The notes under the pieces: generated by a model
Told to the model about the DNA's origin: nothing
The model's database searches: none
The model's input: the letters and a program-made list of their open reading frames with translations, nothing else
Part shown: positions 1-64,000 of the stretch, in pieces
Numbering within the stretch: position 1 is the stretch's first letter
Layout of the letters: each line of letters starts with the position of its first letter
Translations under genes and position numbers: made by a program
Source: Eledone cirrhosa
Taxonomy: Eukaryota
Direction: 5' to 3'
NCBI GenBank assembly: GCA_964016885.1
Contig: OZ024746.1
Coordinates: forward strand, 41,912,001 to 41,976,000
DNA: 64,000 bases

Positions 1-204
1 TAAATCATAACAAAATAGTCATACTAGCCTTACTGTGATGATGTAATAACCATAGCAGAATATAAATTGGTAACCAGTAATAATGCTTTCTGATTTAGGC
101 ATAAGGCCAGCAATCTGGTTAAATCAACTCCAGTACTTGATTGGTATTTTATCTTATCAATGCCAGAAGGATAAAAGGCAAATTTGATCCCTTAATTAGA
201 AAAT

Positions 205-370
205 AATGTTTCTACTTTAGGCACAAGGCTAGCAATTTGAAGGGGGAGTCGATTAAATCGACCCCAGTGCATTACTGGTACTTTATTTTATCGACCCCCA
301 TAAGGGTGAAAGGCAAAGATAACTTTGGCAGGATTTGAATTCAGAATGTAAAGTTCAAATCCTGCCGAAA
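205..370 (-). mobile_element. tRNA-derived SINE (family with central gcctttcatcc...gtcgataaa...gtaccag domain), partial; a second partial copy lies at ~80-195
   Basis: The reverse complement gives a B-box-like gaattcaaatcc, then tttgcctttcaccc...gggtcgataaa...gtaccag and a ...cttgtgcctaaagtagaaac tail. Related copies recur across the window. Confidence 0.8.
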
Positions 371-1734
371 TAATAATAATCAAAATATACATGTTGAGCA
401 ACTAATATGCATTGTTGATTTCTGTGTTCTTCATAATTACTGCTGTTTATAAACCTAAAATACTGTTAGTTAAACATATTTATTTTAGAAAACCATTTTC
501 ATGTTTTCCTTATGATAATGTCCAACACAGCCTCTATGTAGTTGTCTGACCTTCTAGAAATAGTAGCTAAATTTTCCTCAAATAATTTTTAAAGATAATA
601 TGAAGAAGGACACATTGTAATCCTCAATATAGCTATATCTGAAAAATAACAACTCATATTATTTTGCTAAAAATAGCAGTCAAATTTCCCTCAAATCCTG
701 TCCTACTGTCATAAAAAAAGGAATGACACATTGAATAATGTAGATCTAGAAATGCTATGACTGAATAAAATATTTGATATAAGTTTTAAGTACACTGTAT
801 TCATATTTTTCAGTTTAATTACAATCACCCCCAGATAATATTGAATAAGGCAATTCATCACAATTCCCTAAATTATAGCTAAATGAAAAGGAATTGACAC
901 AGCAACATCTTTTCACATTTTTCCGAGAAGTTTTAAATTATTAAGAAAGCTATAAAAATAAATAGTTAAAAAACAACAAAAAAACAACAAAACGAATAAA
1001 GACAAATAAAATGATTATTTCAAAGGCATTTATTTAATTTAATAATAGCCTAAGGTATAGGTGATTTACATTTTCTGGGAAAATGATTGACAGAAGTATC
1101 AATAGGAAATTACGAAGCATTTCAGAACTACTTGTGTGCTAATGCTTAATAACGTGACATTGGTTCATTTTTAAATTGGTTTAATTTCTAATATTTTCAA
1201 AAATAATTCAGTTAAATGGTGAATTGGTAGAATTGTTAGTATTTGTCCAGGCTCTCATCCTTCAGAATTCAAATCCTGCTGCAGTCAACTTTGCTTTTCA
1301 TCCATTGATAGAATTGTTTGAAAAATGTGGTATATATTCCTGCTTCTTATATTCTGAATTCAAATCTAACTGGTGTCTACTTAGGTGGTAGACTTAATCT
1401 ATAAGGCTTTTTTGTTACTTAATCAAGAAAGAAATTACATGGTTCATTTCAGAACCTAGTGAAAGAGGAGAGAAGTGAGTATCCTCAAACAGAAAACCTG
1501 GCTGAAATGCTGACAATAGAGTGAACCAATACAGCAGAACAACCCATCTAACATATTAATAATTTTACCAGTCCACCACTCTAGACTGTTAATTTATTGA
1601 AGCAGAAAGGCAAAGGTAACCTCGGTAGGATTTGAACTCAGAACTCAAGAAGCTAGAATAAAAACTGCTATGTATTTTATCTAATGTTCTAATGCTTCTG
1701 CCAGTTTATTGCCTGTTTGTCTGATGATGTTTAA

Positions 1735-1955
1735 CCCTTTAGCATTTACATTACTCTATATTTACTATTGTATTTTCATGGTAAACACTTTATTTCACAT
1801 AATTATCTCATATAATAATGAATCTACAAGATTTTGATATTATTTATGTTGAGAACAATACCTTAACAAAAGTGTGAGTAGTTGGTTATGGCCAGTTTGA
1901 ACAGAAAAAGATGAAAGAATTCTGGCTGGATACAGCCAGTTTAAATTCTAAAGGG
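1735..1955. mobile_element. piggyBac-type MITE
   Basis: ttaa|CCCTTTAGCATTTA ... TAAATTCTAAAGGG|ttta terminal inverted repeats. A related inverted copy is at 28363-28578. Confidence 0.7.
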
Positions 1956-2426
1956 TTTACTTGAATATATGTAACTTAACATTAGTAGGATAAATGTAGG
2001 AAAGGAATTTGAAAGTGATGACATCCTAGGATGGATTGAGAATGGTGGTTAATATTGGAACTTGGCAGTAAGACAGAATAGAGTGTAGCCAAGTGAGGTT
2101 TAGTAGTGTTGGTATGTAACTAGCTACTTCAGAGGTTACTGTAGTAATTATAGAACTGTCAGAGAGAAGAGGCAGCACATGTGGGACCAGAAGTTGTAAT
2201 ATGTTGTTGAGTGTGTATTTGTGTGTTTAAGAATCAGTTAGATGGGATTCTATTAAATGTGGTTTAGACTACTTTTGTGCACTGTAGCAACAGTTGTACT
2301 GTCATATATATGGAAGTAGTACTCAATTGCAAATCTTACTTGAATTTTGTAAGGAGTAAGCTATTGATCAGAGTAGAAATATTCTCTGGACTTGAACCAG
2401 AAGGGTTTCAATTTTAGCTATGTTAT

Positions 2427-3000
2427 TTATGCATGTGAAGTCATCATCAACTTTGAAGATGTTAGTTGCAGATTTTCCATGGCTACAGAGAGTGAAACAT
2501 AAGTTGTATCTTTGATATATGCTAGGGATTTTGTTTTAATGCTGCTGAAATATACTAGATTATTGTTAAAAGAAGTGTTTTGGATGACACTCTTCATAGA
2601 AATGGGGAAATGTTTTATGTATCGCATGTTGGTGATGTTTGGAAATGTTTTATATATCGCATGTTGGTGATGTTTGGATGAATGAAGAGTGATGATTAAG
2701 TAACAACATTTGTTCCACATACAATCAAGTGCTTTGCTGGTGTTACAATGATATTGCTTTCGCCAAACTGGTGAGCATTGTTGAATGACATTAGAAAGCA
2801 TGTCTCCAATAGATTTAACAGAGCCATACTGATGGTCATTGAGTGGGGAAAGAAGCTGAAAATGTTGAAAATGTTGAACAAGTTGATTATTAACATTTTC
2901 TGCAGAGATGTTAGAAGTGAGAATGATAGATTGATAATTAACAGGGGTTGAGAGACTACCATTCTTTTGAAAGGGACACACTGTAGCATGTTGCTTGTAG
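2427..3000 (-). mobile_element. Degenerate CR1/L2/Jockey-group LINE reverse transcriptase remnant
   Basis: PFQKNGSLSTPVNYQSIILTSNIS resembles PxxKxGxxxxPxNYRPISLTS. DHQYG and SKALDCMW resemble the QYGF and SKAFDxVW motifs. Confidence 0.7.
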
Positions 3001-4149
3001 AAAAATTAAAGAGTATGGAGAGGACAGGGGATAACTCTAGAGCTCAATATTAGTGGCTGATGGAAAGGACATTGTGAAAGCTATTTTCTGTATTATATAT
3101 ACATTTTTGACACCTGGAAGCTTTTTCAGTGTTTCACCCCATATTTGTTTTGGTAGCATGAGAAAAAAGCACCCAGTCCACTGTGTAAAGTGAGTGTGTT
3201 GGTGACATGACAAAAAAAAAACACCTTGTTTACCCTGCTGGTGTCCTGCTGGTGACATGACATAAAGTGCCCAGTCCACCATGTAAAGTGATCATGCTGG
3301 TGATATGACAAAAAGCACCCAGTCCACCCTGTTGTGCTTGTGACATGATGAAAAAGTGCCCAGTCCACACTGTAATTTAGTTAGTGTTAGGAAGGGCATC
3401 CAGCTGTAGAAATCAAGTCAAAATACTGATCTGTATGAGCAAAAAGTCATCACTTGAATTGACTTATTTCATAGCATAAAAACCCATCTAACCCATGTAA
3501 GTGTAGAAAAATGGACATTAAATGATTTCTATTTACTATTAAATGAATTGTTAAACAGGTGCCAAGATAATTCTTTGTCAGTGAATTTGTCCTTGGTCAG
3601 TTCATCACCAATTCAATTCATGGTTGCTCAGTTTGTAGCCAGATCAATTAATGATCAGTATACAAGACCCAAAACTGCAACATAATTTCATTCTGTTATC
3701 CTGTTTACAGGTTTTATTGTTTATTTGGGTTTCAGTTCAAATTACACATGAAAAAAGGCAATTATTTCTTAACTTAAGAAGTGAAGTAGGTGCGGATTTG
3801 TTGCTTTGAATGGTTCTCTGAATGTTTTGAGCTGTTTTTGTTTAATACAGACTGCAAACAACGTTAGCATGTGGGTGATGTGTTAACCTGAAAAAAAAAT
3901 TCACCTGGCCATGAATTGACATATGACAAATTGATTATTGACAAACTAACTGACAAGAAATTGATCAGATGCTGTTACATACAACAGCTCTTATAGTTTC
4001 ACTAAAGTATTCTGAAATTACCAACTTGACTTATAATTAAATTAGTTATATAGCAAAGACAAATGTCTGCAAGAGCAATATTAACATCCTAGCAACAGTA
4101 TTCGATTACCTGTATCATTTCACATTTCTGTTAGAATTATGTTCTAACA

Positions 4150-4325
4150 GTATTAAAAACTAGACAAATATTCCAAAATATATTTTGATAGCATCAATTT
4201 CTATGCCAGAACATTCTAATAAACTACAACTGTCAATATTGAAAACCAATGGGTTTACTCTTAATAGAGAAAAATGTAAATTTTTATCAGAGAAATCGAT
4301 TATCTGGGTATCATATCTCCAGACA
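4150..4325 (+). mobile_element. Ty3/gypsy RT scrap
   Basis: Manual translation gives YFDSI (decayed YxDDI), then NGFTLNREKCKF and IDYLG after a frameshift. Confidence 0.5.
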
Positions 4326-4544
4326 GACATGTCATATTATCACACAAAATAAATAATGAATTAAAAAGAAGAGGATGATCCTCAAGATGACCTCATGACA
4401 GATTAACAGGCTCAGCAATTGTTTGAAAAAGCAGATGAAGAAGATTTTCATGATTTTAACTCACCTGAATAAATTGCTTAATGAACTGCATAATCTGTTC
4501 TTTTTGTGTTTTGTAATAAATAAATAAAATTTGACACTGAGTCA

Positions 4545-4870
4545 TTGTTTGTGAGACGTTAGAACATTGGACAGTATGATTAGTAAATTCATTCCAACTC
4601 TCTGCACATTGAGTTCAAATCCCACTCTGATCAACATTGCCTTTCATCCTTTTGAGGTAAATAAGAGTACTATGGCAGTACTGCGGTCGATTATACTATA
4701 TGTCTTTCTCATTTCCTCTTTATCATTCTCTCTCTCTCTTCTCTGGAAGAAATCAGTTGTGTTAAGACCTGGAGAGAGAATGAGCTCCTGAAGGTTTAAA
4801 AAATGCCCAAGGCATGCTGTATGTCACTATAGCAGCCCTACGACACCATCAAGAATTATAGGTCCATACA
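4545..4870 (+). mobile_element. tRNA-derived SINE with alternative 3' tail
   Basis: gagttcaaatccc B box and gcctttcatcc domain. The tail is similar to the reverse complement of 36030-36150 and to 40720-40830. Confidence 0.65.
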
Positions 4871-5537
4871 TACACATATAGTTTGTGACTTTGGACTTGT
4901 TTATATATTTGTCATGTGATTGCTGGGTTTTTGTCTTGAATTTGCTTATCACCTTTTTTTCTCTTCCCTATCTTTCCTTTCTCCCATTTTTCCTCTCTCT
5001 TATCTTTCCTCACTCTCCCTCTTCCTTTTGTTCTTTCTCTCTCTTCTGTCTTTCTCTCTTCCACCCTCTCTTCCTCTACAGAATGGTGGGAAAATATAGT
5101 TACTTGCAAAACAAAATGGGCGGATGTTTTTTTATATGCATACAGAAATATATATAATTGAATTTAAATATATTGTTTGCTTTGCACAGCAAAACAATTT
5201 TTACCATTACTTGTCTGGCAATGTAGTGAATATATATATGCTGTTTTGTGGGTGTTCATTCTCTAATTTCTGAGTACAATGCGAACACACACAGAGACAA
5301 TATTTCTTTATATATAATATATATAAATATTATCACCACCACAATTTTACATCAATTGTTCTATGCTTACATGGTTAGACATGATGATGATGATGCATAG
5401 TTTTGGCAAGATTTAACTGGCTGGGTGCCCTTCCTATCACCAACCACTTTACAGCATAGATTGGATACATAATTCGTACCACCAGCACTAGGGAAGTTGC
5501 TTTACAGGACTTAAGGGTCCTCTCTACCCTGTATCAG

Positions 5538-5714
5538 ATTTTATTCAGAGTGACTGCACTCCTAGACAGGTTGCCTACATTTCATCTTAGCGAGCCCATG
5601 TGTATCTCGTGTAGTCATATTTTATTCAGAGCCACTGCCTTCCTAGACAGGCTGCCTTATTCATGGCTTACAGAGCCCATGTCTGCCGCTGAGCAGTCTT
5701 ATTTCATTCAGAGT
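5538..5714. repeat. Degenerate ~80-bp tandem repeat, a little over 2 units
   Basis: tttattcagag...tcctagacagg.tgcct...gagcccatgt occurs twice, followed by a third attcagag. Confidence 0.6.
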
Positions 5715-6783
5715 TATTCCCTTCCTATATATATATATATATATATAAATCACCATCATAATCATCACCGTTTAACATCTGTTTTTCACACTAGTATGGG
5801 TTAGACGAGTTGTCCTATTGTGACTGTGTCTTGCTTTTACAGAACTGCTTCTGGCTTGGTTTCTATGGCTGTAAGCTCTTCCTAATGCCAACTACATTAC
5901 ACACACACACACACCACACCTTGCCATGCCACGCCATGCCATGCCACGCCACGCCACAGGGAGGTTATATACATAGTAAGTAGAGCACTCAATTCATAGG
6001 ACAAGTTTGGTATAAAGTTAGTTCCTTGAGTATGGTTTGCTAATTTGTTGTTTAACTAACTATATATATGCAGTATATATATAAGGGTTGGTATGACCAT
6101 GGGGTTCCGAAGTTCACTCTGCAACCACAAGGTATTCAGTTCCATCCTACACAAAAAACACCAAGTTGAATAATATACAACATACATCCAGAAAACCAAT
6201 ACTCACCATAAATAAATTCCACCACTAAATCTTCCACATTTTCTCCAACATAAAAACCAATAAAAATAAAATTAAAACCAAGCTACCAAAGACACAAAAT
6301 AAGCATATATCTAAAAAAAACCTAACACAATTTTACAACAACCACACAACACCTACACAGAAAACTAACACTCACCACAAACAAATTCTATTAAATCATC
6401 TTACATTTTACCACTATAACTATCAATGTCAATATATATATATATGTGTGTGTGTATGTAAATGTGTATAATCTATCTATCTATCTATATTTATTATCTT
6501 CATAATTTTAAAATAATCTTTATGATGGCATAAGTTGGACGGGTCACTACAGACCAAATTGATATTTATTCGGCACAAATGTCCTCCTAGAAGATGTTGG
6601 GTTATCAGCTTTCTCTCAAATACATTCCATTTTGGTATGGCATGGTGTTACAACTAGATGCCCTTTCTAATATCAACCACTTGCAGTATGTACTGGGTGC
6701 ATTTTATTGTGATACCAGTACTAGTGAGATTGTCTTGTCCTTCATATGAGTGAAGAGTCCTTTCTACCTTATTTAATGCCTGT

Positions 6784-6840
<57 letters not shown>

Positions 6841-7029
6841 GTGTGTGTATGTTTATGTTTAGTGGCTTGAAAAATAGAGATTGATAAAATAATTGCCAGA
6901 TTTGTCAAAATAAGTACTGAGGTCAATAGAATCAAATAAATCCATTCAAAGTGGTTTCTTTGTATTTTCTAATTACTGAAACCAGTGAAACAAATAAAAG
7001 CTTATCTATATACAAGAATACACACACAA

Positions 7030-7480
7030 CTGGGGAAAAGTACCTTTTGTAGTGATACACAATCCATGTAATCAAAGTATTTTTGAAGTAGCTAAAGCAA
7101 ACATAACTATTATCAAATAAAGTAATAAACTAAAAGATCTAATTACTGGTAGAAAGCTTATTTAAAGAAACCAACAAGCAAAAAATTTAAAACAATTGTT
7201 AACAAGGTCAAAGCTTCATCTAAACTACAACAACAATAATAACTTTACAGTATCTTATTGTTGTGGTACATGCAAATATATACATGCTGGCTGTTATATC
7301 AGCAATAAGATGCTGAAGAAAAATATTTGCAAATACAAATAAGAACTTCAAATGTAGAAATCTGATTTACTGTTTCAAATGTCTGAATTGTGAAGAAAGA
7401 TACATTGGTCAAACAGGAAACTTGTTATGAGAATGATTGCAAGTACAACCTGTGATAGTATGAGATTTACAAACTCATGG
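7030..7480 (+). mobile_element. Penelope-like element GIY-YIG endonuclease remnant (disrupted)
   Basis: Manual translation gives VPFVVIHNP, NLKQLLTR and NLIYCFKCLNCEERYIGQTG, followed by stop codons. Confidence 0.75.
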
Positions 7481-7559
7481 TTCACTCTATTGTTCATTAG
7501 CAGTTGTTGCAGGAAAGATTTAGATCTGTTCATCTGTTATGTGCGATGGAACAAATTGT

Positions 7560-9373
7560 AACAACAATGAATTTTATTCAATTACATGCACTTAATCATT
7601 ACCAGTTTTTAAGATTTTAGGAAGAAATAGAAGCAGAATATACTGAATTACTGTACTGCAAGTTTTAGGAAAAATTAGAAGCTGAATATAGCGATTTGCT
7701 GTATCACACTGCTGTAAGATGATTTATTAGCAGTGAAGTGATCTCAGAATTTTTGAATTTCAGATAGAGATTGACATTTTTCAAATGAGAAAAATCATGT
7801 TCTGCTTGGACTTGTAAACAATGAATATCTATGGAAATTGGCACTCTCAGCTAACATGATGATGCATCTTAATGAGTTCATTTTTAAAGAACAAGATGAT
7901 TCTCAGCTTATATGCAGTAAAAGCTTTCTAACATAAATTAACCTTTTTTCCCAGCTAATGATAAATAATCAATTTCCCTGCTGTGAAAAATACAACCGAG
8001 AAGTAAACTATCCCTTTCCTTTCAAATTCACCCAAGACATTCTATCTTGTTTGAAGCTACAGTTTCAACAGCATTTTTAAGGTCTCGATGAAAATGCAAA
8101 AGCATTATAAATCTTTCTAAATCTATTTGACTGCACTATCAAAGAATTTCCATCAAATTTGTAACTGGAAGATATTGATCTACAACCAAATGACATTAGA
8201 AAAAAGAAACCTTGAATGACTTATCTAAATGCTTCTATGATGAAAGATATACTTCATTAAAATCTTCTTTGCAGGGATAGACTTCAATATTTGGGATAAC
8301 CTGTTTATATAAAAAAGCATATTTTAAGAATATTTGTGCCAGGTAAAAGTACCTACCACTGATGTGCTCTTTCATGTGAGGCAACTGCAGGAAAGGTACC
8401 TAGCTAAAAGTAAACCCCTATACTTGGCATTTGTGGACCTGGGGAAAGCTTTTGACAGAACCCCCCCGCTGTCCCATTATCTGAAGGGCCTTGCTTGTCT
8501 CATAATGGGACAAACTGTCTAATTCATGTTAGCGTGGAAAAGGTGTGTTAAATGATGATCATGAAGTACATTTATAGGTCAGTGTTAACCGATCATCACT
8601 TCCAGTCAGTTTTTATGAGAGGAATTACAAAATTTGAACCAGAATTTGACAATATAACCCCACCCAATAAAAATAAAGAATTTCATTGTTTCCATTGATA
8701 GTTCACTATTTCACAATATATAGCATACAGCTTAGACTGCTCTTCATTTCTTACACTGCTGCATACATACACATAAATGCATTTAAAAAGTTGTTGCATG
8801 TTGGGACAATTTCGAATATTAATTGCAAATCATAGTGTTTTCTTTGAGGTTAAGCAAGCCTTTTATGCCAGGCTGTTAGGTTACCAAATCGCTATATAAA
8901 CCTTCATGGTATACCATTTTCCTGGAATTTTTGTCAATAATTATCCTGCCACTCACAAATATATTTTTACATGCATTGAAGCTATAAATTTATCCAAACT
9001 GATTCTTATATAGTATTCTGTGTTGAATTTCTGAGCCCCTGTGCTTTAGCAAAAGAAATATTTTCACTACAGTAATGAGATGATCTTGTGGTATTAAGGA
9101 AGGCTTCATCTCATATGTTTTTTGCAGGTGATATAGAATACCCCAAAGACCAGGCATTTATTAATGCTATAACATAATTTCATTACGTTAGTTCTTTATA
9201 TTCGTTATTCTTTGTTAAATGCTTATAATAAAAATCATTAAAATGATTAAATAAAACAAGCTGCTTTCAACTGCTTTGTATGATTAGGGTTTCATTTTTT
9301 ATTTGCCTTGGCCTACAAGACATCAAAACAATTTTCCAATTTGGCACACCTCTAAAGACGTTTGCCAACACTG
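7560..9373 (+). mobile_element. hAT (Charlie/Buster-like) transposase relic with 3' TIR
   Basis: EAEYSDLLYHTAVR* matches the LLYHTxVRW motif. Also HLNEF, LQFQQHF, LEDIDLQ and FEPEFD. It ends in gtttgccaacactg (9360-9373), the reverse complement of CAGTGTTGGCAAAC. An RTE fragment interrupts it. Confidence 0.7.
8336..8565 (+). mobile_element. RTE LINE fragment (RT piece plus 3' end) nested in the hAT relic
   Basis: TTDVLFHVRQLQERYLAKSKPLYLAFVDLGKAFDR, then an RTE-type 3' end with gatgat. Confidence 0.8.
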
Positions 9374-11439
9374 ATATAGAATATAACAATGAAACTATTT
9401 ATTATTGGCTTCCTTTGTGTGTTTTAAGGTCAACATAATTTATCAGATATCACTTGCAGAAGAATTTTGCTGGACAATAGTATGACTTTGATCCTATGTT
9501 CTTCACATCAAGAAACATTAACACTGTTTTAGATGATTGCACAAGCTAATTAAAGAAATCATTAGAGAAAAATAACCAAGCAATCAGAGAATTTTCATAA
9601 AGAATTAACATCAAAGTTATCAGCTTAATGTGTAAATTCCCATAAGGAAAAGCTAACAATTATGAAGAAGCCTATACAATTTCTGAAGAAAATGTGTATA
9701 CATTTGAACAAATCAAAAGCTAGAACCTTGAATTAAAAATCATTGAAAACTTTACTAGAAATTCTTAACAAGATTGAATCAAAGATGCAAGAATTATTTG
9801 GAAAAGAAAGGTGTCACTATTCAAAGACTTTCAATTGCCGGAAGAAAGTCGAATGAGATAACAATGAATGAAATTAAAGGAAAGCCACTGAAACATTGGC
9901 AATAAACCATTTTCAGGAAGTATTTGATTCTATTGAGCAAATCACCACTATTGCAGTTGGCAATGGTGTTTAAGTTAAAAGAAATAGATGATGAAATGAA
10001 AGCCAAAATCAAACGAATCTCTGTGCTGGAAGGGTAAATTGGGCAATTTTATATTGAGTTATTTGGAAGAAGTATATAAAGTGTTGCTGTGAGATGAATT
10101 GTTTAAAATTTGGCTGAGATTTTCTAACAGAGGATGCATTAAAAGAAAAGGAATACATAGAAATCATTAAGGGGCACTTTTGAAATGCAGTTTATAGCTG
10201 TTTGGAAGCTAATTTGAATAATTGTTTAATGGAATTGTTTGTGCAATTGAGGTTTTATAAATAATTCTCCAAGTTAATTTCATAAACGATTGGGGAAAAG
10301 CAGTAGCCATCAATTTTAAGGGATATAATGATTATTCCTATTAAATTGTATGCAATTATTATTATTGTTTGAGCAACTAAAGTGATTGAACATTAGGAAA
10401 AATCTAGAGAGGGTAGGCATATGAACTACATAAATAGAAATTAATGAAACAATGTCCATTCAACGCCATCAATTGTAGGTAGTAAGATGGAATAACTACA
10501 GACTTTAAAATCAATAGCCATGCTGGATTTGTGATTATAACTGACATTGTATATTGTATACATTGTAACGCATTTCTTGGCATTGTGTTAAGTTTTTAAG
10601 AGAGACATATTGCCCTCAATAACAGAATATATCTGAAATGTAGACTTCTATTTTTCAGTTAAATTTTTAGTAGCATCTACACCGATGCCTTATATTTCTG
10701 CATTCAAATCCCACATGAGATGATTTTTGTGTTTCTTCTAGGATCAATAAAAAAAGTCATCTGCATACCCTTCTGCTACAAAATTGGCCATATTCCCAGT
10801 TGTAAGAAATCATTATTTTGCAACTAATTTTCAACCAGTGGCCATACCCTTTGATTAGATTTTTGCTATTGAGAAGTTACACAATGATAACTTCCTATGA
10901 CATCCATTTATTTTCCCAAACTTTAGGATTTGTATTCAAGATTTTAAATCTTGGAATATATATATATTCTTTATCTTATTTTTGGATTGATTTACAAAAT
11001 AGATTCTATTCCACTGTCTCTGTATCTGATAATTTCATACAATAACTTCATATCTTATAGGTTATTTCTAACTACCATATTCCATGTCTTTCATGATCTA
11101 CTAATTTTCTGACTGTAGACAGCTTATTGTATCTTCATCGACTTGTAATTATCTATTCTCTTGATTTGTTTCCATATTATTTGATGGTTCTTTTTTATGG
11201 GCTAAATCTGATTCCTTTGATTCCCATCAGGTTTTTAAATTGGTCCAATAAGCAGTTAGAGTATACTATAAATTCATATCTGTACAAACAGTACTGGTTT
11301 TTAACCAAAGTTGTGAGAGATATGCATCTATTTCTTGCCTAATGTATCATATATATATATGTATATATATTATATAGATAACATTATCATCATCATCATT
11401 ATCACCATTTAACGTCTATTTTCCAAGCTCTCATGATGC

Positions 11440-12213
11440 TAAACTCCACCAGTTGCAGACTGCGCATTAACATGTGATATCTCTCTCCACAAAGTTCGAT
11501 CACCAACAGCAGAGTTCGAAGAGCAAAGATCAAGTCCAGTCCATAAATTGACATTTTCAAGCCATCATGTTGGTTGCTGGCCTCTACTTCTCTTACCAGC
11601 CAACTTTCCTTCCAGACATAACCTACTCACACCACGGGTTGATCTTTTTATATGGCCGTATAGTTTCAGTACTCTTGACTTGACAATTGATGTAATTGGT
11701 CTAAGTTTGGTAATGTTGAGCAGCTCACTGATACAGATATGGTCGCTGAGCTGCTTGCCAGTCATAAGTCTCATGATGTGGTTCTAGAATGTAGAGAGCT
11801 TCTGAAGTGACCTTGTCATCCAGTTAACACAGTCAAGACCATATAACACAACTGGTAGGATGTAAGTATCAAAGATCTTAGCCTTCAAATGATAGGAAAC
11901 TCATTTTGATGTTAGTACTTCCTTGTTCTTGTTGAAAGCTGCCCAACCTAGAGTGATTCGATATTGCACAGCAACCATTCCATTGTTGTTTGATGATAGT
12001 TTGTGACCGAGATATACAAACTCCATAACTTGAGCAATTTGCTGGTTGTAGATTGTGAGTTGGAGATTGGCATTGTTTTTATCAGTTGTCATACACTTTG
12101 TTTTGGAGATGTTGATGTGTAAGCCAGCTTCCAGCGAATGTTTGGCCAGTACATTCAGAAAGTCTTGCATATCAGTTCTAGAGTAACTCATGATGGCCAG
12201 ATCGTCTGCATAG
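11440..12213 (-). mobile_element. RTE LINE RT C-terminal fragment
   Basis: YADDLA at ~12195-12212, GLHINISKTKCM, FVYLG and LKLYGHIKR...GKRSRGQQ. Confidence 0.9.
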
Positions 12214-13452
12214 CTTGCATGGTTTAAATGGGTTGTGATATTGTGTGACAGATGAAATCAGGAGACTCTCACTCATACAGAACTGTTTCTGGCTTGGTTT
12301 CTTCTATGGTTGGATTCCCTTTCTAATGCCAAGCACATTCCAGTATGGGCAGGGTGATTTTTACCATGGCACTAAAGCGACAATCTGGCAAGGTAGACAG
12401 GGTTTTTTTGTTGTGTCACCAGCACAACCACCTTACAGGGTTGGCTAAGTGCTTTTTTGCTTTTTATCATGGTAGCAGCACTGTGAGAGAACTTGTATGC
12501 ATGGGTTGAATATATACATATATATATTATTAGTGCAGATTAAAGTTTAAGCAAAGAATTTCTACTTTCACCCAATTACAGGATCTTCTGAAACTGAGAA
12601 AAATCAATTTATAGATGCAGAAGTAAATATTTCAAAAAGCATTAAACCAAATGAAAACAGGAAGACATAACGTTGGTTCGTGAAGACATTCTCTGGTGAC
12701 GGACGAAAAAGATGCAAGGATAATTACGTCATTATGTATATATTAACACAGGGACTGATAACTTTGGGGTTGATGTCTGATTAACTTATAAGTCCACTCG
12801 GAAGGATATATATCTTGCAATTAAGGGAAGGTTATTCTGATATAAAGGGAATTGCCTTGGCTATTTCTGATATCCTCAATGTAAGCTGAATATCTTTATG
12901 TTCCTATGTTCCCTACTCTGCAACGTTTATTGATACCGGATTTCTTGCTGCAGCTTGTATTTAGATCATGCCATGAGGTCACAAGAGAGAGATCTATGAA
13001 GTGTCATGCAAAACTCTCTTGCACTCCTTTTTTGTACCTCCTCTTATTTTTCTTTTAAGCCCGGTAGAGATGGGAAGATAGCAGTAGGACAACTATGTCT
13101 ACTTTACCTTTTATCCTTTTGGAGTTGATAAAAGAAATACCAACCCAGCACTTGTGCAGCCCTCTCTTCTTCTAGTTATCACGTCATGGAAGTTTTGCTG
13201 TATCAAAGGAAGAAGGTGTGACAGGGTGCCTGCATTTCCTCATGATTGTATGGGTCCTTAAAAATCTTGGCAAAAGCATATTACATACAACCAAAGAACA
13301 CACAATGTGTTGTGGTTGGGTTGCCGTTTCATGCTACAACAACTTTTTACAAGGAGTCCCTGGGTCGATTTTTGATTTTTGATTTTTCTATTCTTTTCTC
13401 TGTTTTCCATGATAAGTTTGGGTTCAATGTAATCCTCTTATGTAATTCTGTC

Positions 13453-13533
13453 GAAGTTACCTGATGAGATCGTCCAGTCTTGCATAATAATTGGATGATG
13501 GAGCTGGACTATTGAAATATATATAGTGATTTC
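13453..13533 (+). ncRNA. Type I hammerhead ribozyme, intact core
   Basis: Stem I gaagttac/gtgatttc (8 bp including GU). CTGATGA at 13461. Stem II gat.gtccag/ctggac.att. GAAAT-ATAT-ATA, with predicted cleavage after 13525. Confidence 0.8.
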
Positions 13534-15279
13534 AAAGAATTAAAACTTTACAGGATATCTTCCAGTCTGGCTTTCTATTGTCGTTTTATAAATACACCAT
13601 CCATTTCAATGCCATCACCTTCCTCTCCAGCAGTGCAATATCTGTATATCAGCCCCAACCCCTACCAAAATGCCTCCTGAGATAGTTCACCCTGTAAAAG
13701 TGGTAGTGCTGGCATCTTGATAAAATGCTCCTAGTACATGGTGTAAAGTGGTTGGCATAAGGAAGGGCATCCAATCATAGAAACCATGCCAAAACAAAAT
13801 ATACATGCAGGGCCTCGTCACCTGACTAGGCAGGCCTTATCACATAACAGCCATCTAATCTATGAAAGCATGGAAAATAGATGTAAAATGATGACAATGA
13901 TGATATATATATAACTCATGCTAGTGGGGAATATGGATGTAAAATGGTGATGATGATGGTGTATACATACATACTTACATACATACATACATATGCACAT
14001 ACACATATACATAGGCAAACATTCAAAGAGACAGAGAGAGATGAGAGGGCTTAAGAGGTCTGATTATGAATGTGAAAAGTGAATGGACATTGAGAACTGA
14101 AAAATGAATAGTTATGTGTTAGTGAATAGGGATTAGAATAGAATCAAGTGTCAGAGGTTAGATCTAGAAGATATGTAAACAAGTTAGTTTATTCATAGAG
14201 GTTGCGATAAATGAAGAAAATTAACAAGGAAAGAAACAAAGGGTAAAAATGCCCTTTCAGATTCATAGAAGCATTACAAAAATAAAGGAATCTAATATTC
14301 TGAATGGTGATGTTTATAGGTTTCTATTACGTTTTATCTGCTTGTTCACACACAAAATATATTGTCCATCCACAGACAAAATCTAAACATAAACTATTTG
14401 TTTTCTGTCTGCAAGATGACTGACTGTGAATGACATCATTTTTAGACAGAAGTGTATATACTACACTATACTTTAAACAGGTCAAATACTACTAACATAT
14501 CCTAAGACCTTTTTGTGTGAAACTGTGTGTAAATAAGTTTAGAATACGTTACAATGTTTACTAATCAGTTTACATTCAGTTGATCTATTTGTAATTCATA
14601 GAAATATATAAAATTTTCTTCTGAAGATTCACATATATAGTCGTATATATACTTTAAATGAAGCATAATTCTTTAATACAAAACAAATCATGAAATAATA
14701 TCATTTTCTGGTGAATAGTGTGAATCAGTATGGATATTTTTCAAACTCTTTTTTTTTTCCAAATAAAGCAAAACAAAGGATCTTTGAAATGAGAAAGGTT
14801 TAAAGAAGTTAGTATATTTTATACACTCCAAAATAAAGTGGAAAAAGGAATTAGAATGATTTCATGTAAATATTATTGCGAAATAAATAGTTTTATGTAA
14901 AATATTTCCTATTTTGATACATTCAAAAATTCCTAAAATATAATCCTAGCATATGTTATTATTGGTAAGGAAGTTAAAACCTAAAAATACAGAATTGCAT
15001 TAATTTCAATAAAGAATTTTCTCTTATTTTTCATGCATACATACGTTGGATAGGACTTGGAAATTTAAAAAGGAAAGTTCAAAATATATGTTTGATACAT
15101 TTCTTAATGCCAATTGCTCAAAATGAAGATAAAATGAATTGTTAATTTTTATTTACATAGTCAGAGCCTGATTTGGTTTTTAAATAAGAGTAATTGTTCT
15201 CCTAGACAGAGCCAATCAAAGCTAACAAGCTCTTTCTACTTGTTTGTTTTATGTTGTTTTTTTACACACTATTGGATGG

Positions 15280-15490
15280 TCATTGACTCTCCCTTTGATG
15301 GGTTTTGTTTCTCATCCTGTAGGGTATCCAACACTCACCCTCTTCACCAAGAAAGCTTGGAGCTGCTGGTTAGTCACTGATAACCTAACCATTGTGACAG
15401 GATGAACTGAATTACATGTTACCAGTAACACTTGAGAGAAACCTGACTACATATCTGCTATAGAAACTATGTAATACAATAGCTGTAGCC
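15280..15490 (-). mobile_element. Diverged LINE 5' UTR-like segment related to 50985-51172
   Basis: Shares tcaccctc.tcaccaag, acatgttaccagta and cctgac with 51057-51172. Confidence 0.6.
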
Positions 15491-16801
15491 TGATGACATT
15501 CATTGTCCCCATCCCAGTAGCTGAAGCTGGCTGGTTGGGGTTGGGTTGAGAGGGCTGGGGTATGGTTTTATTAGAGGGTTGATTGTAGGATTATTATTTG
15601 CATTTGCATGAGTTTGGGGATAGCATGGGTTTGGCTTAGATTTGTTTGCAACCTAGTTGAAGCATACATGGTCTTAGACCCCAAGCAAAATGGTTATATA
15701 ACACCCATAAGCACAGCTAGTCTTGCTGGGGATCCAGCTAGATCAGTTGGAGACTTGCTTCTGACAGGACCCTCTGGAATGAGTGTATGAGGACTCTGCC
15801 CCCACAACACTCTCAGGAATAACTGGGTGAAAAAGAAGATATATATATGGAAATATAGTCATTCATATATAATGCTGGTGCCACAATAAATTGTACCTAC
15901 TACACTTCGTAAAATAGTTGGTGATATGAAGGGAATCCGTCAGTAAAAACCATGTCAAAAAGATTTGAGAGGATTCTTCAGTTGTGTCAAGGTCATGACA
16001 ACCTTTCTAGTGTTGCTGCCATGAGGAAATACACTCAACAGCCTCAGTAAATTTGTTGGTGTTAGGGAGGGCATTTAGCATACAAAACCTTCCAAACAAA
16101 GCATCAAGAGGACACTCTCCAGTTGAGTCAAAGACATGACAACCTCACTGTTATAAGTGCTATGGTAAAATGCACCCAGCAGACTCTGTATTGAGAGGGA
16201 GTGTAGTTATACAAAATGAGGCCTCCAGCCTGGCTAATAGGTCAGGGACTTCAATTAAGTACTGATTTGGTCTGTGATGACTAGTCCAAACACTGCTAGC
16301 AGAGAAAACATATCATATGATGATGATAGGTTGGTTTTACTAATCATAGCTTTTTGGCATAAGTATATATAGATGGATGGATACTTATGTATAAATAGGT
16401 ATATATACACACATCTTTACATTGTGTTCTTATATAAAGATATAAATGGATATATATTCATATGCATAGATGCATAAAGCATTGCTGTCTGTATCAATAT
16501 TGTATTTGTGACAATACTATCTTGATCGTCTGTAGAAAAGAAAAAATTATATACGCAATAATTTATATATTTTAGTTTAAGAACGTATTTATTTATTTAT
16601 GATATTAAAAGAAAATTAAAGAAATCTCTTGTGGTAACTCTATCATGAGATGTCAGAACTAATTTACTTTTAGTCTTACTTGAAATCCCAGTTGATAAAC
16701 CACTCAAACTCACACATGCTCACACAAAAAGAAAACAAAAAGAAATATATATTCATTCACACAAGAACAAAATCACATCTCTCTCTCTCTCTCCCCCTCC
16801 C

Positions 16802-16817
<16 letters not shown>

Positions 16818-16848
<31 letters not shown>

Positions 16849-17239
16849 ACAACAATATAGCATGTAATATATATATACATGTATGTACATATATATATGT
16901 ATGTGTATATATATGTATGTACATATATATATGTATATATGTATTTGTATATACATATATATATATATGTATGTATATATATATGTATGTATGTACATGT
17001 ATATATGTATGTACATATATATATGTATGTATGTACATATATATATGTATGTATGTACATATATATATATATGTATGTATGTACATATATATATGTATGT
17101 ATGCATATATATATATATGTATGTATATACATATATATATATGTATGTACATATATATATATGTATGTATGTACATATATATATATGTATGTATGTACAT
17201 ATATATATATGTATGTATGTACATACACATATACATGTA

Positions 17240-17270
<31 letters not shown>
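16818..17270. repeat. (TA)n/(TATG)n compound microsatellite
   Basis: Seen directly. Confidence 0.95.
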
Positions 17271-17274
17271 GTAA

Positions 17275-17439
17275 CTTTTTGTTGTAATCTAAGAGAATAA
17301 TCTTTCCTGGTGCAGAAGAATTGTACTTAATGTATAAAACACTAATTTACAAAATGTCAGCTATATATTTCTTACATATGACGTGTGTATATATATATGT
17401 GTGTGTGTGTGTATATATGTGTGTGTATATATATATATA

Positions 17440-17470
<31 letters not shown>

Positions 17471-17746
17471 CCATGCATGCTGGTCTATTCACCTGTTCTT
17501 TTCACCCATCTCAAAAGAGTTTTATTTTATTCTGCCTCTCACCAGCCCGTCAACCTTCATTGTTTCCAACCTCATCTCTGTCCAAATTTTGCTCTTTTCT
17601 GATGAAGGAATTTTGTCCGATACATTGAGACATTTATTTATCTTTATTTACTTCTTTTTTTTTCTTTATCGGCATTCCCAAGCCTGAACCTAAGATTTTG
17701 TGTTTTGGCATCACTGTGTTTGTCTCATTTATTCTTAGAATCTCTT

Positions 17747-17781
<35 letters not shown>

Positions 17782-18495
17782 ATATAATGCATTCATGAGT
17801 TTTATATCAAATAATGAAAATATTTGATTCATTTGCAAGCAAACAGCCTCATTTCACCATGTTCTATAGATGGCCATCACCATCCTTTTTTTCTAGTGGT
17901 GACAGAGAGAAACAATGGACAATAATATTGTTTCTTGTCAAGATTGTGTATCTCTCTCCTGTAACTCACTAGAACTCTTTATTTTCAGTAAAGACAGCTG
18001 TATAATGGCTTGGTATGCAAATTAGGCTAACCAGCTGATGTATACTTTAGAGAATACTATATATTCTCAAGATTTCTACTGTGTGACAGAAGATATACAA
18101 TCTTAACAAAGGGCAATAACCCAGAAACAATATTATTGACAATTATTTCTCTCTGTCACCGCTAGAACAAAAGGATGGTGATGGCCATCTATAAAACATA
18201 GCGTGATGAGGCTGTTTGCTTGCAAACAAATCAAATATTATTAATCGATATAAAACTCACAAATGCATTTACATAACGGCTATGTTAGAGCAAAAACAAA
18301 GTTCTAATTTTGTTTTGTATATATATATATATTATTTATATGTATATATATTACATACTTTATTATTCATGTAAGTTGTATATATATATATCATACGTAA
18401 GATATATATATAGTTGACATTTTGTAAATTAGTGTTTTACACATTAAGTACAATTCTTCTGAAGCAAGAAAGATTATTCTCTTTGATTCCAATAG
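17275..18495. mobile_element. Long foldback (inverted-repeat) element, left arm interrupted by a microsatellite/hammerhead module
   Basis: ~17280-17381 is the inverse of ~18390-18492. ~17786-17958 is the inverse of ~18087-18269. Confidence 0.75.
17591..17631 (+). ncRNA. Decayed minimal hammerhead
   Basis: CTGATGA-a-gga(attttg)tcc-GATAC-ATT-gagac. The expected GAAAC GTT is mutated. It lies in a microsatellite-flanked module at 17471-17750. Confidence 0.45.
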
Positions 18496-18608
18496 AATGC
18501 TTCAACAAATGGATTGTCTATATTGTGAATTGGCACACATATTTACAGATTTTCTGTATTGCTTATAGCAACAATATCAAAGTTTGAATATTCTTATACA
18601 ATTCACAT

Positions 18609-18683
<75 letters not shown>

Positions 18684-19182
18684 CAAAAGAGTCATTTCGA
18701 CAGCTATTTCTGGACGTTTCAGAAATAGATGTTGAAACGGCTTGAGCTCTGCCGTCGGGGCTCCGACTCTTTTCCTATTTCCCACTCTACTACCCAAAGT
18801 ATCGAGTACTCTGGTGCGTTATGGTTCACCTGGTTCCTTACCACACTTACTTCGTGATATATATATAGGGATGTAAAAGGTAAACAAAAATAACAAAGCC
18901 ATCAAAATGGTTTAAGTTTAATCTTTGGTCTCCCCCATTCTATAATATCTATACCTACTTTCCTCAAATGTGGAATACAAAGTTAAATAATGCTCTTACT
19001 AGTCTTAACTTATAAGATCTTGTATATATATATATTGTAGAGGCAGAATCCTGACTGAACCATATGGTCAGGCTTCTACCTTTTTAGTATACTCACTATA
19101 TCTCATCATGCATCAATTAGTACCCTGATTTGTGGTATTTCTGATCTTTGCACCACAATCACTCCTTATATATACTATATAT

Positions 19183-20103
19183 CATCATCATCATCATCAT
19201 CATTTAACGTCTATCTTCCATGCTAGCATGGGTTTAGATGGGAATTGTCCCACGTGAGGCAAGATTGGTTGTCTTGCTCATATAGGACTGTCTGGCGGGT
19301 TTTCTATGGCTGGATGCCCTTCCTAACACCAACCACGTTTACAGTGTGGACTGGGAGGTTTTTACCGTGTTACCTACACAACCACATTACAGCATGGACT
19401 GTGTGTTTTTTTTTGTCGTGACACCTACACGACTTCATCCTTTAGGACTGGATGTTGTGGTACCAACAAAACTTTACAGAGAAAGGGGTGGTGTAGATGA
19501 GGGTGGGGTAGTGGAATGGGGGTGTATTTTTGGTTAGGAGGTGCCTACTGAGTGTAGGTTTCGCTTTGTACTTAGGCAAGGCGGGTTTTCTGTATTACTG
19601 CGTAGCGCCAAAGATCTCGGTCCAGTGATATTGTCTTGGAGAGGTGTAAGTGTGTAAGGTTGGAATTTATCAATTCGTCCCAGGTTTTTCTGGGTCTGCC
19701 TACTCCGTAGCTTCCATCTATTTTGATCGCCCTGCACTTTTTTATACAGCTGTCGTCTTTCATGCGCATCACGTGACCATACCAACGTAGTCTTCTCTCA
19801 AGTAAACAGCATCTGATCTCTCTTATTCCTAATTTCTCACTTAGCTTTGCCTTTCACGTATATTACTATTACACATCCAATGGAGCATGCAAACTTCGTT
19901 CCTCTCCAGTCTGCGTATATCCTCTGCACACAATGTCCAGGTCTCAATGCCATGTAACATCGCTGATCGTATGCAGGCATCATACAGTCTGCCTTTCATT
20001 TTTAGAGAGAAACCTTTAGTGGCCAATAGTGGTATAAGCTCTCTGAACGTTTTCCATCCCGTTCTGACTCTAGCTACTGTACTTTCAGAACACCCTCCAC
20101 CAC
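19183..20103 (-). mobile_element. 5'-truncated RTE LINE with (CAT)n tail, in TA tract
   Basis: KGRLYDACIRSAMLHGIETW and GRPRKTW. The 3' UTR is shared with other copies. Confidence 0.92.
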
Positions 20104-20659
20104 CATATATATATATATATATCAGCTTGCCAAAACAAATGATGGTTGGGAGGACCCTTCAGTTGTGTCAAGGATATGATAACCTCCCTAGCTTTGGTGA
20201 TCTACACAATAAATTCACCCAGTACATGCTGTGAAGTAGTTGGAGGTGTGAAGAGAAAATCCATCCTGGTAAAGCTTGCCAAAAAAAGGATTTCACAGCC
20301 CCTCCAGTTCTGTCAAAGACATAACATCCCTAGTCCTGCTAGAACATCAAGCCATATTTAAATGATGGAAACCCCCCAACCAGTCTATGAGGTCAATAGC
20401 TCCACTTTAGTACAGACTCAGTCTGTAAAAACTCGTTCATCCCTTGCTAGCAGGGAAAGTGGATGTTAAATGATGATAAATATATATATTTAGAAATGTA
20501 GAAAATCATGAATGCAGGAAAATTATCATGAAAACAGCTTCAGAAAATCGAGTACCTTTTCTGTCTTTAGGAGCATTTTACCCGCTTTTTAAAAGTTGGG
20601 TTCATGGCTGTTGTCCTGTGTTCAAGATATTCTACATTTTTAATCATTTTGACTCACTC

Positions 20660-20711
20660 GATGTTCCTGATGTTTTCATATGAATGAAACAGTTTGCATC
20701 CTGTAGAAGTC
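20660..20711 (+). ncRNA. Hammerhead variant (A9>U) in a foldback module at 20490-20712
   Basis: ttc-CTGATGT-t-ttca(ta)tgaa-t-GAAAC-ag(tttgcatc)ct-GTA-gaa. Module arms ~20494-20532 and ~20601-20639 are imperfect inverses. Confidence 0.6.
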
Positions 20712-20724
20712 ATATATATATATA

Positions 20725-20925
20725 ATCATCGTTTAACGTCTATCTTCCATGCTAGCATGGGTTTAGATGAGAATTGTCCCACTTGAGGCAAGATTGGTCG
20801 AGTGACCGTGTCTCGCTCATATAGGACTGCCTGGCAGGTTTTCTACGGCTGGATACCCTTTTTAACACCAACCACTTTACAGCGCGGACTGTGTGTTTTT
20901 TGTCGTGACACCTACATGACCTCAT
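20725..20925 (-). mobile_element. RTE 3' UTR fragment
   Basis: Near-identical to 19200-19440. Confidence 0.85.
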
Positions 20926-21013
20926 TTATATATAATTTGTGGTAAGGTTGCTGGATGCCTCCATAGGCGGTATGCCAGTTGAGCACTCTATGCTCCTTCG
21001 GAGCAGAGTATAA

Positions 21014-21300
21014 TAATATGGAAAACGAAGAATCAGTGATGCATCGAAGCACAATTTATTAACGTATTGTCTTGAAATCTTGACCAATTGATGGGCCGCA
21101 CAAACAGGATGATGGCAGATGAAAGAAATTCAAAGGGTTGGAGGGCAACAGACAGAGGATTTGCTTTGAAGTCGCTAGATGTATCTGAGGAACTTGCGAA
21201 TCCAGAGTCAGGTTTGATCCACAAATAGATCGCACCTCCAGTGTTCGCCAGAGAAACAATTGTCTTTCAATGCATCACTGATTCTTCGTTTTCCATATTA
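21014..21300 (+). mobile_element. Penelope-type non-coding module with inverted arm and hammerhead
   Basis: 21014-21056 is the inverse of 21258-21300. It ends in TA and contains the hammerhead at 21178-21276. Confidence 0.7.
21178..21276 (+). ncRNA. Type I hammerhead with extended stem II
   Basis: gatgtat-CTGAGGA-a-cttgcgaa...ttcgccag-a-GAAAC-AATT-GTC-tttca-atgcatc. The proximal part of stem I is unpaired, probably through a deletion. Confidence 0.6.
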
Positions 21301-21306
21301 TATATA

Positions 21307-21946
21307 TCATCATCATCATCATCAGCGTTTAATGTCCGTGTTCCACGCTTGCATGGGTTTGGACGGGGCTTTTCCCACTTGAGGCAAGAGTGATTGTCTT
21401 GCTCGCATAGGACTGTCTGGCGGGTTTTCTACAGCTGGATGCCCTTCCTAACACCAACCACATTTACAGTGTGGGGCTGGGAGGTTTTTACCGTGTTGCC
21501 TACACGGCCACATTACAGCATGGAGTGTCTGGCGGGTTTTCTACAGCTGGATGCCCTTCCTAACACCAACCACATTTACAGTGTGGGGCTGGGAGGTTTA
21601 TACCGTGTTGCCTACATGGCCACATTACAGCGTGGACTGTGTGTTTTTTGTCGTGACACCTACACGATCTCCTTTGTTTCGGCCTGGATGTTGTGGCACC
21701 AACATAACTTTACATTGAAAGGGGCGGTGTGGATGGGGTGGGGGTGGTGGGGCGGGGGGGGTGTTTTGTTAGAGATGCCTACTGACTGTAGTAGGTTTTA
21801 CTTTGTATTTAGGTAAGGTGGGTCTTCTCTATTACTGAGTACCGCCAAAGGTCTCGGTCCAGTGACATTGTCTTCGAGAGGTGTAAGCGTGTGAGGTCGG
21901 AATTTATCATGCCGTCCGAGGTTTTTCTGGGTCTGCCTACTCCGTG
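21307..21946 (-). mobile_element. RTE 3' end with (CAT)n tail and an internal ~113-bp UTR duplication
   Basis: Homologous to 19183-19710. tgtctggcgggtttttctacagctggatgcc occurs twice. Confidence 0.88.
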
Positions 21947-21963
21947 TATATATATATATATAT

Positions 21964-22592
21964 GTATGTTTTGAAACAGTGAGCGAGTTTGAAATTAGAA
22001 ATATAAGCTTTCACCGTATTTTTGACTAAAGAAATGTTTAGCCTGATAGTGGGGGTTTAGAACCCTCAGAGAAATGGAAAAAGATGAGTATTGACGTACA
22101 TGAGAGTCGAACACACATCTTTGGTTATCCATACCACTGTGCTACCATGACCCCAACACGTCACCCATCTCCTTCCATTCAAATTAGAAGCAATTGGTGT
22201 AATGGTAGCACAGTGGTCTGGATAACCAAATATGTGGGTTTGACTCCCATGTACGTCAATACTCATCTTTTTCCATTTCTCTGAGGGTTCTAAACCCCAC
22301 TATCAGGCTAAAAATTTCTTTAGTCAAAAATATGGTGACAGCTTATATTTCTAATTTCAAACTCGCGCACTGTTTCAAAACATACTTACTTGTCATTTAC
22401 TTGCTAAGAATGTAGCTTCTAATTTGAATGGAAGGAGATGGGTGATGTGTTAGTGTAATGGTAGCAAAGAGGTGGGTTTGACTCCCATGTATATCAATAG
22501 TCATCTTTTTCCATTTCTCTGAGGGTTCTAAACCCCACTATCAGGCTAAAAATTTCTTTAGTCAAAAATACGGTGAAAGCTTATATTTCTAA
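21964..22592. mobile_element. TA-flanked inverted-plus-tandem element built from a ~256-bp unit containing a tRNA-like cloverleaf
   Basis: 21964-22191 is a minus-strand copy of the unit. 22194-22592 is about 1.6 plus-strand units in tandem. Confidence 0.85.
22092..22162 (-). tRNA. tRNA-like cloverleaf (pseudo-tRNA, anticodon GGA); partial copies at 22194-22258 (+) and 22444-22496 (+)
   Basis: Three-copy consensus GACGTGT TG GTGT AATGGTA GCAC A GTGGT CTGGATA ACCAA AGAT GTGGG TTCGACT CCCAT GTACGTC A is 71 nt with canonical arm spacing and A and B boxes. Confidence 0.7.
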
Positions 22593-22607
22593 TATATATA
22601 TATATAT

Positions 22608-22742
22608 AAAATTAATCAGGAACAAAGTCTCAAGGCTGCATATGTACAAACTTCATTCACATATGACAATTGTTTTGGTATCAAAATAATTCTCATATGT
22701 GAATAGTTTACACATGTTGTAAACTTGTTTCTGCTTAATTTT
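22608..22742. repeat. Foldback hairpin next to TA tract
   Basis: attcacatatga.aattgttttg(gtat)caaaataatt.tcatatgtgaat core, with outer aaaattaa.cag.aacaa / ttgtttctgcttaatttt. Confidence 0.7.
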
Positions 22743-24024
22743 ATTTATGCTTTGCATGTGATAGTTGCCCTTGGCCCTTAGCCACATGGAAGTATATAAT
22801 CTACATGTGATGTACCTTTGGAACTGTATTGAGTAATCTGACTGGTGAAGCACCTGTAGCTATTATTATGCCCTATATATATATATATATATGAGAGAGA
22901 GAGGGCGATGCATGTGTGTCTGTGTATAATAAAAAGTATTTATTTAAATAATTCCTTGATTACAACATTCTATATGAAGAATGACTATAGAATTACTGTT
23001 TCATGACTCAAATAACATATATATTTTGGGGATCAATGAAGCAAATAACTTTTACTTCTAAGAAGTGAATGTAACCCATGCTAGCGTGGAAAATGGACAT
23101 TAAACGAAGATGATGATGATGATGATGGCGATGATGAAATTGCAGTTACTGCTGCATATGGTATATGGGATCTTGAGAAGTTCATGAATATAACATTACA
23201 TGATCCTGCCATATTCTTATTTGATTGGGAATTGACTACATTACTCTCACAAATTCAGTGGCATGGGCTACAAAGGACATGAACACTGCCTTCTTTCTTG
23301 ACTAAATTATAAAATATAAGACAGTATCCATGAAGAGATCCTCATATATGTAACTAGATGCCCAATTCATTTAGTAATAATCACCAATGAGGACTTTATA
23401 GTCTTACATAAAACACAAAAATCATTGACACCACGATCATGTAGTTGCTCTCTTGCTGTCTCACACCTATACTGCTGTAGGTACATATCAAATCATAACA
23501 TGTGAATTGGAAAAGCTAATACTTTTCTTTGAAAACTTTTGCAAATCGATAAAGATTTATAATTATGTCTCCTTAACATTCAATGACTAAACAAAATTAG
23601 CAAAATATAGCTCTAGGAATGATTGATATCAGATCTTTGACATAAAGAGATTTGGCTTGTGTCTGTTGCCACAAATTCTTAAGATGGATTGTAGTGCCTC
23701 TGTAAACACTGTCTTTTCATACTAATTAAAGTTATTAGAATTTGAAGAATACCTCAGATATATATCACCCAGTTGTCTCCCATATATCTCCCATATGTCT
23801 TCCAGGTATTAAAAAAAAATAATCTCTTTACTATAGAAGAATACTTAAGACTCACAACAACCTCAACAAGTTCTAAAAATTGGTCAGATAGAGGTAGGAT
23901 CTGAAGAACTCAACAGTTGTGAAATATGATACAACTGAATCTGAGAGTACACCTTTTAGCAACGAGTCAGCACTGACAATATGTATATGTATGAAATATT
24001 TAGCCAACATATATTTAATATGTG

Positions 24025-24269
24025 CATGGTGCCACGGCAAAAAGGCACCCAGCCCACACTGTAAAGTGGACGTGTAGGCGCCATGGAAAAAAAGCACCCA
24101 GCACTCACTGTAAATGAGGTTGGTGTTAGGAAGGGCATCCAGCTGTAGAAATCAAGCCAGAATCAGTTCCCATATGAGCAAGTCAGCCGACCGGACACTG
24201 CCCACAACAGGACAACCCATCTAACCCATGCTAGTGTGGAAGAACGGACGTAAAATGGTGATGATGATG
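24025..24269 (+). mobile_element. RTE 3' UTR with (GAT)n tail
   Basis: Near-identical to 62040-62267. Confidence 0.85.
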
Positions 24270-24274
24270 TAGAT

Positions 24275-25228
24275 CAGTGGTCGCCAACCTTTCTAAAACC
24301 GAGGAACCCTCTAAATATTTTGAATTCTTCACGGAACCTATACAATACAAAACTTTTCAAAAAAAAAAAATAAAGTATTTATTTATTTTAGTGAACTTAC
24401 GTTGTGAGAACAGCAAACTGACCCAGTCTCTCGGCTGAGAAACCTCGTTGAACTGAAGTTTTCAGTCACCGACCAACATTTACTTGTTTGTCATTGGTCA
24501 ATTTCTAAGTTCAATTAGTGTATTATCAGTAGTAGTCAAATTCTCGGAATTCAGAAAACTATGTCTTTCCAAGAATAATAATAATGAAATTATTGTGTAA
24601 AGTGATCAGGTGCACTACAACTCGTCAAAGGTGTATGTATAGTACATAAAATAATACACAAATGTCAGGGAAGTGAATAGTGTATGAGTCATGGTATACA
24701 TGTGTGTATGTGTATGGAGGGGGAACATTAGGTGCAGTGTTGGCGGATCTCGGGAAGCATGGAGGCCTTAAAGGATGCAGTGTCTCGACAGCTAACAACC
24801 GATGCAGGCAGTTTGTTCCATGCTTCAGCAACTCTGAGCGTGAACAAATGTTTTCGAAAGTCATGGGAACTGTGCTGTTTTCTGACTTTGTCGGCATGCC
24901 CACGTGTGTTAGACACATGGAAATAAAAAAATTGATGTGAATTGATGTGAAATTGAAAGTATTCAATTTCCACGAATCTGAGAACAGTGTTTTTCTGCTA
25001 ATTCAAGTGAGAAACTGAAAGTAGTGTTTTCCACGAATTGGAGTGGAGAACCTGTGTACACTACAATAGTACTCGTTCATTTATACATTGCACCTTTGTC
25101 ATTTTCTTTGCACCTTTTTCAGAAAACCCAAAATATTAATGGTAATGTAAATATTTATTTTTTTAAGGAACCCGGAGTTTGTTTTACAGAACCCCAAGGT
25201 TCCACGGAACCCATTTTGGCGACCACTG
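24275..25228. mobile_element. Non-autonomous hAT element (MITE)
   Basis: TIRs CAGTGGTCGCCAA / TTGGCGACCACTG. Perfect 8-bp TSD ATGTAGAT at 24267-24274 and 25229-25236. Confidence 0.92.
24574..24915 (-). mobile_element. CR1-group LINE 3' end nested in the hAT MITE
   Basis: RKHLFTLRVAEAWNKLPASVVS...FK and a (TTA)n tail. A second copy is at 30607-30838. Confidence 0.85.
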
Positions 25229-25430
25229 ATGTAGATGATATAAAAGATTTACGTATCTATAATATAATAATATTTGCAATTAAAAAGAATAATAAAACTT
25301 AAATGAAATTTAAAAAAAAGCAATGAAGGAAAGCAAGAGAGGAAGGGTACAGACTCTACACCCCAGTCTGAGTGGTGAATTGGCTGTGCCTTGCAGATAA
25401 AATGACAAGATGCATTTCCACAGAGAATAC

Positions 25431-25448
25431 CCAGCGACATCTGGTGCC
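25431..25448 (-). promoter_or_regulatory. Candidate CTCF site
   Basis: GGCACCAGATGTCGCTGG is close to the CTCF core CCACCAGRTGGCGCT and lies in a GC-richer, non-repetitive patch. Confidence 0.4.
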
Positions 25449-26090
25449 ACAGCCACCCCACTTTGTGGGGATCTTTCCTCAGGTGGCTGCTGTCTTTTCG
25501 ATTTTACAGAGGAAATCAGCAGTGTGGAGTCCAAGGACACCAGAGGTCTCAATTGCAACTGGAATGAAAAGGAAGTGGTGGGTCAAATTTATTGAACATA
25601 TTTACAGAACTGTTAACTTATATTTTTTTCTATCACAGTATGAATGTGGAGAATAATAGTTTGGTGAGTGTGCTTGTTTCAACTTGTTACAAACATTCAA
25701 ATACACACTCACAAACACACATGGATACATATATACATATTGATGTACACAGATATATATAATAAGCAGGTGGGAACAAGGCATCAATTTAACTTCTTCT
25801 ACATGTTTTATGCTCACGTAACACATATTTTGCAATCAATCAGCTGAAGATATGATCAATCACCATCAGGCCTGACTCTGGCATTGATTGCTCCTCAGAT
25901 ACAATAGTTTTATAATGCTTATTATTATCACCCTGCATATTACTTCTACTAATAACCAATGACAATACAAAAGATGAATCCAACGTTGGTAGTTTGATCT
26001 TTGTAATAGCACTGAGTGGTCAAACCAGTGCACCAACAGTAATTTGACTTTTCACACCAACCATATATATCACAGGGTCATCGGACAAAT

Positions 26091-26140
26091 TCTTGTCTGA
26101 TGACCCTGTGATAAACAGGCAAAACTCCAGAGTTGCAAGA
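26091..26140 (+). ncRNA. Type I hammerhead (G12>A) with an inverted copy of its 5' half upstream
   Basis: tcttgt-CTGATGA-c-cctg(tgataaa)cagg-c-AAAAC-tc(ca)ga-GTT-gcaaga. 26068-26088 is the inverse of 26093-26113. Confidence 0.7.
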
Positions 26141-27494
26141 CTCATTATTTAGCCTTAATAAAATGAATATTAAAACTCTACATCAGTATTGAGTACTCCT
26201 TTCTCTCAGCCATCAACCACATATGGATATATATACACACACACACACTGGAGTGTTTTTCAAACAGAACCATAGTACAGAATACGTCATACAGCTTAAT
26301 TATTCCTTTGCTAGAAGCTGATGCTTTCTTCTCATAAAAGACATCTTGAATCTCCTCCTCCTTCTCATGATGATAATCATCATCATTGCTACCACTACCA
26401 CTATCATCACTATTGCCATTATTTCCCCGTTCATGTTTCCATACTAGCATGTGTGTGTGTATGTATGTGTACATGAGTAAATGGGAAGAAACTCTTTTTT
26501 AGTTTTGTCATTTAAAAAAAAGAAAACATGGCTGTAACATATTTTGAAATATTCAGAAAAAGAGATATTCCACAGAATCAAACAACAAAAACATTCGAGA
26601 AACTACTCAAGAATCCTTTATAATGTCATTGAATAAATTACTAGAATTCATCTAGATACAAATAATGAACTCTGTGTTCAATAGAAAAGCAAGAAGTAAA
26701 ATCTAGTGATGAGTCTTTTTAACAACAACAGCCTCCACCTCTATGACCTATGACATTTACTAGTCAACTGAATGATAAAACAGCACCATTGTAACATTTT
26801 GTATGCACTGGAAACAAGACATAATGTTGAGGTATTAGACATGAAATATTTAACTACAAATGTTTATAATAGACCATACAGATAGCAATGTTTTCATATC
26901 TTTTTTTTTTAAGATGTGTTATCATCAAGCAATCAGTTAAATGTACTCTATTTCTTCATTGGTACTTAGTTTACTGAACCTAGAAATATCCAGAATCATC
27001 ATCATCATCATCATTTAGTGCCTGTTTTTCCTGTTAGTGTTGGATGGGTTGTCAAAGACCTAGTTGTTACTCAAGTAGAGCTACTGACTTTCTAGAAAGG
27101 GGTTGGAGCATGCATCTCACATTTCTGCACTCTATCAATTGCTTACATGGGCCAAGGGACTGCATCTCCCTTACATACATTCCCATGTTCTACCGAGCAC
27201 ATTTTATCATGATATCAGCACAAGGGAGGTTGATACAGCTGAAGTAACCTCCTGTTCTTTTGTTTGGCAGGTTTTCTATGGCTGGATGCTCTTCCTATAG
27301 CCAATCACTTCACATAGTGTACTAATTGTATTTATCATGGAGATCATCAGCCAGCAGCAAATATGAAGTAAGAAAGAGAACGTCAACTTCAGCAAGATTT
27401 GAACTTAGAATGTAAAGGAATATAACAAATGCTACAAGGCCCCATTTATAATTCTTTGCCTTCACAACTCTTCATAATAAAAAAGAGATCAGTT

Positions 27495-27705
27495 ATAATG
27501 CTTTCAGATTTAGGCACAAGGCCAGCAATCTTAGGGGAGCGGAAAGTCGATTAAATCGACCGCAGTGCATGACTGGTCCTTTATATTACTGATGCCATAA
27601 GGATGAAAGGCAAAGCTAACCTTGACATGATTTGAACTCAGAATGCAAAGAGACGTAACTCTATGTCGCATGGTGTTCGATGCTCTACCGATACTGCCAA
27701 TCCAC
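27495..27705 (-). mobile_element. tRNA-derived SINE, near full length
   Basis: Same family as 205-370, and includes the head region. Confidence 0.8.
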
Positions 27706-27949
27706 TGTTATGTAAACATATAGGACATGCTTCTTGTTATTATTCAGTGTAAGTATATTTTTAAAGTTTGAAATATCATGTTTTGATATCCATAGGTATG
27801 TTGTATCTTCGAGCAAGATACTTTATTTCATGTTGCTCCAGTCCACTCAGCTGGCAAAAAGGAATTGTAATTCAAAGGGCCATGATAGTCATGTCACACA
27901 CTGTCATCTCCCTGAGAAATACTTTTGTGGAATGCTCAGCCACGTGCAT

Positions 27950-28360
27950 GTTAATTTTATGAGCAGGGTGTTCCATTGTTCAAACAACTGAAACATATGT
28001 TGTTAGAAGAGACGGATGTCCAACAACAACTTGTTGGATCATCTGTCAGTTTTGATAATGACTAGTTTCAGTCAAACAAATCGTTTATCCATAGTAGCAC
28101 AGTCTAGTACACATGTAAGTTCTCTTATATCCAACTTTTCTCTCATCTCAATCATGCTCCATCTTCCTGCACACAAACATTTCACATCCAATGGATCATA
28201 CTTGTTTCATTTCTCTCCAACCTTAATATCATTATCATTTACCACCCATGCTTCAATATCACACAACTTTACATTTTCACACAGGTATCATACTATCTAC
28301 CCTTCACTTGTAGAGACTATCTACCCTTCACTTTGTTGACAACAGAGGCAGTAACTCCTT
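27950..28360 (-). mobile_element. Old RTE RT C-terminal remnant
   Basis: The reverse strand reads LERNETSMIHWM, matching LERNEVCMLHWM of younger copies. Confidence 0.6.
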
Positions 28361-28362
28361 AA

Positions 28363-28578
28363 ATCTTTAGCATTTAAACCAGCCTTCTCCAGCCAGAATT
28401 CTCTCACCACTTTCTGTTCAAACTGGCCGTAACTAGCCACTCATGCTGATGTTAAGGTATTGTTCTCAAAATAAATAACATCAAAATCTCAGATTCAATA
28501 TGGGAGATAATTATGTGAGGCAAAGCTTTTACTGTGAAAATACAATAGTAAATGAAGAGTAATGTAAATGCTGAAGGG
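28363..28578. mobile_element. piggyBac-type MITE, second copy
   Basis: Inverted homolog of 1735-1955. Confidence 0.65.
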
Positions 28579-30606
28579 GAAAACTTTTATCAGTCAGTTC
28601 TTCTAGCTACTATGCTTCCAGTGCAACTCACCCCCATCACTAATTAAGTTACCCAAGTAACAGAAATGATTAACTACTTCTATGGTACCTTTTTAGATTG
28701 GAAAACGTTAATTTCACTATTACTTTTACTGCACTCTATACTTCTGCATATATATATATATATAATTATTCCAAGTAATTAGTGTTGGTTGATCAAGCAA
28801 TCAATTGACTGAGGTGTAATCAGATGTAAGTACTCTGTGACATGGGTACCTTAAGGTATTACCTATATAGTATCACACGGAGTGTCAATATTATAAAAAA
28901 AGAAGAGATTTTCCTTCAACCCTCCAACCATCAGCTCAGTATTTGTAATTTTTAATCTTGAACTATATATATATATATATAGTAAAAGAAAACTACATAC
29001 ATGATGAAAAGTGCCAGTTAAACCTGGAGAAAAAGGCACACACCAAGAGACAAATACATACATACTGTACATACATATATGCGCACACACAGCCACACAT
29101 ATATATTATATTAGATGTGTATGTATGTGTGTGTGTGAAAGGCAGAGTGCATTTATATCCATGTCCTGGTTTTAAAATAGGTAAATCTTATCCTTTAATG
29201 TTATACGAGGCCATTAAAAGGGTTGGCTGCAAGAAGAATATATAGCTGTAAAACACTATCTAAAATGAGGAACCCTGATGTGTAGAATTAAAACTGGTAT
29301 GGGGCCTGCAAATCTAACATCTACTTTAGTAGGAAACGTAGTCTTGAAACATTTCTTATATGGGTGTTTGTATATGTATTTACATATATATGTACACACA
29401 CACACATACACATATATATAAATATATATATATATTCATATATGATGGGGGCATTTGCCTATATGCATGTGTGTATGTATATGTGCATGTGTGTATATAT
29501 CCATGTATGTATATGTGTAAGTGTGTGTATTTATGTGTTTGTGTGAGCCTATTCCCTAGGATTTATTATGAGATCTTGTCAATCCAGCAGAGAAGTAATT
29601 GATGTTACATATATTTTGGCATAAATACAAGTTCTATGTTTGCGTCATACTGGAAAGGAAGTGATTTCAGAAAAGTAGTAGTAGTAATAGCAGCAGTAGT
29701 AGTAGTTGTATTAATATTGGTGGTAATAGTAATATTGATAGTAGTGGTGGAGATATTGGTGGTGTTAGTAGTAGTTGTGTTGATGGTGGTAGTAGTAATT
29801 ATAGTAGTAGCATTGTATGGGATTTTATGTATATTTGAGCCTATGTGTTTGTGTGTTCATTTTGATCCAAAGAACATTGTTTCATTATTTTTGGTGATGG
29901 TGTGAGATGGCTATATATTAAAACAAATGAAAAATTGCTTCTACTCTTCATCATAAGTTTGAATCATTGAAATTATGGAATTGTTGGTTTAAATTAAACA
30001 TCCATCCAAACACACAATGTTTCCAATTTTTGTTCTATCATTGGATTCCCTACATATTCAATACATTTAATAGGCAGTATAATGTTGTGATGTTGTAGCT
30101 GTATATTCGCTGCTAAAATCTGATTGAGCAGACCTGTGACCATAAGAGTTCCAGCTGTGATCTTCCTATGTTTAAGTGGTATATAGTATTGCAGTGGCTA
30201 ATTTGTCCTTTTCTTGTTTATGATTGCTGGTTATAATTTGAAGAGATTGGACTGCTGTTTCTACAAGGTTTAATGACAACAGAGGGGCTCTTTTGCTGGC
30301 TCATGTGGAGACATATGCTGTAAATTATTGAACATTTAAAAATAACTCATTATTACAAAGTGCACTTCTCTCTGACCCATTACACTCCTTTCTTGAGTCT
30401 GTGAAACTGAAAATATCAAGTACATCTGTTTCATGACTCAGTCATTAATAGGTAGAATGGCATCAAACATGTATAAAACATACATCCAAAATTTATCAAA
30501 ACTATACTGGAAACATTACTATTCTAATTGATAATGTGATTAGAAAATCTTGCAGTATTTGATCCAGCTCTTTGTATTCAAAGTTTGTATTCCAGCTCTT
30601 TGTATT

Positions 30607-30838
30607 CATAATAATAATGAAATTATTGTGTACAGTGCTCAGGTGCACTACAACTCATCAAAGGTGCATGTATAGTGCATAGAATAATGTACAAATGTCA
30701 GGAAAATGAACAGTGTATGAGTCATGAAATACATGTGTGCGTGTGTATAGAGGGGGGATATCAGGTATAATGTTGGTGAATTTCAGGAAGCATGGAGGTT
30801 TTAAAGGATGCAGTGTCTCGACAGCTAATAACTGATGC
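30607..30838 (-). mobile_element. CR1-group LINE 3' end
   Basis: Homologous to 24574-24806. Confidence 0.85.
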
Positions 30839-32499
30839 ATATATTACAAAAGTAGACTTTTCCATTCATACCTTCAGAGTTGATAAAATATGTTATTTAC
30901 AGGTACAGTTTTCCTTTCCCTCTCTCTCAGAATTCCCTCCTTTAAAGAGGCCAAGAAAGGAGAATTCATATCACTGCCTTCCCATAATTTCACCACCCTC
31001 CTTGTGGACTCTCTAAGAAAGAAAGACTCAAAGTATAACATATACAATAAATACAAATTATCCTCCTTTATATTGAGTTCTTTAAGGACAAGGAGTTGCT
31101 AAACTGGGTGATGAATTAAGTCTAAAACATAAGTAGGCAATGATGGGATTTGAAATCAGAACTCAAAGGTTTGAAACATATACTGCAAAGTATCCCATCT
31201 TATTTTTCAACTCTGAAAGGATGAAATGTGAAGTTAACCATGATTTTATTTGAATTTAGAATACAAGGTCATTATTTATGATATATTCGGCAAATTATTT
31301 CATTTCATCCAATGTTGTAATGCTACTATGAATTTGTCACCAGCATAGGACCATATTATATAAAATAGTGAATTGAAATGCTGTAATGTTCATGACTTTC
31401 TCAATAGCATTAGCAATGTAAATTAAGTGAAATAGACTCACTCTGGATAACAGATGTACCACATTGAGGTCTTACTTCATATATCTAAAGCTCTATAGAT
31501 TGTGTAAATAGTTATATTTGGTTGGTTCAAGAAAATAGTTGTGTCAAACTGGACCACTTAGAAATTTCCTGAAAGAAATTAGATATAAGAACAAGGAATT
31601 GCAACAAAACATTAAGAAGCTAATTCATTTATTTAAATATAAATTCAGTTAATGTATTGAATTATCTTCAAAAACGAATGAGTAAGTTGAGTTGACTAGA
31701 AAGAAATTCTTACTTCTGATTTCGAACATGTTCATAACTTATTCTAATCAAATTGGCACATCTGCCCGAATTTGATTGTTTTAATTCCATTAATTCTTTT
31801 GTTGTAGTCTAACTTTATTCTCTGTTTCGTTGCTATCATTTAAGGAAGTTTACATCTTTAATTAGCTTTCTTTCTCTGCTATTTGTCTTGAGTTATCTTA
31901 TGCTTTTCTTTCATGTAGGTATGTTTTTCAGATTCTCTCATACTAAATCACCCTATAAACTGTAGCAGCCTTCAGCAGGATTACAATCCTATTACAAGAC
32001 TTCAGTTTATGCTAGGATATGCTAGTAAAAGTGAGGAAGTGCATTGGTTGGAGAAAGAATGAAGTTGTATATATTGATATTCTTGAGTGGATTCCTTTAT
32101 ATTCTTTTAGCTGAAAGAATAGTATGCCATACTAAAGACTTTGTGTTATTTAGTTTTCTTCTTTTGGGGTTTAGTTCAAATCCTACTAAAATTAACATTG
32201 ATTTCCATCTCCTCCAATCAAATCAAATAAATAAATCATTCAGTCAACTTCATTCTTTCCTAAAAATTAGTATTTTGCCTACAAGAAAGTACAATCAGTT
32301 TGTTCCTTTAGTTTTAGCTTAGAGCTTTTGTATTTAGTTCATAGGCACTCACATTTTAGGTGACTTAGGTCACAAAATCTCATTTATGCTTTTTATTTAG
32401 TTGATATTATTCCCACTTTACTTGTCACTCATGAAAAAGTTGTTTTATTAATAGGATTGATATCTTAAATTAATACAAATGCTAAAGCTTCTCTATGTT

Positions 32500-33600
32500 T
32501 GTCCTCACCAACTCCCTTTCTTTTATTTCCTCAGTTTTAGCCATTTCTTTCTTTGTCTTTCTCTTCTGTTACTTCCTTCTGTATTCATTTCTATCACTCT
32601 TCCCATCTTGTCCCTTTCATCCTTCCTCAACACATGACCCAACCATATTTCATTTCTCTTAACAACATACATCATTGGGTCTATTCCCATCAGCCATTGC
32701 AGTTCATTGTTTGTCTTTCGTTCTCAGTGATACTCAGCACATCCCCTAGACAATTCTCATACATACTACATTGAGCTACCTTCTTGATATTTCTATCTCA
32801 GCAAATATCTTACCTTTTGCCATCACTTTCATCTTTCTCATATTCACCTTTATAAACTCCTCCAACCTATTCATTTTTTCCCTCAGTTCATTCATACTCT
32901 ATGATATTTACACCAGGTCATCATCATGGTAAACCCTCATTTACAATTTGGGCCAGTACCTCCATCACAGCTACAATTAGTAGTGGGCTTAATACTGATC
33001 CCTGATGCACTCCATCCTTCACTTCAAACTTGTTACTTTTATTTTCGTTCACCCAAATGACTGTATGCACTTTCTCATACATTGTTATTGCTACTTTAAT
33101 CAACCATTTTCCCATTCCTAACTCTCTCAATGCCCAGCTCACTACCTCAAGTGGAGCCCTAGTGAAAGCTTCCTCCACATCAACAAACCCCCGAAAACAA
33201 ATTCCTCCTCTTTTCCATGTACTTCTGTATGCACCCCATGATAAAAATTGCATCATTCATTCCTTTTTTCAGCACAAATCCAAACTTAATTTTGTTAATC
33301 TTCACTTTTACTTAACCCTCTTCTCTAACACTCTCTTTAATACCTTCATTCCATGTCCCAATAGCTTAAGTGCTCCATACAAGCTATAATCTACATGATA
33401 ACTTTTCCTCCTGTACAGAGGAATGGAGGCTCTCAACAACCAATCCACTGGAATCTGGTCTTCTTTTACCACCAGCCTACATTTCTCTGTCGTCTTCTTA
33501 ACACTAACTTCCCACTGTTTTAAAAATATATCCCACAACTCCTGACTACCTTCTTGTCCTTTTACTCTTCATCTTTCTCAGTGCCCCTTCAACTTTTCTC
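32500..33600 (-). mobile_element. Degenerate RTE RT fragment
   Basis: IPVDW...IPLY, LKLLGHGMKVLKRVLE, FVDVEEAFTR and GVHQGSVLSPLL. Confidence 0.85.
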
Positions 33601-35829
33601 TCAGCTATCGCCTCTAAAATTCTTATGGTAAGACTATCACATATTTGGTACAAAATATTTTATGATTGTAAAAATTGTAATTTAAGTAAAAATGTAACAA
33701 ACATTCTTTTAAATAAAAAAATAAAAAAAGAAACTAAGAAACAAATGAGAATTAGATTGAAATAACAGTTGATTTTCTTTCTAAACTTGAGTGATGTGAC
33801 ATCCCATTAATGGCTAAAACATGATTATTTTGCAAATTGTGGGTTAAATAAGCTATCAGGAAAAAGTTATAACCATTCGTTTTTCTGTTAACTTCTAAAT
33901 TCATTTTATTTTTAACTACAACAAAAATATTGAAATGCAAGATTTAACATTTTTAATTAAAAAAGTGTTCATTTACATGAGCTATTTGTCAAGGTCGACT
34001 TTATTTGGTGGTTCAAAAAATATCTATTAAATTTCAGTTTGTTGTTTTAATAATAGTTTATTGTTATTGACAATTTCATCTATTGTCATTGTTTTGTTAT
34101 TTGTATTCTAGTTAGTACTTTCTTTTCATTTAATGGACTCGTTTGAGTAATGTTAATTTCAATACCATTTTCATGATCAGTTTCACAATGATCACTTTTA
34201 TTTTCTTTTAGTTTTTAATTTTACTAAATCCTTATATAAAATGTTTTTCATTTCGTTTACTAAAATGAAAATGTTATGTCCAGTCAGAAATTAATAATTC
34301 ATTTTATATCTTTAGATTTATGTTGATGTTAGAAAGACCTTTTGGATTAATTTGAGACAAGGGTCATACAGATCTACTGAATTCGTAAATAGAGTCAGTT
34401 AAAATTAAAAACCAAGAGAATATTTGTAAAAAGCTTTTTTAATATCATTATTGGAAAAACACTCATTATTAGAAAGACACGCCATTTTTAAAAAAAAGCA
34501 GTAAATGAAATAAAATAAAACCTACTTGTTTTAGAAATGTTTCTTGCAGCTCATTCTTATCTACTTTATTTATGTATTTATTTATTTTTACGAAGGATTA
34601 ATTTACTAATTCCTTTATTCTGTAGAATTATGATATACATTCAATAAAATAAAACAAACTAACAACTACACAAACCAAAACGTGTATCATTTTTTTTTTG
34701 TTTTTTTTCAAACCCTATTAAACTTGCTTTTCAATTCAATTTAAAAACTTTGAAACAACTTCTTAATCTCTTAATTTTAATTAACAGGCTTAAACAATAT
34801 TTTTTATCATCAGAAAAAAATTGTAGTTTTATACATTATTGGCAAAACACATGATCTGAACTAATCAATGTTATAATGCTATCTATTGCAAGTTAACAAT
34901 CACACTAACTTTCTGAATTTTAAAACAATGTACACTTGACATGTTTCTGTTAGAAACATGTTCTTTACGAGTATTTATTTTTTCTCTTCTTATTCTTCAT
35001 TCCATAACAAGACAATATCAGCATGATTGTAAATGTACCCACAAGGTATTCTTTAGAATATAAAAATACACCCTATACATAATTTGCATGTTTACCATAA
35101 TAGGTTAATCAACCCACAATATCATCATTATGTACTACTGTTACAATCTATACAAGATAAGTGTAAATGACAATCTAAATGAGATAGAGATTAGATGAAT
35201 TGAAATGTTTACAATTTGCCCTTCAGTATGCCTTGATTATTTTTTAATTAGTTCTAATTAATATTTAACCGGTTAAAACTAGTGATAAACTAACACAATA
35301 AACTATCCTCAATAGTATTGATTTTGTTTTCTCTGGCCACAAGACTCCTAATTTTTACACAAGGATGTGATGTGGTTCAGGACTTTTCTAAAACCATTAA
35401 TAAAGATTACTTTAAGTCTTGTTATTCTGTACCATATGAAAACAGCAAAACAGTCTTGAAGAGAACAAAACAATGATGAACTCTCTAATGTAAGAGGGAT
35501 AACTTTAAATATCATGTAACTTATTAACAACCATGCATACAAAAGATTATATTTAGCATAATTGTCTGCATCACTTTAAATAATGTAGTCCTAAGTCTAA
35601 TACTGACTGCAGACTTTCATAACAATCTGACCAGACCTAACAAAACCATTTTTGTTAAATCCTCACAGTATTCTAAGAGCTAAAGCATTAATACCAAACG
35701 TCAAGTAAATTCATTACAACTTCATATCAAGCCATCATAATTCTTGAATGGTAAACATAATCCATTACTCAGTTTGCCATATTTCAAACATTTGTGCCAG
35801 GTCTCTAACTTACCTCAAAAAGATTTTGT

Positions 35830-36318
35830 TAGGGTCATTAGAGCATTGAAGAAAATACCTTGAAATATTTGTTCCAGCTCTCTATACCCTGAGTTCAAAT
35901 TCTTGTCAAGGTCAACGCTACCTTTCATCCTTAAGTGCTTGATAAAATAAACTACCTGGTAGTGGATTGGGGGAATGTCAAATGAAATCCTGTGCAGTTT
36001 TTGTTCTGACTCTCTGCTTTCTTGATTTTTGTATGTATGTAGGGCTGCTGTAGTGAGATACAGTTTGTCTTGGGCACTTTAAACCTGATGGAGTCCATCT
36101 CCTTTCCAGGTTTGAACACAGGTAATTTCTTCCAGAGAATGAGAGAGAGAGAGAGAGGTGGGAGAAGAATTGACCCCAGTAATGGACTGGTGCTTTTTTT
36201 ATTGATCTCAAAAGGATGAAGGGCAAAGAAATTTGAACCTGGTGAGATTTGAACTCAGAATACACAGAGAAATGGAACAAATACCACAAAACATTCAATC
36301 TAACATTCTAACAACTCA
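35830..36318. mobile_element. Two SINEs tail-to-tail (35830-35975 +, ~35990-36318 -) between 73-bp direct repeats
   Basis: SINE motifs on opposite strands. 35732-35804 matches 36320-36392 with 2 mismatches. Confidence 0.7.
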
Positions 36319-36765
36319 ACCATCATAATTCTTGAATGGTAAACATAATCCATTACTGAGTTCGCCATATTTCAAACATTTGTGCCAGGTCTGTAAATTG
36401 AGAATGACTTCCTTCCTTCTCATTACTTATCATGGAGGCCCTGGAAAAAAAAAAAAGGGTCATGTGCACAGTCATTCTTTCCTTGAATAATATTATAAAA
36501 AGAAAAATAATTTGACAAAAAGGAAGAAAAAATGTGGTAGATTGGTAGAAATGACAGATTGTCAGATTATATGGTATGTTGCATGTAATTTCTTTTCTCT
36601 ACATTTTGTTTTCAAGTATGTCAAGAGTTGACTTTGCCTTTCATCCCTTCTGAATCAATCAAATAATTACCAGCGATATTACTAGGGTAAATTCAATCGA
36701 TTACTCCACTTTGCCAAAATATATCTTCATGTGTAGACAAAAGAAATCAATATTATGAGTCAAAA

Positions 36766-36895
<130 letters not shown>

Positions 36896-37329
36896 TAAGC
36901 TTGATTAAAACAATATGATACTATGTTAAAAAAAAAGAGAAAAAAAATCATGAATAAAAACTAAGTTAAACTATTGTGAATCTTAAAATGATTTACAGTA
37001 CTGCTCTAGCATACTGATAACCAATGAATGTTTTGAAACTTCTGAAGAACCAATATCATAATTGTCTCGATCAGAGGAAATATATGTACTTTACAAATAC
37101 AAGTGACCTACAATTATTAGGATTCTATGGTTTTAACCATCAATTCAGAGTGGAAATATTTCTGAATATCTTACTGCTAATACATGGAGTGTCCACTAGA
37201 TAACATACTTAAAAAGCTTGTGATATTTATTTCACTTGGGTTTACCATAAAACTGACTGCTTCAGTGTCATTCTGCTTCATATAATGGAGTATTGCATGA
37301 TAGATACTTAGAAATGATATTTGTGAATA

Positions 37330-37486
37330 TGTTGTGGCTATAGTGAAGGTCCTATCCCACTGTTGTGGCTATAGTGAAGGTCCTATCCCACTGTTGTGGC
37401 TATAGTGAAGGTCCTATCCCACTGTTGTGGCTATAGTGAAGGTCCTATCCCACTGTTGTGGCTATAGTGAAGGTCCTATCCCACTG
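37330..37486. repeat. Minisatellite, 5 identical 31-bp units
   Basis: tgttgtggctatagtgaaggtcctatcccac x5 with no spacers. Confidence 0.95.
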
Positions 37487-37719
37487 CATTACCTTAAATT
37501 GTTCCCAAAGAAATGGATCAGAAAATGCTATAAAAGTTTTATTCCTTGCTTTCTTCTAATCAACTGAACATCTGAATAGGAGTTTCTGATTTGAAATTGC
37601 AAGGATAGATTTGGTTGAAAGCAGTCCCCCCCCCCACACACACACATTATATACAGAAAGTAAGACATTATTTGTACAAAAACACAGTCACATGTGCACA
37701 CATATCTGAATAAATATGC

Positions 37720-37750
<31 letters not shown>

Positions 37751-37762
37751 TATCATTCCAAA

Positions 37763-38302
37763 TGTAAAGTGGCAACTATATAGTGTAGTTCTCTACCTCC
37801 ATCTTAGTTGTTTCGGTCACAAACCCCAGTACTGCAGCCCACAATGCAGAGGACAGGAAGGACAAGCAAATAACAGGGCTTGTCTGCTGGCTTCCTCTTC
37901 ACATGAGTCACTGTCAAGACCTCAGGCATCCTCAGACCCCATACTGCTGAGCTCCTCCGTAAAATAAGAATGTCAGCAGACCACTGTGGAAGGAGCCCCA
38001 TGAGGTGGGGTGGCTGTTGCAGTAGGTCTCACTGACCATTGTCTGCGATAATGCCTTTGCAATTTTTTCTGTAGGGTGCAGCTGAAACACTGCCTCACTC
38101 TCGGTATAGAGCCTGTCACCCTTTCCTCTTTCTCCTCTCTTCCTCTCTTGGCCTAATAGTCCATGCTTTTCTCTCGTTTTTTTCTCATTTATGGCATTTA
38201 TAGTCCTTTCTTTAGTGTTTATTTATCTCATGTACTTGTGCAGTAAATAAACTTATTTGCTTGATATTGTTAATCAGCAGTAGCCATCATTGGGTGTTAA
38301 CA
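37763..38302 (+). mobile_element. Possible solo LTR
   Basis: TGTAA start and TTAACA end, GC-richer body, TATA-like tataga, pyrimidine tract and AATAAA near the 3' end. No TSD found. Confidence 0.35.
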
Positions 38303-39133
38303 GATACATTTCAGAGAAATTGAAAGTTTGATACTCATATTTTCTCAAAGAGTCATAATAAAGTAATGGTTTCTAATTTAGGTACAAGACCAACAATTAT
38401 GTGATAATAGAAAGTTGGTTAAATTAAAATTGAACTCAGTACATTACCACTACTTAATTCTATCAACCCTCAAAGGATAAAAATCAAAGGTGACCTCAAC
38501 ATGGTTTGAACTCAATATGTAAAAAACTGGAATAAATGTAACAAAGCATTTTGTTCAAAGTGTAAATAATTCTTCCAATGAACAATGTATGACCAGGAAG
38601 CAAAACTGGCTCATGAAATTGGTATAAGTTTTACCTCTTATTCTTTGGCATTAGCTATATCAATCATATTATCATACATATCAGGAAATGCCAATGCAGT
38701 ACTAGTTTATATTGTTGTTAATAAAAGAGAAAGCCTTTTCTCTTGTTCTCTATTATGAGTATGTCTTAATGTCGAAAATATGTTTTAAAATGCAATGAAA
38801 TTTGCACTGGAAATGGATGTGCTTGAATGACATTAAATAAAAAGATAATGCAACAATGAAATATGAATATAAAACAAAGGCATGATAAACTGTGATATAT
38901 TCCCATAAATCAATCCTTTTATTAAGATTAACTTTTTCTCTATTCTGCTGTACACTTATTCCAGTGACTTCCATATTAATCAAATTATTAAATAGTGACT
39001 CAATTGCATAATTCCAACCCCATTTGTTTTATTATTGTATTTGCACATGTAAATATATTTATTGGATACATTTTACCATATGGGGACAGTTTCTCTTTCA
39101 TTGAACATGATAGATATAAATAAATGGATTTAA

Positions 39134-39356
39134 CTCTTTTGTGATTGTATTTCTAATGAAATATACTCTATTTCAATAAATTAATTGTTTCTACTTAATG
39201 AAGAGGATTTACTCACATTATTTCATTGCTAAGATTGTAACTTAACATAATATAAAATTATGTTGAACGATTTTAATTTAAATAGAAATCCTTAAAAATG
39301 GTTTATGTTGTTTCTTAGAACCTGAGCCAGTTTTAACCAGGTTGGTATCAAAAGGG
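39134..39356. mobile_element. piggyBac-type MITE (different family)
   Basis: ttaa|ctcttttg ... caaaaggg|taa termini. Confidence 0.45.
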
Positions 39357-40239
39357 TAAATTTGCTTTTCAGTCCTCTCTACAGAAAACTGGCATTTACT
39401 TTGACTCTGATTATGTGATAGTTTCTCACTTCAAAGTGAATAGACAATGTTTGCACTGAATGTGTTCAATTTTATTTATGAGAATTATGACATTTCAACA
39501 TTTCAATTTCTCTGAAATAATTTTCCCTGATTAAAAACCAAGTAGGCTATTATTGATCTATGTATTGGTTTCAATTAGTTGTATTCTTTTAATGAACATT
39601 AATATTTAATATGTCTGAGTTAATATAATTTAAACTTTACAGTATTAGTTTTTTATTTATTTTTTAATGAATAAGTTTCCATTTTTAATAACAGATCTAT
39701 GTCAATTTACAGACGTATAACTGAAAGGATGGCATTTACAAATAGATGAAATAGAACTGATTAACAAACTCCTTGCAGGCTCTCAGATGATTATGTTTTC
39801 TTGTATTTAAATTCCAAATATGTTCCACATTTATATTTTACATAGTGATTAAACTGCCGTCCAGTCAGTTATCTTTATATATAATTGAAGTTTGAAGAGT
39901 ATACCATAGTTAATATGGGCACAATAATTTCAACTATTGTACATTGGTTATGAATAAAATACTAAGTTACTTCAATATCATAAGCAACAATTTGAGTTAA
40001 AAAAAAAGAGTAGCCAGTTCACTACATATCTAACCTGGGTGACTACTTTACCAATTACACTACTAAGGACCAATCTTTGCCTCTTCTCAAATTTGATATC
40101 ATATTTTTTTAGCTATATATATTTTATCTCTACAAGTAGGATAGACTATCCTACTAATATCCAACATAAAAGTTGTTATTTATTACAAGTCTTGGTAATC
40201 ATGCCAGGTACGATATTTCTCATCTAGATTAGTTTAAAG

Positions 40240-40510
40240 CCTATCTCAAGCTTAGAGGCTCATCAGGCATCTGCTTATCCTGGTTTCCATGGTGTGAAGC
40301 GACTGAGAGTACAAGACTACACCCTGGACAAACACTAGTCCATCACTGGGTTAAGTCCCCAGCTATTGTTAGTACTCATTTGCAGCTGAGTTTACTGGAG
40401 CAACATGAAATAAAGTGTTTTGGTCTAGGACACAATACACAACCCAGTCCTAGAATCGAACCCACAACATTATGGCAGTAAGTCCAACACACTTTCCACT
40501 AGACTACTCA
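40240..40510 (-). mobile_element. tRNA-derived SINE with CORE-like domain
   Basis: The reverse strand has a gggttcgattc B box and tgtcctagaccaaaacactttatttca. Related to 51498-51620 and 58306-58450. Confidence 0.75.
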
Positions 40511-43500
40511 TCTCTACTCTTCTAGATTAGTAGTTTATGAATAATATTCCCTTTCAAATTTATTTAACATAGTCTAAAATTAGGCTGAAGGTGCTGAATG
40601 AAATATTTTGCCGTATTTGTTGAGTTCAACTTTGCCTTTCATCTTTCTGAAGTCAAGAATAATATACCAGTAAAATCCTTGGGTCAAGTCTTCCTTTTTA
40701 TTTCTGTCTTACCTCCTGTCTCACTCTTCCTTCTTCACTGGAAGAAATTCAGTTGAGTTCAAACATAGAGGAGGATGCCTGGTTTAAGATGCCCAAGAAA
40801 GGCCATATAACTACAACTCCATCAGCATATATCAGTCTATACTACATACAGAAAAAAAAACAACAACTATACTAAAAGAAGCTGCCTATTTGAGAAACTA
40901 CTCTGTTCAGTCCCTACTATTTTGCTTATTGATCTTGTCTTTCAACATTTTGGTTGAGGTTATGTTATCTCTCAGAAGATGTCTTTAGAATACCCTTGAC
41001 TTTGAAAATCACATTCAAATCAAACAGATTTTGCATTTAATTCCTTGCAGGGTGAATTAAGTTGTTTAATGATGCAGTGCAATGTCTGTGAGCAACAACT
41101 CAAGCAGCCGCCTTTTTATCACTAGTCTATTGTGCTTCAAAGGTTATCTTCCCCTATAATTTTGATTATTCTTCTCCTTTTATTCTTTTATTTTCTCCTC
41201 TTTACCCTCTCCTCATTGTCATTATTATTATTAGTAATCGTATTGCCCTCTGTTCTACATCTTTCTCATGATGGAATGAAATAGACAAGTTTTGCAGGAT
41301 CTTCAGTTGTACCCTGGTCAGTAAATTTAACACAAGTTGATCTAGATCCTAAATTTCTTTATGTGTATTCAATTTCCTTTTCAAACCACAAATGTTATTG
41401 CTTTGAAGGCTGTTCCTCTTAATGTTTGCTTTGATCATATTAATAGCTCAGCCATTGGTGCTAAGTAGTCACTAACCTGATAGCTCTTATCTCTAAACTG
41501 ACCGTTGATTCTCTGGCTAAACATCTCTATTAACTGCATCACTAATCTATCTATAAATTATGAACAATCATAAATAGAGGAACTTCAGGTGTTATATATT
41601 CAGGTGATATAACTCACTATCTTTGTAAAATTTATTTTATGATAATAGAATTGAGAACATTGTATAGTTAAAGAAATGATTATACAACATTCTGTTATCA
41701 TTATCACTCATTTCATTTTAATTCATTGTATTCCCCACTTGTGATATTTTCATCTGAAGAGACAAGGAAATCCCCTTCTTCTTCCACTTCTCGATCATCA
41801 TCATAAAGATGATGATGATGTTGATAATGTTGATGATGATAATCAAAATCACCACCACTAACAACAACAACAAAATTAACTCCAATAAAACCACTGCCAT
41901 CACCAACAATAACAACTAAAATTCAAACTCAATATGAATTGAACTTCAACAGATTTAGCAAGCTTTTCCTTTCAATCTTCTGGGACTGATAATAAATATA
42001 CCTACTCCTACATATATGTGGCTTTGTGTTAGTTTAATTTGAATAATTCACCATCATATTACACAAAAGCCACAATGTAAAAATGAATTTGTTCTTTACA
42101 TAATGAGAGAAGACTTTAGGAGAATTCTAAACATCATGTCATCTCAATGACAAGACTGAATGAGGATTGCTGACTTCTTTAGGTTTTTAGTATGCGAGGT
42201 AACAAAAAAGTTTCAATATAATATATACTCTGCTATAAGACGATTTGCATCCAGATAACTTCATTTAAGGACTAATCCACCTCATGGTCCTAGTGGACAG
42301 AATGGAGAAGACATTGCCCCAGAGAATGGCAAGAGAGGGATGCTGGAACAACTATTAGAAGTCACAATGCTCAGTCACTCCTGTGAGTAGCCAACCCTGC
42401 CCTGATAGCAGAGGGGAAGAATGTAGTTAGGTGGCCAAGAATGTCAGAAGTCTGCTGCCATAGACTCAAGCACAAACCTATCAGAGAGCGACTGATATTT
42501 CGACAGAAGAGGTTTGATGTGGAACCCTAAGTTACACCATAATAATCTGCTTATCAATTTCCCCCTGAGAATATAAAATTCAACTCTTTCTCAGTTCTCC
42601 CTTTCTCTCCCTCTTAAATATTTTTAAGGGTAAATAGTTGGAAGAACATTTTTTTTTAGACCAAGCTAGTTGAATTACTTCCTCATAACCTTACATAAGA
42701 TCTAGAAGAATGTTCTGACCTTTACATCACAGGTGATTCATAAGCCAATGAGAGACTTGCTATAAATAGTAACCAAATGTCTATCAATTCACACCCTATG
42801 ATTATTAATAATGGGAAGGACATGGTGGATAAGATAGTTCTAGAAATAATATGCCTTTTTAGTGCTACCTTTATGTTATAGGTTTTTTTTATTAATGGAC
42901 AGCCTTTGTAATAGCAGTTTACTCTTTATCCACCAGTAAGTTTCTTTGTCAGTTATATAAGTGTAGGAGTCAAAGTTTACAGTGCATTTCTAAAAGACTT
43001 GACTATGCTTTCACTTCTTTTTGGGGGAACACACTTATTTCCTTTTAGTCTATTATAGGTTTATTTTCATACATAATAGAAAATCCAGGTTGTATTTAGA
43101 GAGGAACTTTGTTAGATTTGCAGGTTTGGAAATAAATAGTTGTTCAGTGTAAAATATTGATGCTTACTCTATCCTCAAAATGTTGATAAACAAATTCTGT
43201 CTGAACAGAAACAATATGAAGAGACATTGTCACCTGAATTATTTTACCCAAAATAAAATCTAAGCCAAATATATGATGAAAATATTTTAACTGAATTTAG
43301 GTCAACAATTTGAAATATTTTAAAGACTTATCAGCCACAGCAGATAACATACAAAACAAAATCAAGAGGTAAGCCTAAGTGATCAATATGTAAGTGTTAG
43401 AATTGTATTTTATGCTTCTGTGTTCCAAATTCAAGGCTTTGTTAATTTATCAATGAATTTCTATTTAGAACAAGACCAACCAGTCACTTTGAAGAGGCAA

Positions 43501-44539
43501 TTTTTCTTTCTTTGGTTGACTCTGCCATTGGGCTTGATAATGAATGAGTTACATTACCTCGTTAATTATATAACTTGTGAGGTATTGCTCCATTATTATG
43601 TTTTTTCAGAGCTAATAATACATGGAGTTGCTACTCCTCACAGGAATATTGTGTCAATTGCTTTTATACCCTCATTCACCTTTAAAGTGCAAGCAATACT
43701 AAAAATATTTATTAGAAATTCTCAAATGCAGTCTCTTACATAAAGAAACCTGAGAGAAACCAGTATCAGTAAATTGAATGGAAACCTAGAAATTGATTGA
43801 TACTGTATTTTATTATACTCTGAAGGGTGGAAGGAAAATTTCACCTCACCAGTATTTGAACTCAAATTATAAAGATTCATAACAAAATACTTGTGGGTAT
43901 TTTGTCTGATGCTCTAAAAGCTCTACCAATCCATCAGCAATTCTAGTTCTGCTGAAATACTCAACTATATTAGTGCTGCTCTTATATGTTATGAATGTAG
44001 ATGGGAAAAATTGTGTCAACAGTGAACCTAAAAGATTCACAGTAGGAGAATATTTCAAACTATGACATTCTTTGTCATTACATTTGGAGAAGACAAGTGA
44101 CTATAAGAATAGCTTATCCCTCCACTAAATGTTATCATTCATCTAAAATATGACAGAATGTAACTCAATGCAACCCCATGTATGATAGGGATTCTGATTG
44201 GAGCTGCTGACCTGTGGACTTCACTGTCTTTTTAACATGACTCAAATGTTAAGAATTTGTAGGAAGATAAAAACTAATTTTAAATTGGTATTATTCTGAT
44301 CAATTAGAACATTGTTATTTTATACAAATCATCAATGACCTTATGAAAACTACTACTACTGCTGTTGCTGCTGCTGCCACCACCACCACCACCACCACTA
44401 CTACTATTACCATCACCACAAGAGGATTGATAAAATAAGTATCAGCAGGGTACTTGGTGCCAGGGTTCAATTTATTCAACTATACCACGCCTCCAAATAC
44501 AGTGGCCTCCTGCTAATCTTACAGATAATTTCTATAATA

Positions 44540-44890
44540 ATTGTTTCTACTTTGGGCACAAGGCCAGCAATTACTCCAGTGCATTACTGATGCTTTATTT
44601 TATTAACCCCGTAAGGATGAAAGACAAAGTTAACCTCAGCAGGATTTGAACTCAGACCATAAAGGTGCGTAAAACCATGCTGCAAAGCATGGCATCTGAT
44701 ACTGCCAAATAATAATAAGAATGGTTTCTAATTTAGGCACAAGAACAACAATTTTTGTGCATTACTGGTGCTTTATTTTATTGACCCCATAAGGAAGAAA
44801 GGCAAAGCTAACCAGGGGGGAATTTGAACTCAGAACTTAAAGAGATGTAACTATGCTGTGAAGCATGGTGCCTGATGCTCTACCGATTCT
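44540..44890 (-). mobile_element. Two tandem SINE copies
   Basis: ggcacaag...gcattactg...aaggcaaag...gatttgaactcaga occurs twice. Confidence 0.75.
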
Positions 44891-45735
44891 TAGCTCTTAT
44901 TCTTTGAGTCTCTTGTTTCCATTTGCTTTCACCATATCCAAAACATGTTGCTGCTGGTTTTGGAGGTATTGTATCACATTTTTGAGATCTCAATGACAAA
45001 TATTATTCATATTCAAATTATAAATGAGTAAAATATTTCATTTTAGTAGTTTCAGACATTTATTAAATATATTTGACTTATTTTGTTGTGTTCTATATAT
45101 GTAATTAAGTACATCATATATTATTTGTGTGTGTGTATGTGTGTGTGTGTACGTGTGTGTACATATCTTATAGATAACATATTTAAAATGTTATACTGAA
45201 CTTTAATACTTGATGTTGTTTCGAATTAAGCCATGGAATTTCCACAAGGTCAGCAAATTTATTGTATTAATCCTGTTGTATAATTTGTGTAAAACACTAG
45301 TCACTATGGAAAAGAGATGATAAAAATGTGTGAGTGTGTATGTGTGTATGACTGTGAAAGTGAGAGAGAAAAAAAAGAGTGGGTGGTGGTGGGGTGAGAT
45401 GTGGTGTAGTGGCAACATGAAAAGAAAAATGTTTTATATAATCCCAGACTATTATATATATTTTTACATATAACTTTTAGATAGAATATAAATTATGCCA
45501 TACTGATCTTTAATACTTGGTGGTTGTTTCTAATTAAGCTGTGGTATTTATATAGGCTCAGCTTATTATTATTATGACCTTGTGCCTAAATCAGAAACCA
45601 TTATTATTATTATTAGCTTCGCCTTTCATCCTTACAGGGTCGATAATATAAAGCACCAGTAATGCACTGCGGTCGATTGAATTGACTTTGCCATCCATCC
45701 CCTAAAATTGCTGGCCTTGTGCCTAACGTAGAAAC

Positions 45736-45782
<47 letters not shown>

Positions 45783-45817
45783 GTAGTAGTAGTAGTATTA
45801 TTGTTATTGTTACTATT

Positions 45818-46035
45818 AGGGCATTTGCCCTAGCGGTCAGGGTAACCGTGACTTTTCTTGTGGGCTTTCTCCACGAGCAACCCTTGGAGGTCTCCCCCCT
45901 TTTGGGAATTTTTCATTGTTTCCTTTTGTCACACTCTGTTTTTGTTTTTTTTTACACACAGAAATGCCATTTGTATTGTCCTGTGTTTTCCTTAATGTTA
46001 TACTTTGTGTCAACCCTTGTGGTCAATAAAGAAAG

Positions 46036-46036
<1 letters not shown>
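45818..46036 (+). mobile_element. LINE (L1/Tx1-like) 3' UTR inserted in an (ATT)n tract
   Basis: T-rich UTR ending in AATAAAGAAA, with (ATT)n on both sides. Confidence 0.45.
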
Positions 46037-46074
<38 letters not shown>

Positions 46075-46614
46075 AAACAGTTTCTACTGCATCTGAAAAT
46101 GCAATGGTGGAAGAAATGGTAATAGTAGTATTTGCATTAGTAAAGATAGCTCTATCATTGTTGGCTATGATAGCAGGCAGTTGTTACAACATTAGCAGTA
46201 GCAGTAGTTGTAGCGGCAGTAACAACAGCAACAACAACAGGAGCTACAGTGGCTGTGGTATCAGTTGTTGAAATGGAGAAAGAACAAGCACTAGCTTAGC
46301 CATTAGCTATAATATTCAACTGAATATCTAATACTTGAATGCAAATAAAATTAAATATCAGTTGTTGCACTTGAAGGATGAGTTCAAAGTAAACATAGAA
46401 CTAAGATCTTGAATAGCACCAGCTTAGTGAATATTTCTCTTAAAATAACCTGGATGGAAATACTTGGATAATATAGGAAATATATATGTAAATTATATAG
46501 AAGTAGAGAGAAAATGGATGGGTCAAGTGAAGAAAAAATATACTCTATTAGAGTTTTATTAATTTATTTGGTTATATCCTTTTGAGATTTACTATTATAT
46601 ATATATATAAATGC

Positions 46615-46649
<35 letters not shown>

Positions 46650-47201
46650 GTACATATATATATATATATATATATAACTAAACCTAAATCCATCATTTAC
46701 AATCGGATATGACTTGGTAGAATGTACCTTGCATTCTGCTGTTATGAATAGAGGCAGACATCCTCTCAGCCCTCCCTCTTCTTATATAGCAAAACATCTA
46801 GGATGTGACACCATGAAGGAGAGAAGGCTGCACCAGTGCACAGAGTTGGTACTTTTTTTATTGACCCTCAAAGGACTTTTTTTATTGACCCTCAAAATGG
46901 ACTTTTTTGACCCTCAAAGGACTTTTTTTTATTGACCCTCAAAATGGACTTTGGTAGGATTTGAACTCAGAATTCAGAGGTGCAGAACAAATCTCTAATA
47001 CTCTAATGACACTGCTATATTTACCAATTATATGTATACATATATCATCATCATCATCATTTTACGTCTGCTTTTCCATGCTTGCAAGGAAATGTATATA
47101 TGTATATATATATATATATATCAAAGGTATATATTGAGTTAGGAACTCAAAATAGTCTCTTACAACAAAATAGCTCTAAGAAAGAGATTTTTCTGAGCCG
47201 T

Positions 47202-47555
47202 ATATTATAATAGAATATAAAAGAAAAACGAACACAGATATATGCATATATGTGTTCAAATAGTAAGGGACCAAATTCGCTAAGGTGAAAAGAATACTAA
47301 CTAAAGACAATTGGGATTGTTGCTTGTCTCAATTTAAGAAAAAATCAAGAAAATAAATACAAACCGGAATTGTGGTAACTACCAACCATCCAGACAACTT
47401 GTTGTTGTTTCGCAATGTTAATTGTGGAGACAAGCAACAAACCCAATTGTCTTTAGTTAGTATTCTTTTCACCTTAGCGAATCTGGTCCCTTATGATTTG
47501 AACACATATATGTATATATCTGTGTTTGTTTTTCTTCTATATTCTATTATAATAT
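47202..47555 (-). mobile_element. Penelope-type foldback module with a core-deleted hammerhead
   Basis: Arms 47202-47330 and 47427-47555 are inverse. Minus strand 47389-47428 reads tcca-caat(taac)attg-c-GAAAC-aac(aacaa)gtt-GTC-tgga, with CUGANGA missing. Confidence 0.7.
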
Positions 47556-47568
47556 GTATATATGTGTG

Positions 47569-47621
<53 letters not shown>

Positions 47622-47636
47622 GTATATATATATATG

Positions 47637-47709
<73 letters not shown>

Positions 47710-47715
47710 GTATAC

Positions 47716-47762
<47 letters not shown>

Positions 47763-47800
47763 CGTATATATATATATATATACGTATATATATATATACG

Positions 47801-47865
<65 letters not shown>

Positions 47866-48135
47866 TCATATATATATATATACATATATATATAGATATA
47901 TATATATATACATATATATATAGATATATATATACATATCATCATCATCATCACCGTTTTACGTCCGTTCTTCCACGCTAGCATGGGTTAGACGGGTTGT
48001 CTTATTGTGGGCAGTGTCTGGTCAGCTGACCATGCTTTGCTCATACAGGAACTGATTTGGCTTGATTTCTACAGCTGGATGCCCTTCCTAACACCAACTA
48101 CATATATATATATATATAGATATATATATATATAC

Positions 48136-48166
<31 letters not shown>

Positions 48167-48167
48167 C

Positions 48168-48223
<56 letters not shown>

Positions 48224-48263
48224 TGTTATACTTTGGGAGGGTCATGTTGCCATATATATATAA

Positions 48264-48298
<35 letters not shown>

Positions 48299-48345
48299 CA
48301 TATATATACATATATATATATATACATATATATACATATATATAC

Positions 48346-48379
<34 letters not shown>

Positions 48380-48547
48380 GTATATATATGTATATATATA
48401 TATGTATATATATGTATATATATATATATATAAAGAATTAATATATCTACCGACATATGTATACAGATGCATACCTACGCTAGCAGATATATATGTTTTG
48501 TCTTAGTAACTTTGTAGTTCTATGCAGGGGAATGCAGAACAATTATA

Positions 48548-48887
48548 TAAAAGACGTAAATAAGAAAGTTATGAAAATTGACTTACTTACTAAAATTTCA
48601 CTCCAACTGAATTTGCCACTCGACCAAGGAGGCAGCGAATTTTTCAGTGCTTAGAATCTAGCTCCGCTCGATTTTTTCGCTTTTTTCCATCCACTGAATT
48701 ATTGTTATATAAGCTTCCAGTGTCCCCGCATTGCCTGGTGGCTTAGCTGAGAATAGACTCCCTGATGACGTAAGGCTTCTCTAGAGGTATTACATAACTG
48801 TATTTATCCCCTTACAGAAACTAATTAGTTGGAGAGAAATTTTAGTAAGTAAGTCAATTTTCATAACTTTCTTATTTACGTCTTTTA
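48548..48887 (+). mobile_element. Penelope-type module with 61-bp inverted arms and a hammerhead
   Basis: 48548-48608 is the inverse of 48827-48887 (1 mismatch), and a TA tract follows. Confidence 0.8.
48758..48834 (+). ncRNA. Type I hammerhead ribozyme, intact core
   Basis: ctcc-CTGATGA-c-gtaag...cttac-a-GAAAC-TAATTA-GTT-ggag, with a palindromic stem III and predicted cleavage after 48830. Confidence 0.8.
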
Positions 48888-48888
48888 C

Positions 48889-48963
<75 letters not shown>

Positions 48964-48973
48964 TATACATATA

Positions 48974-49004
<31 letters not shown>

Positions 49005-49212
49005 GTAAATATATATATATATATATATGTAGTTGGTGTTAGGAAGGGCATCCAGCTGTAGAAATCAAGCCAAATCAGTTCCTGTATGAGCAGCCGACCA
49101 GACACTGCCCACAACAGGACAATCCGTCTAACCCATGCTGGCGTGGAAGAACGGATGTAAAACGGTGATGACGATGATGATGATATGTATATATATATAT
49201 ATATGTATATAC

Positions 49213-49401
<189 letters not shown>

Positions 49402-49410
49402 CATATGTAC

Positions 49411-49485
<75 letters not shown>

Positions 49486-49518
49486 CATACATATATATAT
49501 ATAGATATATACATATAC

Positions 49519-49560
<42 letters not shown>

Positions 49561-49693
49561 ATACATATATATATATATACATATATACATATATATATAT
49601 ACATATATACATATATATATATATATACATACATATATACACATATATACATATATATATATATACATACATATATACACATATATATATACA

Positions 49694-50116
49694 TACTCTT
49701 TTACTCTTTTACTCTTTTACCTGTTTCAGCCATCCGGCTGAGGCCATGCTGGGGCACCGCCCTTGTTGCTACACATTTTATCTCCAGCCTGTATAGGTTG
49801 GCCACTGGTGTAGGAGGGAGTTTGTTGCTGCTGCCCTTAGGTTTCCCTCGTGTCTTGCTGTGGGCTCATCCGGGATCCTGGATAACAAGGTGTCGAGATG
49901 TTTCTTAAAGACATCCACCTCCACGTCATGCAAGTCTCGCAGATGCCTCGGCAGCCTGTTGAAGAGTTGAGGGCCCTTGAATCCCAGGCTATTGCAATAC
50001 CTGCTCCTTATTCTAGATGTGGAAGACGGGACCTTTGGCACCACACAGTGACGTCCTGTTCGACGGTTGGTCCAGCTCCCAATGCCAAAGTTTGGTGCTA
50101 GTCCCTCCAGGATTTT
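49694..50116 (-). mobile_element. CR1/L2-group LINE 3' end with (GAGTAAAA)n tail
   Basis: [14 protein letters not shown]...[16 protein letters not shown]...[11 protein letters not shown]. Confidence 0.85.
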
Positions 50117-50170
50117 ATATATATATATACACACATATATACATATATATATATACATATATATATACAC

Positions 50171-50203
<33 letters not shown>

Positions 50204-50328
50204 CATATATACATATATATACACACATATATACATATATATATATATATACACACATATATACATATATATATATACACACATATATATATATATATAC
50301 ACACATATATATATATATATATACACAC

Positions 50329-50359
<31 letters not shown>

Positions 50360-50566
50360 TATATATATATATACACACATATATATATATAAATATATAT
50401 ACACATATATATATATATATATACACACATATATACATATATATATATATACACACATATATACATATATATATATATACTCATATATACATATATATAT
50501 ATACACACATATATACATATATATATATACACACATATATACATATATATATATATACACACATAT

Positions 50567-51172
50567 ATGGTGGCTGCCAACTCGTTTTCGAGTACGGCCA
50601 CTACTTTATATCCATGTAGGAGAACCCCTACTGATGCGCTGAACGAGTGTGACTTTTTAGTCCAGCCAGCGATTTGAAAACTCTGGTACAAACACTACAC
50701 TTGTGACAATTATTGACACAGTGTTGGGCCCATGGTACCATGTGACGATAAGTGCAGAGAGATCTCCAGATATAAAGCAATGCCTGTGCCATGAAGCTTT
50801 TATAGTGAGCAAAGGCACTGCACAAAGCCAGTCCCACTCTCTTAACCAAGATGATATTTACCAAAAAGACGAACAAGTGAACATCATTGGATAACATCAG
50901 GGTTGCAGGTGTTATATCAGTTTTCCTTCTCCTAGAATTCTGCCTTGACAAAGGCTAAGGGGTCATCTCTCCTGGTGATTTTGGATGGCCATTGACTTTT
51001 AAGAGGTCCTTTGCCCTTTGACAAGTTTTGTTTTTAGTCCTGCAGAATGTTTAAAGTCACCCTCCTCACCAAGAAAACTTGGTGGGGTTGCCAGTTTAGT
51101 CGCCAACGACCCGACCATGAGACAGGTTGTACTGGGATACATGTTACCAGTAGCACCAACTGGTGACCTGAC
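50567..51172 (-). mobile_element. Internally deleted RTE-like element (5' UTR-like segment joined to a C2H2-coding 3' end)
   Basis: [22 protein letters not shown] at the 3' end. The same 3' UTR recurs at 58901-58949 and 60962-61032. The 5' part is related to 15280-15490. Confidence 0.6.
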
Positions 51173-51336
51173 ATATATATATATACACACATATATACAT
51201 ATATATATATATATACACACACATATATATATATATATACACACATATATACATATATATATATATATACACATATATATATACACACATATATACATAT
51301 ATATATATACACACATATATATACATATATATATAT

Positions 51337-51381
<45 letters not shown>

Positions 51382-51497
51382 TATATATACACACATATAT
51401 ACATATATATATATACACACATATATATACATATATATATATACACACATATATATATATATACACACATATACATATATATATATACACACATATG

Positions 51498-51720
51498 TGA
51501 AGGCGTGTGGCTGAGTGGTTAGAGAATTGTATTCGCAATCGTACGGTTGTGAGTTCGATTCCTGGACCAGGCGATGCGTTATGTCCTTGAGCAAGACACT
51601 TTATTTCACGTTGCTCCTTCTACCTGGAGTTGCGACCGATAGATAGTATTAGCAATTGGAAAGACCAACGGAAACATTGTTCCCTCTGTCCGATTTGACA
51701 AAAAAGTCGATCGTTCCTTT
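51498..51720 (+). mobile_element. tRNA-derived SINE with CORE-like domain
   Basis: A box tggctgagtgg, B box gagttcgattcc, and tgtccttgagcaagacacttta. Confidence 0.85.
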
Positions 51721-52080
51721 ATATATATATATACACACATATATACATATATATATACACACATATATATATATATACACACATATGTACATATATATAT
51801 ATACACACACACATATATATATATATATATACACACATATAAATATATATATATATATACACATATAAATATATATATATATATACACACATATATACAT
51901 ATATATATATACACACATATATATATATATACACATATACATATATATATATACACACATATATATATATTCCCCTATTGCAAAACCAACAAAGGCAACG
52001 GCCTACTACCCACGCCTTCCAACCAACATCTTCGTGTACATAAACATGGAAGAGGTAGGAAGAGTGCACCCGAGCATAAA

Positions 52081-53103
52081 GTGAAAGGGGCACCGAACGG
52101 GCGACTGCGCATTAACACACATAAGAGCGGTCACCTAGATGGAACCACCCGTAGCAAAAGTACAAGGACACGTAATCACTACCGTAACGTCCTATGGTTC
52201 CACCCCCCCTACTCTCGGAGTGTGGCCTCCAACATACCCCGGATGTTCTTCGAAGCCTTAGAGAAGAACTTCCCGCCCAACCATAGATATAGGAAAATTC
52301 TCAACAGGAACAATATAAAAATATCCTCTACTACTCCTAACCTAGCAGACATCATAGGAACAACGAACCACAGTAAGATCACCAAGACACAGCACCTCGA
52401 CACAGACGCACCTACACCTGACAATAACTATATCGACCTTAACAAATCTCTGGCAGCATCCAATAGTGTTGACAACGGCATCCGCAGACGCAACCAGCAT
52501 AACCGCGAAATAACTGGGGAACATGCAGGACATGACGTGCGGAATAACAATCGCATCACCCCGTGTGCTGTGGGTTGTAATGGTGCTTACGACAGCTGCG
52601 ATAGCGTAGGTAACAACGTAGGCAGCAACAATGATAGCCTTACCGTGGGAAATAGACGGAACCGCGACAGAAATTGCAACTGCCGCGACAGAGGACGCTG
52701 CCCTCTTAGAGGATACTGCTTGACTGATAGGGTTATATATAGATGCACTATTACTAGCCACAATAGCGTTAAACATTATATAGGGGCTACCTCCGGCCCG
52801 TTCAAAATTAGGTTTCGAACACATCTCCACTCTTTCACAAATAGAAAACTAAGGCACTCCACTTCGCTCGCGGACTACATCACATCACTAAAGGACTTAA
52901 ACATCAGCTTCTCCACGCACTGGGAGATTGTCGGTAGGGCTGCACCGTACAACTTCAAGAGGAAATGCGATCTTTGCCTCATGGAGCTCTACCACATCAT
53001 AACTGCCACCCACGAGCTCATCAACAGCAGAGCTGAAACGGCGATAAGTTGTACACATCGCTTAAAAATATCCTTCTTCAGATGGGTTAAGGATGAGGAG
53101 TGA
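52081..53103 (+). CDS. Penelope-like linker, Zn-finger and GIY-YIG endonuclease (C-terminal part of the PLE ORF; RT absent)
   Basis: [25 protein letters not shown]...YIG, RFRTH, CDLCLME and LINSR...CTH. The frame is open for 340 aa. Confidence 0.9.
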
Positions 53104-53398
53104 AACCGTACACCGGATCTCCCTGCAACAAGTCTTAACACCCCGCCGGGCAGGCGCTGCAAAATAACACCCAGGAAACAATCCTTGCATACCAGACCCA
53201 GCCTCAGACAAACAGATGCGGCAAAAAAAAAAAAAATAAATAAATTGTCCGGGAAAGACTGCCCTAACACCGGCCGGAGTTACCTCCCTTGACCTGCTGC
53301 AAAATCAACACAAGCTATTTTTGCGAGCAATGAACCTTGATGTGGATTTAACCCCCAAAACTTTCCGAGCAATATAAGGAACACTTTTCATTATTTAT

Positions 53399-53438
53399 GC
53401 CCTTGAGAAGCCCAACTGGGCGAAACGTACGTAGGTGC
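53399..53438 (+). ncRNA. Minimal hammerhead, U3-A8 compensatory variant
   Basis: gccc-TTGAGAA-gccc(aact)gggc-GAAAC-GTAC-GTA-ggtgc, ~300 nt after the GIY-YIG stop codon. Confidence 0.8.
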
Positions 53439-53692
53439 TGTTTTAAATAAACATGTTTTAACGGTCTATTCTCCGATTTTTTACTTTCCCACGTATATAT
53501 ACACATATACATATATATATATATACACACACATATATATATATACACACATATATACATATATATACATACATATATATATATACACACATATATACAT
53601 ATATATATATACACACACATATATACATATATATACACACATATATATCTGGAGACATATATATCTTGAGACATATATATACACACATATAT

Positions 53693-54090
53693 ATCTGGAG
53701 AGAAATGAGGCAAGCATCCTCCATTGGATGTGCAGTGTAAATGTGCGTGAACGACCCAGCTTAAATGTGTTGAGAGAGAAACTGTGTCTGAGAGGGATAG
53801 AATGTAGTGTACGGGAGAGGAGACTGAGGTGGTATGGACATGTGATGCGCATGGAGGGTGACCGATGGGTGAAGACGTGCCAGGAAATGCCAGTTGAAGG
53901 AAGACGTGGTAGAGGTAGACCACGAAAAACATGGGCGGAGGTGGTGAGAACAGACCTCAGATCATTGAAGCTCACGGTGGAGATGATGAAGGACCGTGAC
54001 GAGTGGAGAGATGCTGTGCTGAATAAGACCTGTCCTACCCTTGCAAGCAGAGAAAAGCGGACGTAAAATGATGATGATGATGATGATGAT
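53693..54090 (+). mobile_element. RTE 3' end with (GAT)n tail
   Basis: RRLRWYGHVMRM...GRRGRGRPRKTW. Confidence 0.92.
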
Positions 54091-54280
54091 ACATATATAT
54101 ATATACACACATATATACACACATATATACATATATATATATACACACATATATACATATATATACACACATATATATATATATATACACTCATTTATAC
54201 ATATATATATATATACACACATATATACATATATATATATATACACACATATATACATATATATATATATATACACACAC

Positions 54281-54325
<45 letters not shown>

Positions 54326-54345
54326 TACATATATATATATATACA

Positions 54346-54753
54346 CTTTATGGATCCGAAACTTGGACACTAACATCACAACTTGAGAGGAGATTGGATG
54401 GCACATATACCCGCCTCTTAATGAGAGTGCAAAACCTATCCTGGAACCGACATCCCACCTTGTTTAAAATCTATGGCAAACTCCCTCGAGCCTCTGCCCT
54501 TCTAAAATCCCGGAGAGCTCAATTTGCTGGCCACTGTCACCGTGCCAGCAATGAAATCATATCTGCTCTGTTGCTCTGGAACCCTGACTCCAGCCTAACT
54601 AGGAGTAGGAAGCTGTCATTCCCTGACGTTATCTCTAGGGATACGGGAATCAGCAGACAGGACGTGGGGGCAGCGATGGGGGACAGGGGATTCTGGGGCA
54701 TGAGAGTGAGATCCATCACCTCGACAGTAGTCGACGAGTGATGATGGTGATGA
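54346..54753 (+). mobile_element. RTE/RTEX-type LINE 3' end (different family)
   Basis: [16 protein letters not shown]...IYGKLP...[11 protein letters not shown], with a (GAT)n tail. Confidence 0.85.
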
Positions 54754-54976
54754 TATATACACACATATATACATATATATATATATACACACATATATAC
54801 ATATATATATACACATATATATACATATATATATACACACATATATACATATATATATATACACACATATATACATATATATATATATACACACATATAT
54901 ACATATATATATATATATACACACATATATACATATATATATATACACACATATATACATATATGTCCAAAATCCA

Positions 54977-55521
54977 TTATGCCCCAAATCCGAAGATTTC
55001 ATTTAAACCCTCTCGCTAACTACCCCATTTGTTTTTCTAAAATAACAATCTTGTTTGTTTAATTTTGGCCGAAAAATTCTAGGTTTTATAAAATGGCCTC
55101 ATTATCCCTCTTATTTTTACCCCCGGCCCCACTATATCGTATTACGCGCCGGCTAGTTCACTCTTTCAATCACTCCCTTCCCTCACCAAATATAAATAAA
55201 CCTGTTACGAGGTACGAATCTCAGAATTTGTCAACGCTTATTAATGGTCAGACCTCATCGTTCCCTGCGAAGTATAATGTAAATGCCTTCTTTCTTATCT
55301 CTCTCCAGCCTATCGGTCCATTCATTCATATATCCGTATCATCGCCCAGAATCCAATCTTTTGCTCTCTCTCAATGCTATTCTATAGTTCTGTCTGGTTG
55401 TTTCTTAATAATCTTCTTGTATTTTAAAACCCCATTATTCGCTTATTATTACTGATATATCCTTCTCCAATTATGCCCCAAATCCGAAGATTTCATTTAA
55501 ACCCTCTCGTTAACTACCCCA
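54977..55521. repeat. 51-bp direct repeat, 494 bp apart, upstream of the RTE
   Basis: ttatgccccaaatccgaagatttcatttaaaccctctcgYtaactacccca at 54977 and 55471. Confidence 0.85.
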
Positions 55522-55729
55522 TACCCCTCCCACCCACCCCCACTCTCTACCATTATTATTAGGACCAATCATAAGTCAGCGGACTATGCTATCACTTCTG
55601 GTTGCTTGCCGATATGATGGATGGACTATGGAATTCTGGAGAGTCTGAAAAATCTGGACACTCAGTGACAGTGGTAAAGATAAAGACAATTCACCACATG
55701 CTGCCGGACGAAAAGACAATGACTCCGCT

Positions 55730-57565
55730 TTGTTTCGGCCACGGATGGCCAACATAACCCCAACCCCATCCTCCTCACCCCTCCCTGCGCCCCACCGTTC
55801 CCACCCACCAAACACAATCCAAAACTTCAGAGTTGGTACCATGAATGTAGGCACCTTAAAAGGTCGCTCTAACGAGGTTGTAGAAATGCTTGAACGTAAG
55901 GAGGTTGATGTTTGCTGTATCCAAGAGACCAGGTGGAGGGGTGGGTCTGCTAGATTCATTGTGGGTAAAAAACGATGCTATAAGCTTTTCTGGGTGAGAA
56001 ATGAAAATGGGCTGGGTGGGGTAGGAATCATGTTAGCAGAAAAATGGGTAGATAAGATAATAGACGTAAATAGAGTGAACGACAGAATAATTAAAATAAG
56101 ACTTGTCCTAAATAGAACTACTGTGACAGTAATATCTGCGTATGCACCCCAAACCGGACTGCCTGGCGCTATAAAAGACAGATTCTATGAGACATTGATG
56201 CTCACTACCTCCCAAATAACCGACAGTGACTACGTAATTATCGCTGGCGACCTAAATGGTCACGTTGGACAACATTGTGACGGTTATGACGGAATCCATG
56301 GAGGTTATGGGTTTGGTACTAGAAATGAGGAAGGCTCCAGAATCCTGGAATTCTGCGACGCAAATAACCTAACTATCTGTAACACTAACTTCAAAAAATG
56401 AGACAATCACTTGATCACCTATAGATCAGGGTAACACGCCAGTCAGATAGATTATATCCTTACCAGAAGACGTGATAGAGTGTCTGTTGTAAACACTAAA
56501 TCCCTCCCCCATGAAGAATGCACCTCCCAACATAGACTCATAGTCAACGACCTCATAGTCAGGACAAGACGTACTCGACAACAGAGGAGGAATATCCTCA
56601 GGAGGAAAATATGGAAGCTAAAGGACCCCACATCCAGTAATAAATTTCAAAGCATATTACTTGATGCTTTCGACAGTAAGGAAGAGCAATTAGAGTCATA
56701 CAATATAGAGGAACAGTGGGAATTCCTGAAAGCTAACCTGCTGAAGGCAGCAGATGAAGTTTGTGGCTGGAGCAGACCTATAGGCAGGAGGAGAGTAACG
56801 TGGTCGAGGAGTCAATTAAGGCCAAAAAGCAGGCTTGGAAAGTATGGCGGGATCGGGGAAGTAGAGAAGACTATCAAGTGGCCAGGAGGGAAGCTAGGAG
56901 ACAAGTGTTCTTCGCAAGAAGGGAAGCAGAGGAAAGAAAGTTCAAGAATGTTCTACAATGCGAGGACCAAAAATGTGAGGTGTTCAGGATTGCTAGGCAA
57001 TGTGTCAAGGAAAACCGTGATCTTGTCGGGGAGAAGTGTGTCCTTAATGATGATGGTGTACTTGCCATCACTGACGCTGATAAGAAGGTAGCTTGGAAGT
57101 GTCACTACGAAAGGCTACTAAATGAGGAGAATAAATGGGAGAAAGACAGTCTCTCCCACATCGATCCAATAGAGGGACCAGCAGTGCGAGTTGAAGGTAG
57201 TATAATAAGTAAGGCAATCAAAGATATGAAGACGGGTAAGGCGGCCGGGCCTTCGGAAATAGTTGCTGAAATGCTGAAAGCATCTGGAATGGTGGGACAC
57301 ACTATGGTCACCCGGATAGTAAACCAAGTCATACAGAATGGGTCCGTTCCGAAGGACTGGCATAGCATCATCATCTTTAACTGCTACAAGGGTAACGGAG
57401 ATGCTCTTGATAGGGGTAACTATAGAGGCATTAAATTAATCGACCAGGTCATGAAGGTCACAAAAAAAGTAATAGCGCAACTAATCAGAGAACGAATTGA
57501 TCTAGATGAAATGCAGTTCGGGTTTGTGTCAGGTAAAAGTACCACAGACGCTCTTTTCATTGTAC
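55730..57565 (+). mobile_element. RTE LINE: AP endonuclease and N-terminal RT, with stops/frameshift, 3' truncated
   Basis: GTMNVGTL, CIQETRW, GVGI, SAYAPQ and GDLNGHVG, then KTGKAAGP, NYRGIKL and QFGFVSGKSTTDA. Confidence 0.95.
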
Positions 57566-57754
57566 GGTATAGGCTCTCTGAACTCTTTCCATCCCGTTCT
57601 GACTCTAGCTACTGTACTTTCAGAGCACCCTCCCCCACTGATTCCAGTTCCTCAATAAAATAACAACCTAACCAGGAACTGGGCATATCAGAGTTTTTGA
57701 CAATATTATACACCTCAACAACATATGTACTTGTCTATACCACACTAATTCGGA

Positions 57755-57807
57755 CTGCCTGAAGAGGTCACAGCCAAAGATGGCTGTCACTGAAATATAT
57801 ATAACAG
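57755..57807 (+). ncRNA. Type I hammerhead ribozyme, intact core
   Basis: ctgc-CTGAAGA-ggt.acagcca(aaga)tggctgt.act-GAAAT-ATAT-ATA-acag. Stem I is weak, with its first pair mismatched. Confidence 0.7.
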
Positions 57808-58096
57808 CAATAAACGAAGCTAAATTTTAAACATTTGACTTTTTATTTAACTTTATTTTACATTACTCCGGAGTAACCAAACCAACCTGCGCACTTCGTC
57901 GAGTGCTCCAGCCTGCATACTGAGGTGTTGGTATACAACCAACATATACTCAAAATCTCTCTCCCTCTCTATATATATATATATATACACATATATATAT
58001 GTACATATATATATTATATATATATATATATACACATATATATTATATATATATATATGTACACATATATGATATATATGTATATATATATACACA

Positions 58097-58152
<56 letters not shown>

Positions 58153-58305
58153 TATATGTGTACATATATATATATATATAATATATATGTGTATATATAT
58201 AATATATATGTGTATATATATATATATACACATATATATATATACACATATATATTATATATATATCCTTATATATTATAAATATATTATATATATATAT
58301 ATATA

Positions 58306-58450
58306 TGGAGGCACATGGCTTAGTGGTTAGAGCATCGGCCTTGCAATCGAAGGGTTGTGAGTTTAATTCTCAGACCGGCTGATGTGTTGTTTCCTTGAGC
58401 AAGACACTTTATTTCACATTGCTCCAGTTTACTCAGCTGTAGAAATGAGA
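58306..58450 (+). mobile_element. tRNA/CORE-like SINE 5' part, followed by an RTE 3' UTR to ~58643
   Basis: tggcttagtgg A box and tccttgagcaagacactttatttca. Confidence 0.8.
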
Positions 58451-59053
58451 TGATGGGGACTGGGGTCCCTATCATTCCACTGCAAAGTGATCATGGAGGT
58501 GCCACGGCAAAAAAGCACCCAGCACTTACTGTAAATGAGGTTGGTGTTAGGAAGGGCATCCAGCTGTAGAAATCAAGCCAGAATCAGTTCCCGTCCCACG
58601 CTTGCAAGCAGGGAAAAGCAGACGTAAAATGATGATGATGATGTATATATTATATATATAAATATCTACACATATATATTATATATATATATATGTACAC
58701 ATATATATATGTACACATGTTTATATATATATATATATACACACACACATATATACATATATATATATCATCATCGTTTAACGTCCATCTTCCACGCTTG
58801 CATGGGTTTGGACGGGAGTTTTCCCAATTGAGGCAAGATTGGACTGTCTGGCAGGTTTTCTACGGCTGGATGCCCTGCCTAACACCAACCACGTTTACAC
58901 CAACTACTTTATATCTATGTAGGAGAACTCCTACCGATGCACTGAACGAAATATATATATATTTTATATATTTATATATAAATATACACACATATATATA
59001 CACACATATATACATATATATATACACATATATATATATACATATATACACAC

Positions 59054-59140
<87 letters not shown>

Positions 59141-59141
<1 letters not shown>

Positions 59142-59993
59142 TCAGACTCAGAATCTTCCGCGTCTTGCGACGCATGAGGCAATCATAGTGTTCCACCGCG
59201 TTCGGTCAGCAGCCAGTTGCACAGCGTCCTGCCATTGTCTGTTTGTCGCTCGCAGGTCCCTCTCAACTGTCTGGCGCCAGTTCATTTTCAGTCGCCCTCT
59301 CCGTCTGCTTCCCTGCGGGCTCCATTTAAGTACTTGGTTCGCCAGTCTCTCCGGGGGAAGTCTCAAAGCGTGTCCAAACCAGCCCAGGCATCGCTTGCAG
59401 ATGACAGAAGAGACTAGCTGCTGGTTGGTGCGGTTCCTGACTTCCTGGTTTGTTACATGGTCACTCCATTTAATCCCCAGGATCTTTCGCAGACACCTGG
59501 AATCGAATGCGTCCAACTTCTTCTCTTGGCTGGTCTTAAGGTGCCATGTTTCACTTCCATACAAGAGTGTGGACAGCACGTTGCTGTTGTAGAATCTCAT
59601 CTTTGTTTTGAGGGTGAACTTCCTGCTCTTCCAGATCTTGAGAAGCTGGTTAAATGCTGCTGAAGCCTTTTCCATTCTACATTGCAATTCACTGTCCATG
59701 GCGCCCCCATTGTCAATGGAGCTTCCTAGGTAGGTGAAGTTGTCCACTATCTCCACCTCCCCCTGTTCAATGAAAACACTAGTTGGTGATGGGTGTGTCC
59801 CAGATAACATGCTTTTGGTCTTCTTAGCACTGATATTGAGACCTCAGCTTCCTGCTTCAACAATGATATTGTTCATAATGATTTGCAGGTCAGCTGTACT
59901 CTCTGCAAGTGCAACAATATCGTCCGCAAAGTCCAGGTCAGACAACTTTTGCTCTCCCACCCAAGATATACCCTGGTCTTTAGACGCTCTTCT
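59141..59993 (-). mobile_element. RTE LINE RT C-terminal half
   Basis: [27 protein letters not shown] and WFGHALR, with a (TCTGAG)n tail. Confidence 0.93.
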
Positions 59994-60040
59994 TATACAC
60001 ACACATATATATATATATATATACACATACACACATATAT

Positions 60041-60071
<31 letters not shown>

Positions 60072-60641
60072 GAAGTTAATATAAATAAATATATAATCAA
60101 CACTTATGTGTTTTTACTGTAATTTGACAATAAATTAGCTAGGATGAAATATCTTAATTCAAATACATATAGTCTGCCTGTATCGATCTAAAAAATAATA
60201 CATCTATAATCACAGACGTATATCGGCAATGGCCTGGTACCTATACAAGTTTAAATTTCAAAATTCAAACCTTTTCCGTAGATCAGTCCGAAACTCAAAA
60301 CGTAAACCTGTTTCACAAGGGATGGTATAATATTGACATAATTAATTAGTTGTGAAATAATTAATTTTCTGTGATTCTCAATCGGCACCCAGAAAAATTA
60401 AAGTTACTTCACCTCGGAGATTTATCTAAGGTCTGGTTTATCGTATGCTAAATACATGTGCTTTTGCACACGGTTACTTCCAGCATTCTAGCTCATACTC
60501 ATGGCGCTAGAAATAACAGCCGTTTATATGGGATTACGAATTCAGCTCGACCGGGGGAGAGGTTTGTATAATATAATTTAGAGTTTACACTCAGGGGTCA
60601 ATTACAATTATTCAGCTCTAAGAAAGAAGCATTTCTGAGCA

Positions 60642-60836
<195 letters not shown>

Positions 60837-60897
60837 TATATACATATATATATATATATACACACATATATACATATATATATATATATACACACAC

Positions 60898-60946
<49 letters not shown>

Positions 60947-61032
60947 TACATATACATATGATGGTGCCAACTAGTTTTCGAGTACGGCGACTACTTTATT
61001 TCCATGTAGGAGAACCCCTACCGATGCGCTGA

Positions 61033-62267
61033 AGCCATGTATAGGGGAGCAAGTCAGCAAAGTTAGGATTAGCAATGAGTATAGCGAGGAATTTAGCGTA
61101 CAAGTTGGGGTCCACCAGGGCTCTGTTCTTAGCCCTCTCCTGTTCATCATAGTCCTGCAGGCAATAACGGAGGAGTTTAAGACCGGATGCCCATGGGAAC
61201 TCCTGTATGCTGATGACCTCGCACTTATAGCTGAATCTATGGTAGAACTAGAGAAGAAATTCCAAACTTGGAAGCAGGGACTAGAAAGAAAGGGTCTCAA
61301 AGTCAACATGAAAAAGACTAAGCTGTACTGGGACAGCGAGCAGCAAACAGCCACAGGAAACAAGTAGCACCAATCTATGGGAGGGCTCTGTAGAGACAGT
61401 AGACAGCTTCTGCAACCTAGGTGACCGAATTAGCAGCGGAAGTGGGTGTTCAGAAAGTTCAATAACTAGGGTAAGAATGGGATGGAAGAAGTTCAGGGAA
61501 CTACTACAACTGCTAGCTGCAAAAGGCTTCTCCTTCAAAATGAAAGGCAGACTGTATGATGCGTGTATCCGAACAGCAATGTTACATGGTAGTGAGACCT
61601 GGGCGCTGAAAGTGGAAGACTTACGTAGATTAGAGAGAAACGAAGCCTGCATGCTCCAATGGATGTGTAATAGTAATATACACGAACGACAAAGCATAAA
61701 TGAATTGAGAGAGAGACTGAGCATAAGATGAATCAAATGCTGTGTCCAGGAGAGGCGGTTGCGCTGGTATGGACATGTGATGTGTATGAAGGATGACAGC
61801 TGCATATAAAGGTGCAGAGCAGTAGAAGTCGATGGAAACCGCGGAGTGGGGAGACCCAAGATGACCTGGGATGAGGTGATAAAAGCCGACCTTACCCAAT
61901 TACACCTCTCAAAGGCGATGACACACGACCGTAACCTCTGGCGTCACGCAGTAATACAGAGTACCCGACCTCCCATGGGTATAAGCTGAAGCATATAGAC
62001 AATATGCCCCCACATCCTCCCACTGCAAGGTGGTCGTGGAGGTGCCACGGCAAAAAAGCACCCAGCCCACACTGTAAAGTGGACGTGTAGGCACCACGAA
62101 AAAGCACCCAGCACTCACTGTAAATGAGGTTGGTGTTAGGAAGGGCATCCAGCTGTAGAAATCAAGCCAAATCAGTTCCTGTATGAGCAAGGCATGGTCA
62201 GCCGACCAGACACTGCCCACAACAGGACAACCCGTGGAACAACGGACGTAAAACGGTGATGATGATG
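61033..62267 (+). mobile_element. RTE LINE RT core to 3' end, disrupted
   Basis: GVHQGSVLSPLLFIIV...LLYADDLALI (manual translation), GWKKFRELL, then the 3' UTR and (GAT)n. Confidence 0.93.
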
Positions 62268-62305
62268 ATATATATACACATATAAACATATATATATATA
62301 TACAC

Positions 62306-62388
<83 letters not shown>

Positions 62389-62596
62389 TACATATATATA
62401 TATATATATATAATGAAATAAATATGGTTTTATAAATATAGTTTCCATTTATTAATATTGTATATCTACTCCAAATATTTGTCGAGTGCTTTATATCAGT
62501 TATAAAAATATTTGCTTGTTGTATCCCAACAATTTAAATAAAACTTTTGCATATATACATATATATATATATACATATATATATATACATATATAC

Positions 62597-62651
<55 letters not shown>

Positions 62652-62652
<1 letters not shown>

Positions 62653-63082
62653 ACTCAGTAACAGAGAAGACCCGCCTTACCTAAATATATAGTAAAACCT
62701 ACTCCAGCCAGTAGGCATCTCTAACAAAATACACCCCGTCCCACCACCACCACCCCCACCCCATCCACACCACCCCGTCCTAAGTAAAGTTATGTTGGTG
62801 CCGCGCCATCCAGGCCGAAACAAATGAGATCGTGTAGGTGTCACGACAAAAAAACACACAGTCCACGCTGTAATGTGGCCGTGTAGGCAACACGGTAAAA
62901 ACCTCCCAGACCCACACTGTAAATGTGGTTGGTGTTAGGAAGGGCATCCAACTGTAGAAAACCTGCCAGACAGTCCTATGCGAGCAAGACAATCACTCTT
63001 GCCTCAAGTGGGACTACCCCGCTCCAAACCCATGCAAGCGTGGAACACGGACGTTAAACGTTGATGATGATGATGATGATGA
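62652..63082 (+). mobile_element. RTE 3' UTR with (GAT)n tail
   Basis: Inverse homolog of 21307-21840. Confidence 0.88.
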
Positions 63083-63107
63083 TACATATATATATATATA
63101 TATATAC

Positions 63108-63168
<61 letters not shown>

Positions 63169-63197
63169 CATATATTTATATATATACATATATATAC

Positions 63198-63315
<118 letters not shown>

Positions 63316-63329
63316 ATATATATATATAC

Positions 63330-63400
<71 letters not shown>

Positions 63401-63491
63401 TATATATCATCATCATCATCATCATCATCATTTTACGTCCGCTTTTCCCTGCTTGCAAGGGTGGGACAATATATATATATATACATACATA

Positions 63492-63559
<68 letters not shown>

Positions 63560-63586
63560 TATATACATACATATATATATATATAT

Positions 63587-63639
<53 letters not shown>

Positions 63640-63824
63640 CATATATATACATATATATATATATATACACATACATACATACATACATATATATATACAT
63701 ACATACATACATATATATATATACATACATATATATATATATATACATACATAATTATATATATATATTTCGTTTCTGAATTTGTTTAGCAAGATTCTTT
63801 ATCTGAAATTGTGTGTTGAAACCG

Positions 63825-63925
63825 ATATTGTTATACTTTGGGAGGGTCATGTTGCCAATAAAGTGAAAGCAACTGGTGCGTGTGTTTCTTATTGGCAACA
63901 TGACCCTCCCAAAGTATAACAATAT
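63825..63925. repeat. Perfect 37-bp inverted repeat with a 27-bp spacer
   Basis: 63825-63861 is the exact reverse complement of 63889-63925. The same arm occurs alone at 48220-48252. Confidence 0.9.
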
Positions 63926-64000
63926 ATATATATATATATATACATACATAATTACATATATATATATATATACATACATAATTACATATATATATATATA

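Follow-up and report, generated by a model that had tools for sequence, protein, structure and literature searches.

The window analysed here, 64,000 nucleotides of the 3.0-Gb animal assembly of Eledone cirrhosa (G000:C6:41912001-41976000), holds at 21961-22593 a single two-armed insertion of a non-coding unit, which measures 256-292 bp across its family and is present here as a decayed copy. Both arms read outward in the sense of a tRNA look-alike, and runs of TA, recognisable in the sequence as the target microsatellite, flank the insertion on the left (21946-21963) and on the right (22592-22608). The left arm (minus strand, 21961/64-22191) amounts to about 0.9 of a unit and the right arm (plus strand, 22194-22593) to 1.55 units. 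They meet head to head at 22192-22193, the left arm starting at -29 and the right arm at +7 relative to the 5' end of the tRNA. The first-pass annotation had described a unit of about 256 bp in inverted and tandem copies between TA tracts, and both the layout and the period are confirmed, 256 bp being the B-box spacing of 238 plus an 18-nt deletion. The three copies agree with one another at 181/192, 167/179 and 122/129 aligned bases. The insertion is located at the end of one copy of an abundant SINE-like repeat that starts at (ATC)n, and this repeat is found in the window at 19170-19700, 20720-20930, 21295-21945, 23073-23126 and 24040-24260.

The left arm terminates at outer site 2 and carries a tail of the type seen in Penelope-like elements (PLEs), running from outer site 1 to outer site 2 (21961-21993, minus strand); it is about 30-33 nt long in this copy, against typically about 37-40 nt in lineage A. 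Site 1 lies inside the loop of a 3' hairpin, P4 (21976-22017, minus strand, strands 22011-22017 and 21976-21982), which is predicted to be the element at which reverse transcription starts, a role taken from PMC11167929. Next to it on the same strand are the hairpins P3 (22024-22043) and P2 (22053-22065), whose stems are kept and whose loops vary across lineages, and a domain (22074-22178) in which a 16-bp helix, P1 (22163-22178 with 22074-22089, including a T5 run at 22078-22082), is capped by the cloverleaf. The tRNA look-alike itself (22092-22162, minus strand) is full length at 71 nt, and its equivalent of A58 is at 22107. In the right arm, the inner partial unit A (22194-22414, plus strand) contains the cloverleaf from +7, P2-P4, the tail and a linker, with an A box at 22195-22206, a B box at 22237-22247, the A58 equivalent at 22243 and T5 at 22268-22272. 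At its T-stem/acceptor junction is a run of CATG/GTAC/ACGT palindromes (22248-22256, +61 to +69), which is the hot spot for arm ends in the family and which the insertion in the window read through. The outer unit B (22415-22593, plus strand), with an 18-nt deletion in its cloverleaf, terminates at outer site 1 (TTTCTAAT, 22586-22593).

The Rfam tRNA model scores 33.2 bits at 22195-22250 in unit A and 25.8 bits, under the cut-off of 29, at 22092-22162 in the left arm. Default ARAGORN found no tRNA in the window; with -ps90 it reports the one in the left arm, and it identifies a tRNA in 30/30 family loci against 0/20 PLE control loci. Of the 71-nt cloverleaf with A and B boxes proposed at the outset, one copy scores above the Rfam cut-off, but no copy in the window is intact: the inverted, full-length copy has damaged boxes, unit A is without the 5' acceptor strand and unit B without 18 nt of the anticodon arm. 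The proposed extension of the acceptor stem by a 16-bp helix that includes T5 is confirmed. The stem-plus-cloverleaf domain folds with z -5.1 in the window copy (0/200 shuffles as good) and with -3.2, -1.5 and -2.7 in three further copies, and in lineage D, P1 is two bases longer on each strand, a paired 2+2 insertion. The 72-nt cloverleaf alone is as stable as its shuffles (z +0.2), and the stability of the whole unit is likewise unremarkable (z -0.95 to +0.02, three copies).

Covariation in the arms had been named as a check, and it is found in part. Across 29 copies of lineages A-C, pairing holds in 95% of cells, and the single two-sided change at the level of lineages is T-A to C-G in P4. 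With lineage D included, 12 pairs differ between lineages, and by a hand tally 10/12 remain paired (null 0.29, p 1.6e-4), or 10/14 if the two register breaks of lineage B are counted (p 1.3e-3); cloverleaf-fitting variants from the related species are unphased and were not used. Changes between lineages thus mostly keep pairs, as does the insertion in P1, but in the lineage comparison two-sided changes are confined to regions outside the cloverleaf, and the seven acceptor pairs of lineage B can be retained only with a bulge.

The anticodon GGA reported earlier is indeed among those of the lineages, but it is not conserved (GGA, CGA and GGC), and the anticodon loop is the most variable part of the domain. 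Its forms CTGGATA, CGCGATA and CCGGCAA fall short of the stable U33-bearing loop of a functional tRNA gene. The best host match is tRNA-Gln (45/72 identity), with which the D-arm agrees. Given that the stems are kept across lineages and the anticodon loop drifts, the conclusion is that this tRNA-Gln-like cloverleaf is not a decoding tRNA. As to its origin, matches in phages were weak only (E 0.05 or worse), and the D-arm motif in bacteria belongs mostly to tRNA-Gln (51/64 ARAGORN calls in 63 loci) with a best identity of 44/72, so that no bacterial origin is claimed.

The unit is present in the genome in thousands of copies, not in the single copy that would have spoken against the first reading, and these form six lineages: A1, A2 and A3 (period 256-259), B (290), C (269) and D (about 292; 1986 candidates). 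A DNA search of the genome gave 3169 candidates, 40 of them scored, with 88 matches, and exact motif searches gave 996, 2423 and 4315 hits, against 0 for reversed controls. The copies diverge by 3-6% from the column yardsticks of their lineages. A sequence run of a related species contains 631 related contigs, and the family therefore predates that species split. A reading of copies 2.4 kb or 9 kb apart as the LTRs of a coding element was rejected, as these are segmental duplications or passengers.

No conserved CUGANGA-type block is found on either strand in six natural tandem stretches, and the permuted forms of Eckert et al. (PMC10085705), as given in the available text, are thereby also excluded. 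The sole sense GAAA of the unit is GATA in lineage C and GTAA in lineage D, and Rfam finds no ribozyme in the unit. A hammerhead within the unit, in normal or scrambled order, was thus rejected for want of a conserved core block, and the original statement that the unit has no intact CUGANGA/GAAA core is correct. The hammerhead modules said to lie nearby are less clear, because two cores can be read by eye (21186-21270 and 13461-13525) but their folds are unremarkable. One is in a short TA-flanked element at 21009-21306 with 48-bp inverted arms, and consists of CTGAGGA at 21186, GAAAC, a palindromic loop and a GTC site (fold z 0.0); the other, at 13452-13535 (CTGATGA ... GAAA), has stems I and II by eye (z -1.4).

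The layout was scored in 147 insertions, with duplicate loci dropped: 101/147 have their arms head-to-head, 46 consist of a single arm, and tail-to-tail insertions are absent. The outer ends lie at two fixed sites, separated by 37-60 nt and with site 1 in the P4 loop, and the resulting tail is about 37-40 nt in lineage A, 60 in B, 37 in C and 50 in D. Among the two-armed insertions, 51 use both sites, one for each outer end; both ends are at site 1 in 3 insertions and at site 2 in 2, and in the remaining 45 at least one end is unclassified. A dinucleotide run adjoins 224/248 outer arm ends; no empty-site allele was recovered. Craig et al. (PMC8557442) describe the same layout for PLEs, with a 30-40-bp tail and (TA)n targets, and Frangieh et al. 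(PMC11167929) report that the tail is the stretch between two internal reverse transcriptase (RT) start sites at a stem-loop. Copy number, two-armed layout, fixed tail and microsatellite targets together make dependence on a PLE a well-supported reading, and the unit is highly likely to be a non-autonomous element mobilised by a PLE enzyme.

TA flanks and inverted arms are also a feature of Tc1/mariner MITEs, and the family has 447 near-identical palindromic centres and one 25-unit array, as might be expected of a DNA-level repeat (a MITE or satellite). This origin is largely refuted and barely credible, and so are those as a SINE of the ordinary, LINE-dependent kind and as a tRNA pseudogene duplicated locally. 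The termini are offset by the fixed tail and are not in-register inverted repeats, lengths and inner junctions vary, and the units are circularly permuted and tandem. Nor do copies start at the tRNA (3/144 arms start at -5 to +5, against 2.5 expected); arms continue through it into the previous unit, and the whole tRNA is retained in just 20/87 of the insertions picked by their tail, as described below. Local duplication is excluded by the thousands of dispersed copies. The tRNA is thus internal, as the first-pass annotation had it, and copies of SINE type, with a start at the tRNA head and a SINE tail, did not occur.

Returning to mobilisation by a PLE, the two arms of an insertion tend to resemble each other. 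Private variants are common to opposite arms in 17% of cases, from 40 pairs and with four loci omitted for their duplications, while the figure for 1624 pairs from different loci is 2.6%; this fits one source per insertion, and conversion between arms could add to it. Arms longer than one unit make up 67/130 in loci picked by the tRNA and 12/144 in those picked by the tail. The shared variants and the long arms together imply that the template is a multimer or circle, or that the enzyme jumps. One insertion is of interest here for its size: at L292 (G000:C1:131457500-131467400, 1416-8321) the right arm of a two-armed insertion has grown to 25 units, which are 16% apart on average and include later duplicate pairs, and it looks like a satellite being born from one insertion. 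Because of these later duplicates, the 25-unit arm is no proof of rolling-circle copying.

The genome contains at least 150 GIY-YIG matches, and RT and GIY-YIG are both present in 3/5 long ORFs scanned. Several autonomous PLE copies end in the same manner, inverted and tailed, and their tails measure about 31-62 nt as read by eye. A partner sharing sequence with the unit was found at 0/40 GIY-YIG loci (BLAST; 40 of 10,596 candidates), a covariance model run over 52 sources gave a best E of 0.002, in an AT-rich stretch, and the DNA upstream of 30 tail-picked loci has no ORF of 200 aa. The idea of a non-autonomous PLE partner holds for the architecture of the insertions, but a PLE with the same termini did not emerge from these searches. 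It is worth adding that in one autonomous PLE family (L072, L076 and L078) the tail measures 62 nt and one end lies in CTTTCTAA before (TA)n, and that the tail of lineage B is about 60 nt long, with site 1 in TTTCTAAT; this family is a possible partner of lineage B, the two having no longer sequence match. An abundant PLE family (L047-L066) has, by eye, an apparent U3-A8 variant hammerhead (TTGATAA ... GAAACCGGTA) 3' of its GIY-YIG domain, about 190 nt before the end of the element.

The inner ends of the arms provide clues as to what happens while the unit is copied. Loci picked by their tRNA gave a flat distribution of inner ends around the unit, but picking on the tRNA excludes short arms, and this result is superseded by a sample picked by the tail, comprising 89 of the first 100 listed tail-motif matches on contig C1 and yielding 87 usable insertions with 144 arms. 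In that sample 60 inner ends fall at +57 to +70, where 8.7 are expected, and four arms begin exactly at A58. The junctions are CATG fold-backs, joins to TA/TG runs and other joins; in the genome, 447 loci carry an exact 30-bp fold-back, of either A or B type.

This pattern bears on the suggestion that the cloverleaf is a host-nuclease site at which transcripts are cut into monomers. In its fuller form, the cloverleaf takes the place of the hammerhead: cleavage by RNase P, or within the anticodon loop, would release unit-length RNA from read-through transcripts, and after circularisation by ligation this RNA would be copied round and round by the PLE enzyme. Such a scheme would account for cloverleaf stems that are kept while the anticodon loop drifts, for a unit of retrozyme size that has no ribozyme and for the arms longer than one unit, and the T5-T6 tracts, at which Pol III would terminate, favour read-through from Pol II as the source. 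However, there is no accumulation of ends at the tRNA 5' end, where RNase P would cut (3 at -5 to +5, against 2.5 expected), or after the discriminator, the position for RNase Z (4 against 5.1), so that linear cut monomers are not the main templates. A search for tRNA-excised copies with joined flanks gave 0 hits, the acceptor is bulged in lineage B and a T-loop pair is broken in D, the whole unit is not rod-like, and the sole arm of 25 units shows later DNA-level duplications. The nuclease site as first suggested thus finds no support in the positions of the ends. Cutting followed by ligation into circles would leave no end signature, but we regard the replacement of the hammerhead by the cloverleaf as improbable.

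The T-loop is TTCGACT on a 5-bp stem in lineages A, B and C, and TTCGTGT, without A58, in lineage D, whose T-stem and palindromes are identical to those of the other three. For lineage D, 50 of 160 matches were taken and one duplicate was dropped, giving 49 tail-picked loci, 46 of them usable. Among arms reaching +70, 59/89 stop in lineages A/B/C and 3/48 in D (Fisher p 1e-12). As the arms of one insertion are not independent, counts per insertion are safer, and these give a stop in 40/60 against 3/36. The stop is present in lineages A, B and C separately (12/20 arms in B). A cruder recount, in which decayed or deleted T-arms are also scored as stops, gives 42/58 against 13/33 insertions (p 0.003), and in it A/B/C have 19 fold-backs and D, with 33 insertions, has 0. 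Lineage D differs further in having G for C59, a 50-nt tail, which may mean a different partner enzyme, and a slightly greater age.

In A, B and C the T-arm has the substrate motif of the methyltransferase TRMT6/61A (GUUCRA in a 7-nt hairpin loop), and the available text of 10.1101/202747 reports that this enzyme methylates GUUCRA hairpins with 7-nt loops outside tRNAs too. m1A58 is a strong stop for retroviral RT (PMC8599865), and truncation at m1A is described as imprecise, spreading to neighbouring bases (10.1101/202747). We therefore propose, from the genomic copies, that the cloverleaf or the T-arm was very probably folded in the RNA template as it was copied, and that m1A58 is probably the block to the borrowed reverse transcriptase. 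A stall of RT at m1A58 would further identify the tRNA strand as the one that is copied. There is no A-to-G strand bias that would indicate a footprint of A-to-I editing (A>G 52/5620, T>C 77/6677, p 0.25).

The hot spot could also arise in a PLE-dependent element without any methyl group, from the fold of an unmodified T-loop or elbow with its T54-A58 pair, from a partner enzyme that is less processive in A/B/C than in D, or from transcribed palindromic copies without a tRNA that are cut at the apex and copied again. The peak is at +61/62, on the palindrome run of +61 to +69 and five bases 3' of the expected m1A58 stop at +57; read-through copies show no excess of misincorporation at A58 (2/111 against 50/1740); and tail lengths vary by lineage, all of which this explanation would accommodate. 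Yet lineage B, with a tail unlike those of A and C, stops at the same place, and lineage D, with the same palindromes and T-stem, forms none of the fold-backs. Moreover, arms without any fold-back also end there (9/30 single-arm insertions, at +60 to +68), and four arms start at A58 itself. On balance a hot spot of non-methyl origin is unlikely.

Taken as a whole, the best explanation, to which we assign a probability of roughly 0.6, would be a protein-free repeat copied by a PLE, in which a tRNA look-alike methylated at A58 truncates most copies beside the T-loop. As its copies show, the unit spreads in the form of arms joined head to head, whose outer ends are fixed at two sites. By analogy with the published PLE mechanism, the PLE protein would nick (TA)n DNA and cDNA would start at two sites around P4, one per arm. 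The two arms tend to have private variants in common, and some arms exceed one unit. In lineages with A58 the copying stops at +55 to +70 in two of three passes, whereas in the lineage without A58 it does not. m1A58, written by TRMT6/61A, would stall the RT near +57, and the cDNA end would be trimmed to a CATG palindrome or to TA/TG microhomology and then joined.

Truncation in two of three passes is costly to the element, which implies that A58 is probably kept for a benefit; the simplest candidate is an internal Pol III promoter, of the kind proposed for Sm-alpha (PMC6765202, PMC2770079). The weakest step of the scheme is that the costly tRNA would be retained as an internal Pol III promoter, through its A and B boxes, with T5 being read through. 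This promoter had been put forward in the first-pass annotation and is plausible, but a T5 tract (T6 in lineage D) is positioned 10 nt after the tRNA, and lineage D has multiplied in spite of its damaged B box and T6 tracts; for these reasons we put the odds that it is the benefit a little below even. More tentative still is a wider picture of ribozyme-free Penelope parasites living off the host tRNA pathway, whose RNA would be transcribed, folded, methylated like a tRNA and perhaps cut and circularised by tRNA enzymes. The m1A58 brake would then leave most copies without a promoter, and the RNA modification would be recorded in hundreds of genomic fossils, one lineage having escaped by the loss of A58.

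In its way of working the unit is comparable to non-LTR retrozymes and non-autonomous Chlamys elements, but it is neither a retrozyme, as it has no hammerhead, nor a LINE-type SINE, and from the copies we would class it as a non-autonomous PLE-dependent element. It has relatives in layout or content, all compared here as far as the available parts of the sources describe them. Sm-alpha and Sj-alpha of Schistosoma (PMC6765202, PMC2770079) are also short non-coding units, often tandem, with a part derived from tRNA-Gln, and for them Pol III transcription has been proposed, with an upstream unit driving the next. However, Sm-alpha has an active hammerhead and the Eledone unit none, and the latter differs also in having its tRNA on a 16-18-bp stem and in inserting with the two arms and tail of PLEs. 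Metazoan non-LTR retrozymes (PMC7229834; bioRxiv 10.64898/2026.07.22.740005) are tandem non-coding units of 170-400 nt, comparable to the periods of 256-292 found here, for which mobilisation by PLEs has been proposed; they are defined by a type I hammerhead per unit and by circular RNA, whereas the Eledone unit is without a ribozyme, is not rod-like and is known from genomic DNA.

In insertion pattern the unit resembles the EN+ PLEs (Naiad, Neptune and Penelope/Poseidon), which insert at (TA)n as partial tandems accompanied by an inverted, 5'-truncated copy and have a tail of 30-40 bp at one of their ends (PMC8557442), and non-autonomous Chlamys elements such as MRC1, which are multicopy and head-to-tail with two RT start sites at a stem-loop (PMC8557442, PMC11167929). 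Non-autonomous Chlamys elements generally resemble the 3' end of their partner, and no such partner was found for the Eledone unit; the available descriptions of EN+ PLEs and Chlamys have neither an internal tRNA nor a fixed truncation site, both of which the Eledone unit has. The m1A58 plus-strand strong stop of retroviral RT (PMC8599865) resembles the proposed stop in that a methylated T-loop adenosine halts RT at a fixed place. The retroviral stop is on a primer tRNA and serves replication, while the one in Eledone would be internal to the template and truncating, and is read from genomic copies. The literature searched, which lay mostly outside subscription papers and did not extend to the repeat databases Dfam and Repbase, describes no tRNA-bearing PLE-dependent short element and no truncation linked to m1A. 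The repeat annotation of Octopus includes many unclassified SINEs (PMC13282606), and its supplements or repeat libraries may include the family.

If the explanation is true, the places at which retroposed copies break off reveal an RNA modification, for which a natural mutant lineage serves as the control, and a mobile element is held in check by a host tRNA enzyme, with no defence system devoted to the task. In vitro, copying by a PLE RT is independent of hammerhead cleavage (PMC11167929, available text), and the genomic data presented here support that result, that PLE copying has no hammerhead requirement. The unit also offers PLE biochemistry a natural template of 257 nt, with two mapped start sites and a strong stop.

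Two other groups of tRNA-related loci were noted in the genome. There is a cluster of at least 29 tRNA-Gln genes and pseudogenes in repeated blocks (L201-L229, G000:C1:168.21-168.28 Mb). In addition, a single long interspersed repeat (L033, L035-L043; for example G000:C5:99222941-99223013) accounts for 10 of the 16 listed Rfam tRNA hits. It opens with a small hairpin at a TA run and contains a high-scoring tRNA with the variable anticodons GGC, GAC, AGC, GGT and GTC; its flanks seem to pair beneath the acceptor stem, and its layout is not PLE-like.
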